A DNA stretch of 64,000 nt from Bdellovibrionales bacterium (lineage in GTDB: Bacteria > Bdellovibrionota > Bdellovibrionia > Bdellovibrionales > UBA1609). The stretch covers positions 1,504,001 through 1,568,000 of the forward strand of contig OZ241456.1 of the NCBI GenBank assembly GCA_965200875.1, read 5' to 3'. The notes under the pieces are model-generated. The model saw only the letters and a program-made list of their open reading frames with translations, did no database searches and was not told the DNA's origin. This document shows, one piece after another, positions 1-64,000 of this stretch. The stretch's first letter is position 1, and each line of letters starts with the position of its first letter. A program made the translations under genes and the position numbers.

Positions 1-466
1 CAGCTTTATTCAAAGCCCTTTGCAGATTATCCATGCCGGAAAGCAATTGACTGGAACCAGATGTGGTTTTTGAGTTGATAATTTTTTTTAATTCAGAATA
101 ACCTGAGCGAAAAACAACAGCCAGAGCACTTTTGGGATAGGACTTGGACAGGTCAAATATTTCATCCAAAGAAGAGGCTTTAAAAAAAATATCTTCAAAA
201 GGAATATTATTAACTTTATTGCTTTTAAACAAATTCCATTTACTTAAAATAATGGCCCAAGAAACAACAGACATGAAAGCCAAAAGAACCATAGTGAATT
301 GCACTATCAGGCTGGATGATCGAAGAGCCTCCACAATCCCTATTTTTGCCGGATTTTTAATCTGAGTGGATACAATTTTTTGATCTGATCCCGCGGTATC
401 TGCCTTAATCTGGAACAAAACCATAAAGCAAAACAGAGTAAAAACAATAATTAGTGTTTTTTTCAT
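1..466 (-). CDS. tolQ: TolQ (MotA/TolQ/ExbB proton channel family), partial; runs off the left edge
   Basis: Not in the ORF track. Manual translation from ATG at 466: MKKTLIIVF...LIVQFTMVLLAFMSVVSWAIILSKW...FEDIFFKASSLDEIF...VFRSGYSELKK...MDNLQRALNKA, a typical TolQ N-terminal half. Confidence 0.75.
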   Translation of the reverse strand, partial: MKKTLIIVFTLFCFMVLFQIKADTAGSDQKIVSTQIKNPAKIGIVEALRSSSLIVQFTMVLLAFMSVVSWAIILSKWNLFKSNKVNNIPFEDIFFKASSLDEIFDLSKSYPKSALAVVFRSGYSELKKIINSKTTSGSSQLLSGMDNLQRALNKA

Positions 467-643
467 CAAATTACACTCCGTCCGTTTACATAAAAAAAAA
501 TATAAAGTATATTTTGAAAAATAACTGATTTATGGCACAATGCAAGCCCTTTCTTACGCCAAGGATTAAGAGTTCAATCATTATTTACTTAATCACCCGG
601 AAAAACCTGACCAAAAGTCTTTAAAGAGGATATAAAATATAAA

Positions 644-2068
644 ATGCTTAGCAAACAAAAATACAAACATGGGTTCGTCACACAGATATCATCAGACAAA
701 TTTCCAAAGGGTCTGAGTGAAGAGACAATTTGCCGGCTTTCCGAGCGCAAAGAAGAACCAAGCTGGGTACTGGATCTGCGCTTAAAAGCTTATCGCTACT
801 GGCTGACCTTGAAAGAACCTTCTTGGGCTGGATTAAAATATCCCCCTATTAATTATCAGGATATTCACTATTATTCCGCTCCGAGGGGAAAGAAAAAAAA
901 ATCGCTTAACAGTCTGGAGGAGGCCGATCCAGAATTATTGAAAACTTTTGAGCGTCTGGGTATCCCCTTAAATGAACAAAAGCGTTTGGCCGGCGTGGCA
1001 GTGGATGCTGTATTCGACAGCGTGTCCCTAGGCACCACCCACCAGGATGTATTGGAAAAAAGCAACATTATTTTTTGCTCCATTTCAAAAGCTTTAAAAC
1101 AATATCCCGATTTGCTGAAAAAATATTTGTGTTCTGTTGTGCCTTACCGGGACAATTTTTTTGCGAGCTTAAATACAGCGGTTTTTACAGATGGTTCTTT
1201 TTGTTTTATTCCCAAGGGAGTGCGATGCCCTTTGGATCTTTCCACTTATTTTCGCATTAACGAAAAGGATACAGGGCAGTTTGAGCGCACATTGATTGTG
1301 GCTGAAGAATCCTCTTATGTGAATTATCTGGAAGGCTGTACAGCTCCCATGAGAGACTCCAATCAACTTCACGCGGCAGTGGTGGAGCTGGTGGCTTTGG
1401 ATCGGGCTGAGATTAGATACTCCACTGTACAGAACTGGTACCCGGGCGATGAGAAAGGTCGGGGGGGAATTTACAACTTCGTCACCAAAAGGGGAAAATG
1501 TATTGGGAAGGGAGCACGTATTTCTTGGACTCAGGTGGAGGCTGGTTCAGCCATTACCTGGAAATATCCAAGCTGTATTTTACAGGGAGACCATTCTTCT
1601 GGTGCGTTTTACTCCGTAGCTCTTACTCACGATAAAATGCAGGCGGACACAGGAACCAAAATGATTCACATCGGGAAAAATACCAAAAGCACTATTATTT
1701 CCAAAGGAATTTCTGCGGATCATTCTGTAAACAGTTACCGAGGGCAGGTAAAAATTTTACCTCAGGCAGAAGGAGCCAGAAATTTTTCTCAATGTGATTC
1801 CATGCTGACTGGGGAAAAAAGTGTGGCAAACACTTACCCTCTGATTGAGATAAAAAATAAAAGCGCGGTGGTGGAGCATGAAGCCACTACATCCCGCATA
1901 AATGCAGAACAGCTGTTTTACTTAAAAAGTCGAGGATTGGACACAGAAACTGCAATCTCTTTATTAGTGAATGGCTTTTGTCATCAGGTTTTTAAAAAAC
2001 TTCCTTTGGAATTTTCTGTGGAAGCCGTAAAATTAATTGAAATGAAATTGGAAAACTCCATCGCTTGA
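644..2068 (+). CDS. sufB: Fe-S cluster assembly protein SufB
   Basis: [44 protein letters not shown] and EHEATTS motifs; 474 aa. Confidence 0.97.
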
Positions 2069-2265
2069 TTTTATGGCTGTGCAAAATCCGTCTTGCTTCA
2101 TCTGATACTCAAGGCTTTTGGCGGGTCTTCAGTCCTGTAAAAAAAGAGAGATTTACAGGATTAAAGGCTTGTAAAAAAACCGGACACTGGTATTTGACTG
2201 TATTGGCAGGTTGTGGAAGAATAAAGCCATTGTTTTTATTCATACTGGTCACTGGAGATGCAACC

Positions 2266-3186
2266 ATGAAACTCTCTCTTTTTATCTGCTTTATGTCTTT
2301 TATTGTGTTTATTCAGTGTTCCCCTCCACCTGCTGGTAAATACCGTACTGCCAAGGATATAGCCGGTGAAGTAAAATCAGATGGACGCGTTTCCTATATC
2401 TGTAAGGGCAAGCAATGTTGTTCAGAACACAAAGAATGTGCCCGAAAATGTAATCAGATGTTTTATAAATCAGGAAAAAAAATCAGAAACACCTGTCGCT
2501 CTTTACCTCAGGATGTTGTGAATAGACTCGAAGAATTGATCCTAGCACTAAGGAGTGCCTTAATAGAAGATTTGGAACGTTTGGAGCTTAACCAAGAATT
2601 TCGCTTACTTCTGGCTTTAGACTATCATGTTTGGATTGACATTATTCAAAATTATACAGTGGATGAAGCGCGGGAGCTTTTAATTTGGATGGCTGCCAAT
2701 GATGAGCCTGTATCTGAGCTACTTCAGCTGGAAGAGGAAGTTAGATATGAAATTCTTTACGAGGTTTTGGCCTCAGCGGGAGATCGCACCCGTCCCGGGC
2801 CAGTGGAAGAGGGGCTTGCTGGAAAAATCTCTTTTGATCGAAGTTTTTTTCAGCTCCTTGTTTATCATTCCAATTATGACCTCTTACAGATCACTCACGA
2901 AATGATGAGAGAAAACCTTTGTTCCCTGAACTATGGTGGTGAAAATCAGATAGAGATTTGTATGTTAAGGGTTTACTGTAAGGAACAACCAGAACGGGAT
3001 GGACAATATTTGCATTCGGAAGACTTAAGAAATGAAATGGCCAGAAATATCCAAGACGAGGAATTTTTTGATTATGTGGAAAAGCATGTTTTGAGTGCTG
3101 GTTTAGGGGTGAATTTTCCGGATCCCATTTTAAATAATCAAGTGTGTTTCATGGTCTGCAACGACAGCAGAAGAGGGTGTGAATAA
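2266..3186 (+). CDS. Cys-rich putative lipoprotein (paralog of the next gene)
   Basis: Likely start MKLSLFICF...FIQC at 2266 behind GGAG; hydrophobic leader ending in Cys; many Cys pairs. Confidence 0.6.
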   Translation: MKLSLFICFMSFIVFIQCSPPPAGKYRTAKDIAGEVKSDGRVSYICKGKQCCSEHKECARKCNQMFYKSGKKIRNTCRSLPQDVVNRLEELILALRSALIEDLERLELNQEFRLLLALDYHVWIDIIQNYTVDEARELLIWMAANDEPVSELLQLEEEVRYEILYEVLASAGDRTRPGPVEEGLAGKISFDRSFFQLLVYHSNYDLLQITHEMMRENLCSLNYGGENQIEICMLRVYCKEQPERDGQYLHSEDLRNEMARNIQDEEFFDYVEKHVLSAGLGVNFPDPILNNQVCFMVCNDSRRGCE

Positions 3187-3243
3187 CCTCAGATTATCAC
3201 CTGTTCCATACGACACCAATTTTTTTGAATCGAAACCATAAGG

Positions 3244-4293
3244 ATGTGGTATATGATAATTCAGAGCGTAAAAAAACTGAAAATACTTTTACTATTACTG
3301 CCCGCGATTTTCTTTTTACTCTATTGTGAAGATACAGAAAAAACCTTAAGAGAAAGAGCGACACGTATTCGTGATAAAGATAATGATCCTATTCGCACAA
3401 CCGGTTCCGAGGAGTATTATGGGGAATATTCTTCTTCAGATTACGAAGGAGCTACATGTAAATCTTTAAGAAAAGAGGAAGGCAAAGAAAAAGACTATGA
3501 AAAATGTAAAGAGATATGTAAAAAAATGTACAATAATGATGCAGATGATTGTGAAAAAGTGGCTACAGAACTCATATTTGAATTGGAGCAACTTTTTACT
3601 TCCATGACCCGGATCAGGGCTAATGAAGACCAATTAAACCGCAGAGTGGATGGTTTTAATTTTGGTGTAATGATTGACATTTCTGTGGAGCCAGTCTTGG
3701 AACTTCTTAAGGACTGGTCTGAAAGAGAGGTAAAGGAATTTCTGATATGGACAGCCATGAATTCCCCCATATCTCTGGCTTTAAAGCATCACGATAATTC
3801 AAACAAAATTCTTAAGACCTCTTTTAGAAAAGTGGGAACAGGGCATGGTAGTGGAGACGCTAGGGTAGAATACGGATTTGGAGAGGATTTACAAGGAGGG
3901 GGGAAAACTTTTTTAGTGATTGCCAATGATGCAAAAAACCCTTCAGCTTTTAATATTGCATATAGACTGGTGGAAAGTATTTGTTTAACAAATTTTAAAT
4001 GTATATTCAGATGGTATTGTGTCAGAGAAGAATTTGAAAGTGCTCGTCGCAGACAATGTCGTTACTCCAGTGAAAAACGAGGTTTCAATCGAGATAGGCA
4101 TTGTTATATTCACGGACCTGATGTCTGGAGTTATTGGACCCACTTGAAAGATGAAGAAAATATGCTCAAAAGGAATAGAATTTATTTTAATAATTTCAAA
4201 ATGAATGAGGAGACATGTAATGGGGTATGTCGCACCTGTCCCGAAGACTCAAAATCGTGGTGCGGAAATCAAAATTGTAAAAGAGAAATTTAG
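3244..4293 (+). CDS. Cys-rich putative lipoprotein/exported protein
   Basis: Leader ...IFFLLYC; shares CxxxCxxMF/Y, E(A/V)xE(L/F)LIWxAxN and CxxRxYC patterns with 2266..3186. Confidence 0.6.
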   Translation: MWYMIIQSVKKLKILLLLLPAIFFLLYCEDTEKTLRERATRIRDKDNDPIRTTGSEEYYGEYSSSDYEGATCKSLRKEEGKEKDYEKCKEICKKMYNNDADDCEKVATELIFELEQLFTSMTRIRANEDQLNRRVDGFNFGVMIDISVEPVLELLKDWSEREVKEFLIWTAMNSPISLALKHHDNSNKILKTSFRKVGTGHGSGDARVEYGFGEDLQGGGKTFLVIANDAKNPSAFNIAYRLVESICLTNFKCIFRWYCVREEFESARRRQCRYSSEKRGFNRDRHCYIHGPDVWSYWTHLKDEENMLKRNRIYFNNFKMNEETCNGVCRTCPEDSKSWCGNQNCKREI

Positions 4294-4376
4294 AAAGCGT
4301 AAAAAAAACAGACTGATTAACTGTTTTTTAAAAGTCCGTTTTTCAAAAATAACTTGCAATATCAAAAAAATGGTAT

Positions 4377-4416
4377 CCCACCCAAGCGATAGACATTGCC
4401 CCCTCAATATGATTCC
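4377..4416. repeat. 3' fragment of the ~155-bp hairpin element (copy A)
   Basis: cccacccaagcgatagacattgccccctcaatatgattcc matches the 3' end of the copies at 6612 and 7244. Confidence 0.85.
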
Positions 4417-4518
4417 GTTTTACAGGCGTGTAAAGTTTTCACAGTGCTATTTTTTTATTAAGTGTTTTTCATAAACACCTGTATTATGCAAAGAAACTAA
4501 ACAAAAAGGAGGTAAATA

Positions 4519-5106
4519 ATGAGATTGATATTTGCTTTACTATTTTTGAGCTTAGGTGCTTTCTCATTATATGCAAACAAACCAGAATATTTTAGCAATA
4601 AAGATTTGAGAAATGCTGATATGAGAGGGTTTAATTTGCGCGGTGTGGATCTGACCGATGCAAATTTGACTGGTGCGAATCTGACTAATGCGAATCTGAC
4701 TGGGGTGAATCTGACTGGGGCGAGGATGACTAATGCGAATCTGTACCTGGCGAATCTGACCGATGCGAATCTGACCGGTGCGAATCTGACCGATGTGAAT
4801 TTGCGCAATGCGAATTTGACCTTTGCGAATCTGACCGATGCGAATCTGACCAGTGCGAATCTGACTGGGGCGAATTTGACCTTTGCGAATCTGACCTATG
4901 CAAATTTGTACCTGGCGAATCTGGCCTATGCGATTTTGAGAGGGGCGAATCTGACCTTTGCGAATCTGACCTTTGCGAATCTGTACCTGGCGAATCTGAC
5001 CGATGCGTGGATATATGTGAAGACTGGAGGTGAGGATAGGCTGACCAGAATGAAATTTGATATTGGATCGATTGTAGCTATGAATTGTAAAAAAGCTTTT
5101 ATGTAG
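4519..5106 (+). CDS. Secreted pentapeptide-repeat protein
   Basis: Signal peptide MRLIFALLFLSLGA, then many A(N/D)LTx repeats; AGGAGG RBS. Confidence 0.9.
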   Translation: MRLIFALLFLSLGAFSLYANKPEYFSNKDLRNADMRGFNLRGVDLTDANLTGANLTNANLTGVNLTGARMTNANLYLANLTDANLTGANLTDVNLRNANLTFANLTDANLTSANLTGANLTFANLTYANLYLANLAYAILRGANLTFANLTFANLYLANLTDAWIYVKTGGEDRLTRMKFDIGSIVAMNCKKAFM

Positions 5107-5138
5107 AAACAAAAAAAGAGATTTTTAATGAGTAAAGA

Positions 5139-5190
5139 GGGAATCATAAGCAACCAGGGGCGTTTGTATATCGCTTTTTTTTACTAAAGT
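5139..5190. repeat. 5' fragment of the hairpin element joined to its 3' flank (copy B, internally deleted)
   Basis: gggaatcataagcaacc...tatatcgc followed by ttttttactaaagt, the flank that follows copy C. Confidence 0.8.
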
Positions 5191-5204
5191 CTTAGGGAAG
5201 AATT

Positions 5205-5387
5205 ATGATGCCATTATTAAAATCTTCGTATGATGAAGCTAGGCAACAAGGCAGGCAACAAGGTCGGCAGGAAGGTCAAAAAGAGCTGATTGCAAAATTA
5301 CTTAAAACTGGAGTGGATTTTCATGTTCTTTGTAAAGTCACAGGACTTTCCGAAGAAGAAATTAAAAAACTTAAGAGTGGTGACTAA
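5205..5387 (+). CDS. Stand-alone Rpn (YhgA-like) C-terminal domain, RpnS-like small protein
   Basis: 60 aa; GRQQGRQEG repeats then ELIAKLLKTG...VTGLSEEEIKKL, the typical Rpn/PD-(D/E)XK transposase C-tail. Confidence 0.7.
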   Translation: MMPLLKSSYDEARQQGRQQGRQEGQKELIAKLLKTGVDFHVLCKVTGLSEEEIKKLKSGD

Positions 5388-5664
5388 GCATTAGAGAAAG
5401 GACTATCAAAAAACTCTTTCTGGATCGACCCTTATATTTCCAACAATGAAACTATTTTTTATCGCTAATGGAATCCATATATCATATTTTTAATAAACTT
5501 CTTTAAATGGCTTCTTGAAAGAAAAGAGGCCAAATTCTTTGTTCAATCATTGTACAACCATGTAAAGATTACACTAGTTGTTCTTAACAGTTTCAATTTT
5601 TTAACTTTTGAGTATAATCAGTCGGGACTGAATAATCAATTAAACCCAAACACGGAGGTCACTA

Positions 5665-6498
5665 ATGAGATTAATAATTACTTTACTTTTTTTAAGCTTA
5701 GGTGCTGAGGTAAGGGCATTGGGAGTTGAATATTATTATTTGCCCCCTCCGATTGCTCTGATGAAACTTTCTTATTCTCTGTTCTCTGACTCTTCATGTG
5801 ATATTAATAATTATTTTGAAAAATATAAAGGTACTTCAGAGCAAGTGGATTTTAGGTGCGATTTAAGAGGTGCATATTTACGAAATGTGGATTTGAGTAA
5901 TGAATCTTTATTTTTTTCGTCTTTGGATGAGGTAAATTTGAGCTATGCGAATTTGTACAAGTTAACGGCAACAGGTTCAACCTTTTTTAAAGCAGATTTT
6001 ACTGGGGCAGATATGCGTGAAGCGAATTTTAGTTTTTCGCATTTTCACGAGGCGACTATGACTGGGGCGAATTTGTACAAGTTAAAGGCAGTATCGGCAA
6101 GTTTTGTAAGAGCAGATTTTACTGGGGCAGATATGCGTGAAACGAATTTGATTAATGCGGATTTTCGCGATGCGAATTTGACCAATGCGAATTTTACAGG
6201 CGCGGAGTTAAGAGAGGCGGGTTTTTACGATGCGAATTTGACCAATGCAATTTTTATCGATGCGAAAGTTGATCCGCGATTGGGTGCTTATTTAACCTCA
6301 CAAGGTGTAAGTGGTTTTATTGTTGTTGAATCGGAAATCCGACAAGTTCACCCTGAGCAAATTCAACAAGAAAAGATACAATACCAACCTGCGCCACTCC
6401 AACCTGCATCACTCCAACATACGCAACTTAAAGGTAGAAGTTGGTTTGGTGTTGTGGAAGATAAAGACGAATCTATAGAAAACATAAGAAAAGAATAA
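5665..6498 (+). CDS. Secreted pentapeptide-repeat protein
   Basis: Signal MRLIITLLFLSLGA; ADFTGADMRE/ANLTNA repeats; GGAGG RBS. Confidence 0.88.
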   Translation: MRLIITLLFLSLGAEVRALGVEYYYLPPPIALMKLSYSLFSDSSCDINNYFEKYKGTSEQVDFRCDLRGAYLRNVDLSNESLFFSSLDEVNLSYANLYKLTATGSTFFKADFTGADMREANFSFSHFHEATMTGANLYKLKAVSASFVRADFTGADMRETNLINADFRDANLTNANFTGAELREAGFYDANLTNAIFIDAKVDPRLGAYLTSQGVSGFIVVESEIRQVHPEQIQQEKIQYQPAPLQPASLQHTQLKGRSWFGVVEDKDESIENIRKE

Positions 6499-6611
6499 AC
6501 ACTTTACTGTCTAGGAGGCAGATAATCTCCTACATTATAATTTTCATAACTTCCTTTGGTTAGAAGAAGCCTGTTTTTAATCTCAGACGGGTTTTTTCAT
6601 TTTTAGGAAAG

Positions 6612-6766
6612 GGAATCATAAGCAACCGGGTGCGGTTATATATCGCTATAGGGGGGTGCACATTTTCCCCCGGCCCAAAACCCGCCAAAAAAGCACTTAT
6701 TCCCGCGGGAAAAGATGGAGACCCACCCTCCGCGATGTATGATGCCCCCTTTTTCAATATGATTCC
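6612..6766. repeat. ~155-bp self-complementary element (MITE-like or structured RNA), copy C
   Basis: Terminal inverted repeat GGAATCATA...TATGATTCC with nested complementary blocks (ATCGC/GCGAT, TTTTCCC/GGGAAAA, G-rich block vs CACCCT). Confidence 0.85.
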
Positions 6767-6964
6767 TTTTTTACTAAAGTTTGGGCATGGAGTTCCGATA
6801 AACTAGGAAGGAGGTTTTTTATGAATCAACAAAAATATTCATTAGCCAGAAACGGCAAAAAGGTTTTGATCTTGTTTGGTGTCCTTATTAGTTTTTCGGT
6901 TTTATTTACAAATAGACCATATACTGGAATCATAATCAGCCGGTTGGCGAAGGAGGTTACAAGA

Positions 6965-7240
6965 ATGAAAACAATAATAATTAGCTTTTGTCTTTTGTTG
7001 TCCATCGGAGCTTATTCGCGTGCCTTAACTCCAGTTGAATTAAAACTGAGGGATTTGAACAACGAATTAAATAACTTTAGCGTTGATATAAAAAAAATCG
7101 ATTCTGATTCAATTAAACACAGGACTTTATTCGGGGAAATTTATAGAGCAGTAGGCCAACTTGTAAATGAAAAAATCAACCTTGAGCAAAATCTTAATCA
7201 ATGTATTCAACAGCTTAACCGGCAACATTCCCAGCAATAA
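6965..7240 (+). CDS. Small secreted coiled-coil protein (alternative in-frame start at 6821)
   Basis: AGGAGG before ATG 6965; signal MKTIIISFCLLLSIGAYSRA resembles the two pentapeptide leaders. Confidence 0.6.
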   Translation: MKTIIISFCLLLSIGAYSRALTPVELKLRDLNNELNNFSVDIKKIDSDSIKHRTLFGEIYRAVGQLVNEKINLEQNLNQCIQQLNRQHSQQ

Positions 7241-7243
7241 AAG

Positions 7244-7396
7244 GGAATCATAATCAACCGGGTGCGGTTAGTAATCGCGAGGGGTGGGTGTCCGTTTTCC
7301 CCCCGGCTCAAAACTGCCTAAAAACGCACTTATTCCCCAGAGGAAAACTGTGACCCACCCTAGCGATAGACATTGCCCCCTTCTCTTTATGATTCC
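7244..7396. repeat. ~153-bp self-complementary element, copy D
   Basis: Same terminal repeat and internal pairings as copy C; begins 3 bp after the upstream stop codon. Confidence 0.85.
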
Positions 7397-7749
7397 AGTT
7401 GTTTTTTATTCACTTATTTAAACAATAAACAGGTAAGTGTTTCATTTTGAGAAGATAAGCCGAAAAATAAATATTCTTTACCCAGATTTTATGCACCTAG
7501 GAAATATCTATGTATTCTATAGGAATAAAAAAAAAACTTAATGAAAGATAAAGATTTTGAGTCAGTAACCCGACTAAAGGTTAGTGGTTTATTTTATGAG
7601 TAACAAAATAATAAATAAAACTAAAAAACCTAAACAAGTGGGTTTAGACCTAAAGTTAAGTATTTGTATATGTGCTTTAGGTGTGTTGTGTTTTGCACTG
7701 CTGATCGTGTTTGGATAGTTGTTGTTTCTACACTGGATATAGTTTCGCT

Positions 7750-8310
7750 ATGAACACAAACAAAGGTTATACACTTATTGAGATTCTGATCACATTGGCC
7801 ATGATTTCTGTATTAAGTGGGATAGCTTATGTTTCATATCAAGGGTACACGCTTAGTGTTGCTAAAAAGGACCTTAAACTTAATGGAAAACTTTTTGTCG
7901 ATTCTGTTTCAGGTTGTGTGTCGGTAAATGGTGATTGGGAGATTACATTTTTAACCCCGGCTGGACTTCCAGGCACGAATAAAGAGAAACCTTGTGATAC
8001 CCATGACTCTAATCCAGAAAAAGAAAAAGGTAAGTTACAATCAATGTTAGATTTTACCTGCCCTCCTGGTGCGACTTGTTTTACACACACCAACGGAACA
8101 ACCCACTATACTTGTTTGGAGATTAGGAAGGAGGTTTCAGGAAAAAAACTTCAGATAGTTTCCCGCGTGAATGGGGAAAAGCCAAGTGAACACCAAATAT
8201 TGTGTGGTGAAGTATCAGCTTATATTTCCTTAAGCGACTCAACCTGCCAAAAAAATGGTGATGCAAATTTAATAGCCGGCGGATTAAAAGATGATTGCGA
8301 TTGGAAATAA
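7750..8310 (+). CDS. Type IV pilin/pseudopilin-like protein
   Basis: Prepilin cleavage/methylation motif KG|YTLIEILITLAMISVL; start set at ATG 7750. Confidence 0.85.
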   Translation: MNTNKGYTLIEILITLAMISVLSGIAYVSYQGYTLSVAKKDLKLNGKLFVDSVSGCVSVNGDWEITFLTPAGLPGTNKEKPCDTHDSNPEKEKGKLQSMLDFTCPPGATCFTHTNGTTHYTCLEIRKEVSGKKLQIVSRVNGEKPSEHQILCGEVSAYISLSDSTCQKNGDANLIAGGLKDDCDWK

Positions 8311-9235
8311 AAAAAATATACCTCTCAACAACAAAGGGTTTAGCATTATAGAGGTTTTGGTGATGTGCTCTTTGGTTGGTTTTGCGGTGTTTGGCCTTTT
8401 AAATGCCTCACAAAAAGCTTTTATATCTTCTGAATTTATAGAGACACATAAGTCCACTGGGGAATTAAAAAAAAGTGTCAGTAATGTGTTGAATAATAAT
8501 TGCAAGGATAATTTAAAGCCGTCCAAGCTCTCCATTGCAAATGCGGGATTACATAGTATTACAAAGCTGGAATCCAAAGGTAGAAAGATTGTGGAGGTGG
8601 ATAAGGGTTTTAAGGAGGGCTTTATTCAGGTGCGGGATATGAAAATCACAGAGGACAAGAAAACCTTTTATTTATATTACCAGTATAATTCTCCTAGCCT
8701 GGGTAATAAACAGACAAAAGGGGGTAAGGCATGTACAAATACAGATTTAAGTGGGTGTTACCACTTTTCCTGTAAAATGGATTATGAATGTACAGGTGAT
8801 TGTAAAAATGACAGTGATTTTACTAATTGTAAGCCTCTGGATTGTGGGATTGTGGATAAAAATTTATCTGATTTGATTTGTGATCCTGGCGAGGTTTTAG
8901 TGAAATTTACAGGGGTAAAAGATGATGATTGTGTGGGATGTCCTGCTAACCATTTTTTAGTGGGCATAAAAACAGAAGGGGGAATAAAAAAGCCTCAATG
9001 CTTACAAGTCAAAAAATGTGATACTGGAAAGGTTGCGGTCGGCACAATGACAAAAGACGGAGCATACATAATGGAATGTATGTCAGTGGTATGTCCAACC
9101 GGACAACACCTTTATTTAAAGAATAACAAAATGGAATGTAAGAAAGTCTGTCATGGTGGCCAAAAATTAGGTGCGGATGATAAATGTCATTGTCCAGCTC
9201 CTATGATGTTAGACAGTAATGGGAATTGTGTTTAA
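8291..9235 (+). CDS. Minor pilin-like protein with Cys-rich C-terminal repeats
   Basis: KG|FSIIEVLV motif; many CPxG/CxxG modules. Confidence 0.75.
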   Translation: MIAIGNKKNIPLNNKGFSIIEVLVMCSLVGFAVFGLLNASQKAFISSEFIETHKSTGELKKSVSNVLNNNCKDNLKPSKLSIANAGLHSITKLESKGRKIVEVDKGFKEGFIQVRDMKITEDKKTFYLYYQYNSPSLGNKQTKGGKACTNTDLSGCYHFSCKMDYECTGDCKNDSDFTNCKPLDCGIVDKNLSDLICDPGEVLVKFTGVKDDDCVGCPANHFLVGIKTEGGIKKPQCLQVKKCDTGKVAVGTMTKDGAYIMECMSVVCPTGQHLYLKNNKMECKKVCHGGQKLGADDKCHCPAPMMLDSNGNCV

Positions 9236-9245
9236 GGGGGAGTAA

Positions 9246-9389
9246 ATGAAAATAAAAACTAATACTGGTTTTGCCTTAGTGGGCACACTGGCTGTTTTGC
9301 TTGGTGGCCTTACCCTTATCTTGAGTACTATAAAATTAAGCACAAGGGAACTTAACAAAGCAAAAACTAAAAGCACAGAACATTACTGA
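9246..9389 (+). pseudogene. Truncated third prepilin-like gene
   Basis: Manual translation MKIKTNTG|FALVGTLAVLLGGLTLILSTIK...TEHY* (47 aa) behind GGGGAG; ends at the island edge. Confidence 0.55.
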
Positions 9390-9519
9390 AAAGAATGTGT
9401 TTGCTGAAAAAAATGTGTGTCGCGTTGCATTGATTTTCTCTCTTTTACTGTCAGGCCCGTGCATTACTATCAGGACCGTATCTTGCTATCAGGTCCATGA
9501 AAACGGGAATCTCCTTCAT

Positions 9520-11602
9520 TTATTCTGCCAAAGTGCTGGAATGTGAATAATGGCTTTTAGCTGTTTTAATGGTTTCTTCCATAATTCGATCAATGGAGTC
9601 AAAGTCAATACATAGATCTGTCTCCTCTTTTTGTTTATAAAGGTAATCTTCTATTTCGTTTTTAATTCTGTTTTGAATATCTCTATTCCTAATCCAATCC
9701 ACAATAGAGTGCTGTTCAATCATTTGAGAAATAATTATGCTCATCTCCACCAGTTTATTGGTTATCGTTTCTTCACTATTCCCAGGTGACTTTTCGTCTG
9801 GCCATAGTGTTTTTTTTAAAATGCCAAAAAAAGCCTTTGCCTCTTCTTTGTCTTTCAGGGCTGAAGGAATTTCATCATCTGTGCGGGTTAAAGCTTTATC
9901 CTTTAATTTTTTAGCCTGTTGTAAAAAGGCTTTCTCACTTATTCGTTCTTCCCGGTATTCATCTAAAGTTTTCTGCAAAAGATCGGAAAGTTTTTCATAA
10001 AATACCCGGTCTTTTTCGATATTTTCTGCAATATATTTTTTTACAGAATGTATAAGCATCAATGCCTGGGATTGAGTACTTTTTCCTGTTAGTTTCTGAT
10101 TAAAATTATTATCATAAATATTGATTAAAGGAACAACTGTTTGTATTTTTTCTGCTTGCACATAAGTGTTTAACAGTCTCTTAATTTTTGGTTCATAGTC
10201 TTTATAAGAGACACTCTCCACAAACACTTGTTGAATATGTTTTTTTAACAGAAGAAAAAATTTTAATTCCTCTTTATATTTTTTTATTTCAGCTCTTGAT
10301 GTTTGAGTAATAAACTCCGCGGAAGAAAGTGCCCGATGCAGGCTGTTTCCAAAAGCAGAAAATTTTTCATAAAAATCCTCTCTTTTGTCTTTTTCAAAAA
10401 GTGTGTTTTCATAAGAGCTTTTGTCCCTTTTATTTTTCACTGAGCTAAACAAAGAAGTCAAATTTGAATAATGTTGAGGTAGTTTATCAATTTCCTTTTT
10501 TATTTCGCAAAAAGAATCTTCAATCTCTCTTTTGTCAAACGAATCAAACTCCATATTCTGTGCACTCTCAGCTAAACTATCATAGTGGGAAACTGCATCT
10601 AAAAGTTGTTTCAGATTGCCATGATAATCAATCACATAACCAAATTCTTTTTTGTCAAAGATCCTGTTTACTCTTCCGGTAGCCTGTAACAAAGTATGTT
10701 CCCTTATGTCTTTATCCAAATAAAGTACAGTATTTCTTGGAACATCAAAGCCAGTTAAAAGTTTATTAACCACTATTAAAATATCTGGTTCTTCTGGACT
10801 TTCAAACTTGGCTATTATCTCTTTTTCATAATTTTTATGGTCACCAAAATCTTCTTTTACTCTTCTCTCATGTTTTTTCAAAGCTGTTTCATCTTCATGG
10901 ATATGCTGATTATCCTGTCTGTCATCTGTTCGAGAGACAACAACTTCTGTGGAAATCTCTCCTATTTCATCAAGGAATTTTTTATATTTAAAAGCAGTGG
11001 CAATACTATGTACAGCCAACAGTCCTTTAAACCCTGTGTCTTTCCATGTTCTGAAGAAATGGGCACTTATATCCATAGCGATCATATAAACCCTTTGGTC
11101 CGTTTGAGCTAAATGATTATTACGATTATATTTTTTTTTCATATCGACTTTCCACATTGTATTCATCTGTTACATGGTATATGTTGTTTGCTGGATTTTT
11201 CCAATCAATATATTTAAGGTCATAACTTTTTTTGTCTCCTTCTATGTTTGTGTGAAAACTTTTTCCTAAGGTAAGAAGATCAAAAACTTTTTCACTGGTT
11301 TTAATCAGCCCCTCAAAAGGTATATTCTTTAACTCGTGAATGGCATTTGATATATCTGTATCTTTAAACGAATACACATCACCCTTGTATTTTATTTGAT
11401 TGATCTTTTTAAGTTGAGTTTCCAAAATATCTTCCAATAGAATATTTCTGGCACTGTTTTTACGAAAGTTAAGAGCTTCTTCTGGTTCCAAATAAATCCA
11501 ACCCATATTTTGCAAAAGCTGAAGTGCCGGAATTTGTGAACTTTCATCTTCTCTAAAAGAAGGGCGCGCTATAGTCTTTTTTCGCACTTTATATTTCGCC
11601 AA
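9520..11602 (-). pseudogene. hsdR: Type I RM HsdR with a large internal deletion and frameshift
   Basis: 11126..11602 is the HsdR N-terminus (SQIPALQLL...YIDWKNPANNIYHVTDEY). 9520..11166 is the C-terminal half (ILIVVNKLLTGFDVP, LYLDK, LLQATGRVNR). Nuclease motif, Walker A and DEAH box are absent between them. Confidence 0.85.
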
Positions 11603-12416
11603 TACCTTGGTTTAAGTCTACTTTATTGTCTTTGGAATGAACACCTTGTTTCAACATGATAATAATATTTTCCAAAAACAAGTTTTCCAAGTGGTTAGTG
11701 TTATTAGCATCAGCAAACTGAATGGCTTTTATGTATTCTTTCCTGTTATTTAATACCATTGGTAAAAAATCCAATCGTATTAATATATACGCCAGCAGAA
11801 GGCGAACCACCCTGCCATTCCCATCATCGAAAGGATGAATATGAATAAATCGCTGATGAAGCTCCACCAAAAAAGCAATAAGAACTTTACATTGTTCTTT
11901 CTTTTCTTGTGACAGCCATTTTTGAACCCACTTTACAAACTCTTCCATTTTAATAGGTGTTTCTTCAGGAGTGGTAAACTGAAATATCTCTCCAGTTTGT
12001 GTAAACATATAATTAGGCGATGTCTTGTATATTCCCGGTATGATTTTTTTTATAGTCGACTGTCCATCTGAAGTTTGTGCTTTTTTGTAGAAAGGCTCTT
12101 TAAGGCAAATTTTATTTAAGTCTCTGATATCTGCTTCGGTGATGGCTCTATCTTTTGTTGCCAACTCACACATATATTTAAAGGCTACATTATGCGCTTT
12201 CATTTCTTCGTATTCTCTTATGTTGTGTTCTCCGGTAGTCTGACCATGAATCAGCAAAAGCGTTGTTTCATTATAGACAAGAGTATTACCTTCAAATTGG
12301 TTGGAATGATGATTAAACCGCAATCGGATCCACTACCAAAGAGCTTGATAATTTTCTTTTGGAAGGGGTTGAACCGCCAACCATTTCTCATACCATTTCA
12401 TAAGTTCCAAGGACAT
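11589..12416 (-). pseudogene. Fic family protein with an in-frame TAG at codon 28
   Basis: HPFDDGNGR Fic motif and SNQFEGN inhibitory motif. Upstream in-frame ATG 12416 gives MSLELMKWYEKWLAVQPLPKENYQALW*WIRLRFNHHSN (TAG at 12333-12335). Confidence 0.8.
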
Positions 12417-12449
12417 AATTTTTCCTTCTTATTTTTTTATTTTACTCCC

Positions 12450-12703
12450 CTGCACGCGTTCTCTACTTGCTCGCGTTCTCTGTCAGTCCACTTTCTTTGG
12501 CAGGCTCGCATTCTCTGGCAGGACCGTGTTCCCTGTCATTCCCGTGAAAACGGGAATCCAATCAAAATAACATACTTTTTCATAAGTCACTGGTTAGTCG
12601 AGTATGAAAAATGTTTTTTCCTAAAACTGAAAGCTCTCTAAGAGCTTTCAGGCCCTTAAAAACGGGAATCCAATCAAAATAACATACTTTTTCATAAGTC
12701 ACT
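12450..12703. repeat. REP-like GTCATTCCCG...CGGGAATCC palindrome, degenerate short tandem units and a 45-bp direct repeat
   Basis: gtcattcccgtgaaaacgggaatcc at ~12535-12559; identical 45-mers at 12547-12591 and 12659-12703; related units at ~9448-9515. Confidence 0.75.
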
Positions 12704-12705
12704 TT

Positions 12706-13452
12706 TTATCCTAGCTTTATACTGTTCAAATACAAATTCAGCGAGTGATTCAAAAAATCCTTTGTGAGTGCCATAAAATCCTCCAGTTTTCCTTTTGTGT
12801 GCGCTTTATCTAAAGCATTATAATACTTCAGTCTGTTTTCTTTTGTAATCACAAGTGGAGGAAATCCTGCTTTCATCAGTTCAAAATTTTGAAGCAAGCG
12901 GGCAGTGCGCCCGTTTCCATCTACAAACGGATGAATTTTAACAAACTCAATATGTAGTAGTGCAGAGCGTTCTGCCGGATGCAAATGTTTCCATTTTTCC
13001 AAGAAATATGTAATAAGTTTTTTCATCTGATCGGGCACAATAGTATAGTCTATGGGGGTGTGCTCAGCCCCAGAAATAAACACATTCTCTTTCCTGTAAG
13101 CACCAGCATTTTTTGGATCAATCTTTTTTAGCACAAGAGAATGAATTTGTCTGATTTGCCATTCACTGATATTTTCCTTATCTGTCACAAGTTTATATAA
13201 ATATTGAATAGCCTCGTTATGATTTATAGCTTCCAAATGTTCTGTGACACTTTTCCCTCCAATGGTAATTCCTTCCAGCACCACCTTTGTTTCTTTTAGT
13301 GTAAGGGTGTTACCTTCTATGGCATTTGAGTGACAGGTCCATTCCAAAGCAATTTTTTCCTGAAGACTTTTAAGGGTATTTTTCGGAAAAGGACGAGCTT
13401 TATCCAATCGAGCTTTTTTTTCATCAATCATTTTCCAGTCATACATAAACAC
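12706..13452 (-). CDS. Fic family protein (class II, N-terminal SNAIEGN motif)
   Basis: HPFVDGNGRTAR; CHSNAIEGNTLT. Confidence 0.93.
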   Translation of the reverse strand: MFMYDWKMIDEKKARLDKARPFPKNTLKSLQEKIALEWTCHSNAIEGNTLTLKETKVVLEGITIGGKSVTEHLEAINHNEAIQYLYKLVTDKENISEWQIRQIHSLVLKKIDPKNAGAYRKENVFISGAEHTPIDYTIVPDQMKKLITYFLEKWKHLHPAERSALLHIEFVKIHPFVDGNGRTARLLQNFELMKAGFPPLVITKENRLKYYNALDKAHTKGKLEDFMALTKDFLNHSLNLYLNSIKLG

Positions 13453-13493
13453 ACCTTTTTTTGTTTTTGTGCCAATTATCAGGATTAAAGCCC

Positions 13494-13749
13494 AATTTTA
13501 ACGCACTGCCAACCATTTTGCTGACATCAGCAAAATAGAAAAAAACCACTTTTAATCTTTTTATCCACCACTTAATAAAACTTCCAGAAGTCTTGTTTTC
13601 TCGAGATTCTTCAAACTATTCTCCGCACTTTTATCGTTTTGCTGACGCCAGCAAAACGATAAAACCTCGATTTTATGACTTTATCCCTCAATCCAATTCA
13701 GTAATTCTAACGCACTGCCAACCATTTTCCCGGCGTCGGGAAAATGGTT
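13494..13749. repeat. Array of three 28-bp palindromes resembling the DinD 'DHF..V.K.V' coding segment
   Basis: 13512-13539 accattttgctgacatcagcaaaataga; 13633-13660 atcgttttgctgacgccagcaaaacgat; 13721-13748 accattttcccggcgtcgggaaaatggt. Copies 1 and 3 share the leader taacgcactgcca. Confidence 0.85.
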
Positions 13750-14602
13750 AATCCTTTCTTTTTTTTCCAAGTAAATTAGGATTTTTTAATCTTTTTTTCC
13801 TATATGATTTCAATTTTCTCTCCAATTTTTTAACATCTTCACTAGGCTGTAAGTTTTCTGGCTTTATACCTCTTTCAATTAAAGTTTTTCTGACACTTTC
13901 ATTATTGATAGTATGCTCTCTTGATATTTCCTGCCCTGTTTGCATTTGATTGGCTTTTGCATTAAAAATAGTGATCTCTGTGGCAAAGTCTTTTGCTTTC
14001 AAGATAATAGTCGGAGCAAAATCAGCCAAAGCTCTATTTTTTGGAACTGCCCATCTTTCTTTCATTTGCTCTGTTGTATATCCAAATAATGCCTGATCCC
14101 CTTTAGAGCGAATAATACCAAAATTTTTTTCTTCTCCGGTCTGTTCATAAATTATACTTGACAGTTCTTTTTCTGTCCCAGCCAGTTTTTTGCGAGCCGA
14201 TACACGTTCTATTTCCAAAATTCTCTGTTGGATAATTTCCAGCTTTCTGGTTTGAACAGCAAAATAAGTCTGGGCAAAAGCCACTTTTTCTTTTCGCGGA
14301 TCACTGTTCTGGGCAATAAGGTAGCAGGCATAACGGGTGAGCATTATATCATCTATAACTTTTTCAGCTCCTTTAGGCATTCTTACTATCCTGTTAGCTT
14401 CCATAAAATGATCAGAAACTGTATGTCCTGCTCCTTGACAGGATATTTTTGCTTTTTCAATAACAGCTTTAAAATTTCTCCATTGTTCATAATCCAACAG
14501 ATTTTGAAGATCGCGAGCCAGCCAAAACTCCACACCATTTTCTGTTCGCTTGGCACAGGTTTCAAAGTCATTGATAAGTGTTTTTATAGTTTCTATTTTC
14601 AT
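13748..14602 (-). CDS. dinD: DNA damage-inducible protein D family (Bro-N-like DNA-binding domain)
   Basis: EFWLARDLQ, LTRYACYLIAQN.DPRK, AQTYFAVQTR, LADFAPTI..KAKDFATEIT. Confidence 0.9.
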   Translation of the reverse strand: MKIETIKTLINDFETCAKRTENGVEFWLARDLQNLLDYEQWRNFKAVIEKAKISCQGAGHTVSDHFMEANRIVRMPKGAEKVIDDIMLTRYACYLIAQNSDPRKEKVAFAQTYFAVQTRKLEIIQQRILEIERVSARKKLAGTEKELSSIIYEQTGEEKNFGIIRSKGDQALFGYTTEQMKERWAVPKNRALADFAPTIILKAKDFATEITIFNAKANQMQTGQEISREHTINNESVRKTLIERGIKPENLQPSEDVKKLERKLKSYRKKRLKNPNLLGKKRKD

Positions 14603-15585
14603 TCTTCTACCTCCTCTGAAGTTTTACTTTTATCAGTTTTATGTTTTCTTTTTTTTACAGAATCTAAAAAAGTTTCTGAAGGATCTATTTTTTCTGAAGG
14701 ATTTTGTTTGATAGCATTTATAATGACAGATATAAGTTCCAGTTTTTTAGCTTTATTTTCTTCAGGATTATCCTTTGTTAATTCATCAATTTGTTTTGAA
14801 AACCCATTAAAGACACTCATTACTCTTTGTTTATGATGATATTCTTCTTTTATGCGATTTGTTTGTGATATAGTTCTTTGGCAATACCAAGCAATCCATA
14901 TTAAAGGCATTCCCACTATTGTTCGAGTGATTATATGTACCCACTTAATTTCTGGGGAGTTATGTATAAAATAAATATAATATCCACCCACTAAAACAAT
15001 AAGTGAGCCAATAAATCCACACCAATACCCTTTTGTACTTTTCTTTTCGTGCGCCTCACGGTAACTTGAGGCCAAACCAGCAGAAGTCGCTCCCGGCAAA
15101 AGCTCTTCTATTTTTTGAAAAAGTGCTGTATATTTTTCCTGTTTTTCTGCAATAATTTTTTTATCAGTATCATGCTGTTTTTGTATTTCATCAGTTAGCT
15201 CTTTTGTGTTCTTTTTCTGTTTCTCTATCTCTGAAACGCAAGCACTGGCAGTGCCTCTTTGTGTTTTTATTTCATCAGTGAGTTTACCAGCTGTGTTTTT
15301 TTGTTGGTTTATATTGGAAATGTAATTACTGGAATCTTCATGCCATTTTTGAACTTCAGAATGAAACTTTTTTGCACTATCATGTTGTGTTTTTATTTCA
15401 TCAGATAAATCATCTGTTTGTTTCTTTTTCTGTTGTATCTCTAAGAGATAGCTATCAGCCTTATTTTTATATTCTTCCACATCACCAGCTAATTGCTTAG
15501 TAGTATCATAATATTTTTGTATTCCAGTAACTGAATTATTGATCAACTCTTTTTTTTCTATATTGTGAATTTCTTTGTTCTCCAT
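14599..15585 (-). CDS. Coiled-coil protein with two C-terminal TM helices
   Basis: Three TDEIKTQ-like coiled-coil repeats, LLPGATSAGLASSY, two hydrophobic segments; overlaps the dinD start. Confidence 0.7.
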   Translation of the reverse strand: MENKEIHNIEKKELINNSVTGIQKYYDTTKQLAGDVEEYKNKADSYLLEIQQKKKQTDDLSDEIKTQHDSAKKFHSEVQKWHEDSSNYISNINQQKNTAGKLTDEIKTQRGTASACVSEIEKQKKNTKELTDEIQKQHDTDKKIIAEKQEKYTALFQKIEELLPGATSAGLASSYREAHEKKSTKGYWCGFIGSLIVLVGGYYIYFIHNSPEIKWVHIITRTIVGMPLIWIAWYCQRTISQTNRIKEEYHHKQRVMSVFNGFSKQIDELTKDNPEENKAKKLELISVIINAIKQNPSEKIDPSETFLDSVKKRKHKTDKSKTSEEVEE

Positions 15586-15660
15586 TTTAATATTCTCCTA
15601 ATGTATTTACGATTCTCTGATATTACTTTTTATGAATATTCCTTTAATTCCTATTGACAA

Positions 15661-18252
15661 TCATATATTTTCTCTTTTTTCAAATTCCTTTATCCAGTTT
15701 TTAAGGAATTCAAAGTCTTTTTTTAATTCTTCAGGTTCAGGTATATTATTAATTACTTCATTGGTGGAAGAATGTAGGTATTTTGAATACTTTGTCATTA
15801 AGTTTTCTAAAAAGCTACAATCTGTTTGATCGATCTTGTAGAGATTTTTTATTTTATTGAGTGTCTTGATTTGTCTCCTATGCCGTTTAACTACATCCAT
15901 AAGTAAAGTGTACTCAATCGTGTTTTCAATAGTAATTCTGAAGTCACTACAAAGTCCTTTTGCAACTGTGTTATATGTATCTATACCTTCTTTTTCCCAA
16001 CATTCTTTGGCTTGCGACAATCTTTGTATTAAAGAGTCTAAAGCCTCTTTTGGTTTTTTTGCGGAAAATGGAATGCCCCCAGGCTCACCTGTACCCCAAG
16101 GTTCTTTTTTTAAGCATATATTATGGAGTTTTATGTCTTTTTTATTCGCATATTCTTGAATCAGCCCAAAAAAGGACAACCGATGCGTAAACACAATGAC
16201 TTGACGTTCTTGAGACAGCTCTACAAGACGCTTAGCGACCGCTTCTTCATAATTTTGATCCAATGAAGATATAGGATCATCAAACACAAATGGAGCTGAA
16301 TTTTGCCCTCCGGTTACATCAGCAAGAAATGCTGAAAGAGAAACAATGCGAGATTCTCCCTCACTAAGAATATCTGCTGTTTTTACTTGAGAGTGTAACT
16401 TTATATCTTTTAGACGCACTTGATGAAGTGTTTTTCCTTTTGCTACCTTTGATTTAAAAAGATCCACTTTTATCTTATCAGCTTTCAATTTTTTCAACTC
16501 AGTATTGAATCTATCAATAAAATCTTTGGTAATCAGTTTTTCTGACAGTTCACTTTTCTTTCTCGACAAAGCTGTTGTGTCTACTAACTTTTTAGCAGAT
16601 TTAAGAAAATCAATATTGTTCAATCTTTTTATCTCTTCTTTTATTGAAGTTACTTGTTCAGAAAGCCATTTCTTAGCTTTTAATTTTTTTTGTTTGGATA
16701 GTAAAGCTTCCCTGTTATCTTCCTTTGCATCTTCATCATATTGTTTTGCTTTTTGTGCATTGTCTGTAATGGTTTTTTCCATTTCTTTTTTCCGGCATTC
16801 AAAAGAAGGTAGAGGGGAAAAATCAGATGAAATTGCAGAATCAGTTAATTGTTTTTTTCTTTTTTCTAAAGCATCATACAGGTTTTTCAAATCTGTATGA
16901 CTATCTGATTGTAATCCGCTTGCGTCAATTTTAGTTTCAATCTCTTTTTGACTAAAAATATTAGGAAGATCATTTATAGCTTGTTTCAATAATTCTTTTT
17001 TATTTTCTACATCCTTTTGTGCTTCACCTTTTATAAACTCTTCAAAAGACTTAAATCTTTCTTTTGAACCTTCATCCAATTTCTGGTGGCATAAAACACA
17101 TAAAGCATCATTTGATAGAACAGGAAAAGATTGTCCTTTATAAGCTTCTTGCTCAGAATAGGCTCTGGCATACTCCCAAAGCTGTTTCCAAGTTTCAGTT
17201 CCCACTCCATTTAAAGATGATTGTTCAAAAAGTTTAGTTGCCACCACTTTTGCTGTTTTTTGAGCTTTTGCAAGAGATTGTTTAAGATCATTAATAATTT
17301 TGCATTTTTCATTAGAAACACTATCTACACACTTATTAGTATTGTTTATCAATTCCAGCAAATGTGTATTTTTTGTTCTGATTTCTTTTGCTTTTTTTGT
17401 AGGATCTGCTTGAGCAAGTCGCTGTTGAAATTCCTGTAACTGATTTTGATCTTCTGTTGTCCATAAGCAGTATTTACTTACTTCTTCTTCAGAGACATTT
17501 ATGGATAAATCATTATACCATTTTCCTTCTTCTGTATCTTTGTGTTCGTCCGGGCAACTTGGTTTTTTTGATGGATGCTTTTTTATTTCAGAGTCTATTT
17601 TAGATGATATTTCTTCGCATATCTGAACAAGATAGGAAAAAAAAGACAAAATTTTCGGTTCATAAGTGATTTCGTTTTCATTTTCCACATAAACCTGTCC
17701 GCATGAAATATCAAAAACGCTTACAGAGCTTAAATCACTAACACCGGGGTTAGATACTTTCCATTTTATACTTTTTGGTTCATTGGCTTTCTGATATTGA
17801 ATAACGCATTCTTGTTCAGAGTTGAATTCTTTGTGAATATTTGGAAGAATTATTTTTGATGGGGACTTTGATCCGCAAATATGTTTTAAAATTCGCACAT
17901 ACCCTGATTTTCCAGAACCATTTAAACCATAAACGATTGAGAGATTTTCTTTTCCAAAATCCAGCGGTTTTTTAGGGGATAGAGCATTAATTCCTTTTAT
18001 ATCTGAAAGAGAAATTAATTTTATTAAATTATCTGCAATTTTATATTTTAAAAGTTTCTCTATTGGTATGTCATCATCTAATTCATTTTGTGGTGTTGTG
18101 ACTTCGTTTACACAATATTTATAAAGTTCCATACAGTCTTCTTCACTCAGTTTTCCTTTATCAAGAATGAGTATAGTGGCTTTTTGAAGCCACTTATGTC
18201 TATCTTGAAACCACTTTTTTAATCCCTCTATCTTCATATTTTTAATCTCCAT
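15661..18252 (-). CDS. Rad50/SMC-like ABC ATPase, RloC-like
   Basis: Walker A YGLNGSGKS, zinc-hook CVLCHQ within a coiled coil, signature LSEGE, Walker B FDDPISSLD, FTH, and a possible HEPN-like C-terminus (FRITIE...SKYLH). Confidence 0.75.
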   Translation of the reverse strand: MEIKNMKIEGLKKWFQDRHKWLQKATILILDKGKLSEEDCMELYKYCVNEVTTPQNELDDDIPIEKLLKYKIADNLIKLISLSDIKGINALSPKKPLDFGKENLSIVYGLNGSGKSGYVRILKHICGSKSPSKIILPNIHKEFNSEQECVIQYQKANEPKSIKWKVSNPGVSDLSSVSVFDISCGQVYVENENEITYEPKILSFFSYLVQICEEISSKIDSEIKKHPSKKPSCPDEHKDTEEGKWYNDLSINVSEEEVSKYCLWTTEDQNQLQEFQQRLAQADPTKKAKEIRTKNTHLLELINNTNKCVDSVSNEKCKIINDLKQSLAKAQKTAKVVATKLFEQSSLNGVGTETWKQLWEYARAYSEQEAYKGQSFPVLSNDALCVLCHQKLDEGSKERFKSFEEFIKGEAQKDVENKKELLKQAINDLPNIFSQKEIETKIDASGLQSDSHTDLKNLYDALEKRKKQLTDSAISSDFSPLPSFECRKKEMEKTITDNAQKAKQYDEDAKEDNREALLSKQKKLKAKKWLSEQVTSIKEEIKRLNNIDFLKSAKKLVDTTALSRKKSELSEKLITKDFIDRFNTELKKLKADKIKVDLFKSKVAKGKTLHQVRLKDIKLHSQVKTADILSEGESRIVSLSAFLADVTGGQNSAPFVFDDPISSLDQNYEEAVAKRLVELSQERQVIVFTHRLSFFGLIQEYANKKDIKLHNICLKKEPWGTGEPGGIPFSAKKPKEALDSLIQRLSQAKECWEKEGIDTYNTVAKGLCSDFRITIENTIEYTLLMDVVKRHRRQIKTLNKIKNLYKIDQTDCSFLENLMTKYSKYLHSSTNEVINNIPEPEELKKDFEFLKNWIKEFEKRENI

Positions 18253-18389
18253 TGATCAATAAGCCCTTGCCTCATAAACTCTTTCACACCCGAGAATATA
18301 AAAACTTTTTACATTGTACCTGTGTATAATCAAGCATCTGTATCACAACCTCTGTCAGGCCCACAGAAGCGTGAGTTTTCTTTGCGTGT

Positions 18390-19649
18390 TCATATCTTTA
18401 ATCTCCATTTTCCGGTGAGGAGTTTTTGCATCAACCCCTTCTTTTGTATGCGATATTGCTCCATTGTTTTTTTAAGCAATTCAATTTCTTTTTGAGCAGT
18501 ATGAAGTATGTGAGCGATCTTGTTTTGTTCAGATAGAGAAGGGATTGAAATTGTAATTTTTGAATATTGAGAAATCCAATGTCTTTTATGAGCTTTTGCT
18601 TGAAAATTAATATTTTTCATTGAATAAAATATAAAGTGTATGTCAGCTGTATCCATTTTTGCAAGTAAAATTTTCATAGCGGATGATTTTACCTTAAAAG
18701 GAAAAGTCACCAATTGTTTTGATGTTGTAAAATCATCAAATATAATAACAGGTAATTGGTCTCTTGAAAATATCCCAGCTTTTTCATTTGTATAGCCAAT
18801 AATAAAACTTTTACCTGCGGTTAACACTGGAATATCATACTGATCATCGTATTGTGTAGAATCAACAATATACTGGGTCGGTTGTTCATAATCCAATACT
18901 TCATCTAGTTTTACTTTTTGCCATGTGGGGTTTTGTTGTTGATCGCTGATGAGCTTTTTTAACAGCCACTTAAACTGTTTTTCCTTGGCAGAGATAAGCT
19001 GTTCGGTTTGCTCAATAGCTTTGTCCCATATCTCCAACACAGAAACAATCGCCTTCTGCTCAGAAAGGGGAGGGAGAAGGATTTTTTGCACTTTCACAAA
19101 AGAAAGATTAGCTATCTGAAATTGTTTGTTTCCTAAATATAAAAATACAGGATACAGTTTCTGTGCTGTCAGATAAAGATAAACTGGATCTAATTCTTCA
19201 GTATCTTTAGGATATAAACCAGCTATATTTTGATTAGTGGCACATTCAAACTTTAAGAATCCTGTTTTGCCAATAGTTGCACCTACTAAAGCAATTAATG
19301 TGGTACTTTTTTTTAAAACTTTAGCCGGTGAATTACTTAAACCCTCTTTAGTAATAAATTCCTTTGCGTTTATAATACTTTTATCCTTACAAGCTGTTGA
19401 ACCTACCCACGGAATTGTACCATTCCAATAAGTATCTACAGAACGGTTTGGAGTACCACCAACTTGAATCTCACAAATATTTCCTAATTTCATTCTTTTC
19501 CATCCTTTAGGCAACTTTGAATCTTCTTCCTTTATTCTAACTCTATTTTTCTGGATTCCAGCTTTCGCGGGAATGACAACAGGAACAAAATGCACATTTG
19601 AACAATGAGGTTGTTTATGCTTTATTGTTTTTTTACTTGATATTTTCAT
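18390..19649 (-). CDS. hsdS: Type I RM specificity subunit HsdS (copy 1, orphan)
   Basis: LPKGWKRMKLG, GGTP, LPPLSEQKAI, IPSLSEQNKIA, KKGLMQKLLTG. Confidence 0.93.
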   Translation of the reverse strand: MKISSKKTIKHKQPHCSNVHFVPVVIPAKAGIQKNRVRIKEEDSKLPKGWKRMKLGNICEIQVGGTPNRSVDTYWNGTIPWVGSTACKDKSIINAKEFITKEGLSNSPAKVLKKSTTLIALVGATIGKTGFLKFECATNQNIAGLYPKDTEELDPVYLYLTAQKLYPVFLYLGNKQFQIANLSFVKVQKILLPPLSEQKAIVSVLEIWDKAIEQTEQLISAKEKQFKWLLKKLISDQQQNPTWQKVKLDEVLDYEQPTQYIVDSTQYDDQYDIPVLTAGKSFIIGYTNEKAGIFSRDQLPVIIFDDFTTSKQLVTFPFKVKSSAMKILLAKMDTADIHFIFYSMKNINFQAKAHKRHWISQYSKITISIPSLSEQNKIAHILHTAQKEIELLKKTMEQYRIQKKGLMQKLLTGKWRLKI

Positions 19650-19734
19650 TTGTAATCCTTTTTGTTCTTACTTTACCTTGTACTATGATTTGTATTTCAT
19701 GTTTTTAAAACCTATTGTCATTATCCATATGTCA

Positions 19735-19986
19735 TTACCCATCGCTATCCTTATTATATTTTGGATTGCGCCCGCCATGATTTTGCCGATACTGCTTTAA
19801 ATCCTGTGCTTCCTTCCTTTTTGCTCCAGCTTCTGTCATTTTTCGAGAAGTTGGCTGAAGGTGAGAAAATCGTTTTCCTTCTTGTTTATGTTGCATTTCC
19901 CTTTTTTCTGGATCCTGTGTTATACCTTTATAAACAACTTTTCTATCTTGTTTTAAATTATATGTTATAGTATTCTTTTTTGGCAT
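19735..19986 (-). CDS. Minimal GIY-YIG family protein
   Basis: ITYNL...VVYKGITQDPEKREMQH...E...NPKYN pattern; AGGAGG RBS. Confidence 0.65.
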   Translation of the reverse strand: MPKKNTITYNLKQDRKVVYKGITQDPEKREMQHKQEGKRFSHLQPTSRKMTEAGAKRKEAQDLKQYRQNHGGRNPKYNKDSDG

Positions 19987-20007
19987 ATTTTCCTCCTTGT
20001 TGGTTTT

Positions 20008-20889
20008 TTATTTATTAATTTTTTCTTTTTGTTTTTTTGTTTCAAGTGTTTTTCTTTTACTTTTCTCAAGGGTTTTAATACTGCTTTCAGGTGTGGGTAA
20101 CTCTTCTGGCATAGTTCCTCCAAGGTCTTTTATGGTTTTTCGTACTTGTCCGCCCACTTCATAGTGGGTCTGATTGGCCTCCTCTTTCCCCTTGATGTTT
20201 TCTCGGCGTAGTTTTTCATCAGTTTGTGTTGCGCGAAAAAGATTGGCCGCTAATTCTGTGCTCCCCATGTGATCCAAAATGTTTTGGCTTTTCTTTAACC
20301 TCTTCCTCTGACGAATATCTTTCGCACCCAGCCCTCCATATAATCCCTGATACCCGTGGTTTTGGAAAATCGCAAAATCCAAACCACTTTCCACTCCTGC
20401 TTTGCTGGCTGTCTCCACTAATTGTTTGTTATGCGTTTTCATTTCCTTTCGGAGGAAAAGCCTTTTTTTATCTTCATCTAATTGCCGAAAAGTTTTGTCA
20501 TCTGCAAGCTCCTGCCTGCGTGTCTGAAGGGCAAAGTAAGTTTGTCCGCTGGCAATCACAGGCTTGGAAGGATCGGCATTTTGGACGATCAAATAACAAG
20601 CATATCTGCTTAGCCGATAGTCGTAGTCCGGGATATGACGCTCGACAGCTAAGCCAGTTTTAACTATTTTTCCCACCTGGGAAAAATAGTCAGAAGGGGA
20701 GTTTTTGGAATTTTCACAGGCTTTTATGGCTTTTTGAATAACCACTTTAAATTTGCTCCAACTACTATATCCTAGCACTATCTGCAAGTCTCTGGCTGAC
20801 CAAAACTCCACACCTTCTGGTGTTGTTTGACGAATATCCTCAAAGGTTTTATGGTCGGTTTTTAATACTTGTCCATTGTTATTTTTCAT
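20008..20889 (-). CDS. dinD: DNA damage-inducible protein D family (copy 2)
   Basis: EFWSARDLQ, LSRYACYLIVQNADPSK, GQTYFA, GYQGLYGG, ILDHMGSTELAANLFRATQT. Confidence 0.93.
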   Translation of the reverse strand: MKNNNGQVLKTDHKTFEDIRQTTPEGVEFWSARDLQIVLGYSSWSKFKVVIQKAIKACENSKNSPSDYFSQVGKIVKTGLAVERHIPDYDYRLSRYACYLIVQNADPSKPVIASGQTYFALQTRRQELADDKTFRQLDEDKKRLFLRKEMKTHNKQLVETASKAGVESGLDFAIFQNHGYQGLYGGLGAKDIRQRKRLKKSQNILDHMGSTELAANLFRATQTDEKLRRENIKGKEEANQTHYEVGGQVRKTIKDLGGTMPEELPTPESSIKTLEKSKRKTLETKKQKEKINK

Positions 20890-21911
20890 TTTTTCCTCCT
20901 TTTTATCTTTTTTTCCACTTGCTTTGTTAGCTGTTCAATTTCTTTTATATCCTCCATATCAGCCAACAAGGCTTCTTCTTTCCTGCGGTTAGTGGAAAAC
21001 TCATCATAACGATCTTCTGCCAGTTTTTTGGCTACTTCAGCTTTAACTTTTCCAGCATGGGTCAGCAGTTCACGATCATTGAATTTTAAAAAAGCATCCA
21101 GTTTATTTTCCCATTTCTTCATGGTTATTGTTTGTCGCTTACTAGCCTGAGCTTCTGCATAATCCAAGTACATGGTAACAATCCGATTTAGTTCACTGAT
21201 TTCTTTTTTTTGCAAATAGTTCTTGGCAACAGCAACATCGCCTTTGCGGACTCTCGAACCCTGCCACGAAGTTAAACCCATATTGGTTTTTTTTGAATCA
21301 CTGCGATCAACAATTAATTCTGCCGCGGTTTTCCCAGTTACTGTCCATAGCATTTTGTTCTGTACCTTTTTGAAAAACAAATTAGCCTGATCAGATTCTT
21401 TGTCGTAGTCTATGGCCGTTTTATAAATGTCCCTGACTTTTTGATAAAATCGTTTCTCCGAAGCGCGAATTTCACGAATACGCTCCAACCACTCATCAAA
21501 GTAATCCCACTTTTTGGCCTGCTTTAATCGCTCATCATCCATTGCGAAACCTTTAATCAGGTATTCTTTTAAAATTGTTGTGGCCCATTTTCGAAATTGG
21601 ATACCTCGAGGAGAATTCACACGATAACCAACAGTTAAGATCATATCGAGGTTATAATGTGTCATATTGTAAGATTTGCCATCAGTGGCAGTTCGTCGGA
21701 ATTTCCGACAAACTATATTTTGGTTTAACTCGCCTGATTGTAAAATATTTTGAATATGTTCTGCAATAGTGGAACGACTTTTATTAAAAAGCTGTGCTAT
21801 TTCCTCCTGAATAAGCCAGACCGTTCCTTCCAAGGCTCTTAATTGCACATCTACCTGACCATCTTCAGTCGTGTATAAAATCATCTCTCCTTTATGTAAC
21901 AATTTATTCAT
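20886..21911 (-). CDS. rhuM: Virulence RhuM family protein
   Basis: YNLDMILTVGYRVNS.RGIQFRKWA, IREIRASEKRFYQK, VQNKM, AKNYL. Confidence 0.93.
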   Translation of the reverse strand: MNKLLHKGEMILYTTEDGQVDVQLRALEGTVWLIQEEIAQLFNKSRSTIAEHIQNILQSGELNQNIVCRKFRRTATDGKSYNMTHYNLDMILTVGYRVNSPRGIQFRKWATTILKEYLIKGFAMDDERLKQAKKWDYFDEWLERIREIRASEKRFYQKVRDIYKTAIDYDKESDQANLFFKKVQNKMLWTVTGKTAAELIVDRSDSKKTNMGLTSWQGSRVRKGDVAVAKNYLQKKEISELNRIVTMYLDYAEAQASKRQTITMKKWENKLDAFLKFNDRELLTHAGKVKAEVAKKLAEDRYDEFSTNRRKEEALLADMEDIKEIEQLTKQVEKKIKRRKK

Positions 21912-22155
21912 ACTCTCTGCCTTTCTTTAAACTTTTTCTCTTTGTACATCGATAAATAAAAAAATCAAGTGATAACAATGCTTTATCATTTATTCAGGAC
22001 CAACATGGTTATGCCTCCACTACATCTTTCTTGTCATGGAGACTTCAATCTGTGATGGTGATTGAAAACAAGCTTAAGATGAAAATAGTACATGACAGCT
22101 CAAACAAAATCAGTATAAAAAGCTTCAAAGGATTAATTTTTGCAAAATAAAATCT

Positions 22156-22872
22156 CTATAAAAATTTTTTGGGCATTTCATCCCAAGTTTTCCCATTGAG
22201 CAATCGACCAGTTGTGCTTTTTCGAACACCGCCCCATTGTTTAAAAAAGAAAGCAACATTTTTTTTAAGGCACTGATCGCGGATTTGTTCCACCCACTCT
22301 TTCTGCATTACACGAGCTTTTGGCCCGGATTCCCCTCCAACAATAACCCAATCAATGCCTTTAAGCTTGAGTCGGGGAAGTGGACCTAAAAGTGGTTCTA
22401 AGGATAAAAATTTTACATGAGCTGTTGTTTTCAGCAAGTGATTTGTTCGAAACATATAATTTTTATTTTCAATGCTTGTCCCTATCCATATATTTTTAGT
22501 CCAGTTAAGCTTTGGGGCAATCTGCTCCAGTCGCTCAGCACGTTTTGTTAAAACTTGAAAAATATGTTGAGGAGAACAATTCATCACCTGAAAAACTTTT
22601 TTTATAAAAAAATCAGGAACTCGCGCATGAAATAAATCGCTCATTGAGTTGACGAATATCATTTTTGGTTTCACCCATTTAAGAGGAATGTCAAGAGCTG
22701 ATTCATGCAAAGTAAGTTTAAAACCATTTCTGTAGTTTCGCTGACCCATTTTTTGTAACCTATGAGATAATCTTTCAGCATAGCAATTTTTACAACCAGG
22801 ACTAACTTTATTGCAACCGGTAAGAGGGTTCCATGTAGCATCTGTCCATTCTATACTTGATAATGTTGCCAT
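22156..22872 (-). CDS. DUF5131 / phage Gp37-Gp68 family (three-Cys, radical-SAM-like)
   Basis: [53 protein letters not shown]. Confidence 0.93.
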
Positions 22873-22874
22873 AT

Positions 22875-23708
22875 TTACTCCTGCTCCAAAACATGTTGCG
22901 AAATCCTTAGAGCTATATTTTTTCCTTTTGGATTACTGACAGCAAAATATAAGTAAAATAAAATACTGTTCCTAGAATTTTTTAAAGGCAGAGGCTCAGA
23001 AGCTACACCAGGGAATACTGTTTTTAGATGCTCTAAATAGTATTTTTTGATATCCTCAAACTTGGCGGTTTTTTCTTTTTCTGTTTTTTTAGTAAATAAA
23101 GAAAGTTGTTGTTTTTCTTGATAAAAGGCTTCCTTCCATTGAGAAGATCCAAGTGTTTTATTCAACTTTTTACATAATTTTTCTGGGATTTGTCCATCTC
23201 TGTAAAGCAATCTATTAACAGCCATTGCAGGGAATAAAATCCATAAATCTATAGCGTGAGTTTGTGATATGGCTTTAATGACATCCCATTCAACTTCCAT
23301 AGCAAAGGGATCAAGGAATAGGACAGCTCTGTGATTTATCCAATCCATTGTTTTGCAAAGTTCCTTTATGCAAATATTTGCATCTTCATTATGAAATATC
23401 AATTTTTTTGTTGGAAACTTGTCTTTTATTTGTTGAAGCTGTTGAAATATGTTTGGATCTTTTTCAATAAATATATATTTATCAAATCTCTGTGTATGTT
23501 CCAAAATAATGAGAGGAGAACCTTTTTGAAATTTTCTAATATGGCCCTCATCTTCACCGGCATTTTCATCTCTATAACCTGAACCGGCAAAAGCATCAAT
23601 GTACAAAAGTTTGAATTTTTGATTTTGCATCACCTTCTCATAAGCAAGAACATATTGTTTAAGAGAATCTAATTTTTTCTCTGTCCAATTTCCGCCAAAT
23701 TTATTCAT
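22875..23708 (-). CDS. tcmP: Three-Cys-motif partner protein TcmP (SAM-dependent methyltransferase fold)
   Basis: [27 protein letters not shown]; directly upstream of DUF5131. Confidence 0.88.
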
Positions 23709-23786
23709 TTTTCCTCTATATTCTTGTTTGTAATAAAATCGCTATTCTGTGAATCTAAAAGTAGAGAGTTTGTTTCAATTTTTTAT

Positions 23787-23903
23787 TCATGATTTTATCC
23801 ATACTATAATTAAGTTGTATTTTTTAAAATCTGGCAGATCATCTGACGCTTGATAATTATCAAAAACTCCAAAATTTTTTATTTTCTTAATTTTTGTAAT
23901 CAT
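23787..23903 (-). pseudogene. N-terminal remnant of an AAA_13/RloC-type ATPase
   Basis: Manual translation MITKIKKIKNFGVFDNYQASDDLPDFKKYNLI..., cut just before the expected YGxNxSGKT P-loop. Confidence 0.5.
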
Positions 23904-23969
23904 TTTTCCTGTAAAAACTCCAAATGTTTTATTTTTGATACTCAAAGGTAAAAAAAGACCAAAAATATA

Positions 23970-25590
23970 CTACACAATTTTTTGATAGCTTTCAAGATGA
24001 GATAAGGACTTTGAGAGTTGAAGCTCTAAAGCCTTTTCCTTTTGTATTTGTTTTTCAGCATTTTCTATAACCTTCATAAGAGCAACAATCTCTTTTTGCA
24101 CCTCCAGAGGAGGAAATGGTATTTTGATTGCTTTTATTGATTTCTGATTGATTGAATCAAAGACTGAACCTCCACCTCCTGTAATTTTACTTTGACTTTT
24201 CTTTAAATAATAAAACAAGAACATTTGATTGATTTTGTTGTTCTTTACTCTGATAGAAGCTAGTCCTCTTCCAATACAAATTTTTTGAAGTGTAATATTC
24301 ACGGGGCCCACGGGAGCACGAACAGACATTAAAATATCATTCGGTTTTGCTGTTTTTGTAACACTTACTGTCCATTTCACAGGCTCTCCCAAATATATGT
24401 CTCCAAACTCTTTTTTCCCTTGATAAAAAGGAGTACCTTGATTGTGTGTATTATAAAATCGGCCTTTTGGAGACTGACCAGAAATAATCTGTGCAATATC
24501 TCCTAATTCCACCATAGGCCATATACTGTCTGGTTGTTCTGCAAAAGCAATGTCCTCTTTTTTGAGATAAGCTTTTTGTTCCTTCACCAGAGCTTGTAAA
24601 GATTTTTTAATCCGGCCATTAGAGAGTTTCTGAAAATCTAAACTTCCGCAAAGCATCAGCTGAAACAGCAGGGATTTAAAATTTTTTACACCATTTTCTG
24701 AATACAAAATGTCCTTAAAATTATCTTTCAGCCTCTTCCAGTTATGAACTAACTCCGATTTGGTTTTGGATTGAGTGATGAAATACATGGAAGACTTAGA
24801 AAACTCATCTTGCTTTTGAGATTTTTCCTTTGTTTGAATTTCCAACAAGGTGCACTTTTTCATAAGAGCGACAATCTCTTTTTGCACCTCCAGAGGAGGA
24901 AGTGGTATTTTATATTTCATAGCATAGTCTTTTGTGAGTCTTTGTAGTCCTCCTGTTCCACTCATATTCTCTTTTCCATTATTAATAAATGTATTACTGG
25001 AAATGAAGTAATAGAGTATTTCAGAAAGAATGATTTTTTTATTAACTCTATACACAAAAAATTCACTTGAACCAAAGCCAATCCCATTCTTTAAACTTCT
25101 AGCAATTCCAGATTTTCCATTTTCAAAACAAGGTGTCACACGAGCAAGTAAAACATCTCCTTCTGCAAAGTATGTGTATCCTGAATATACATTTTTTAAC
25201 TTTTTTTCATTTTTTATTCTAAAGTTTATATTATGAGCATTCAAATCTGCCATTGGAACAAAGGATATAAACTGATTTTTTGGTAATTTTTTTACTTCAG
25301 ACTTTTTAGGACTAAATTCACAAATATCTCCTAATTCCACCATAGGCCATATACTGTCTGGTTGTTCTGCAAAAGCAATGTGCTCTTTTTTGAGATAAGC
25401 TTTTTGTTCCTTCACCAGAGCTTGTAAAGATTTTTTAATCCGGCCATTAGAGAGTTTTTGAAAGTCCAAACTTCCATTAATAGCTAATTGAAAAATCAAA
25501 GACTTAAAACATTTAAAGCTTTTTTCTGACTTAGAGAAAATATCAAAATTTCTGAATAAAATATTATTATTTGATTTTAGATCTGTTTTC
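23970..25590 (-). CDS. hsdS: Type I RM specificity subunit HsdS (copy 2) with duplicated conserved regions
   Basis: WPMVELGDI x2, PPLEVQKEIV x2, two TRDs (TPCFENGK; SGQSP/SVRAPVG). Start probably ATG 25590 (track gives 25655). Confidence 0.88.
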
Positions 25591-25599
25591 ATTTTTTCT

Positions 25600-26001
25600 T
25601 TAATTTTTGTGTTTAAAAAGACCTTCAATAATAGCGCGAACGATTGCAAAAACACTTACAGTTGTGCTTCCGATCAGAGTAACCAGAGCCCATTTATCAA
25701 GCTGAAATCCAAAACACTGAAAGCCACTGCATACCAAGATAAAAAGAACAATACCCGACCATATACACATATACCAAAACATTTTCCTAGCATAGTTTTC
25801 TCTTAAATTTCTGTTGCTTTCTCGATCCTTTATTTCCTCTCTTGCAAGCTCTGCTTTTTGCTCATCTTGCAAATCTTTTTCTGGAACTTTATATTCTTCT
25901 TGTATATCCTTGGATATATCTTTTAATATTTTAAGTAGTGAATTTGTTGCTGATTTTAAATCTTCTTTTATCGGCTGGTTTATATTATTTTTGTTGTTCA
26001 T
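25600..26001 (-). CDS. Small two-TM protein, candidate Panacea-neutralised toxin
   Basis: Charged N-terminus plus two hydrophobic helices; downstream of the DUF4065 gene on the same strand. Confidence 0.55.
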   Translation of the reverse strand: MNNKNNINQPIKEDLKSATNSLLKILKDISKDIQEEYKVPEKDLQDEQKAELAREEIKDRESNRNLRENYARKMFWYMCIWSGIVLFILVCSGFQCFGFQLDKWALVTLIGSTTVSVFAIVRAIIEGLFKHKN

Positions 26002-26158
26002 TTTTATTTATTGTTCAAGGGTTATTCCAATTAGTCACCGGTGAAAAAGTATGTAATTTTTCTGGATCCTAATTTCTCGCTGGACTGAAAAGCAAACAGC
26101 TTTAGTTTTCAGTTTCCAAGAGGGAACTTTCACCTAAACAGACAAGTAACTCACATAA

Positions 26159-26665
26159 TCAAAGTTGTTTCACACTTGACTGCTTATTTTTTGTAAGACC
26201 TTTATAATATTTTTTGATTTCATCGTTACTTATGGAAAAACCTCTTATATGTTTTCCAGCTTCCCAAGCTTTATACCAAGGAGCATCCTCAGCATGGGTA
26301 ATAGCTGATAACTCCCAACCATCTAGATTTCCAAACTCTTTGTGAGTAAAATCCATAATGATTTTTTCGTCCTCATCAAAATGGGAGCTGACATCCTCTA
26401 AAGTATTGTTTACCATATTTGCTTTTTGAGCTTTATTTTTAATTAGCCCCGGTTTTTCATATTTAAACTCGTGATATATACTTGGGAAAACAGGACCGAA
26501 CTTCCATGCTTCCGCATATTCATCTGCCAAAGGCTTATCAAGTAGAGCCAAAGTAAAACCATGAGAAATATAAGACAATTTAAGAAGTTGCATTAAAGTT
26601 AATCCATTATCACTTAAACCTATAAAATAATTTGCAATAGCTATAGGATTATGCCCTATTGACAT
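26159..26665 (-). CDS. Panacea (DUF4065/SocA/GepA) antitoxin
   Basis: IANYFI, LTLMQLLKLSY, EAWKFGPV, LSAITH...PW. Confidence 0.9.
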   Translation of the reverse strand: MSIGHNPIAIANYFIGLSDNGLTLMQLLKLSYISHGFTLALLDKPLADEYAEAWKFGPVFPSIYHEFKYEKPGLIKNKAQKANMVNNTLEDVSSHFDEDEKIIMDFTHKEFGNLDGWELSAITHAEDAPWYKAWEAGKHIRGFSISNDEIKKYYKGLTKNKQSSVKQL

Positions 26666-26872
26666 TTTATAATCTCCTTAACTGACTTTTTTTGACTTGA
26701 CATGACTTTATTTTCCTTTATTTACGACTGAGAATCAAGGCATAAAACTGTGTTCCTCTATAAAACATCTTAAAAAAGGGACAAAATAGCGTTGTTTGCT
26801 CAAAAAACCTGAAATTTCAAGTGTGACCAGTATAAATATAAAAGCACAGTAACTGTTCAACTGTTTTTCCCA

Positions 26873-28312
26873 TCAAAGAAAAGCCTTTTCTATTTTTTGT
26901 TTTATTTCATCCAATAACTTCTTGTTTTTCTTCTTTAAAGACAAATATTCTTTCTCAAGAACCATCGGATCAGCATATTCTTCTTTATCAGTATGAGGAT
27001 TTTTTATATCTAAATTGTAATGATTCTTTTTTACCTCTTCTATGGAAACCTGCCATGAATACTTGTTTGCCTTTCTGTATTGAAACCACTCTTTAACTGG
27101 TTCAAACTCCTGACGCTGAATAGGGTTGCCCTTTGTATATTGCTTTAAACCTTGAGGTAAAGGAAGTTCATAATACCATACTTTTTTTGTCATTGAACCT
27201 TTTTTGAAAAACAAAAGATTTGTAGGAATGGAAGAATAAGGATTAAACACCCCTTTAGGCAATCTAACCATTGTATGAAGATTGCAGGTCTCTAAAAGCT
27301 CTTGTCTAATTCTTGCTGTCACTCCGGTTTGAAATAAACTTCCATTTGGTAAAACAACACCTGCTCTTCCGCCTTCTTTTAGCAAATTTACAATCAGTAT
27401 AAGAAACAAATCTGCTGTCTCGCTGGTTTGAAAACTTTGTGGAAAATTAGCTTTAACCCCTTCCTCTTCACTTCCACCAAAAGGAGGATTTGTTAAAATT
27501 ACATCCACTTTGTCCTTGGCTTTGTATTCTGTCATTATTTTTTTTAATTTGTTCCCTCTGACAATTTGAGTGGGATTTTCTATGCCATGTAACAACATAT
27601 TTGTCACACAAAGAAGATGCGGGAGAGGTTTTTTTTCCACTCCATAGATTTGCTTTTGAAGCTTTTTTCTGTCCTTTACTGTATGCACATCATTTTTTCT
27701 GAGATATTGGACAGCACAGGATAAAAAACCTCCTGTCCCGCAAGCCGGATCCAAAACTTTTTCTCCTAACTGAGGGCCAATCACTTCTGTCATAAACTGG
27801 GTGACAGGTCTTGGTGTATAAAACTCTCCTGCATTTCCAGCACCTTGTAAATCCTTTAAAAAGTTCTCATAAATATCTCCGAAGATATGCAAATCCTCTG
27901 TTTTATTAAAATCAACTTCATTCACTTTGTTAATAACTTGCCTTAGAAGTGTGCCATTTTTCATATAATTATTTGAATCCTGAAAAACCTCTTTAACCAT
28001 AATTCCTCTTGGATTTGTCTGAATATTTACAGACAAGTTTTTGAAGTGCGGAAACAAGTCATTATTGATAAATTTTAATAAATCATTTCCTGTAATACCT
28101 TCAGGGTTGCTTGCCCAATTTTTCCATAAGTATTTCTTAGGGATAGAAGGAGTATGATTTCTTTTTAAAGTTTCACTTTCAAGCTCTTTATCACTGAATA
28201 TCTTTAAGAAAAAAATCCAGCCCAGCTGTTCAATTCTCTGAGCATCTCCACTGACACCTGCATCTTGTCTCATAATGTTTTGTATGGATTTTACAAGATT
28301 TTGAAGAGACAT
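26873..28312 (-). CDS. hsdM: Type I RM methyltransferase HsdM
   Basis: GEFYTPRPV, DPACGTGGFL, NPPF, VRLPKGVF. Confidence 0.96.
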   Translation of the reverse strand: MSLQNLVKSIQNIMRQDAGVSGDAQRIEQLGWIFFLKIFSDKELESETLKRNHTPSIPKKYLWKNWASNPEGITGNDLLKFINNDLFPHFKNLSVNIQTNPRGIMVKEVFQDSNNYMKNGTLLRQVINKVNEVDFNKTEDLHIFGDIYENFLKDLQGAGNAGEFYTPRPVTQFMTEVIGPQLGEKVLDPACGTGGFLSCAVQYLRKNDVHTVKDRKKLQKQIYGVEKKPLPHLLCVTNMLLHGIENPTQIVRGNKLKKIMTEYKAKDKVDVILTNPPFGGSEEEGVKANFPQSFQTSETADLFLILIVNLLKEGGRAGVVLPNGSLFQTGVTARIRQELLETCNLHTMVRLPKGVFNPYSSIPTNLLFFKKGSMTKKVWYYELPLPQGLKQYTKGNPIQRQEFEPVKEWFQYRKANKYSWQVSIEEVKKNHYNLDIKNPHTDKEEYADPMVLEKEYLSLKKKNKKLLDEIKQKIEKAFL

Positions 28313-28321
28313 TTCATATCC

Positions 28322-30619
28322 TTAATAAAGCTCACCCAGTATTTGTTTTATAGCTTTTATATAGTTTTCTTTGCCATTAAATTTGTTGATTATTTCCACC
28401 GGAGTGCCAAATTTTGCCATAGAGGGAGTTCTTAAAGTATCCAAGTTCTCCAAGCTATCCACTCCATTATAAGCATATTTTTTCAACAGCTCATTTATTA
28501 TTTGCTGACAATCTACCTCTAAAAAAGAGAAGGCAGAAGAGTTTTTAGCTTTCTCCACTCTTTGCTCTTTCGTCAAAAATTCTTTTCCGAAAACAAAATA
28601 ATTTATCAAATCAAACACATCTATATTGTGATGATTTTTTTGTTTTAAAGGCTCCGTCAATAAACCTTCTTCCTGTAATTCATCTATAATTTCCTTTTTA
28701 TTATTTGATTCCTTCCAATGAGTTACAAAATTGTCTAAAGTTGCGTATTTTTTACAGACAACTTTCTTTGTATAATCTATAAAAGATTCAGTGATAAGAT
28801 TTCCATCAGCCCCTATATATTTAACCTCTTCACCTATAATTTCAACCTGCTGATTTTTTACATAATATTTTCTTCTTGGTGTAACATCATCAGGATCTTC
28901 TATTTGTTTATCATGGATTTCATCTTCTGGATGAACCACAACAGATTCCCCTAGTGCGAGTTCATGGATTTCTACTGGTTCTCCGTCAAAATCAGGATCA
29001 TTGAAAAGCCTTGTTGCCCCTTTAAAATCCATAATGGTAAAAAACATTTTGTCAAAATCCTCTTCAACACGAGTTCCCCGTCCAATAATCTGTTTAAATT
29101 CTGACATGGAGTTAATTATTTTATCCAATACAATCAATTTACAGGTTCTTGCATCTACACCTGTTGTCAAAAGTTTTGAAGTTGTCACTATAACCGGATA
29201 CCTTTTTTCAGGATTAATAAAATTTTCAATTTCATTTTTTCCTATTTCGTCATCACCCGTTATCTTCATAATGTATTTATCGCTTTCTTTAACTTTTTCG
29301 GAATTTTGGTTGATGAGCTGTTGCCTCATTCTTTCAGCATGGTCTATATCCTCACAAAATATAATTGTTTTTTGAAAAGGATCTGTTTGCTCTAAAAACT
29401 CTGTGACCCTTTGAGCAACAAGCTCTGTTCTTTTTTCAAGGACAAGGCTTTTATCCATATCTTTTTGTTTAAACTCTCTACTTTCAATAAGCTGGCCATA
29501 TTTATCCCTCTGACCTTGTTTTGGTCTCCAGCCGTAAATGTCTTTATCTATATCAATTCTAATGACTTTATAGGGAGCTAGGAAGCCGTCTTCAATTCCC
29601 TGCTTTAAAGAATAAGTATAAACAGGATCACCAAAATAATGAATGTTGGACACATACCTAGTTTCTTTTGGAGTTGCTGTTAAACCGATTTGAGTTGCAG
29701 AGCTAAAATATTCCAAAATCTCACGCCAAGAGGAATCCTCTTTAGCACTCCCTCTATGACATTCATCAATCACAATTAAATCAAAAAAATCCTTAGAGAA
29801 TTTTCTAAAAATTTTCTTGTTCTCTTGCTCTCCTGTAATTGCCTGATACAAAGACAAAAAAACCTCGTATGCCGGATCTGCTACTCTTCCTTTGATTTTT
29901 GTCATTACCTGTCCAAAAGGAGCAAAATCATTGTTTCGACTTTGGTCAACCAAGATATTTCTATCCGCTAAAAACAAAATGCGTTTTTTCTTTTTAGCTT
30001 TCCATAATTTCCACATAATTTGAAAAGCCGTGTAGGTTTTTCCTGTCCCTGTTGCCATAACCAAAAGAAGTCTGTTTTGACCTTGAGATATAGCTTCAAC
30101 AGATCTGTTAATGGCAATTCTCTGATAATATCTTGGCTCTTTTGCTTCCACCCCACTATGATAAGGTTCTAAAATGATTTTTTCCTGCTCCTCACTGATA
30201 TTTTTATGCTCTTTATAAATTGACCACAGATATTCAGGGGAGGGAAAATCTTTTAGTTTCAATTCTGTTTCTTTTCCAGAGATTTTATCATGGAATAAAA
30301 AACCATCGCCATTTGAGGAAAAAGCAAAGGGAATGTCTAAAATGTCTGCATACCCTAAAGCCTGTTGTATCCCTGAAGATATAGAGTGATTGTTGTCCTT
30401 TGCTTCAATAACTGCAATTTGCCTGTCATTTTTATAAAGAATATAGTCCGCCTTTTTGCCCTTCAGTCTCTTGGTGTTTTGCCCTTGGACTTGTATTCTT
30501 CCGTCCGTAAAATAAAGCTCTTCTCTCATTTGAGAAATTTTATCCCAGCCTGCCTGTTCTATTGCAGGGGTAATATATTTTGTGCAAATATCCCGCTCTG
30601 TCAGATCTTTTTTATTCAT
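28322..30619 (-). CDS. hsdR: Type I RM restriction subunit HsdR (EcoAI-like)
   Basis: ADY...VIEAK, MATGTGKT, DECHRGSA, LTATP, QIIGRGTR; intact 765 aa. Confidence 0.96.
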   Translation of the reverse strand: MNKKDLTERDICTKYITPAIEQAGWDKISQMREELYFTDGRIQVQGQNTKRLKGKKADYILYKNDRQIAVIEAKDNNHSISSGIQQALGYADILDIPFAFSSNGDGFLFHDKISGKETELKLKDFPSPEYLWSIYKEHKNISEEQEKIILEPYHSGVEAKEPRYYQRIAINRSVEAISQGQNRLLLVMATGTGKTYTAFQIMWKLWKAKKKKRILFLADRNILVDQSRNNDFAPFGQVMTKIKGRVADPAYEVFLSLYQAITGEQENKKIFRKFSKDFFDLIVIDECHRGSAKEDSSWREILEYFSSATQIGLTATPKETRYVSNIHYFGDPVYTYSLKQGIEDGFLAPYKVIRIDIDKDIYGWRPKQGQRDKYGQLIESREFKQKDMDKSLVLEKRTELVAQRVTEFLEQTDPFQKTIIFCEDIDHAERMRQQLINQNSEKVKESDKYIMKITGDDEIGKNEIENFINPEKRYPVIVTTSKLLTTGVDARTCKLIVLDKIINSMSEFKQIIGRGTRVEEDFDKMFFTIMDFKGATRLFNDPDFDGEPVEIHELALGESVVVHPEDEIHDKQIEDPDDVTPRRKYYVKNQQVEIIGEEVKYIGADGNLITESFIDYTKKVVCKKYATLDNFVTHWKESNNKKEIIDELQEEGLLTEPLKQKNHHNIDVFDLINYFVFGKEFLTKEQRVEKAKNSSAFSFLEVDCQQIINELLKKYAYNGVDSLENLDTLRTPSMAKFGTPVEIINKFNGKENYIKAIKQILGELY

Positions 30620-30723
30620 AATAATATACCTTATCTTTTTCTACTTGATTTAAAATAATCTTATTTACTTGACTTATCTTTTATTGTCCTCAAATTAACT
30701 GTTATTACAAGGATTTTACTATT

Positions 30724-31251
30724 ATGACCAAAAAAATCATTCATGGACAGCATTCATCCTCTAAAAAAGTAAAAAACTGGCTGGAATGGCTTAAAAAATG
30801 GAGGATGACTTCCTTAAAGTTCTCTGCTCCGTATTTGGAAATGGAATGGCAACCAATGGAGACAGATAAAGACGCCGCTTGGGAGCTTTATATCGAATTG
30901 CTGACCAGAATAACCACTCAACCATTGCCAATTCATCATGGAGATGAAAAAACTGCTCTTGATAGTGTGTATTCCATTTTCAGTTTAACACGAACAATTA
31001 TCAAATCACATAAAAATTGTATTGAATTTACAAAAATAGCTATTGTTGTTCTTAATCAAATTGTTAGGCCATTTACAGCAAAGTGGCATAAAATTTCTAT
31101 TGAGAAAGGATTTGAAAATTCAAATACCTGTAACACATTTCGTAAAGAGCTTTTACAACTTCAAAAGCAACTTTGTATTTATACCAAAATGCTGGCCGAT
31201 ATGGCCGGAGTGGAAGACTTGACAAATCTTGAAAATAAAACTTGTTACTAA
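30724..31251 (+). CDS. Uncharacterised helical protein co-transcribed with the TIR gene
   Basis: 175-aa ORF (AAWELYIELLTRITTQ...RPFTAKWH); ends 17 bp before the TIR gene. Confidence 0.7.
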   Translation: MTKKIIHGQHSSSKKVKNWLEWLKKWRMTSLKFSAPYLEMEWQPMETDKDAAWELYIELLTRITTQPLPIHHGDEKTALDSVYSIFSLTRTIIKSHKNCIEFTKIAIVVLNQIVRPFTAKWHKISIEKGFENSNTCNTFRKELLQLQKQLCIYTKMLADMAGVEDLTNLENKTCY

Positions 31252-31268
31252 ACAAATAGGAGGAACTT

Positions 31269-31934
31269 ATGCACAAAGTATTTATCAGCTATCATCATGA
31301 AAATGATCAAGATTATAAAAATGAGATTTTGAGATTGAATAATAATTATAAATCGCAATATGGTGATCCTATATTTATTGATAAGTCTGTAGATACAGAA
31401 GACATATCAGAGGACTTGTCTGATGAAGACATTAGACAAAAAATTAGAGACGATTACTTACAAGATTCCACAGTGACAATCCTTCTTGTAGGCACTGAAA
31501 CAAAAAATCGCAAACATGTTGACTGGGAGTTATATTCCAGTATGTATAACGGGAAAAGAAATAAACAATCAGGGATTTTGGTTGTTAACTTGCCAACAAT
31601 TAAAAATTACTCCTCTATTACAGCAGGACATGAAGAACAAAATATTTACCCAGAAATTACATCGTGGACTTCTGTCACGACACGAACAGCATACGAAAAG
31701 AGGTATCCTTGTATGCCTGAGAGAATAATTGATAACTTAATTCATGCTGGAGCAAAAATATCTATTACCCACTGGGATAAGATTACTGATCCAAAAAGAT
31801 TAAAATACCTTATTGATGTTACATTTGCAGATAGAACTCATTGCGATTATGATTTAAAAAGACCAATGAGACGAAAAAATCTCAATCAACCTTTTTCTGA
31901 TATTAGATCTTCTCTATTTCAAAATCACCCATAA
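31269..31934 (+). CDS. TIR domain protein (ThsB/DUF1863-like)
   Basis: KVFISYHH, IRDDYLQDSTVTILLVG, catalytic Glu in VDWEL. Confidence 0.88.
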   Translation: MHKVFISYHHENDQDYKNEILRLNNNYKSQYGDPIFIDKSVDTEDISEDLSDEDIRQKIRDDYLQDSTVTILLVGTETKNRKHVDWELYSSMYNGKRNKQSGILVVNLPTIKNYSSITAGHEEQNIYPEITSWTSVTTRTAYEKRYPCMPERIIDNLIHAGAKISITHWDKITDPKRLKYLIDVTFADRTHCDYDLKRPMRRKNLNQPFSDIRSSLFQNHP

Positions 31935-32050
31935 TATCTTATAATTCTCTCACAGAAGACGCTTTTTTCTCAGAGCAGATTTCTCTTTTCAGGAGTTATT
32001 TCATAGATTGCTTTTCCTCAGATTTAGGAATTCTGTGACGCGATTTTTTT

Positions 32051-32225
32051 CCGACTTCGACACAACCCGATGAGTAAAAAAAATATTTTGGTGTTTTTTT
32101 TATCCTTCTCTGTTCTCTAAGAGAGACTTACTCGATACAGAAGGCTTTGGAAGATAGAAGAGGCTTTTCGTGTGTGCAAACACAACCTCAAGATGAGACC
32201 CATTTACCATTGGAAAAAGAATATA
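32051..32225 (+). mobile_element. IS1634-family transposase scar
   Basis: Frame reading RYRRLWKIEEAFRVCKHNLKMRPIYHWKK (~32132-32220), the C-terminal DDE motif typical of IS1634; possible terminal repeat ccgacttcgacac at 32051. Confidence 0.65.
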
Positions 32226-32324
32226 TTTCGGGCTAGCGATTTAAGGGAACAAGATCAACATACAAGTCAACTTGTTACTACGGAAGTGTTAAAACCCTTT
32301 GAGACTAAAAAAACTCTTATAAGA

Positions 32325-32537
32325 TTAATCAAGATTCAATTTTTTTTTTACTTTTCTCATATCTTTAGACAAGAGCTTTATAGTCGCTACAATAAATTTT
32401 TGCTGTAAGGTCACATTATCTAAATCTTTTTTCATAGCATCAAAGCGTTTAAAAATAAATGACAAAAAACCTAAAAGACAAACCACAACACTCGTAATCA
32501 CCAAAATAACTTCAACAACATTAAATCCCATAAACAT
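32325..32537 (-). CDS. Small membrane-anchored protein
   Basis: N-terminal TM helix and short coiled coil; follows 32549..32785. Confidence 0.5.
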   Translation of the reverse strand: MFMGFNVVEVILVITSVVVCLLGFLSFIFKRFDAMKKDLDNVTLQQKFIVATIKLLSKDMRKVKKKLNLD

Positions 32538-32548
32538 TTTTCCTAAAA

Positions 32549-32785
32549 TTATGAATACTCAAAAGTATAAATAGAATATACTGGGCCAGGAGTCTTTTGC
32601 CCGCTAGGGTTTCCATCAACCTGATGATTTTTTGTTTTATAAATATGTTCTAAAGCCAGAGCCTCTTCATAAACTAAGCCTGTCTCGATAATCCTAAAGT
32701 TAAATATAACCCGACCCTCACGCTCCCATTCCTGTTTTCTCACATAAGGATTACGGGAAGTCATGCCAACATATTTCATAAACAA
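32549..32785 (-). CDS. Small GIY-YIG-like protein
   Basis: KYVGMTSRNPYVRKQE...EEALALE; GAGGG RBS. Confidence 0.45.
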   Translation of the reverse strand: MFMKYVGMTSRNPYVRKQEWEREGRVIFNFRIIETGLVYEEALALEHIYKTKNHQVDGNPSGQKTPGPVYSIYTFEYS

Positions 32786-33146
32786 CCCCTCATAAAGTCA
32801 CTCATATTATACGATTGGAAAAACAAGGCTACAACCCATAATAGGGCTTGTCAATTTTTTTACCGTGGTTTTATTAAAATTTTTAGCTTTCAGGAATATG
32901 ATGATTAGAGAAAAGTCAGAGAAGGAGATATTTTTTAAGACATAAATAATGATGAAGCTCTCGAGAATCGACATAGGCTATAAAGCCGTCAATATAAATA
33001 ATAGTTTTCATAATTTTAAAACGCGAAAGCAGGCTTACGCCCGCTCGCACCCACCAATCGAAACGAGTGGAGATATCAATTTACTAATGTAAGTGTTTTT
33101 CAAAATAAGTCAAAGAACAAACAGCTTTTGAACAGGGTGTTCTTAT

Positions 33147-33204
33147 CCTCCAGTGCCTCCAAACCCCTACCTCCAGTGCCTCCAAACCCCTACCTCCAGT
33201 GCCC
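33147..33204. repeat. 23-bp tandem repeat (2.5 copies)
   Basis: cctccagtgcctccaaaccccta at 33147 and 33170, partial copy at 33193. Confidence 0.9.
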
Positions 33205-33302
33205 CTAGTACCCTAATTCAATTCCCTCAGTATCCTGAAAAAATAGTATTTTTTAACTATTTTTAAATTGATTTTGGATAAAAAACGGCGTAAAATGGCC
33301 AC

Positions 33303-36300
33303 ATGATATATAAAAAACGAATTATTAAATTACCAGAAAACAGCCATACTTTTCTGTTTGGTGTACGGGGAAGTGGAAAAACCGCACTTTTAAATAAGAG
33401 ATTCCCATCTCAACAGTCGCTACATATTGATCTATTGGATGAATCTCTTTATCAAAGCTACCTTTCCAATGTAGCGCAGTTTTATGAAACAATAAGTGCT
33501 TTTGAAAAAGGTGGTGTGATTATTGTGGATGAAATCCAAAAAATGCCTGAGCTTTTAAATGAGGTACATCGCCTTATTGAAGAATCTTCCAGAGGGGAAG
33601 CCCCTGCACGCCAGTTTATTTTAACAGGTTCTAGTGCACGAAAGCTCAAAGCACCAGGGGTAAACTTATTGGCAGGAAGGGCTGGTAAAACGGCACTTCA
33701 TCCTTTTGTTCCAGAAGAGTTGGGCGAAGACTTTAACTTAAACAGTGCTTTAAAATATGGTCTCTTACCTATTGTGTGGTCTCATCACGATAAAGAATTA
33801 AAATTAAAATCTTATGCTGAAGAATATTTGAAAGAGGAAATTCAGGCCACAGCTTTAGTGAAAAATTTACCAGGCTTTGCACGATTTTTAGAAGTGGCTG
33901 GCCTTTATCATGGCCAAGCTATAAATATGAGTGCTATTTCAAGGGAGTGTCAAACTCCTAAAAAAGCCGTACAAAACTATTTTTCCATATTGGAAGATAC
34001 CCTCTTGGGCTTTTTCCTGCCTGCTTACACTCCCCGGTTACAGCTGAGAGAGAGAAAACACAAAAAGTTTTATTTTATTGATCCAGGATTGGCCCGCACT
34101 GTAAGAAAAGACTTTGGACCTGTATCCCATGCAGAAAAAGGCTCCCTTTTTGAAGGGCTGATAGCTCAAATTTTACGAGCTTATAGGGATTATCATTCTC
34201 TCTTTGAAGAGATGTATTATTGGTCTCCGGTGGATTCCCAAAAAACAGAAGTGGATTTTCTGTTAAGAAAGAGGGAGGATTTAATAGCCATTGAAGTCAA
34301 AGCTCGTACCCAAGTTTCTTCTTCAGAATGCAAAGGTCTTAAAGCTATTCAAAAATTGCCGGCGGTTAAAAAAAGAATTTTGGTTTATATGGGAGACACC
34401 ATAAGAAGATCAGAAGATGGTATTGATATATGGCCATTTGATTTTTTTTGCCAAAATCTTCAGGAAGGAAATTTTAATGCGCCAGTTGTTTATACAAAAA
34501 AAAGTAAAAAAAAACCTGAGCTTGGTTTAGCTATACCTTCAAGTAATAACATTTTCACTCCACGAGAACTACAGATTCCCCCTCCAGCAGATGAAACAAA
34601 GTTTGAACAACTGTGCCTTGATTTATACAAACAAGAGTTTGGAGAACCCACTCAACTACATAGTAGCAAGGGCCAAAGCCAACAAGGAGTGGATATTTTC
34701 AGTCAATACGAAGAATCGGAGGGTAGTATAGGTATACAGTGCAAAAAAAGAGAGTACCCAACTGGGAAAATCACAGAACAAGAATTACAGGAAGAAGTGG
34801 AGAAAGCAAAAAGTTTCGAACCACCTTTGAAGAGATTTATTTTAGCCACAACTTGCAAAAGAGATGCCAATATTCAAAAGACTGCGCGTCTTCTTACAGA
34901 AAAGCATAGTAAAAACAATCTTTTTTCTGTGGAAATACACAGCTGGGATGAAATCAAAGAGCTTTTAAGTAAATACCCTAAAGTATATCAACAGTATTAT
35001 GGAACAACAACAGATAATATTGCTTTAAACAACCGGGAATATGCAAAAAAAACAACATCTACTCACTCTTTTAATTTAGACACAATAAAGGAGATAAAAA
35101 GCGAAAATCACCACGCAGAACTTAAAAGAATACAAAAATTACTTAATACAAACCCAAAGACAGCTCTTATTTCATTGGAGGATATTAAAACAAGAGAATG
35201 GGATAAATTAAACAATAAAGTAAAATACAAAGTTTTAATTTATATGGCTGACGCAAAAGCCAAAATGAAGGATAGAAACACAGCTTATGGTTTGATTATT
35301 CAGGCTTTGCAGTTCAATAAAGAGGATGAAGATGCCCGTATGAATTGTGCTTTTGCTTATTGGATGAAAAATAATATAGAAAAATCCAAAGAATATCTTA
35401 AAAAAACCAGAGAGCTCAACCCTCACAACATATCAGCCTGTAATTTGGAAATACAAATCCAATTTAAAGAAGGAAAAAGTATTAAAGAAATTGTGGCAAA
35501 ATTGCCTGAAGATATAAAAAATCAAGCGCAGATAGCTCAATTACTGGCTCATCTCAGTATAAATCAAAAAGATTATCAATCAGCAGAAAAATGGCTGAAG
35601 ATTTTTTATAATAACAGAGAGAAAAACGAAAGTGGGGGTTGGAAAGAAATAAAAGATGAGGCAATCTATGCAGATCTGTCTTTGAACTTGCTTTTGGCAA
35701 AGCCAAATGTTTTTTCAGGAAGACGAGTCCCGGAGAATTTAAAAGAAAAGCTTAATAATATTATAAAAAATTATAAAAAATTAATTACAGATAACCAGTT
35801 TAGCGAATTAAAAGAATTTAACCCAAATTGGTACTTACATTATGCCCTAGCCCTTGAATTAAGTGGAGATCTCGATAAAGCCATTCAGATTCTTCAAACA
35901 GGCATTGATGCCTTTCCAGAAGATGAATATCTAAAATTAGAGTTGAGTCGTCTATTTGAACAAACAGAAAATATAACAAAAAGTATTGAAATATTGGAAA
36001 AACAAATTGGGTTACATTCTTCATCTTCAACAAGTAATATCTCTGTTAAAACCGAAGATGCAAAGTTCGAGCAGTTACATTCTTTTCTTTCAAAAAAAAC
36101 TGATACAACCCAAGATAATATGTCGGAAAAACCTGTTACTTGGGCTTTAATATTAACTGACCTTTATTTTTACAATAATCAAAATGAAAAAGCCTTGGAA
36201 TTATTGAACCAAATAATAAAAAATCCTTCTATGGATCAAGAAGATAATTTGGAAGTGGAAAAATACCAAGTCTTTCAGTGGCTTCAGGCTGAAAACATAG

Positions 36301-38585
36301 AGGAGGCAGAAAAAACATTAAACTCTTTTTTTGAAAAAAACCAAGATGATGTATCCACTTTAATTTTAAAATCTAAATTGGCAAGGGCTAAAACAAAAGC
36401 CCTTGAAGGAAAAACAGAAGAATCCAAGGAGCAGGAAAATATAAGCATTCAATCTCTTAAAGAGGCTTATAAGGTGTTTCAAAATAAAAACTATAGTGAA
36501 GAAACAAACAGTCCTTATTTTGAAAACAGAGAGTGGTTAAGAGATATTCAGCAACTTGCTCAAGAGCTTGGTTTAGCTAAAATGTATAAAGAAGTTGAAC
36601 CTCTTTTGGAGAAAATCACAAATCAAAACCTCGATCACCCTGAGATTTTTAAATTGCTTCATGCTTACTTTGAAAATGGCAAAAACAGGAAGGCCATTAA
36701 ACTGGCAGAAGCTTTGCTTAAAAAATTCCCGGATAGAATAGAACCAGCCAATACCTTGTTTCTTATTTATGAAGACTTAGGGGATAGAGAAAAATCCATT
36801 CAATATTATGAAAATTTTATGCAACACAATCCTGATAACAGCCAGATGAAAATAGAACTGGCTTTGACTTATATAAGAAATGAACAATTAGATAAAGCTA
36901 AAGCTTTATTAAATTACACCTTTAACTTAAGTCAGTTATCTGTAAATGAGATATGCCGGCTCGCACTTGCTTATAACCACACTGACCATCTAAAAAAAGC
37001 TTTGGATATGTTATACCAAAGCCTTAAAAAGTATCCTTCCAATTATGACCTGCAACAATTTTATTCAGGTTTATTCTTTTTTAGAAAAGAAAAATTATTT
37101 TTAACTTCACCAAAAGAAGTCGAAGTGGATTGTTATGTAAAAATTCAAGAATTGAACACAAATGAAATAACAGAAATAATTATTGAAAAAACACCCGATG
37201 AAAAATCAGCAAATATATATACCCCTAATCACCCTTTTGTTCAAAAATTTTTGAGGAAGACCATCAACAGTGTAATTGATCATGCAAACAAACAATATAA
37301 AATTTTGAAAATAAAAAATAAATATATTCAAAAACTTCATGAAATCACTAATAATGCCGAAAAAAGATTCCCTGTAAAACCTTTTATCAAAACAGCTACA
37401 GTGCCAAAATTGGCTACAAAAGAAGATATAGCTCAAGCTCTTAAACAAGTGATTCCAGATACAAAGAAGCATAAAGAAAAAGCATTTCAGTATTATGCAG
37501 AGGGAAGAATGACTATTGGCTATCTGTCGAATATTATCGGCCTGCACCCTATTGAAACTATGGATTTTCTATGGCAATCTTTAGAGCACAAGTTTATATC
37601 TTCCCTTCCGGGTTTGGAAAATTATAAAACTTCACAGGAAATTCTTAATAAAAAAACAGATATTATTATAGATCTTACCTCTCTTTTTATACTGCATTCA
37701 ATAAAAATGGAAAAACATTTTGAAGATAGTCCTTTTAAACTTTATATATGTCCATCCACTATAGAGTCCGTAAAAGAACTAATACAAAAAATGCAACAAC
37801 ATTCTCAAGATGGATTACTTATGGGTGGTTTTGATACGCAGGGTAAATTGATCACTAACCATACTCCTCCAGAAATCATACAGAGAAATCTGAATTTTTT
37901 GGACAATATGCTAAAATGGGCTAAAGAGATTTGTGCCATTAAAACTGTACCAGTGGATTACATCCAGAGTCGCCAAGAAAAATCACATATTGAAAATATT
38001 ATCGGAAAAGAATTTTTAGACCCTTTACTATCATCTCATAATCAAAAAAACATCATTCTGTTATCTGAAGATGGAATGATAGACGCTTTATCCAAAAATG
38101 ACTTAAATATTTTCAGAGTGCGTTTATGGGATATAATACAGTTTTTTAAAAGTCAGTTAATTATAAATGATAGTCAAGCTTTGCAATTCAAAGCTAAACT
38201 GATTCAGCTAAATCAAACATATATTCCAGTGGATCATGAGCTATTGCTTGTTTTATTAAAACAAGCTGGCTATTCCCTTACTGACATTGGTTTTCAAAGA
38301 GGCTTATATTTTATGGGGCCTGTTTCCAATCTACCTGGAGTGATTGAGGTTTTATCCCAATTCCTTAAGGATTTGTTTCTAGAACCAGAACTTTTACTGT
38401 ATCATAAAGAGTTGATTACACAAGAAGTATTAAATAAAGCTTATATGGGAAGAAGAAATATCACACCTCTTGATATAGCCATAAAGCTTAAGCAATCGAC
38501 TCTGGCTAAAACCTTTTTACTGCCGTTTCAGCAAAAAGAGATAGAAAACAGTATTGATTATTGGCTAAAAAATAAAATATATTGA
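33303..38585 (+). CDS. Multidomain conflict protein: AAA_14 + DUF4143, restriction-endonuclease-like domain, TPRs, GreA/B-C-like region, PIN-like C-terminus
   Basis: GVRGSGKT/VDEIQK/LTGSSARKL/EVDF..IAIEVK (aa 1-~385); QIPPP..FEQLC..QQGVDI..IGIQCK (aa ~420-565); long TPR-like helices; IIIDLTSL...LLSED (aa ~1450-1590). Confidence 0.8.
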   Translation: MIYKKRIIKLPENSHTFLFGVRGSGKTALLNKRFPSQQSLHIDLLDESLYQSYLSNVAQFYETISAFEKGGVIIVDEIQKMPELLNEVHRLIEESSRGEAPARQFILTGSSARKLKAPGVNLLAGRAGKTALHPFVPEELGEDFNLNSALKYGLLPIVWSHHDKELKLKSYAEEYLKEEIQATALVKNLPGFARFLEVAGLYHGQAINMSAISRECQTPKKAVQNYFSILEDTLLGFFLPAYTPRLQLRERKHKKFYFIDPGLARTVRKDFGPVSHAEKGSLFEGLIAQILRAYRDYHSLFEEMYYWSPVDSQKTEVDFLLRKREDLIAIEVKARTQVSSSECKGLKAIQKLPAVKKRILVYMGDTIRRSEDGIDIWPFDFFCQNLQEGNFNAPVVYTKKSKKKPELGLAIPSSNNIFTPRELQIPPPADETKFEQLCLDLYKQEFGEPTQLHSSKGQSQQGVDIFSQYEESEGSIGIQCKKREYPTGKITEQELQEEVEKAKSFEPPLKRFILATTCKRDANIQKTARLLTEKHSKNNLFSVEIHSWDEIKELLSKYPKVYQQYYGTTTDNIALNNREYAKKTTSTHSFNLDTIKEIKSENHHAELKRIQKLLNTNPKTALISLEDIKTREWDKLNNKVKYKVLIYMADAKAKMKDRNTAYGLIIQALQFNKEDEDARMNCAFAYWMKNNIEKSKEYLKKTRELNPHNISACNLEIQIQFKEGKSIKEIVAKLPEDIKNQAQIAQLLAHLSINQKDYQSAEKWLKIFYNNREKNESGGWKEIKDEAIYADLSLNLLLAKPNVFSGRRVPENLKEKLNNIIKNYKKLITDNQFSELKEFNPNWYLHYALALELSGDLDKAIQILQTGIDAFPEDEYLKLELSRLFEQTENITKSIEILEKQIGLHSSSSTSNISVKTEDAKFEQLHSFLSKKTDTTQDNMSEKPVTWALILTDLYFYNNQNEKALELLNQIIKNPSMDQEDNLEVEKYQVFQWLQAENIEEAEKTLNSFFEKNQDDVSTLILKSKLARAKTKALEGKTEESKEQENISIQSLKEAYKVFQNKNYSEETNSPYFENREWLRDIQQLAQELGLAKMYKEVEPLLEKITNQNLDHPEIFKLLHAYFENGKNRKAIKLAEALLKKFPDRIEPANTLFLIYEDLGDREKSIQYYENFMQHNPDNSQMKIELALTYIRNEQLDKAKALLNYTFNLSQLSVNEICRLALAYNHTDHLKKALDMLYQSLKKYPSNYDLQQFYSGLFFFRKEKLFLTSPKEVEVDCYVKIQELNTNEITEIIIEKTPDEKSANIYTPNHPFVQKFLRKTINSVIDHANKQYKILKIKNKYIQKLHEITNNAEKRFPVKPFIKTATVPKLATKEDIAQALKQVIPDTKKHKEKAFQYYAEGRMTIGYLSNIIGLHPIETMDFLWQSLEHKFISSLPGLENYKTSQEILNKKTDIIIDLTSLFILHSIKMEKHFEDSPFKLYICPSTIESVKELIQKMQQHSQDGLLMGGFDTQGKLITNHTPPEIIQRNLNFLDNMLKWAKEICAIKTVPVDYIQSRQEKSHIENIIGKEFLDPLLSSHNQKNIILLSEDGMIDALSKNDLNIFRVRLWDIIQFFKSQLIINDSQALQFKAKLIQLNQTYIPVDHELLLVLLKQAGYSLTDIGFQRGLYFMGPVSNLPGVIEVLSQFLKDLFLEPELLLYHKELITQEVLNKAYMGRRNITPLDIAIKLKQSTLAKTFLLPFQQKEIENSIDYWLKNKIY

Positions 38586-38639
38586 CTATGGCCTGCCTGA
38601 AACAACATGTTCTGATAGAAGACATAAGCGGGAGCTTTT

Positions 38640-38945
38640 TCATAAGCACTTTTTTAATGCCTGCTCCAACAATCTTTTCATTAAGTCTGGCAATTCATCT
38701 TTAACGGCTTGTTGACATTTTTCACGAAAATCAGGGGCAGTATTTTCATTCATACAATAAGAGCTTATTCTCGCTCCACTTGCTTGATCACCCCCTGTAC
38801 AAGGTAAACTGTTAAACTGTGATTCCATACAAGAACTAACCCGACTCATTTGTCGCTCACAACTTGGCACGCCATCACTACAACCTACAAAAAATAAAAA
38901 CAAACACACACAAAAACCTGTAAATAAAATATCGGTTGTTTTCAT
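38640..38945 (-). CDS. Small Cys-rich lipoprotein
   Basis: Lipobox-like FFVGC; GAGG RBS. Confidence 0.6.
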   Translation of the reverse strand: MKTTDILFTGFCVCLFLFFVGCSDGVPSCERQMSRVSSCMESQFNSLPCTGGDQASGARISSYCMNENTAPDFREKCQQAVKDELPDLMKRLLEQALKKCL

Positions 38946-39155
38946 AAAACACCTCTGATTGGAAAATATAAACTTTAAAGGAAGAGATTACCATAAAAAT
39001 CTATAAAATCAATAAGCTTTTACGGATTATTTTTTTTTCAAGGAGGCTAAGGATTTGACAACGCGTCCTATTTTGTATATTTTAAAACATATATGGCGAC
39101 TGGATGAATCAAAAAAGAAATTGAAAAAACCACAGTGAAAGAGGAGGGAAGAATT

Positions 39156-39338
39156 ATGATGCCATTATTACAATGTTCATATGATGAGGCCATAGAAAAA
39201 GGCATGCAAAAAGGCATAGAAAAAGGACGAAAAGAGCTGATTGCAAAATTACTTAAAAGTGGTGTGGATTTGCAGGTTCTTTGCAAAGGCACAGGGCTTT
39301 CCGAAGAAGAAATTAAAAAACTTAAAAAGGGCGACTAA
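39156..39338 (+). CDS. Stand-alone Rpn C-terminal (RpnS-like) protein, copy 2
   Basis: 60 aa MMPLLQCSYDEAIEKGMQKGIEKGRKELIAKLLKSG...TGLSEEEIKKL; same agggaagaattATGATG leader as 5205. Confidence 0.7.
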   Translation: MMPLLQCSYDEAIEKGMQKGIEKGRKELIAKLLKSGVDLQVLCKGTGLSEEEIKKLKKGD

Positions 39339-39477
39339 GAATGCAGATAGTTTTGGAATGTCAAAACAAACAGTGGGTACAATAATTTCTGTAGATTCTG
39401 TGGTAGCAGGAAGACTCCTTGGAGTATGTAAAATCTGTACATAAAAAATACAAAAACCGGATCAAAGAGGTGATAAA

Positions 39478-40491
39478 ATGGCACAAGCAGATTTGTTGGT
39501 GGAGCTGATAAAAAGTGCCAGTGATGGTGATCAAATTTCTTTCCGTAAAATTTCTGAAGCTTTGATCCAAGAAGAAAGAAACAAAGGCCATAGAATACTG
39601 GCAGATCGTTTAATCAAAGCGTTGCGACCTAAAAGTTCCACTAGTTCCCATACTTTCAAAAAAAATGAACATAATAATAATATCCATAAAAAATTTATTT
39701 CTGAAATAACACCGGAAAGAAATTTACACAGCTTGATTTTAACACAAAAAACTCATGATCAACTCAAAGAAGTAATTGAAGAGCAACATAGATCAGAATT
39801 ATTGCATTCACACAATCTGTCTCCAAGAAATCGTTTGTTATTTGCAGGCCCTCCCGGCAACGGTAAAACTACTTTGGCAGAAGCTTTGGCTCATGAGTTA
39901 ATGTATCCTTTGTTTGTTGTCAGATATGAAAACCTAGTTGGTAGTTATTTAGGCGAAACTTCCGGCAGGTTGAAACATCTTATGGATTATGCCAAAACCC
40001 AAAGATGCGTTCTGTTTTTTGATGAGTTTGAAACTCTTGGAAAAGAACGCGGGGACACACATGAAACCGGAGAGATCAAGCGGGTTGTAAGCTCTTTGCT
40101 TTTGCAGATTGACAGCGTGCCTGATTATGTTGTTGTAGTGACGGCAAGCAATCATCCTGAATTGCTGGATAAGGCAGTATGGCGTCGTTTCCAAGTAAGA
40201 ATTAAATTACCCACCCCCACACAAAAACAGCTGTCCCAGCTTATTCAGTCTGTCAGTCAGCGTTGTAAAATAGATTTTGGATACACGCCGGATACTTTGG
40301 CAAAATCCCTAGTGGGAACTAGTTTTTCTGAAGCAGAAGAGTTTTGTTTGGATATTGTGCGTTTTGCTGTGCTGAAAAGACAAACAAAAAACTTGAAGAC
40401 AGTTACTAAAAACAAGCTGGAACAATGGCGTAGTCGATTGAATCCTCCAAAGAACGATCAAAATTGCAGTGGAAAAAGCCACAAACCATAG
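39478..40491 (+). CDS. AAA+ ATPase of the type usually paired with an S8 protease (IetA-like)
   Basis: GPPGNGKT, SYLGET, FFDEFETLGKER..ETGEIKRVV, ASNHPELLD.AVWRRF. Confidence 0.8.
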   Translation: MAQADLLVELIKSASDGDQISFRKISEALIQEERNKGHRILADRLIKALRPKSSTSSHTFKKNEHNNNIHKKFISEITPERNLHSLILTQKTHDQLKEVIEEQHRSELLHSHNLSPRNRLLFAGPPGNGKTTLAEALAHELMYPLFVVRYENLVGSYLGETSGRLKHLMDYAKTQRCVLFFDEFETLGKERGDTHETGEIKRVVSSLLLQIDSVPDYVVVVTASNHPELLDKAVWRRFQVRIKLPTPTQKQLSQLIQSVSQRCKIDFGYTPDTLAKSLVGTSFSEAEEFCLDIVRFAVLKRQTKNLKTVTKNKLEQWRSRLNPPKNDQNCSGKSHKP

Positions 40492-40558
40492 AGATCATGA
40501 ATTAACTGTTCTGATGATTTTAAATTTCCAAGTTTATTTGACATTCCACAGAGCCTTG

Positions 40559-41143
40559 TTAAAAAGATAGATCATTTAAAGTATCTTCAGCCTCATTTAT
40601 TAAGTCTGCATCTGAAAATTCTGTAATAATCTGGCGATAAAGACGAATAGAATCATCAATTTCCCCTCTTTGCTTATGGATGTTTCCCATAATTAACAGA
40701 GAATAACCCAACCATTTGGAGCGTGAGCGAGGAGCATATTCCCTCAGACGATCAATGACCCGCTCGCTACTATTGAACTCCCCTTCGTAAAAAAGCCCCT
40801 TGGCCAATAAATAAGAAGCTTCCTCCATGTAACCGGTATAAGGATATTGAGTTAGGAAAGTGGTTAAGGTTTTATTGGCCGATTTGTAATCTTGAATGAT
40901 ATGCCATCTTCTCGCTGATTCCATTATTTTTTTTGCGCGGGATTCAATTTCAGCAGTATATAAAGTATAGGAGGCAATTTCCCTTCTGTGCCAAAAAGAA
41001 CTTTTACGAGGAAAAAAACAAGCCGAAGAATCCTTAAACCAACCCGGAAAAGGCCCACAAAAAGATAAATAACCAACTAAAAAACAAGCCAGCACCAACA
41101 AGAAAAAAAGAAGTTTTTTTTTAAGTATTTTTTTCATTTTCAA
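40559..41143 (-). CDS. Membrane-anchored TPR protein (BamD/CpoB-like)
   Basis: FLTQYP...EEASYLLAK, YRQIITEFS TPR pattern. Confidence 0.65.
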   Translation of the reverse strand: MKMKKILKKKLLFFLLVLACFLVGYLSFCGPFPGWFKDSSACFFPRKSSFWHRREIASYTLYTAEIESRAKKIMESARRWHIIQDYKSANKTLTTFLTQYPYTGYMEEASYLLAKGLFYEGEFNSSERVIDRLREYAPRSRSKWLGYSLLIMGNIHKQRGEIDDSIRLYRQIITEFSDADLINEAEDTLNDLSF

Positions 41144-41267
41144 GATTCAAAAAACCCTTTACACTTATCGGATCAATTAATAAAAAACCAAAGAAACATT
41201 TTTCCAAACTGCGAAAAAAGAAATTTACTAGAGAACACCCTCGCTAAAAAGCTAATGGTAAAAAACT

Positions 41268-41957
41268 CTAAGCGAAAATATAGAGCGCGAAGCACAGGAC
41301 TAAAGCCAACATCAAGGCATCAAAAGCATAACTTGTCACCCAGCTTTTGAATCGGACATATAATGCTTGTCTTATTGAAAGCTTAGGAAGAGAAATTTCA
41401 TCTTCAAAAAACCATGTTAAAGATTCCATTCGCTTAATCATCTCTCTTGCTTTTCTGTTATTCTGGTTGTCTTTGAGTGCCCGCCCGTAACAGGAAATTC
41501 CATAAACCAGCTCATTTTGTTTATGGCAAGACCTCAGAAAATTATCATGAATTTTGTCATCATGCCAATTTTGAACCACTTTTGCCCATTCACCTCTCAG
41601 CTGAAAAGAAGCTCCTGCTCCTTCAATCATCTTAATAAAAACCACTCCACAATAGGAGCATTCCTGATCATTTATAGGCACTTCCTCAGTACATCTAGGG
41701 CATATTTTGGTGGAAATACCCAACCCGGAAGGCGCGGGAGTGGAATTTTTACGCATATCTGCCGGTTTGCCCAAAAGAATATTCTCTGTGTCTTTGGTAT
41801 TGATCCAAAATATTTTCTGGCAGGAGGAACATTGAAAGTCAGGCTGTTCCTCTTCAAATTCATTTGTAAAAGCTTTAAAAACCCGCAAACAATAAGGACA
41901 CCTAATACGCAAAGAAGAAGGAGTTAGAGTTTTTTGCTCTTCATAAAATTGTTTCAT
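41268..41957 (-). CDS. Zinc-ribbon protein with C-terminal TM
   Basis: CPYC..CSSC and CPRC..CSYC pairs. Confidence 0.7.
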   Translation of the reverse strand: MKQFYEEQKTLTPSSLRIRCPYCLRVFKAFTNEFEEEQPDFQCSSCQKIFWINTKDTENILLGKPADMRKNSTPAPSGLGISTKICPRCTEEVPINDQECSYCGVVFIKMIEGAGASFQLRGEWAKVVQNWHDDKIHDNFLRSCHKQNELVYGISCYGRALKDNQNNRKAREMIKRMESLTWFFEDEISLPKLSIRQALYVRFKSWVTSYAFDALMLALVLCFALYIFA

Positions 41958-42081
41958 AATGATACTATATACAAAAAACTGATAAAATGCGAGCTTTTTA
42001 TCTTGAGCCAGCGGAAAAATGTCAGAACTTTTGAGGCAAAATTATATTTAAAACCATTTTTTGCAGTCCCGAGTCCCGAAT

Positions 42082-43797
42082 ATGAACAAAATCAAAAAAA
42101 AACTCAAATTTTATTTTCTGCCCTTATTATCCAGTATTTTAATGGGTACAAGTTATATTCCTTTTCCCTCTTGGGCTTTGTTTTTTTGCTATGTGCCTCT
42201 CTGGACTTTTGCCCTGAAACAAAAGCAAATAAAACCCTTATTAATAGGTGCGTGGCTTTGTCAGTTTATAGCCACTTTAATTGGATTCAACTGGGTGGCC
42301 TATACTGTAAGAGAATTTGGATTTTTCCCCTGGCCTCTGGCGATACTGGGCCTTCTTATTTTCGCCAGTTTCGCCAATTTACATATTCCTATTTCTCTGT
42401 TTTTCTGGTTTATTTCCCGCAAAAGACTTTTACCCCTCTACTCAGAAAATTCAAATGAAAATTTGCCGGATGATAAAGACAACAATTATGGAGATTTATC
42501 AAATTCCAAAACTGCCCAGCTAAAACAAACAAAAAAAGCTATTTTTCCTTTTTTATTCACTTTTCTCACTCTCCCCTTGTATTCCACTTTGGTTATGAAA
42601 TATTATCCCATGATTTTTGATTGGCACTTTGGTTACACTTGGTTTTACATGCGATGGCCTGCCTTTCATACTGCGGAGATATGGGGTTTTCAATTTTTAC
42701 ATACTCTGACTTTGTTCTCCAATCTGCTATTTTTATATTTCTTTTTGTGTGTCAAGAAGGCTCTTAAAACCAAGGCAGTCATTCGAGCCTGTAAGCTTCC
42801 TGTATGGATATTACTGATTTGGCTTTCTTTCTTCGCAATGCTGAATCTCTATGGGTGGTATTTAAAAAACCGTTGGCCAAAGCCAGATCAAATAGCTTCT
42901 GTTCTCCTTGTACAACCCAACATAGAAAACTTAAGCTCGCTGAGTAAAAAATTTAAAGCAGATCCAAGATCTTTCATTCTTAAAACACTGATAAAAGAAA
43001 CACGAACCGGCATTGCTCCTCAAAGAAAAATTGATTTTATTCTTTGGCCTGAAGGAGCGTATCCGTATCCTATCAAGCATGACACAAAAACAGCGAAAAA
43101 CAATCCTGCTCAAAGAAAAGCCGGAAAGTGGCAAATACCCATTGTGCTGTCTGCAATAGGACAACATAAAAAAAAGATAACCAACTCTGTTTTTGTATTT
43201 AACCAAGACGGCAGAATGATTCAAGCTCCTTATGATAAAACCCTGCTATTGGCTTTTGGTGAATATATGCCCGGTGAAAAATGGCTACCCATTAATAAAT
43301 TATTTTCCTATTATGACCGCTCCTTTACAAGAGGAACCGGGGAAAATAAAGTTGTTTTTTTAAATGGCATAAACCTGGGTTTTCAAATTTGTTATGAAGG
43401 TCTTTTTGATTTTTTTACCAGAGACTTAGTCCTGAAAAAAACACAAATTATAGTAAATGTCACAAATGACTCTTGGTACGGAAGCTGGCAGGAACCTTAT
43501 CAGCATTTATATATGACCCTCGCAAGAGCCATAGAGGTCAGACGCCCTCTTATCAGAGGAACCAACACGGGACTATCCACAGTGATCTCCGCCAAAGGGG
43601 AAATCAGTCCCATATCCACCATTAATAAAAGCTCCAGTCGGATTTATTCAGTCCCCTACTATAGCCGGGAAAAACAAACTGCTTTCACAGCATGGGGGTA
43701 TTATATTGATCAATATTTTTTATGGATTTTATTTTTTATCCTGTTATCCTTTTATATTTTGGCACATAAAAATCACCAAAAAAAAATACCTGAATAA
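42082..43797 (+). CDS. lnt: Apolipoprotein N-acyltransferase
   Basis: VQPNI, WPE, YDK..L.AFGEYMP, QICYE, TNDSWY, RAIE, NTGLS. Confidence 0.95.
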   Translation: MNKIKKKLKFYFLPLLSSILMGTSYIPFPSWALFFCYVPLWTFALKQKQIKPLLIGAWLCQFIATLIGFNWVAYTVREFGFFPWPLAILGLLIFASFANLHIPISLFFWFISRKRLLPLYSENSNENLPDDKDNNYGDLSNSKTAQLKQTKKAIFPFLFTFLTLPLYSTLVMKYYPMIFDWHFGYTWFYMRWPAFHTAEIWGFQFLHTLTLFSNLLFLYFFLCVKKALKTKAVIRACKLPVWILLIWLSFFAMLNLYGWYLKNRWPKPDQIASVLLVQPNIENLSSLSKKFKADPRSFILKTLIKETRTGIAPQRKIDFILWPEGAYPYPIKHDTKTAKNNPAQRKAGKWQIPIVLSAIGQHKKKITNSVFVFNQDGRMIQAPYDKTLLLAFGEYMPGEKWLPINKLFSYYDRSFTRGTGENKVVFLNGINLGFQICYEGLFDFFTRDLVLKKTQIIVNVTNDSWYGSWQEPYQHLYMTLARAIEVRRPLIRGTNTGLSTVISAKGEISPISTINKSSSRIYSVPYYSREKQTAFTAWGYYIDQYFLWILFFILLSFYILAHKNHQKKIPE

Positions 43798-43817
43798 AAT
43801 CAGGAGGAGTCATCACT

Positions 43818-45185
43818 TTGAAACACAAAACCATAAAAAACGAACAAAATACCATCTTAAAAATGGGGACGGAGTTATTTAGTTCTCTTAAAAATCCACG
43901 AAAAAATCCACTGAACAAAAAATGGTGGTATGAAAATATTATGCAATGGACTCTCGTCAATTCCAATTTGAAAACAGCCCTTTTTCGCTTTGTGGATGTT
44001 TTTCCCTCTCTCAAAAAAAAAGCAGACATTCCTCTTTTCTTTAAAGAATACCTGAAAGCAAACAACATGCTGTCTCCTTTTTTAAGGATAGGAATCAATC
44101 TTCTACCACCTTCTTTTTTAAGCGCGCTTATTTCGAAACACACAAAGGAAATAGCCCATCTGTTTATAGCTGGAGAAGCCCCCTCAGATATTCTCCCTGT
44201 TTTGAAACAAATCAGAAAAAACAACAACGCTTTTACTATAGATCTCTTGGGGGAGGCCACTTTGTCTGAAAAGGAAGCTCAGATATATCAAAACCGCTAC
44301 ATAGCCATTATGGAACAAATGTATAAGCACAAATGGAATCACAATCCCTTGACAGACGAAGCAGAAAATGGAGAAAACCTCCCTCGCGCCAATCTTTCCC
44401 TTAAAATCACTTCATTGGAATCTCAAATTCTTACAGTCTCTTGGGAGGAAAGCAAAAAAAGACTAAAAAACAAACTTAGAGTTTTATTTCAAAAAGCCAT
44501 GGAGACAAACACTTTTATCAATATAGATATGGAACAATATCAATATAAAGTTCTTACTTTGGAAATTTTTAAAGAGCTTGTTTCAGAACCAGCGTTTAAA
44601 TCTTATCCTCATTTTGGCATTGTGATTCAAGCCTATTTAAAATCTGCTATGGATGATCTGCGCGATCTTTCCCAATTCCTTCGGAAATCAAATCACTCCA
44701 GCCCTATACATATTCGTCTGGTTAAAGGAGCCTACTGGGATTATGAGTTAATCCATAGCAGACAGAATAACTGGCCCTGTCCCGTTTATCTAAACAAGTG
44801 GGAGTCCGATATTAATTTTGAAAACTGCACAACATTTATACTTCAAAATTACCCGAGTTTGAAGCTCGCGGTGGGGTCTCACAATATCCGGTCTATAACT
44901 CACGCCTTAAACTTATCTCAACAAATGAATATTCCAAAAAAAGCGTTGGAAATTCAAACTCTTTACGGAATGGCATCTGCTATCAATACCTGTTTAAGCC
45001 AAAATGGTTGGAGAGTACGACAATATTGCCCTATAGGTGCTCCCATTCCCGGTATGGCTTATTTAGTGCGAAGGCTTTTGGAAAACACTGCCAATGAATC
45101 TTTTATTCAATCCTGGAAAAATACAAAAAATAATATTCCAGAACTGCTGAAATCACCCGCTCCACATAAGAAACATATATTGTAA
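43818..45185 (+). CDS. putA: Proline dehydrogenase (N-terminal PutA half)
   Basis: LFRFVDVFP, DLLGEA, IDMEQ, IRLVKGAYWD, SHNIRS, LYGM, YLVRRLLENTANESF. Confidence 0.9.
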   Translation: MKHKTIKNEQNTILKMGTELFSSLKNPRKNPLNKKWWYENIMQWTLVNSNLKTALFRFVDVFPSLKKKADIPLFFKEYLKANNMLSPFLRIGINLLPPSFLSALISKHTKEIAHLFIAGEAPSDILPVLKQIRKNNNAFTIDLLGEATLSEKEAQIYQNRYIAIMEQMYKHKWNHNPLTDEAENGENLPRANLSLKITSLESQILTVSWEESKKRLKNKLRVLFQKAMETNTFINIDMEQYQYKVLTLEIFKELVSEPAFKSYPHFGIVIQAYLKSAMDDLRDLSQFLRKSNHSSPIHIRLVKGAYWDYELIHSRQNNWPCPVYLNKWESDINFENCTTFILQNYPSLKLAVGSHNIRSITHALNLSQQMNIPKKALEIQTLYGMASAINTCLSQNGWRVRQYCPIGAPIPGMAYLVRRLLENTANESFIQSWKNTKNNIPELLKSPAPHKKHIL

Positions 45186-45213
45186 AAGACTTTAACGAAT
45201 GATTGTTTAAAGA

Positions 45214-46239
45214 TTAAAAGTGCTTTGTGGGAGCTTGTTTCCATAAGTCCTCAAGGCGATAATACTCTCTTGTGTAATCATAAAAAATATGCACAGCCAA
45301 AGTGCCATAGTCCAACACAATCCACTCTCCTCTTTCCTGTCCTTCCATCTGCTGAACACCAAAAGAAAAATGTTTTTTCACCTCCTTTTGCAAATAAGAG
45401 GCCATTACTTTTGTATGTCGTGTATTCAGGCCCGAAGCCACCACTGTAAAGTCAAAAGGAAGTAGAGAAAAATCACTTAAATCAAAAGTTTTCACTCTTC
45501 GGGCTTTTTTACCCAACAAAACTTCAACACAAAATTGCACTAAATGAGATCCAGTCTTTGTATCTTTCTTCAAAGACTGTGTTTGATAAGGTACTTCTTT
45601 TCCAATCCATTGCTCCACCACTGCCGGAACCAGATGTCCAACCGACAAATTTTGAGCGGAAAGTTTACGAATTTGAGAAGAGGAAATATCCATATTCTTT
45701 AAAGAAAGGTAATGGATATTTTTTCCAGTGATAAGTTTTATTGTAGAAGAAGACGAGAACCCTCCCAACGAACAAACATACTCCTCCAAAAAAGAAGGAA
45801 TGGAAGAACTCCACTTATATCCTTTTCTGCTACAAATCACCAAATGCGTTTTTTGCAAAATGGTTTTAAAATTTTTCCATTTGTCAAACTTTACCCATTG
45901 ATCCATCCCCATGATTAAAAAAATCTCTTTAAACTCAGGAAGAGCCTTTATCAAAGCCTCTATTGTATCAACAGAGTAACTCACTCCCCCTCTTTTTATT
46001 TCCCAATCATCCACTTCCACAAAAGAATAATTTTTAAACACCTGACGAACTAAAGTTAATCGTTTTTGAGGAGACACTGCCCGAATAGGAGGAGCCAGAG
46101 GAACTCTCCCAGCCGGCACCACTTTTATCAAATCAAATTCAAATTGTTCCTGAACCTGAATCAACAAATTCAAGTGCCCCAAATGTAAAGGATTGAAGGA
46201 AGCTCCAAAAATTCCCATTTTACAGACTTTATTGTTCAT
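45214..46239 (-). CDS. nadD: NadD-RsfS fusion
   Basis: GASFNPLHLGH...ISSSQIR (NadD), then FTVVASG..RH, WIVLDYG..VHIF..REYYRLEDLW (RsfS). Confidence 0.88.
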   Translation of the reverse strand: MNNKVCKMGIFGASFNPLHLGHLNLLIQVQEQFEFDLIKVVPAGRVPLAPPIRAVSPQKRLTLVRQVFKNYSFVEVDDWEIKRGGVSYSVDTIEALIKALPEFKEIFLIMGMDQWVKFDKWKNFKTILQKTHLVICSRKGYKWSSSIPSFLEEYVCSLGGFSSSSTIKLITGKNIHYLSLKNMDISSSQIRKLSAQNLSVGHLVPAVVEQWIGKEVPYQTQSLKKDTKTGSHLVQFCVEVLLGKKARRVKTFDLSDFSLLPFDFTVVASGLNTRHTKVMASYLQKEVKKHFSFGVQQMEGQERGEWIVLDYGTLAVHIFYDYTREYYRLEDLWKQAPTKHF

Positions 46240-47293
46240 TTTCTCCTAAAAGCACATCCATCCTTTTTTTCAAAATTTCATTCCTGAAGTTTTTAAGATG
46301 ATTGGAATTATTTACAGAAAAAAAGTAAAAAATTTTCAAAAGCTCCTTATGAAAAGGCTCCACTTTTTCCAGAGAAGAAGAATTTTTTTCCCCGGACAAA
46401 AGTAAAATAGAGGGTTTTTGGGTTAAACAACTTTTATGTTTTTGATCATAAAATAAAAGCTCTTCTCTTAATTTTTGATAGGAGGTAAAAGGATTTACAT
46501 CCGTTAGAGACAAGACAAAAACAATTATTTTAGTCTTCTCCGCCTGTTTTAAAAACTTTCTGGTGGAGGGGCTTAACCCCGGCAAATCCACAAAAACGGC
46601 TGGCGCAAAATAACCAATATGTTGATCCAATGCGTGGGAGCTTTTGGTTGTGCTTTCCTTCTCCTGCCCATTCAAGTTAACGGAAAACATTCGAGGATAA
46701 GATGAGGGATAAAGTTTTTCCTTTAGACCTCCCATCTTCAGCAAAAGAGAGGTCTTTCCAGAGCCTCTAAAACCAATGAGACACACATCACTCAGCCATT
46801 TTAATTCCAGAGTTATTTTCTTTTGCAAAGCTGGCTCACCGGGCTGAGCAGATTGAGGGGCCTGCCTCCTTGAGGACTTGAAAAAACAATTTCCTCTACC
46901 CCCTTTTCCTCCCTTTAAAACACACCATTTTTTATCTGTCAGCTCTTTTAGAAACTGTCCCTTGGAATCATAACAAAATGTTCCCTTAGGCACATAAACC
47001 GTCAGGTCTTTTCCTCGCGCTCCTCTTTTCTTGTTTCCCTCTCCTTTTTTTCCATCTTCTGCTTTATAAAAAGACCGGACTGTTAAATGAGAAAAATCCT
47101 TTAGCGAGCTTTCAGGAGATAAAAACAAATCTCCTCCCCTTCCTCCATCCCCTCCATCGGGGCCGGCTCTAGGGGATCTGCGAGTTCTTTGAAAATGTAC
47201 AGATCCTCTGCCTCCACATCCAGATGAGATTTTAATTTGAATATGATCTGTAAAACCCGAATTTTTATAAGATTCAAGAGAGGGCATACACAC
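46229..47293 (-). CDS. obgE: Obg/CgtA GTPase, divergent G domain
   Basis: Gly-rich Obg fold ([19 protein letters not shown]); position after rplU-rpmA; G motifs degenerate. Confidence 0.8.
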
Positions 47294-47531
47294 TGACTTT
47301 TTGTTTCTTCTTGCCTAAACCTTCAAACTGCACATGACCTTTAATGCGGGAATAAATGGTAAAATCCCGACCCATACCTGTTCCCGCGCCCGGATAAAAA
47401 CAAGTACCCCTTTGCCGAACAAGGATAGTCCCCGGAAGAACAGTCTGCCCGGAAAACCGCTTGACACCCAACCTTTTACTTTGAGAGTCCCGACCGTTTC
47501 TCGTACTGCCAGACGCTTTTTTGGAAGCCAT
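47274..47531 (-). CDS. rpmA: 50S ribosomal protein L27
   Basis: [32 protein letters not shown]. Confidence 0.97.
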
Positions 47532-47534
47532 ATT

Positions 47535-47963
47535 TTATTTCTCCTGATGATTTTCTGTTATCTTTTTTTGCACCGGCTTTGATGAGGCGGTTTTTAAAGT
47601 TTCCTTCTTCCGTACCGGTGATTTTATATTTTCTCCCTGAGGAGTTAAAAAAGACTCTATGTAAATTTCTGTAAATGCCTGACGATGCCCCTGAGTTTTA
47701 CGGTAACCTTTTCGCCTGTTTTTCTTAAAAACTAAAACTTTTTTGCTTTTTCCGTGCCGAACCACCCGACCTCTGATTTCCGCTTTTTCCACATAAGGAG
47801 AACCTGTTACAAAAGAACCGTTTTCATGCCGAAAGGCCAACACCTGCTTTGACTTCCATTCCATACCTGATTCCAATTTTACCTGTTCTATTTTGATAAA
47901 CTGACCCGGCCAGGTACGATATTGATGCGAACCATTTTGTATTATTGCATACATAAAAAACAC
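47535..47963 (-). CDS. rplU: 50S ribosomal protein L21
   Basis: MYAII..G.HQY, KVLVFKKNRRKGYRKTQGHRQ. Confidence 0.95.
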   Translation of the reverse strand: MFFMYAIIQNGSHQYRTWPGQFIKIEQVKLESGMEWKSKQVLAFRHENGSFVTGSPYVEKAEIRGRVVRHGKSKKVLVFKKNRRKGYRKTQGHRQAFTEIYIESFLTPQGENIKSPVRKKETLKTASSKPVQKKITENHQEK

Positions 47964-48189
47964 CTTAATTCAAAATTCAGAGAAAAGTGTATCTGAGTTT
48001 TCTTAAAACTTAACTCTCGAATGATTTTTTTTTAAAGAAACTTCTCTTTGGTAGAGATAATAAATTCAGCAGATGTTTGTCAATAAATTTATCATTCATC
48101 AGTTTAAAAGCTTCGAACAATGTTTAAGCCCAGATGAACCCCACATAAAAAAATGCCTCAAAAACCCACAAAAAAACAACCCCCAGTGC

Positions 48190-49569
48190 TTATTTTTCTA
48201 TCCAACCTCTTCCATCACAATGAAAACAAGGCTCACACATTGTTTCCAACAAGGAAGAGTGAACTCTTTTTCGAGTAAGTTGTGCTATAGCCAACTCCGA
48301 CATATTAACAAGATCAGTGGGAACACGGTCTTTTTTAAGCTCCTGAGACAAAACCTCCATGACTTTTTGCCGGGAAGACTCTGTTTCCATATCAATAAAA
48401 TCAATAATAATGATTCCTCCACAGTTCCTGAGGCGAAGTTGAAGAGCTATTTCCCTAGCTGCCTCTTGGTTAATTTTTAAAATATTTTCCTCCGGCATTT
48501 TTCTGCCCATGAAACTTCCTGTATTCACATCCACAACAACCGCTGCTTCCGTTTCCTCAATAACAATACCCCCTCCTGACCTAAGCTTTATTTTTTTATG
48601 TAACAATCGCCTCACTGCCGACTCTAAATCATATTTATCAAACAAAGAGGTTTTTTTATTATTATAAAAAGAGATTTTATTCCTGTATTGTGGCATTGTT
48701 TCACTGGTAAAATCCTTCAGATCCAAAAACATTTGTTTCTCATCCACCAACACTTTGTCCACTTCCTCTGTTAAAAAATCCCTTAATATTTTACAGGAAA
48801 AAGACATATCAGACCAAATAAGCCCAGGGGACTTCCGCGCTTTATATCTTCTCTGAATACCTTTCCAGGTTCTTTGCAAGTTGTCCCAATCCCTTTTCAG
48901 CTCCTCTTCACTGACTTCCGCCGCTTTCGTGCGGATAATAAGAGAGGCATTCTTATTCCATCGCTCCACCCACTGAACAAGCTTTTCCTTCATATTTTCA
49001 TCTTCAATTTTTCTGGAAACTGCAATATGAAAAGGAGAGTTTGGAAGATAAACTAGATAAAACCCTGGCAGGCTGATTTTATCGCTTACACGAAGGTTTT
49101 TGCCTTTTAGAGAATCTTTGATCACCTGAACCATAATATGCTGACCGGTTCTTAATTGCTTTAAAATGCTGGTTTGAACGCCTTTTGTATTTCTCCCACG
49201 AACCACATGCTCCGTTGAACTCTCTGAAAAGCTCTCTGAAAAAGTCGCTCTTTGGAGTTCAGATTCCCAAAAATCAGAATTATCCGCATTTTTAGCCCTA
49301 TTTTGAGCATATTGACTTTCCTCGGATGGATTTTTATAAATTTTCCGGCCTGTATGAAAAAAAGCGGACTTGTTAGAACCAACATTTACAAAGCAAGCGT
49401 CTAAACTGGGTTGTTTTTTAACCACTTGAGCTTTAAACACAGCACCCACTTGGAAAGGTTTGGAACGATTTTCTAGGTGAAAATCAGAAAAAACACCTTC
49501 CCTTAGCTGAGCAATACGAATACGAGATCTTTGCACATTAATTAAAATAAGATTTTTCCCAGAACTCAT
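48190..49569 (-). CDS. Ribonuclease E/G family
   Basis: S1 domain; DVNTG, LRLRNCGGIIIIDFIDM, CFHCDGRG. Confidence 0.92.
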   Translation of the reverse strand: MSSGKNLILINVQRSRIRIAQLREGVFSDFHLENRSKPFQVGAVFKAQVVKKQPSLDACFVNVGSNKSAFFHTGRKIYKNPSEESQYAQNRAKNADNSDFWESELQRATFSESFSESSTEHVVRGRNTKGVQTSILKQLRTGQHIMVQVIKDSLKGKNLRVSDKISLPGFYLVYLPNSPFHIAVSRKIEDENMKEKLVQWVERWNKNASLIIRTKAAEVSEEELKRDWDNLQRTWKGIQRRYKARKSPGLIWSDMSFSCKILRDFLTEEVDKVLVDEKQMFLDLKDFTSETMPQYRNKISFYNNKKTSLFDKYDLESAVRRLLHKKIKLRSGGGIVIEETEAAVVVDVNTGSFMGRKMPEENILKINQEAAREIALQLRLRNCGGIIIIDFIDMETESSRQKVMEVLSQELKKDRVPTDLVNMSELAIAQLTRKRVHSSLLETMCEPCFHCDGRGWIEK

Positions 49570-49594
49570 TTCCTCTCTTCCATTTTTTACCCGG

Positions 49595-51352
49595 ATGGCT
49601 TTTATTTGTAAGAAATCTCACATTCGCCATTTCTTTGCCAGAAAAAACAGCATTAAAAAATATAAAAATCTTTTGGTTTTTTCACAAATTTCCAAGTATT
49701 ATACATCGGAAGGAGTTTTTTTGAAAAATAAAATAAATAATGCGTCCTCGCAACCTTTTGAAAAAAAATCAAAGCCTCAGGAAAAAGCCCAAAACTCTTT
49801 TTCTCCAATCCATCAAAAGTTAATGGAATTAAGAGAAAAAAACAAACAAGCGATAACCGGAGAAGGGGAGGAAAAAATACAGAAACAAAAAGCTGGGGGG
49901 AGATTAACAGCCAGAGAGCGGATTAATCTTTTACTTGACCCGGGAAGCTTCAAAGAACTGGATCGTTTTGTTCTCCATCGTTGCACTTATTTTGATATGG
50001 AAAAAAAATCTGTTCCCGGTGACGGAGTACTTACAGGATACGGAAGAATTAATGGAAAAAAAGTTTTTGTTTACAGCCAGGATTTTACCGTTTTTGGGGG
50101 AAGCATGTCCCGCACGCAAGCGGATAAAATTTTAAAAGTAATGGATTTAGCCCTCAAAACCGGAGCACCACTTATCGGTCTCAAGGACTCTGGAGGGGCG
50201 CGGATTCAGGAAGGAGTGCTGGCTTTAGGGGGTTATGGAGACATTATGTTTAAAAATGTACGCCTATCCGGTGTGATTCCTCAAATAAGTGCTATTATGG
50301 GACCTTGCGCAGGAGGAGCTGTCTATTCTCCGGCTTTATCTGATTTTATTTTTATGGTGGAAAATTCCAGTTATATGTTTCTAACCGGACCGGATGTGAT
50401 TAAAGCCGTTACCCATGAAGAGATCAGCAAAGAAGATCTAGGAGGCTCAAAAACCCACACTGAAAAATCAGGCATAGCTCATTTTTCCTGCCAAAATGAT
50501 AAACAATGTTTAATGATGATCAGAACTCTTTTAAATTTCCTTCCCGGAAATAATTTGGACGACCCCCCTCGCCAAGATTCAAAAGACCCAGTGGAAAGAC
50601 GCTCGGAAGTGTTAAATCAGCTCATTCCCGATCAAGCCAAAAAACCCTATAATATGAAAGTATTGATCAAGGAAATCGTGGATGACTCCTTTTTCTTGGA
50701 ATTAAAGGAAAATTACGCGACAAATATTATTACCGGTTTTGCCCGTTTAAATGGTTACAGTGTAGGTATTGTGGCTAATCAACCACAAGTGCTGGCGGGC
50801 TGTATCAACATTTCTGCCAGCCAAAAAGCCGCCCGGTTTATTCGTTTTTGTGATTGTTTCAATATCCCCATCATAAGTTTTGTGGATGTGCCAGGTTTTT
50901 TACCCGGCACCGATCAGGAACACGGAGCTGTAATTGCTCACGGAGCCAAATTGCTTTATGCTTATGCTGAAGCACGTGTTCCAAAAATCACTCTTATTAC
51001 ACGAAAAGCTTACGGAGGGGCTTATATTGTTATGGGATCCAAACACTTGGGCGGTGATATTAATTTTGCTTATCCAGGTTCGGAAATTGCTGTCATGGGT
51101 GCAGAAGGGGCCGTTAATGTTATCTTTCGAAAACAAATAAAGTCTGCAAAAGATCCAGCACTTAAAAGAGAAAAACTTACAAAAGAATACGAAACTATTT
51201 TCAACAATCCCTACAGAGCGGCAGAGTTAGCTTATATTGATGCCATTATTGAACCTTCTCATACAAGAGAGCACATAGCGGGAGCCTTGGAGCTTTTACA
51301 AAATAAAAGGGAAAAAATCCCTGAGAAAAAACATGGTAACATTCCCTTATAA
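49595..51352 (+). CDS. Acyl-CoA carboxylase carboxyltransferase beta subunit (true start probably near 49720-49820)
   Basis: LTARERI, QDFTVFGGS, DSGGARIQEG, GPCAGGAVY, DVPGFLPG, KKHGNIPL. Confidence 0.93.
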   Translation: MAFICKKSHIRHFFARKNSIKKYKNLLVFSQISKYYTSEGVFLKNKINNASSQPFEKKSKPQEKAQNSFSPIHQKLMELREKNKQAITGEGEEKIQKQKAGGRLTARERINLLLDPGSFKELDRFVLHRCTYFDMEKKSVPGDGVLTGYGRINGKKVFVYSQDFTVFGGSMSRTQADKILKVMDLALKTGAPLIGLKDSGGARIQEGVLALGGYGDIMFKNVRLSGVIPQISAIMGPCAGGAVYSPALSDFIFMVENSSYMFLTGPDVIKAVTHEEISKEDLGGSKTHTEKSGIAHFSCQNDKQCLMMIRTLLNFLPGNNLDDPPRQDSKDPVERRSEVLNQLIPDQAKKPYNMKVLIKEIVDDSFFLELKENYATNIITGFARLNGYSVGIVANQPQVLAGCINISASQKAARFIRFCDCFNIPIISFVDVPGFLPGTDQEHGAVIAHGAKLLYAYAEARVPKITLITRKAYGGAYIVMGSKHLGGDINFAYPGSEIAVMGAEGAVNVIFRKQIKSAKDPALKREKLTKEYETIFNNPYRAAELAYIDAIIEPSHTREHIAGALELLQNKREKIPEKKHGNIPL

Positions 51353-51394
51353 TTTTCAGCTGATTTAAAGTAAAAAGGAGTATTTTTCGTTAAA

Positions 51395-52888
51395 ATGTTT
51401 AAAAAAATATTGATTGCCAATCGGGGAGAAATTGCTGTTCGGGTGATCCGCGCCTGTTCGGAACTGGGAATCAAAACCGTGGCTGTATATTCAGAAGCAG
51501 ACAGAAATAGCCTGCATGTTATGCTGGCCAGCGAAGCCTATCCTATAGGGCCGGCAGAAAGTGCTCTTTCCTACCTCAATATTGATAAAATCATTCAGAC
51601 AGCCTTAAAAGCCAAAGCTGAGGCCCTTCACCCAGGCTATGGTTTTTTAAGCGAAAGTCCCGATTTTGCCAGAGCTTCAGAAAAAGCAGGTATTCATTTT
51701 ATTGGACCTAAAGCAGAAGTGATCCAAAAAATGGGAGATAAAATCCAGGCCAGAAAACTCATGAAATCTTTTGGAGTTCCTATCCCACCAGGAGCGGATC
51801 ATCCCTTAAAAAATGCAGAAGAGGCCAAAGCCATAGCAGAAAAAATAGGTTATCCCGTTATGCTCAAAGCCAGTGCCGGAGGAGGAGGTAAAGGTATCCG
51901 AAGTGTTTATAGCGCAAAAGAAATGTCAAAAGCCTTTAAAGCCTGCCAGCTTGAGGCAAAAAATTTCTTTAAAGATGAAAATGTTTTTATCGAAAAACTC
52001 ATACAAAACCCCAAACACATAGAAGTTCAGGTACTGGCCGATACTCATGGAAACACCTTGCACCTTTTTGAAAGGGAATGTTCTGTCCAACGGAGACACC
52101 AAAAACTCATTGAAGAATCTCCCAGTCCCAATTTGCCAAGAGAAATCAGAAAAAAAATATGTGAATTGACAGTAACTGCCACAAAAAAAATAGGTTATAC
52201 CAATGCTGGCACTTTTGAATTTATTTACGACAGCGAAGAGCAAAAGTTTTACTTCTTGGAAATGAACACTCGACTTCAGGTGGAGCATCCCGTAACAGAG
52301 CTTATCACAGGAGTGGATATCGTGAAGGAGCAAATTTTCATTACCGCAGGCCATGAACTGAAAATAAAACAAAAAGACATTCAGCAAAAAGGCCATGCTA
52401 TTGAACTCAGAATCTGCGCGGAGGATCCTAAAACTTTTCTTCCAAGCCCCGGAAGAATCCGGCGGTGTCGCATCCCTCAAGGGCCTTTCGTACGGGTGGA
52501 TGGCTACTGCTACATGGGATATAAAGTTCCCATTCACTATGATCCCATGCTGGCTAAATTGATATGCTGGGGAAAAGACCGTGAAGATTGCATCAATAAA
52601 CTCCAAAGAGCCTTGGCAGAAATTTCTCTCACAGGTATTAAAACCAATGTGGATCTGCATAAAAATATTTTACTGCACAAACATTTTTTAGATGGCACTT
52701 ACACCAATAACTTTATAGCTGAAGAAATCACCGGAAAAAATCGAAAAGAATTTTCCAGTTTTGTGGATGAAAGAGTTTTTCTTATCGCCTCTGCGATCAC
52801 CGCCTACAGACAAAACAAAAACAAACCAATGATAAATGGTAAAAGTCGGTGGAAAGATAAAGCGCGCCGGGAAAGTTTGAGGTCCTGA
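51395..52888 (+). CDS. accC: Biotin carboxylase
   Basis: ILIANRGEIA, HPGYGFLSE, GGGGKG, RECSVQRRHQK, EMNTRLQVEH. Confidence 0.95.
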   Translation: MFKKILIANRGEIAVRVIRACSELGIKTVAVYSEADRNSLHVMLASEAYPIGPAESALSYLNIDKIIQTALKAKAEALHPGYGFLSESPDFARASEKAGIHFIGPKAEVIQKMGDKIQARKLMKSFGVPIPPGADHPLKNAEEAKAIAEKIGYPVMLKASAGGGGKGIRSVYSAKEMSKAFKACQLEAKNFFKDENVFIEKLIQNPKHIEVQVLADTHGNTLHLFERECSVQRRHQKLIEESPSPNLPREIRKKICELTVTATKKIGYTNAGTFEFIYDSEEQKFYFLEMNTRLQVEHPVTELITGVDIVKEQIFITAGHELKIKQKDIQQKGHAIELRICAEDPKTFLPSPGRIRRCRIPQGPFVRVDGYCYMGYKVPIHYDPMLAKLICWGKDREDCINKLQRALAEISLTGIKTNVDLHKNILLHKHFLDGTYTNNFIAEEITGKNRKEFSSFVDERVFLIASAITAYRQNKNKPMINGKSRWKDKARRESLRS

Positions 52889-53427
52889 TGCTTTTTATCA
52901 CCCGGATGGATAACAAACAATATGAAATTGAAGTACAGGAAAATGCCACAGAGTGGCAGGTCTGTTTAACCGAAACAAAAACAGAGAAAAAAGAAATACA
53001 CCGTTTATCCAAAAAGGACTATCAACGAGTGGGAGAGGTGATCAGTTTTATTTTTAATCATCGATCCTATCTGATTGATATAGTTACTGAAGGGGATGAT
53101 TACACAGTTTTCACAAAAGGTTCTCATAAAACCATTCAACTTCTCACAGAAGAAAGAATGCTATACAATGAACTGGCTTTTTCGAACCCGGAAAAAAATG
53201 AAACTCTTATTAAATCAGGAATACCTGGAAAAGTGGTGGAAATACCGGTAAAAACAGGAGATGAAGTCAAAGAAGGGGACTTGCTTTTGGTGATTGAAGC
53301 CATGAAAATGGAAAATGAAATTCGGGCAAGTGGACAGGGAAGAGTTAAAAAAATTTATGTGAAAAGCCGGCAAAATGTGGAAACAGGTGCTCGTCTTCTT
53401 TCCCTTGAAAAAACTAAAGAAGTGTGA
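52888..53427 (+). CDS. Biotin carboxyl carrier protein
   Basis: IEAMKMENEI biotinylation motif. Confidence 0.92.
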   Translation: MLFITRMDNKQYEIEVQENATEWQVCLTETKTEKKEIHRLSKKDYQRVGEVISFIFNHRSYLIDIVTEGDDYTVFTKGSHKTIQLLTEERMLYNELAFSNPEKNETLIKSGIPGKVVEIPVKTGDEVKEGDLLLVIEAMKMENEIRASGQGRVKKIYVKSRQNVETGARLLSLEKTKEV

Positions 53428-53475
53428 ATTTTAGGTGACCGGTATTATATCCGAAGTTTTTTTAATCCCTATTCT

Positions 53476-55068
53476 TCAATCTTCAAAAAGATGAGGGGAA
53501 AAACCTCTGCGCACAGTGTTTTCCGTGATCACTCTTGGGTTCATAAATTGAGTGAGGTAATCCGGTCCGCCAGCTTTGTGGCCCAATCCAGACATTTTAA
53601 ATCCACCAAAGGGGTGTCGTTTTACAATAGCTCCCGTGCAATTTCTGTTGATGTACAGGTTACCCACCTGAAATCTCTTTTTAATTTTTTCAATCCGCTC
53701 GGGACTGCGTGAATAAAAAGCACCAGTAAGAGCAAATTCTGTGTTATTAGCTGTATCAATAGCCTCATCCAAATCTGTAAAAGGAATCAGAACAAGAACA
53801 GGTCCAAATATTTCCTCCTTTAGCAAAGGAGAGTTAGCAGGCACATTGTTAAATATAACCGGACTGATGAAATGTCCCTCTCCGGGAAGAGATTTTTCTT
53901 TTGAAACAACAGAGGCGGTTTTTTTACCATCTTTAATATAGCGGGTGATTTTTTGAAAGGCTTTAATATCCACCACAGGGCCTATACGATTTTCCGGTTT
54001 TTCCGCCGGACCTATCATCATACTTTCCAAAGCGTCAGCCAATCTTTCTGTAAAGGATTTTTCAATGGTTTTTGCCAAAAGCACCCGACTGCAAGCAGAA
54101 CACTTTTGCCCCTGAAAACCAAAAGCGGACTCCAACACTCCAGAAACAGCCATATCTAAATCAGCACTTTCATCCACAATGATAGCGTTTTTCCCACCCA
54201 TTTCTACAACACATTTCTTGAGTTTGTTTCGTCTGCTGGAAACCTGGTTGGCTTTTTCCAAAATGGCACACCCCACTTCTTTGGATCCGGTGAAAGCAAT
54301 CATTTCCGTTTCTTCCTGCTTTACTAGGTAAGCTCCTGTTTCCTCTCCTGTTCCTGGCAAAAACTGTGCAACCCCTAAAGGCAATCCGCATTCCATTAAA
54401 AGCTTTATTAACTCGTATGCGACAGCAGAACTTTGCTCCGCAGGTTTTATGAGGGTTGTGTTTCCTGTTACAAGACTGGCCACTACCATACCGGTTAAAA
54501 TCGCCAAGGGGAAATTCCAAGGAGCGATAACTAAAGAAAGTCCTCGTGCTTGATAGGAATAAAAACTTTCTTCTCCCAGTATGGAATCAGTGAGCTGTGG
54601 TTTTTCCCGTTTAAGCATTTCTTCCGCATAGTATCGGCAAAAATCAATGGCTTCACAAACATCGGCATCCGCGGATGGCCAGTTTTTTCCTACTTCCAAA
54701 GTTTGTAAAGCAGACAGGCTATAGCGGTGATCTTCCATTTTGTCAGCCAGAGAAGTGAGGAGATGGCATCTTTTTTCAACAGGCGTTTGGTTCCAGAGAG
54801 GAAATTGTTTTAGCGCGCCGGCAATAGCTTGATCACAGGCTGTTTTGTCCGCTTGGGATACAACAGCCACTGTCTTTGAAGGATAAGAAGGATTTTCTCT
54901 TTTAAAAGTTTTGGAGCTTGTAATTTGTTTATTATCAATAACAAGTGGCACACTCAAAGGCAATTTGGTTTGCCATTTCTCAATGGCTTTTTGAAACTTC
55001 CAGCGGTTATCAGAAATGGAAAAATCCAAAGGAGCAGTGTTTTTAAAGGATGGCTTAAAAGGTTTCAT
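53476..55068 (-). CDS. Delta-1-pyrroline-5-carboxylate dehydrogenase (C-terminal PutA half)
   Basis: EAIDFCRYY, PWNFPLAI, FTGS, EMGGKN, FQGQKCSACS, EEIFGPVL, KAGGPDYL. Confidence 0.92.
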   Translation of the reverse strand: MKPFKPSFKNTAPLDFSISDNRWKFQKAIEKWQTKLPLSVPLVIDNKQITSSKTFKRENPSYPSKTVAVVSQADKTACDQAIAGALKQFPLWNQTPVEKRCHLLTSLADKMEDHRYSLSALQTLEVGKNWPSADADVCEAIDFCRYYAEEMLKREKPQLTDSILGEESFYSYQARGLSLVIAPWNFPLAILTGMVVASLVTGNTTLIKPAEQSSAVAYELIKLLMECGLPLGVAQFLPGTGEETGAYLVKQEETEMIAFTGSKEVGCAILEKANQVSSRRNKLKKCVVEMGGKNAIIVDESADLDMAVSGVLESAFGFQGQKCSACSRVLLAKTIEKSFTERLADALESMMIGPAEKPENRIGPVVDIKAFQKITRYIKDGKKTASVVSKEKSLPGEGHFISPVIFNNVPANSPLLKEEIFGPVLVLIPFTDLDEAIDTANNTEFALTGAFYSRSPERIEKIKKRFQVGNLYINRNCTGAIVKRHPFGGFKMSGLGHKAGGPDYLTQFMNPRVITENTVRRGFSPHLFED

Positions 55069-55254
55069 TATAATCAGTGACTATTCAGTCGAGCGGGAAA
55101 AAGTTTTTAAAACATTGTTATTATTTGATTTTTTTATAAAAGATTCAAAAAATAATGGCAAGGAAAACTATTAAAAACCTTTTTTTCATAAAATACTTGC
55201 CAAAATATATTTTAAGGTTATTATGGATGCCACTGGAAAAAGGAGTATTGAAAT

Positions 55255-55506
55255 ATGGTGGTTATTCGCCTTTCTCGTTATGGCATGAAACACAAGCCGA
55301 GGTATCGCGTGACAGTTGCAGATTCTCGCCGTAGTGCTACAGGGCGTTTTATTGAAATAATAGGCCAATACAATGTTTTTGAGAAAGATAAAAAAAAAGC
55401 TTTGCAAGTGGATATTGAAAAATATAAAAAATGGGTGGCAAAGGGTGCTCAACCCAGCAAAACATTGCGTTCTTTGGTAAAAAAAGTGTATGAATACGAA
55501 AACTGA
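55255..55506 (+). CDS. rpsP: 30S ribosomal protein S16
   Basis: MVVIRLSRYG.K..P.YRV.VADSR..GRFIE, GAQPS. Confidence 0.96.
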   Translation: MVVIRLSRYGMKHKPRYRVTVADSRRSATGRFIEIIGQYNVFEKDKKKALQVDIEKYKKWVAKGAQPSKTLRSLVKKVYEYEN

Positions 55507-55529
55507 TAATTAACTATATAATGTGAGGT

Positions 55530-55787
55530 GTGAATATGGAAACAACAATTGTTGAGATTATTGAAATGCTGATTAAAGCTTTGGTGGATGAACCGGATCA
55601 GGTTCGAGTAACAGAAAGTAAAGGTGAAAAAACCACTGTTTTCGAAGCCAGCGTATCCAAAAAAGATATGGGTAAAGTGATTGGCCGAAATGGCAGAACT
55701 ATTGAGTCCTTAAGAACTATTGTGGGTGCTTGTGGGGCTAAAAGAAAACAAAGATGTATTTTTCAGATCATTGATGAAGAAAACTAA
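55530..55787 (+). CDS. khpA: KH-domain RNA-binding protein KhpA
   Basis: LVDEPD, DMGKVIGRNGRT; lies between rpsP and rimM. Confidence 0.9.
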   Translation: MNMETTIVEIIEMLIKALVDEPDQVRVTESKGEKTTVFEASVSKKDMGKVIGRNGRTIESLRTIVGACGAKRKQRCIFQIIDEEN

Positions 55788-55850
55788 AAATGAGAGTCCC
55801 TCCAAGCGGTTACTGTTCCCGCTCCTGCCTTCGTGAGGACAGGTTGAAGG

Positions 55851-56456
55851 ATGTATTATCCAGCATTTTTCTTACCAGAGGAGTATAATTCCATTGTCAA
55901 TAAAAGTGAATCTGACTTTCTGGAAGTGGGTAAAGTCACCCACGCACACGGGATAAAAGGAGAAGTTTTTATCTCTCTTTTTTCTGGTTTTCCTTTAAAT
56001 TCATCTGTAAATATAGTGGACCAAGTGGTGCAGTTCAGGAGAAGCACTGAACTATGTCTTGAAACAACAGTGCAGGAGGCGCGTTCGCATAAGAAAGGGA
56101 TAATAGCTCGTTTAAAAGGCGTGGAGGAAAGACAGAAAGCAGAGACTTTAAAAGGAGCTTGTTTTTTTGTGCCAAAGAAGATTTTTTCCTCTTTAAGTGG
56201 AGAAAATATATATCTTTGCGAAATATTAAACTTTGAGGTTTATGATAAAAAGCATGGCACTTTAGGAAAAATATCCTCTTTTTCTGATAATGGAGCACAG
56301 GATTTATTGATCGTGCAGAGTAAAAAAGGAAATCTTCAACAGGTTTCCCGGTTGGTGGAAATTCCCTTCATTAAAGAATTTATTGTTGATATTGATTTTG
56401 AATCAAAGAGGATATGTGTAGATCTGCATGAAAACTGGCCAGGGCTGGAATATTAA
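55851..56456 (+). CDS. rimM: 16S rRNA processing protein RimM
   Basis: VGKV..AHGIKGEV, NGAQDLL, IPF. Confidence 0.9.
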   Translation: MYYPAFFLPEEYNSIVNKSESDFLEVGKVTHAHGIKGEVFISLFSGFPLNSSVNIVDQVVQFRRSTELCLETTVQEARSHKKGIIARLKGVEERQKAETLKGACFFVPKKIFSSLSGENIYLCEILNFEVYDKKHGTLGKISSFSDNGAQDLLIVQSKKGNLQQVSRLVEIPFIKEFIVDIDFESKRICVDLHENWPGLEY

Positions 56457-56475
56457 AAAAACAGGTATAAATTTG

Positions 56476-57231
56476 ATGCAAAAAGATCAGAGTTTTTTAC
56501 TGTGTGCCAACTGGAAAATGAATAAAGATCCGGATTCAGTACGACAGTATATTCGTCAAATAAGAAAAATGGTGTCTGTACAAGAGCAAAAAAACTTTGT
56601 TTTTTTTGCTCCTGCTTTTACTCTTTCTGTTTTGGCGGAAGAATTGGCAGATTCCGCTTTTGGATATGGAGCGCAAAATTGTCACTTTGAAGATAAAGGA
56701 GCTTTTACAGGAGAAAACTCTCCCTTGGTTTTAGCACAAATGGGGGCGACCCATTGTCTTGTGGGCCATAGTGAAAGAAGACAATTTTTTTTTGAAAGTG
56801 AAAAGGTTATTCATAAAAAAGTATCAGCCATTTTGAAAAATTCCCTTCAACCAGTAATCTGTGTCGGAGAAACAGCAGAAGAACGTAAAAACGGAAAATC
56901 ATTTAATGTGATTGAAAGGCAATTATCTGATATTTTAAAGAATGTGAAGTTTTCAAATTATATCTTTATCGCTTATGAACCAGTTTGGGCTATTGGAAGC
57001 GGGAAATCAGCGCGGACTGAACAAATTGCTGATATGCAAACACATATTCGAAAGCTTTGTGATTCATCAGGGCAAAAAACAAGATTTTTATATGGAGGCA
57101 GTGTCAATCAGGAGAATATGAAAGAACTTTTACAAATACCCGGATTGGATGGCTTTTTAGTAGGAGGTGCTTCTTTAGATCCAAAAACTTTTTTTAACTT
57201 ATCACTGTTTAAGGTTAAAAATGGAATTTAA
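56476..57231 (+). CDS. tpiA: Triosephosphate isomerase
   Basis: ANWKMN, GAFTGE, VGHSERR, AYEPVWAIG, YGGSV, LVGGASL. Confidence 0.96.
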   Translation: MQKDQSFLLCANWKMNKDPDSVRQYIRQIRKMVSVQEQKNFVFFAPAFTLSVLAEELADSAFGYGAQNCHFEDKGAFTGENSPLVLAQMGATHCLVGHSERRQFFFESEKVIHKKVSAILKNSLQPVICVGETAEERKNGKSFNVIERQLSDILKNVKFSNYIFIAYEPVWAIGSGKSARTEQIADMQTHIRKLCDSSGQKTRFLYGGSVNQENMKELLQIPGLDGFLVGGASLDPKTFFNLSLFKVKNGI

Positions 57232-59134
57232 TAATATTCTTCCCCAAAAAACACTTTTTATCGTATTTACCATCATCATTTGTTATTTTCTGTTTATCAC
57301 TTGCGTGGGGCTTTATTTTTCCCGCTTCAGCTCCAATATCAATGATTTTTTCTTCAGTGGTCAAAGATTTTCTTGGTGGCTTCCCGCATTCAGTATGGTA
57401 GCCACGGGAATCGGCTCTTACAGTTATTTAAAGTACTCCCAGCAGGGTTTTAATACCGGTATGAGTAGCACAATGGTGTACATGAATGAGTGGATAGCAC
57501 TACCCATATTTGTTTTTGCTTGGCTTCCGGTGTTATATTACAATCGCATTAAATCTGTCCCGGAATATTTTGAAAAAAGATTCAACCGCACAGCCCGGTA
57601 TGTGGCAGTGGTCCTAATTTTATCCTATATTTTTTACTATATTGGTTACAATCTTTATACGATCGGCCTAGCTTTACATGGCTTGTTTGGTTTTCCTCCC
57701 ATTTACACAGTTCCCTTGGTTACTTTTATTCTGGGTTTTTATGTCACCTTTGGAGGGCAAACAGCAGTTATTTTGACAGATTTGTTTCAAGGTTTGATGC
57801 TTTACCTGACAGGGTTTTTGGTGATGGGTTTTGGCATTTATGCTCTAGGGGGTATAGGAGAGTTTTGGACTCACCTACCTTTAAGTCACCGCCTTCCTTT
57901 TGCCTCCATGAATGCAAATCCTCATTTTAATTCTGTGGGAGTATTTTGGGGAGACGCTTTAGTGGGAAGTGCAGCTTTTTTATTTATGCACCAAGGAATA
58001 TTAATGCGATTTCTGGCCACCAGAAGTATCAAACAGGCCCGCATGACTGCCTTGTTTAATATTCTTGTCTGTTTACCTCTTTCTGCTATTACCGTGGGAG
58101 GGGCTGGCTGGATTGCCAAAGCCATTATTACAAAGCAGGAAAAAATTGGTTCTGCTTTGCCAGGCCATGAAGTTTTAAATGTCAACGAAACTTATAATAT
58201 TTTTATCAATGTGGCTTTTGAAGTTTTAAAACAATATGAAATACTTTTGGGTTTGGTAATAGCGGCTTTACTCGCGGCTCTTATGTCTACAGTAGATACC
58301 CTTATCAACGCATCTGCAGCTATAGGAGTATATGATATTTACAAGCCCTTGGTGCGTCCCAAGGAAAGTGAAAAACACTACCTTAAAGTGGCACGTCTAG
58401 CTTCAATTTTTGTAATTGGTATCAGTTTACTGCTGGTGATTTGGTTTTTTCGCCAAGAGGGAACTTTAATGTCCATTCACTACAAAGGAATTATGACTAT
58501 TATCCCGCCCGTGGTAACTACAATTTTTATAGCTTTGTTTTGGCCCCGCTTTAATGCTTTTTCAGCTATTTTAGCAATGCTTGTCGGTGGAACAGCCACA
58601 GTTTTGACAGGAATATTCCCGGAACCCGTTATACACTTAAGAGAGTTTTTTCTGGGTGCCAAATCAGGGGACCCTATTTATTTCCGTGCGGTTTTTGGAG
58701 TGATTTTAACAACTGTTATTGGTGTGATCACTTGTTTGCTCAGCTCTTCATCCAATGACACCAAAAGCTTAAACCGAATAAGCGGTTTAACAGCGAATAC
58801 ACTGGACAAAGCTATGTATTTTTTTAAAGGAGGAAAACCCAACTTAAAACAAGGCAAAAAAGCAAAAAAACTTACACTGTCTTCGAACATCCAGCTGAAT
58901 AAGGGAGAAATTCTTATTTCCAAAAAGGTCTCTGATATTTTAAAGGCTGACTTAGGAGATAGAATATATGTGTCTGATAATCGTTGGTGGTTGGGTGGCA
59001 TCCGATCCGGACATTTTGTTTTAAAGGGCTTGCATAGCAATAAAAATGAGGACTTGGTTTTTATTTCTGAGGAAAGTGTGAAGAGGGCTTATATGATCCC
59101 TGAGAAAAAAGTATTCCTAGAAAAAATTATCTGA
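57221..59134 (+). CDS. Sodium:solute symporter family protein
   Basis: Multi-TM; EYFEKRF, GG..AVILTD..QG, AALMSTVDT. Confidence 0.9.
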   Translation: MEFNNILPQKTLFIVFTIIICYFLFITCVGLYFSRFSSNINDFFFSGQRFSWWLPAFSMVATGIGSYSYLKYSQQGFNTGMSSTMVYMNEWIALPIFVFAWLPVLYYNRIKSVPEYFEKRFNRTARYVAVVLILSYIFYYIGYNLYTIGLALHGLFGFPPIYTVPLVTFILGFYVTFGGQTAVILTDLFQGLMLYLTGFLVMGFGIYALGGIGEFWTHLPLSHRLPFASMNANPHFNSVGVFWGDALVGSAAFLFMHQGILMRFLATRSIKQARMTALFNILVCLPLSAITVGGAGWIAKAIITKQEKIGSALPGHEVLNVNETYNIFINVAFEVLKQYEILLGLVIAALLAALMSTVDTLINASAAIGVYDIYKPLVRPKESEKHYLKVARLASIFVIGISLLLVIWFFRQEGTLMSIHYKGIMTIIPPVVTTIFIALFWPRFNAFSAILAMLVGGTATVLTGIFPEPVIHLREFFLGAKSGDPIYFRAVFGVILTTVIGVITCLLSSSSNDTKSLNRISGLTANTLDKAMYFFKGGKPNLKQGKKAKKLTLSSNIQLNKGEILISKKVSDILKADLGDRIYVSDNRWWLGGIRSGHFVLKGLHSNKNEDLVFISEESVKRAYMIPEKKVFLEKII

Positions 59135-59170
59135 AACACATCTCTCCCTTGAAATCCACTTGGCAAATTT

Positions 59171-60064
59171 TTATTTTTTGCCTTTATTTTTACCTTTATA
59201 ATATTTGGCGTTTATCTGCTGAGCCAAATCCGGCAAATCCATAAAATGATCTCCTTTTCTTACATTGAAAGGCCGATCTTCTCCATCACATAATAAAACT
59301 TCTTTGATATATTTCTTAAAAGCATAAACAGGACCATAAATTTTATTGGAAAGATATATGGTAAAGCCCAACACAATAAGCAAAAAACACATAGACAAAA
59401 TAAAAAATAATAATAAAAATATTGTTATGATATTACTTTGCAAGACAGGCGAAATTTCCACAAAACGATTGATAACTATTTTAATAAAAGAAACGGAAAA
59501 TATACAATATGCGAACGCAAACAGAAAATAAGGAAACAACACTTGATAACAAAATGTATATTGTTCCTTTTCTATGAACATTTTTCGTCTGAGGTTATGT
59601 TTTTGAATAATCAGGGAACGATCTTTCACAGCAAAGAACAGGGTCATTATAACACCAACAAATATTAATACATCCGACAAATTAAAATATATCTTAAAAA
59701 AAGTCATCCAATCCAACACACCCCCTCGAAACATAATATCCAAACTTTCTCCCATCATCCCGGCAACAAAAAGTGTCACACCTATCCTCAAACCCATCAA
59801 CCTTTGAACCAATATCAAGTTCAAAACAAAAAGTAATAATAGAAAAAATACAGAAAAGCCAAAAGGAGAAATGGCTGATATATACCCCAAGATATTTAAT
59901 TGATCCATTAATACAAATGGAGTTTCCTGCACGGTAAAACCAAGAGGCCCTATTTTAACAGGATTATTTTTCAAGGCCACTTCTGCAAGCTCTTTGAGAA
60001 CCTGATCGAACACGACAGCCAAAACGAGTATACCGGCAATAATAATCCAATCTTTTTTCTTCAC
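59171..60064 (-). CDS. Signal peptidase II-like protein with C-terminal two-TM extension
   Basis: FDQVLK, GVLDW, FNLSD (LspA-type Asp pair), plus an extra ~140 aa ending SNKIYGPVYAF. Confidence 0.65.
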   Translation of the reverse strand: MKKKDWIIIAGILVLAVVFDQVLKELAEVALKNNPVKIGPLGFTVQETPFVLMDQLNILGYISAISPFGFSVFFLLLLFVLNLILVQRLMGLRIGVTLFVAGMMGESLDIMFRGGVLDWMTFFKIYFNLSDVLIFVGVIMTLFFAVKDRSLIIQKHNLRRKMFIEKEQYTFCYQVLFPYFLFAFAYCIFSVSFIKIVINRFVEISPVLQSNIITIFLLLFFILSMCFLLIVLGFTIYLSNKIYGPVYAFKKYIKEVLLCDGEDRPFNVRKGDHFMDLPDLAQQINAKYYKGKNKGKK

Positions 60065-60077
60065 TATACCAGCTCTT

Positions 60078-61721
60078 TCATTGATTTAAGTTTAACGGTA
60101 TTTCCTTTTCCACTTTCATTAAAAATCGAAAATCACCATTATCACTTAAATAGTAGTTTAAAATATCTTTCTTTACAACTGTTATCTGATCTTCATGCCA
60201 TAAGGGAATAAAAGCCAAATCATCATGGATGATTTTTTGCACCTGACTGTAAATGGCCTGTCTTTTTTCCCGATTCATCTCGGTTATTCCCTGATCTAGG
60301 AGCTTATCGAGAAGTTTATTTTCATAAAACCCTCTGTTTCTTCCCTTTGGAGGATGTTCTCTTGAATGAAAGGCTACACGATAAATATCCGGATCTGTCG
60401 CTCCCACCCATTTCAGCAAAGCGAATTGAAATCTGCCCGCGTTTAAATCTCCGTAAAAAGTACCCCATTCAAAACTCTCTATTTTCACTTTAAAACCCGC
60501 TTTTCTTAATTGCAAAGACAATATCCGTCCATGATCCACTGCTGATCGGGCACTGGAGGTTTTAAACGAAAAAGTTTTCTGACGACAGGAAAGAGGCAGG
60601 CGATGAAAAATATCTCTCGCTTTTTCAAGATTATAAGCGGAATTTTTAATATAAGGATTTAAAAAATAGTTATGAGGACCCAATATTGTGGTGGCTGGAT
60701 GGGCAAAAGTTCTTAATTTATGCTGTATAATTTTTAAACGATCTATGGAAGCTACTATAGCTTGACGTGTTTCCTTTTTTCTTAAACATTCATCCTGAAA
60801 ATTAATCAGTAAATAGGTCATGGAAAGACCGGGACGACGAAAAATCTGAAATTGATCTTTTTTCTTTTCAAAATAGCTTATTTTCTGAAAACTTATTTCT
60901 GATTGAGCAATATCAATTTCTCCATTTAACATTTTCTGGAAACGGGTAAAATCATCCCGTATAATTTTAAAAATAACCCGGTTTATTTTTGGAGCTGGCC
61001 TTGCAGAAGGACGCGCTTTCAAAACCAGATGACTGGAACTGTTGCTTTCCAGCTGAAAAGGACCTGTGCCAAAAGGTGCTTTTTGAAAGCCTGAATCATC
61101 TGATAATATCTCCTGTTTGGGAAGAATTTTCAAAACAGGCAAATCTGAACTCAGAAATTTGGCGGATTCTTTCTTTAACTTAACTTTTAGTATGAACTGT
61201 CTCTTTTTCTCCTCCACATTTACAGACTCAATAATTTGAAATGCGGAGGAAAACGGACTTTTTTCTGAACGATATTCCTCAAAACTAAAGAGTAAATCTT
61301 CTTTAGTAATCTTTCTTTCATTGGAGAATTTTAAATCCTTATCTATATGAAAACTGTAAATTTTATCTTTATAACTCCAACTCTGAGCGGCAGACGGCAG
61401 TGTTTTTAAATGCGGGCCACGGTATACAAGGGAGTGAAACAGCAGATCCCCTATTCGCATACCATTAGCATCCGTGGCCTTACGGGGATCCAAAGAGCGC
61501 GGTTCAGAACCCAGAGCCAACACTATATTTTGGCTGACCTTTTCTTGAGCGTTAGATGATCCATCTTCCTTGATGGAATGAAGTGGCTTTGCGCCAGATT
61601 GCGCCATGTTAAATTGTTTTGAAGAGGATTTTCCGAAATAAAAAAAAGCCAAACCAATGAAAGTCAATACTCCCAAAGCACTTGATATAAAAACCAGGCG
61701 GTTTTTTCGCCAATTATTCAT
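60078..61721 (-). CDS. Peptide ABC transporter substrate-binding protein (family 5)
   Basis: EPRSLDPR, PFGTGPFQL, RQAI..SIDR, YSQVQKII. Confidence 0.9.
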   Translation of the reverse strand: MNNWRKNRLVFISSALGVLTFIGLAFFYFGKSSSKQFNMAQSGAKPLHSIKEDGSSNAQEKVSQNIVLALGSEPRSLDPRKATDANGMRIGDLLFHSLVYRGPHLKTLPSAAQSWSYKDKIYSFHIDKDLKFSNERKITKEDLLFSFEEYRSEKSPFSSAFQIIESVNVEEKKRQFILKVKLKKESAKFLSSDLPVLKILPKQEILSDDSGFQKAPFGTGPFQLESNSSSHLVLKARPSARPAPKINRVIFKIIRDDFTRFQKMLNGEIDIAQSEISFQKISYFEKKKDQFQIFRRPGLSMTYLLINFQDECLRKKETRQAIVASIDRLKIIQHKLRTFAHPATTILGPHNYFLNPYIKNSAYNLEKARDIFHRLPLSCRQKTFSFKTSSARSAVDHGRILSLQLRKAGFKVKIESFEWGTFYGDLNAGRFQFALLKWVGATDPDIYRVAFHSREHPPKGRNRGFYENKLLDKLLDQGITEMNREKRQAIYSQVQKIIHDDLAFIPLWHEDQITVVKKDILNYYLSDNGDFRFLMKVEKEIPLNLNQ

Positions 61722-61799
61722 TTTACATAACCTTTTTTATCCACAGATGATACGATACACTATATCAAAAAATTTTACTTTCTCCAGAGGCTTATTCGT

Positions 61800-63239
61800 A
61801 TGCGTTTTGAAAAACCGGCACTTAATTTTTCCGGCCTAAAAGTTCCACTGATTGTATTTACTCTTTGTGGAAACAGTTTACCTTCACACTCCTCTCAAAC
61901 TTTCAAAACTTTAAAAGAATTTGAAAAACATCTGCAAAAAAACTCAATACCTCTACAGGAAATGGGTGTGATTGTGGCAGATGCAAATAAACCTCTTTAT
62001 CAACTAAATGCAAATCAAAGTTTTATCCCAGCCTCTCTGATAAAGCTTTTTACCGCTTCCGCTTTGCTGGATTTATTATCCCCCTCTTTGCAATTCACTA
62101 CGCGCTTCCTAACAAAACACAAAATCAAAGGGTCTGTTTTAAAAGGCGATCTTTATCTGAAAGGTGGAGGAGATCCAGCTTTTGTCTCGGAAAGTCTATG
62201 GAACTTGGTGAATAACCTGAAACGCACTGGACTAAAAAAAATTGAAGGCGACTTAATTGTGGATGAAAGCCTTTTTGATGGAAAAATTAAAGGAGAGCGT
62301 CTCCCTCAACCCTCCCATTCCAGCTATGACGCTCCCGTAGGAGCTTTATCCTTTAACTGGAACACAGCTAATATATATTTACGCCCTGGAAAAAAAAGGG
62401 GAGACCCTTTAGCAGTAATTGTTGACCCTTCTCCCTTATATTTTGCCAATATTGAAAATCATACAAAAACAGCAAAAAAACAAAGTGTTTTCATTCAAAG
62501 ATACACAAAGAACTCACGGGAATCCCTGAAAATATCTGGTTCTCTTCCTCTTTTAAGTCCCGAAATTCTTATTTATAGAAATATTTTATACCCTGCAATA
62601 TGGACGGGGTGGAATACTTTGAGTTTTCTTAAACAAAGAGGAATCTATATCACAGGGCGTATAAAAAAGGGGAAAACACCTCATAAAGCGTCTGTTCTGG
62701 CGGAATGGAAAAGCAGACCCCTGACAGAACATATTAAGCTAATGATGAAATACTCAAATAACTTTATGGTGGAAATGCTGGTTAAAAATATGGTCGTGGA
62801 ATTGATGGGAAAAACAGGCAATTTAAAAGATGGACTGCAAATAATAAAAGAACATATTAAAAACCTGGGCATAAATCCTCAAGAATACAGCATGATACAA
62901 GCCTCAGGTCTCAGCAGAAAGAATAAACTCACACCATACCATTTGTTAAAAGTCCTGAAATACTGGCTAAATCATCCTCTACAACCGGAATTTGAGTCAG
63001 CTTTGCCAATAGCTGGTGAAGATGGCACTTTAGAAAAATATTTTAAAAAATCCAACTTAAAGGGGCATATTCATGCCAAAACAGGCAGTATCCGGGGAGT
63101 AACAGGGCTGGCCGGATATTTAACGACAAAAAAAGGAGAGAAAAAAATATTTGTTTTTCTCTTTAATGGTCCTGCCTCTTCTCAGAAAAAAGCAGAAGCA
63201 TTGTTTCGAAAATGGGCGTATATCATATCGAACCTTTAA
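61800..63239 (+). CDS. dacB: D-alanyl-D-alanine carboxypeptidase/endopeptidase PBP4
   Basis: PASLIK (SxxK), GGGDP, SNN, SGLSR, AKTG. Confidence 0.92.
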   Translation: MRFEKPALNFSGLKVPLIVFTLCGNSLPSHSSQTFKTLKEFEKHLQKNSIPLQEMGVIVADANKPLYQLNANQSFIPASLIKLFTASALLDLLSPSLQFTTRFLTKHKIKGSVLKGDLYLKGGGDPAFVSESLWNLVNNLKRTGLKKIEGDLIVDESLFDGKIKGERLPQPSHSSYDAPVGALSFNWNTANIYLRPGKKRGDPLAVIVDPSPLYFANIENHTKTAKKQSVFIQRYTKNSRESLKISGSLPLLSPEILIYRNILYPAIWTGWNTLSFLKQRGIYITGRIKKGKTPHKASVLAEWKSRPLTEHIKLMMKYSNNFMVEMLVKNMVVELMGKTGNLKDGLQIIKEHIKNLGINPQEYSMIQASGLSRKNKLTPYHLLKVLKYWLNHPLQPEFESALPIAGEDGTLEKYFKKSNLKGHIHAKTGSIRGVTGLAGYLTTKKGEKKIFVFLFNGPASSQKKAEALFRKWAYIISNL

Positions 63240-63355
63240 TCGGCAATGAAATTGCATATTATTTTCTCCTGAACTGATATTTTTTAATATTTATGCAATA
63301 TTGCTCCGCAGTATCAATACCCTTTATTCCCTATAAAGTTTTATAAGAAATCATC

Positions 63356-64000
63356 ATGTATCGTCTTTCGATTTTTACTTTAATGACTTTTCTGATGGCT
63401 TGCGGGCCTTCAATACCGGATGATTTTTTTAATTCTGGTCCAAGTCCTTATGGAAAATATTCAAAAGCCGGGGTGGAGTACTTTCAAGAAATTGGATTTT
63501 GTTTTGAGTTTGAGGAATGTAAAGACCCTAGTGTAAAAAAATGGACTTCCAAGGTTACGGTTAAAATATCCGGCAATTACACAGAATCAGATGAAATAGA
63601 GTTGGATAACATTATAGAAGAGCTGTCCGAGCTGACCGGGTTATCCATCACAAAGGTAACAGGTAACGCGGACATAAATATTTATTTTACAACACAAAAT
63701 AAATTTAAAAAATACATTCCCCAATACAACGAAAATAATCCGCAAGATGGTTTGTTTTCCGTTAACTACGACAAAAATTATGTATTTTATACAGCCACTA
63801 TTTGTATTGAAGATCGTTTTTCAGAACAAAAAAAGCACCATTTACTCAGAGAGGAATTGACTCAGAGCTTTGGATTGGCTCAAGATTCTTACAAATATCC
63901 AAACAGTATTTTTCAGCAAGACCCTCAATACAGACCCACAGAATATGCGGAAATTGATAAAGAAGTTATTCAAATTCTATACAGTAAAAAAGTAAAACCC
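63356..64000 (+). CDS. DUF2927-like lipoprotein, partial; runs off the right edge
   Basis: Not in the track. Manual translation MYRLSIFTLMTFLMAC...KKW...HLLREELTQSFGL.QDS..YPNSIF...ID..VIQILY. Confidence 0.7.
   Translation, partial: MYRLSIFTLMTFLMACGPSIPDDFFNSGPSPYGKYSKAGVEYFQEIGFCFEFEECKDPSVKKWTSKVTVKISGNYTESDEIELDNIIEELSELTGLSITKVTGNADINIYFTTQNKFKKYIPQYNENNPQDGLFSVNYDKNYVFYTATICIEDRFSEQKKHHLLREELTQSFGLAQDSYKYPNSIFQQDPQYRPTEYAEIDKEVIQILYSKKVKP

Follow-up and report, generated by a model that had tools for sequence, protein, structure and literature searches.

The TPR-GreA/B-C-PIN proteins form a predicted family of conflict systems which, according to Kaur et al. (2021, PMC8195603), are mostly stand-alone and are predicted to engage RNA polymerase and to cleave through the PIN domain, with an N-terminal effector as back-up. 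Their survey lists 13 variable N-terminal effectors, the REase among them, and its table includes one row with a NACHT gene upstream of an REase member. We found no experimental test of this predicted mechanism in print. AAA_14-DUF4143 proteins (COG1373/PDC-S01), in turn, are common proteins to which no function has been assigned: DUF4143 is placed among the PD-(D/E)XK families, with the function of DUF4143/COG1373 given as unknown, in PMC3424549, and the PDC systems are candidates awaiting tests, according to bioRxiv 2024.01.29.577857. The only phage test that we found was negative, with a PDC-S01 representative challenged with T4, T5 and T7 falling outside the four positives in bioRxiv 2024.09.26.614923. 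A DUF4143-related REase has been named as the effector of another predicted system (bioRxiv 2026.10.19.760177).

Here, we analyzed a 64,000-nucleotide stretch (the window) of a Bdellovibrionales genome of 1.87 Mb in 2 contigs, in which a single ORF of 1760 aa (P0001) joins representatives of these two families (Table 1). As originally predicted, the ORF is uninterrupted, with no internal stops in its translation, and the stretch at ~residues 393-423, previously noted as a Met-free Lys/Pro-rich linker, lacks in-frame ATG, GTG and TTG codons alike when read from the sequence. A contig of run X1, assembled by Logan rather than taken as raw reads and possibly derived from the sample that gave rise to the assembly itself, extends over 33575-35663 at depth 26, crossing the linker without a single difference. 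Run X4, which belongs to another study and is labelled sponge metagenome, contributed a contig that extends over 34412-35043 and whose sole listed indel is an in-frame 9-nt insertion, the frame being judged from the listed indels. The contig crossing the linker, together with the other full-length fusions described below, largely rules out an artefact or frameshift at this position.

Table 1. Features of the fusion gene and its upstream region; positions refer to the window.
Feature	Position	Strand	Evidence and remarks
Sigma70-like promoter, TTGATT-17-TAAAAT	33268..33296	+	Ends 6 nt before ATG; 9/12 match
Whole ORF P0001, 1760 aa	33303..38585	+	ORF; contig across linker
AAA_14 ATPase	33345..33719	+	Pfam, model; Walker A GVRGSGKT, Walker B VDEIQ, LTGSS, LLAGRA
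DUF4143: winged helix and PD-(D/E)xK nuclease (EVDF...IEVK)	33834..34466	+	Pfam, PADLOC, motifs
Flexible Lys/Pro-rich linker	34479..34571	+	Alignment with unfused ATPase tails; low pLDDT
Mrr-like PD-(D/E)xK nuclease (E435, D464, Q479, K481)	34572..35012	+	Mrr_cat, fold match
TPR solenoid, ~660 aa, boundaries approximate	35100..37088	+	Pfam
GreA/B C-terminal (FKBP-like) domain	37098..37322	+	Foldseek, structure comparison, PF01272 in relatives
PIN RNase-like domain (D1457, E1488, D1573, E1589-D1590)	37665..38093	+	PF20698, PIN folds, conservation
Family-conserved C-terminal helical bundle	38211..38582	+	AlphaFold model; 78% identity to P0002, dN/dS 0.19

Residues 1-390 constitute an intact AAA_14-DUF4143 (PDC-S01-like) module, consisting of an ATPase, a winged helix-turn-helix (wHTH) and a nuclease. 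As in other COG1373/PDC-S01 proteins, AAA_14 (residues 15-139) is followed by DUF4143 (residues 178-334), both above the Pfam cut-offs, the PADLOC profile PDC-S01 is matched with E 2.4e-45 (PADLOC cut-offs not displayed) and the motif set is full; however, such proteins are normally encoded by a single gene of ~390 aa, whereas this one is fused to, or in relatives paired with, a 1300-aa partner. The best structural matches to residues 1-270 are the archaeal proteins SSO1545 (2fna, Z 14.9) and Paby2304 (2qen, Z 14.6), at an rmsd of 3.3, although the sequence identity is 18% and the C-terminal nuclease is left unmatched. The same segment matches the NB-ARC module of an NLR (9qlv) with Z 13.8, and the comparison to an Avs5 structure gave Z 10.4. 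No sequence relatives of the ATPase module were found in the PDB, and a search of the ESM Atlas with the ATPase returned only ordinary AAA_14-DUF4143 clusters. The genome encodes 8 AAA_14-DUF4143 genes, that is, 7 paralogues of the head of the fusion.

In Avs proteins, the domain order is effector-STAND-TPR, with the TPRs as sensor repeats, the NTPase is an obligatory core, and oligomerization upon ligand binding activates the effector. The fusion resembles Avs and NLR-like STAND proteins in combining an ATPase of apparently STAND-like fold, a TPR array and an Mrr-like nuclease in one chain, but the ATPase stands at the N-terminus with a nuclease of its own and can be separated from the rest, and the TPRs are flanked by the effector on one side and GreA/B-C-PIN on the other. 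The resulting order, ATPase-nuclease-nuclease-TPR-GreA/B-C-PIN, does not match effector-STAND-sensor, and no Avs model matched the protein in the PADLOC scan. The whole protein does not appear to be an Avs.

The remaining domains were delineated with profiles and with AlphaFold models of residues 1-575 and 1200-1760 (pLDDT 90 each), in which linker residues 401-416 fall below a pLDDT of 50. When residues 421-575 were cut out alone, Mrr_cat was recovered with 26.4 bits against a cut-off of 21, and residues 430-567 adopt the AF1548 fold in the model of residues 1-575 (Z 12.1). Several TPR families of Pfam match at ~677-1204, and PIN-TPR-GreABC (PF20698) matches at 1455-1597 with 61.9 bits against a cut-off of 27.8; in the model, ~residues 1450-1630 match PIN folds with Z 8-9.6. 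The GreA/B-C domain has no Pfam match in the query itself; it is recognizable from the modelled residues 1266-1340, which match the C-domains of GreA, Gfh1 and GreB (Z 10.6, rmsd 1.9, 72 aligned residues), from GreA and Gfh1 as the best Foldseek matches of the region (E 0.002-0.03), and from PF01272 matches just below the cut-off in the relatives P0041 and P0012. Pfam, Mrr_cat on the excised region and the fold matches bear out the originally proposed domain list, domain parsing confirming the parts covered by the two models, and the three nuclease domains that this list contained (DUF4143, Mrr-like REase and PIN) all appear intact as judged by their motifs.

As had been proposed, residues 424-1760 make up a member of the predicted REase+TPR+GreA/B-C+PIN family: PF20698 is above its cut-off, and the core is 44% identical, over 1363 columns, to P0042 (GDA46_00495), which is listed as REase+TPR+GreAB-C+PIN and without a neighbour (Kaur et al. 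2021, PMC8195603). The domain order is that of the family, with intact motifs, an N-terminal REase effector, a long and fast-evolving TPR region, GreA/B-C between the TPRs and PIN, and the PF20698 PIN near the C-terminus. What distinguishes the query from the published REase version is the additional N-terminal ATPase-wHTH-nuclease. The original prediction did not recognize this architecture, and the searchable part of the published architectures agrees, in that none of 12 label strings describing an ATPase fusion matched an entry of the table (PMC8195603). Although P0042 was published without a neighbour, an ATPase gene precedes the core at its locus (L080). Neither the fusion nor the pair was found in a literature search that stopped short of most subscription papers and of bioRxiv supplements (Payne et al. 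PDC tables); the available parts of PMC13092281 and bioRxiv 2026.04.11.717937 contain nothing on either.

The fusion is not unique. Among 64 homologues of 968-3080 aa, the named ones being Bdellovibrionales MAGs, there are 10 full-length (long) fusions, the query and 9 others, along with 50 proteins without the ATPase, 3 short fusions that lack the REase and the first TPRs, and 1 protein that starts inside DUF4143. Searching with the ATPase for longer proteins yielded 16 matches, namely 13 fusions to the core and 3 chimeric-looking proteins (P0065-P0067), which we set aside as probable chimeras. Conversely, when the C-terminal 561 aa were used to retrieve 150 cluster representatives, of which 105 are at least 1100 aa long, the ATPase turned out to be present only in P0011, a member of the same clade.

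A strong core match was detected in 13 of the 108 genomes of the family, distributed over 3 genera, with weak TPR-only matches in 3 more. The 14 loci in those genomes comprise 3 long fusions, 10 cores with an AAA_14-DUF4143 gene directly upstream and 1 without it (L033); the unfused upstream genes are on the same strand and range from overlapping the core to 191 nt from it. With the query and an additional short fusion at L038 included (14 genomes), the ATPase lies directly 5' of 15/16 core genes (5 fused, 10 adjacent), and other neighbours are common to at most 3/16 loci, which suggests that the pair moves as a unit. Because the carriers are kin and not independent, these counts describe one lineage and not 16 trials. 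The two halves constitute a gene pair peculiar to this lineage. The originally inferred ATPase switch for the chain, and the importance of the single-chain form, are not supported: only 5/16 core genes are fused and 10/16 have a separate upstream ATPase. The published tendency of the family to stand alone fails within the clade (15/16 linked) but holds outside of it, where the ATPase is beside the core in none of the 20 loci for which 2.4 kb or more of upstream sequence was available (Poribacteria, cyanobacteria, Chloroflexi, an archaeon, another Bdellovibrionales MAG and others; 4 further loci were left out as too short or too weak). Partial searches, namely the ATPase search, the C-terminal representatives and these loci, revealed no fusion outside the clade.

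The distances of the two halves correlate across 24 pairs (Spearman rho 0.81, with 0 of 2000 permutations as high), and the nearest neighbour is the same for both halves in only 13 of the 24. Coupling is facultative, since the ATPase also stands alone: among 34 copies at 59% identity or higher, 15 are linked to the core, 18 are solo (including one that ends 72 nt from a contig end) and the remaining one lies before a truncated REase. A complex prediction for residues 1-560 of P0032 (of 1329, hence the N-terminal part only) with the upstream ATPase of L031 gave a score of 0.00, which we count neither for nor against binding.

Several variants of the architecture were encountered in the course of these searches. 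In P0074 (1420 aa), an in-clade core follows another kind of N-terminal nuclease-like domain, which amounts to an effector swap, and the Poribacteria TPR-GreA/B-C-PIN proteins of L063-L076 (1300-1470 aa) have an unassigned N-terminal domain of ~200 aa. Besides its two-gene unit, L038 (7041-12382 and 15396-19457) encodes an extra, 1353-aa short fusion, which is located 3 kb away on the opposite strand and belongs to a different sub-lineage.

On the C-terminal tree, the fused label switches 10 times, and 9 or more of these switches are forced; the ATPase tree requires 5 or more and shows 8. Recombination between the halves can inflate these numbers. A single origin, with the 10 long fusions forming one clade, was rejected on the C-terminal tree by an AU test that left out P0049, P0050, P0062 and P0063 (p 3e-5; P0061 and P0064 are absent from the tree set). 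A fused group of five members (P0001, P0002, P0003, P0005 and P0006) is recovered in both trees, with a support of 99 in the C-terminal tree and weak support in the ATPase tree, and the fused clade of the query stays fused down to ~52% identity in both.

The junctions vary among the fusions. The fusion linker is homologous to the first half of a tail found on the unfused partner ATPases, and this part of the tail joins the REase start directly, the stop codon, spacer and start codon being gone; the linkers are poorly conserved (7-65% identity between fusions). In 4 short fusions, with varied break points, the ATPase sits in the place of the REase. The tail, of 40-60 aa, is present on 9/11 paired ATPase genes, and its end motif, compared at the sequence level (pN 0.33 vs pS 0.66), is mildly constrained; the tails of L029 and L032 look frameshifted, and two basal paired ATPases are tail-less. 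Several solo ATPases end near residue 390, before the tail, and those of L046 and L048 retain an untranslated tail remnant after the stop, which suggests that they derive from paired ancestors. Because each half is encoded by a gene of its own in distant relatives, the fused state would be read more simply as the outcome of repeated in-frame deletions in an ancestral operon; the change could also have run from fusion to fission, or involved recombination.

The Walker A, Walker B and DUF4143 EVDF motifs are present in 14/14 fused ATPase domains checked, and REase residues E435, D464, Q479 and K481 in 11/11 long fusions and 48/50 unfused proteins. The PIN acidic residues are kept, except for D1573N in P0010 and D1457G in the short fusion P0039; P0050 is truncated. 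With P0002 as the reference and a simple counting method, dN/dS is 0.07 for the ATPase, 0.09 for DUF4143, 0.22 for the REase, 0.35-0.46 for the TPRs, 0.61 for GreA/B-C and 0.37 for PIN, so that the values below 1 show purifying selection at the sequence level in every domain. The least conserved part comprises the TPRs and GreA/B-C (46-53% identity to P0002), against ~90% for the ATPase half.

Upstream of the ATPase gene lies a candidate promoter (Table 1), of a type whose matches are overall no more frequent in the region than in shuffled sequence. A -35-like word (TTGAY/TTGCT) occurs 33-38 nt before the ATG in 21/27 homologous ATPase genes vs 57/1084 long ORFs of the genome, and a Shine-Dalgarno-like word in 1/27, so the transcript is probably leaderless. 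A weak inverted repeat around the -35 box and promoter scores only slightly above shuffles (8.1 vs 7.1 of 10), and autoregulation by the winged helix at this promoter (33245-33302) is possible.

The gene resides in a defence-rich window. Upstream, at 22156-30619, are a PDC-M41 pair (TcmP and DUF5131) as well as a type I RM locus in which hsdM is separated from hsdS by a gene for a Panacea antitoxin and a small membrane gene. A 175-aa unannotated ORF directly precedes a ThsB-like TIR gene (30724-31934), with no ThsA recognized, and the two could possibly make up a two-gene TIR system. A transposase-like fragment (32100-32300) lies upstream of the fusion. Downstream, a short repeat (39040-39350) with more than 15 genome copies presumably resembles the C-terminal end of Rpn-type nucleases, and an ietA-like ATPase (39478-40491; PADLOC E 4.6e-145) has no adjacent subtilase, Peptidase_S8 matches being located elsewhere in the genome. 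A tailed sister ATPase, 64% identical, is encoded in the same genome (L001:7570-14614; G000:C1 ~493.6-500.6 kb), before an REase start cut at 102 aa, behind which come an SIR2_2 protein of 1365 aa and an AbiTii-like gene; at L037, a related SIR2 protein is convergent to the fusion.

The reading that we tentatively prefer, at somewhat less than even confidence, is that an ATP-gated DNase has been added as an N-terminal effector to a defence core predicted to act on RNA polymerase, yielding a two-layer defence protein born of a lineage-specific two-gene unit. Following the prediction of Kaur et al., GreA/B-C would dock on RNA polymerase transcribing invader DNA, PIN would cut the transcript, the TPRs would sense invader proteins or keep the enzyme inactive, and the N-terminal slot would hold a swappable back-up effector. 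AAA_14-DUF4143 may then be an ATP-gated DNase placed before the Mrr-like REase, or in its stead as in the 4 short fusions, and might be delivered to, and released at, the infection-engaged complex. The fusion would fix this tether without being required for it, since separate neighbouring genes seem to achieve the same. The pairing in 15/16 loci, co-divergence, repeated fusion, the short fusions, the P0074 swap, the tail, the intact motifs and the dN/dS values all point in this direction, as do the fusion to this core of 13/16 long ATPase proteins, the DUF4143-related effector elsewhere and the defence neighbours. Counting against it are the occurrence of each half alone, the lack of the ATPase in L033, its presence in 0/20 out-of-clade loci and 1/150 representatives, the frameshifted tails and tail-less basal pairs, and the non-protective PDC-S01 representative (bioRxiv 2024.09.26.614923); furthermore, co-divergence is also expected from plain physical linkage. 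Nor is the one-way linkage unambiguous, because a promoter on the ATPase gene could explain it alone. This promoter, conserved in 21/27 genes, supports a different account, which we regard as a serious possibility although well short of even: the core landed behind an ATPase gene and merely borrows its promoter, each module being useful alone, and the fusions are tolerated in-frame deletions. Such independence would fit the solo ATPases, which are intact and often beside other defence-type genes (AAA_13, GmrSD, DUF4209 or IrrE-like/TIR, for example), as well as linkers that differ, are poorly conserved and disordered, and fusion as a minority state. It fits less well with the retention in 15/16 loci of the whole intact ATPase gene, beyond its promoter, with the persistence of fusion in the query clade down to ~52% identity, with the loss of the tail in solo copies and with the lack, among the 16 long matches, of any fusion of this ATPase subfamily to other defence proteins.

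An NLR/Avs-like switch of one or two chains, along the lines originally inferred, in which sensing by the TPRs would lead to ATP-dependent oligomerization that activates two DNases and PIN, or in which the ATPase restrains them until infection, seems distinctly unlikely. In its favour, archaeal STAND-like ATPases and NLR NB-ARC modules are the nearest matches to the ATPase-wHTH fold, no other part of the protein is as conserved as the ATPase, contact between the halves is suggested by their repeated fusion and by the retained tail, and an NTPase, TPRs and an Mrr-like nuclease together recall Avs. However, the domain order is unlike that of Avs, about half of the ATPase copies are solo, and the core occurs without such an ATPase in many phyla and once in the clade (L033), from which it follows that the core needs no switch. 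A variant of this idea, which we hold to be unlikely as well if slightly less so, would have a separable STAND-like switch grafted onto an RNA-polymerase-surveying core, that is, a reversed-order NLR-like receptor that responds to hijacked transcription by assembling two DNases and an RNase in an ATP-driven manner, with the protein caught flipping between two-gene and one-gene forms. That the fusion is relaxed or decaying, or reflects an error of assembly, and now serves no function is very improbable: the genomes of the carrier genera are small (1.3-2.5 Mb), the sister copy in the same genome is broken within the REase and the short fusion P0039 has lost a PIN aspartate, but the contig across the linker, the 10 long fusions, the intact motifs and dN/dS below 1 in all domains stand against it.

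As regards the original suggestion of a candidate new anti-phage system, the fusion is indeed recurrent, but unfused pairs are common, the ATPase is often solo and the core lacks it outside the clade, all of which indicates a lineage-specific variant and gene pair of a known predicted system rather than a new one.

To conclude, the repeated fusion of AAA_14-DUF4143 proteins to a conserved partner provides a Rosetta-stone lead, which suggests that COG1373 proteins should be studied with a partner, or in a transcription-linked context, rather than alone. Should the halves prove independent, nothing more would remain than an elegant example of recurrent fusion in bacteria with small genomes. Given the narrow range, the finding is mainly useful as an experimental handle on two families. 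The family also offers ready-made constructs (the long fusion, the short one lacking the REase, the two-gene operon, the solo ATPase and the solo core) with which the predicted TPR-GreA/B-C-PIN mechanism could be put to experiment for the first time. If the switch reading is true, the widespread COG1373 family would be plug-in partners of defence proteins.
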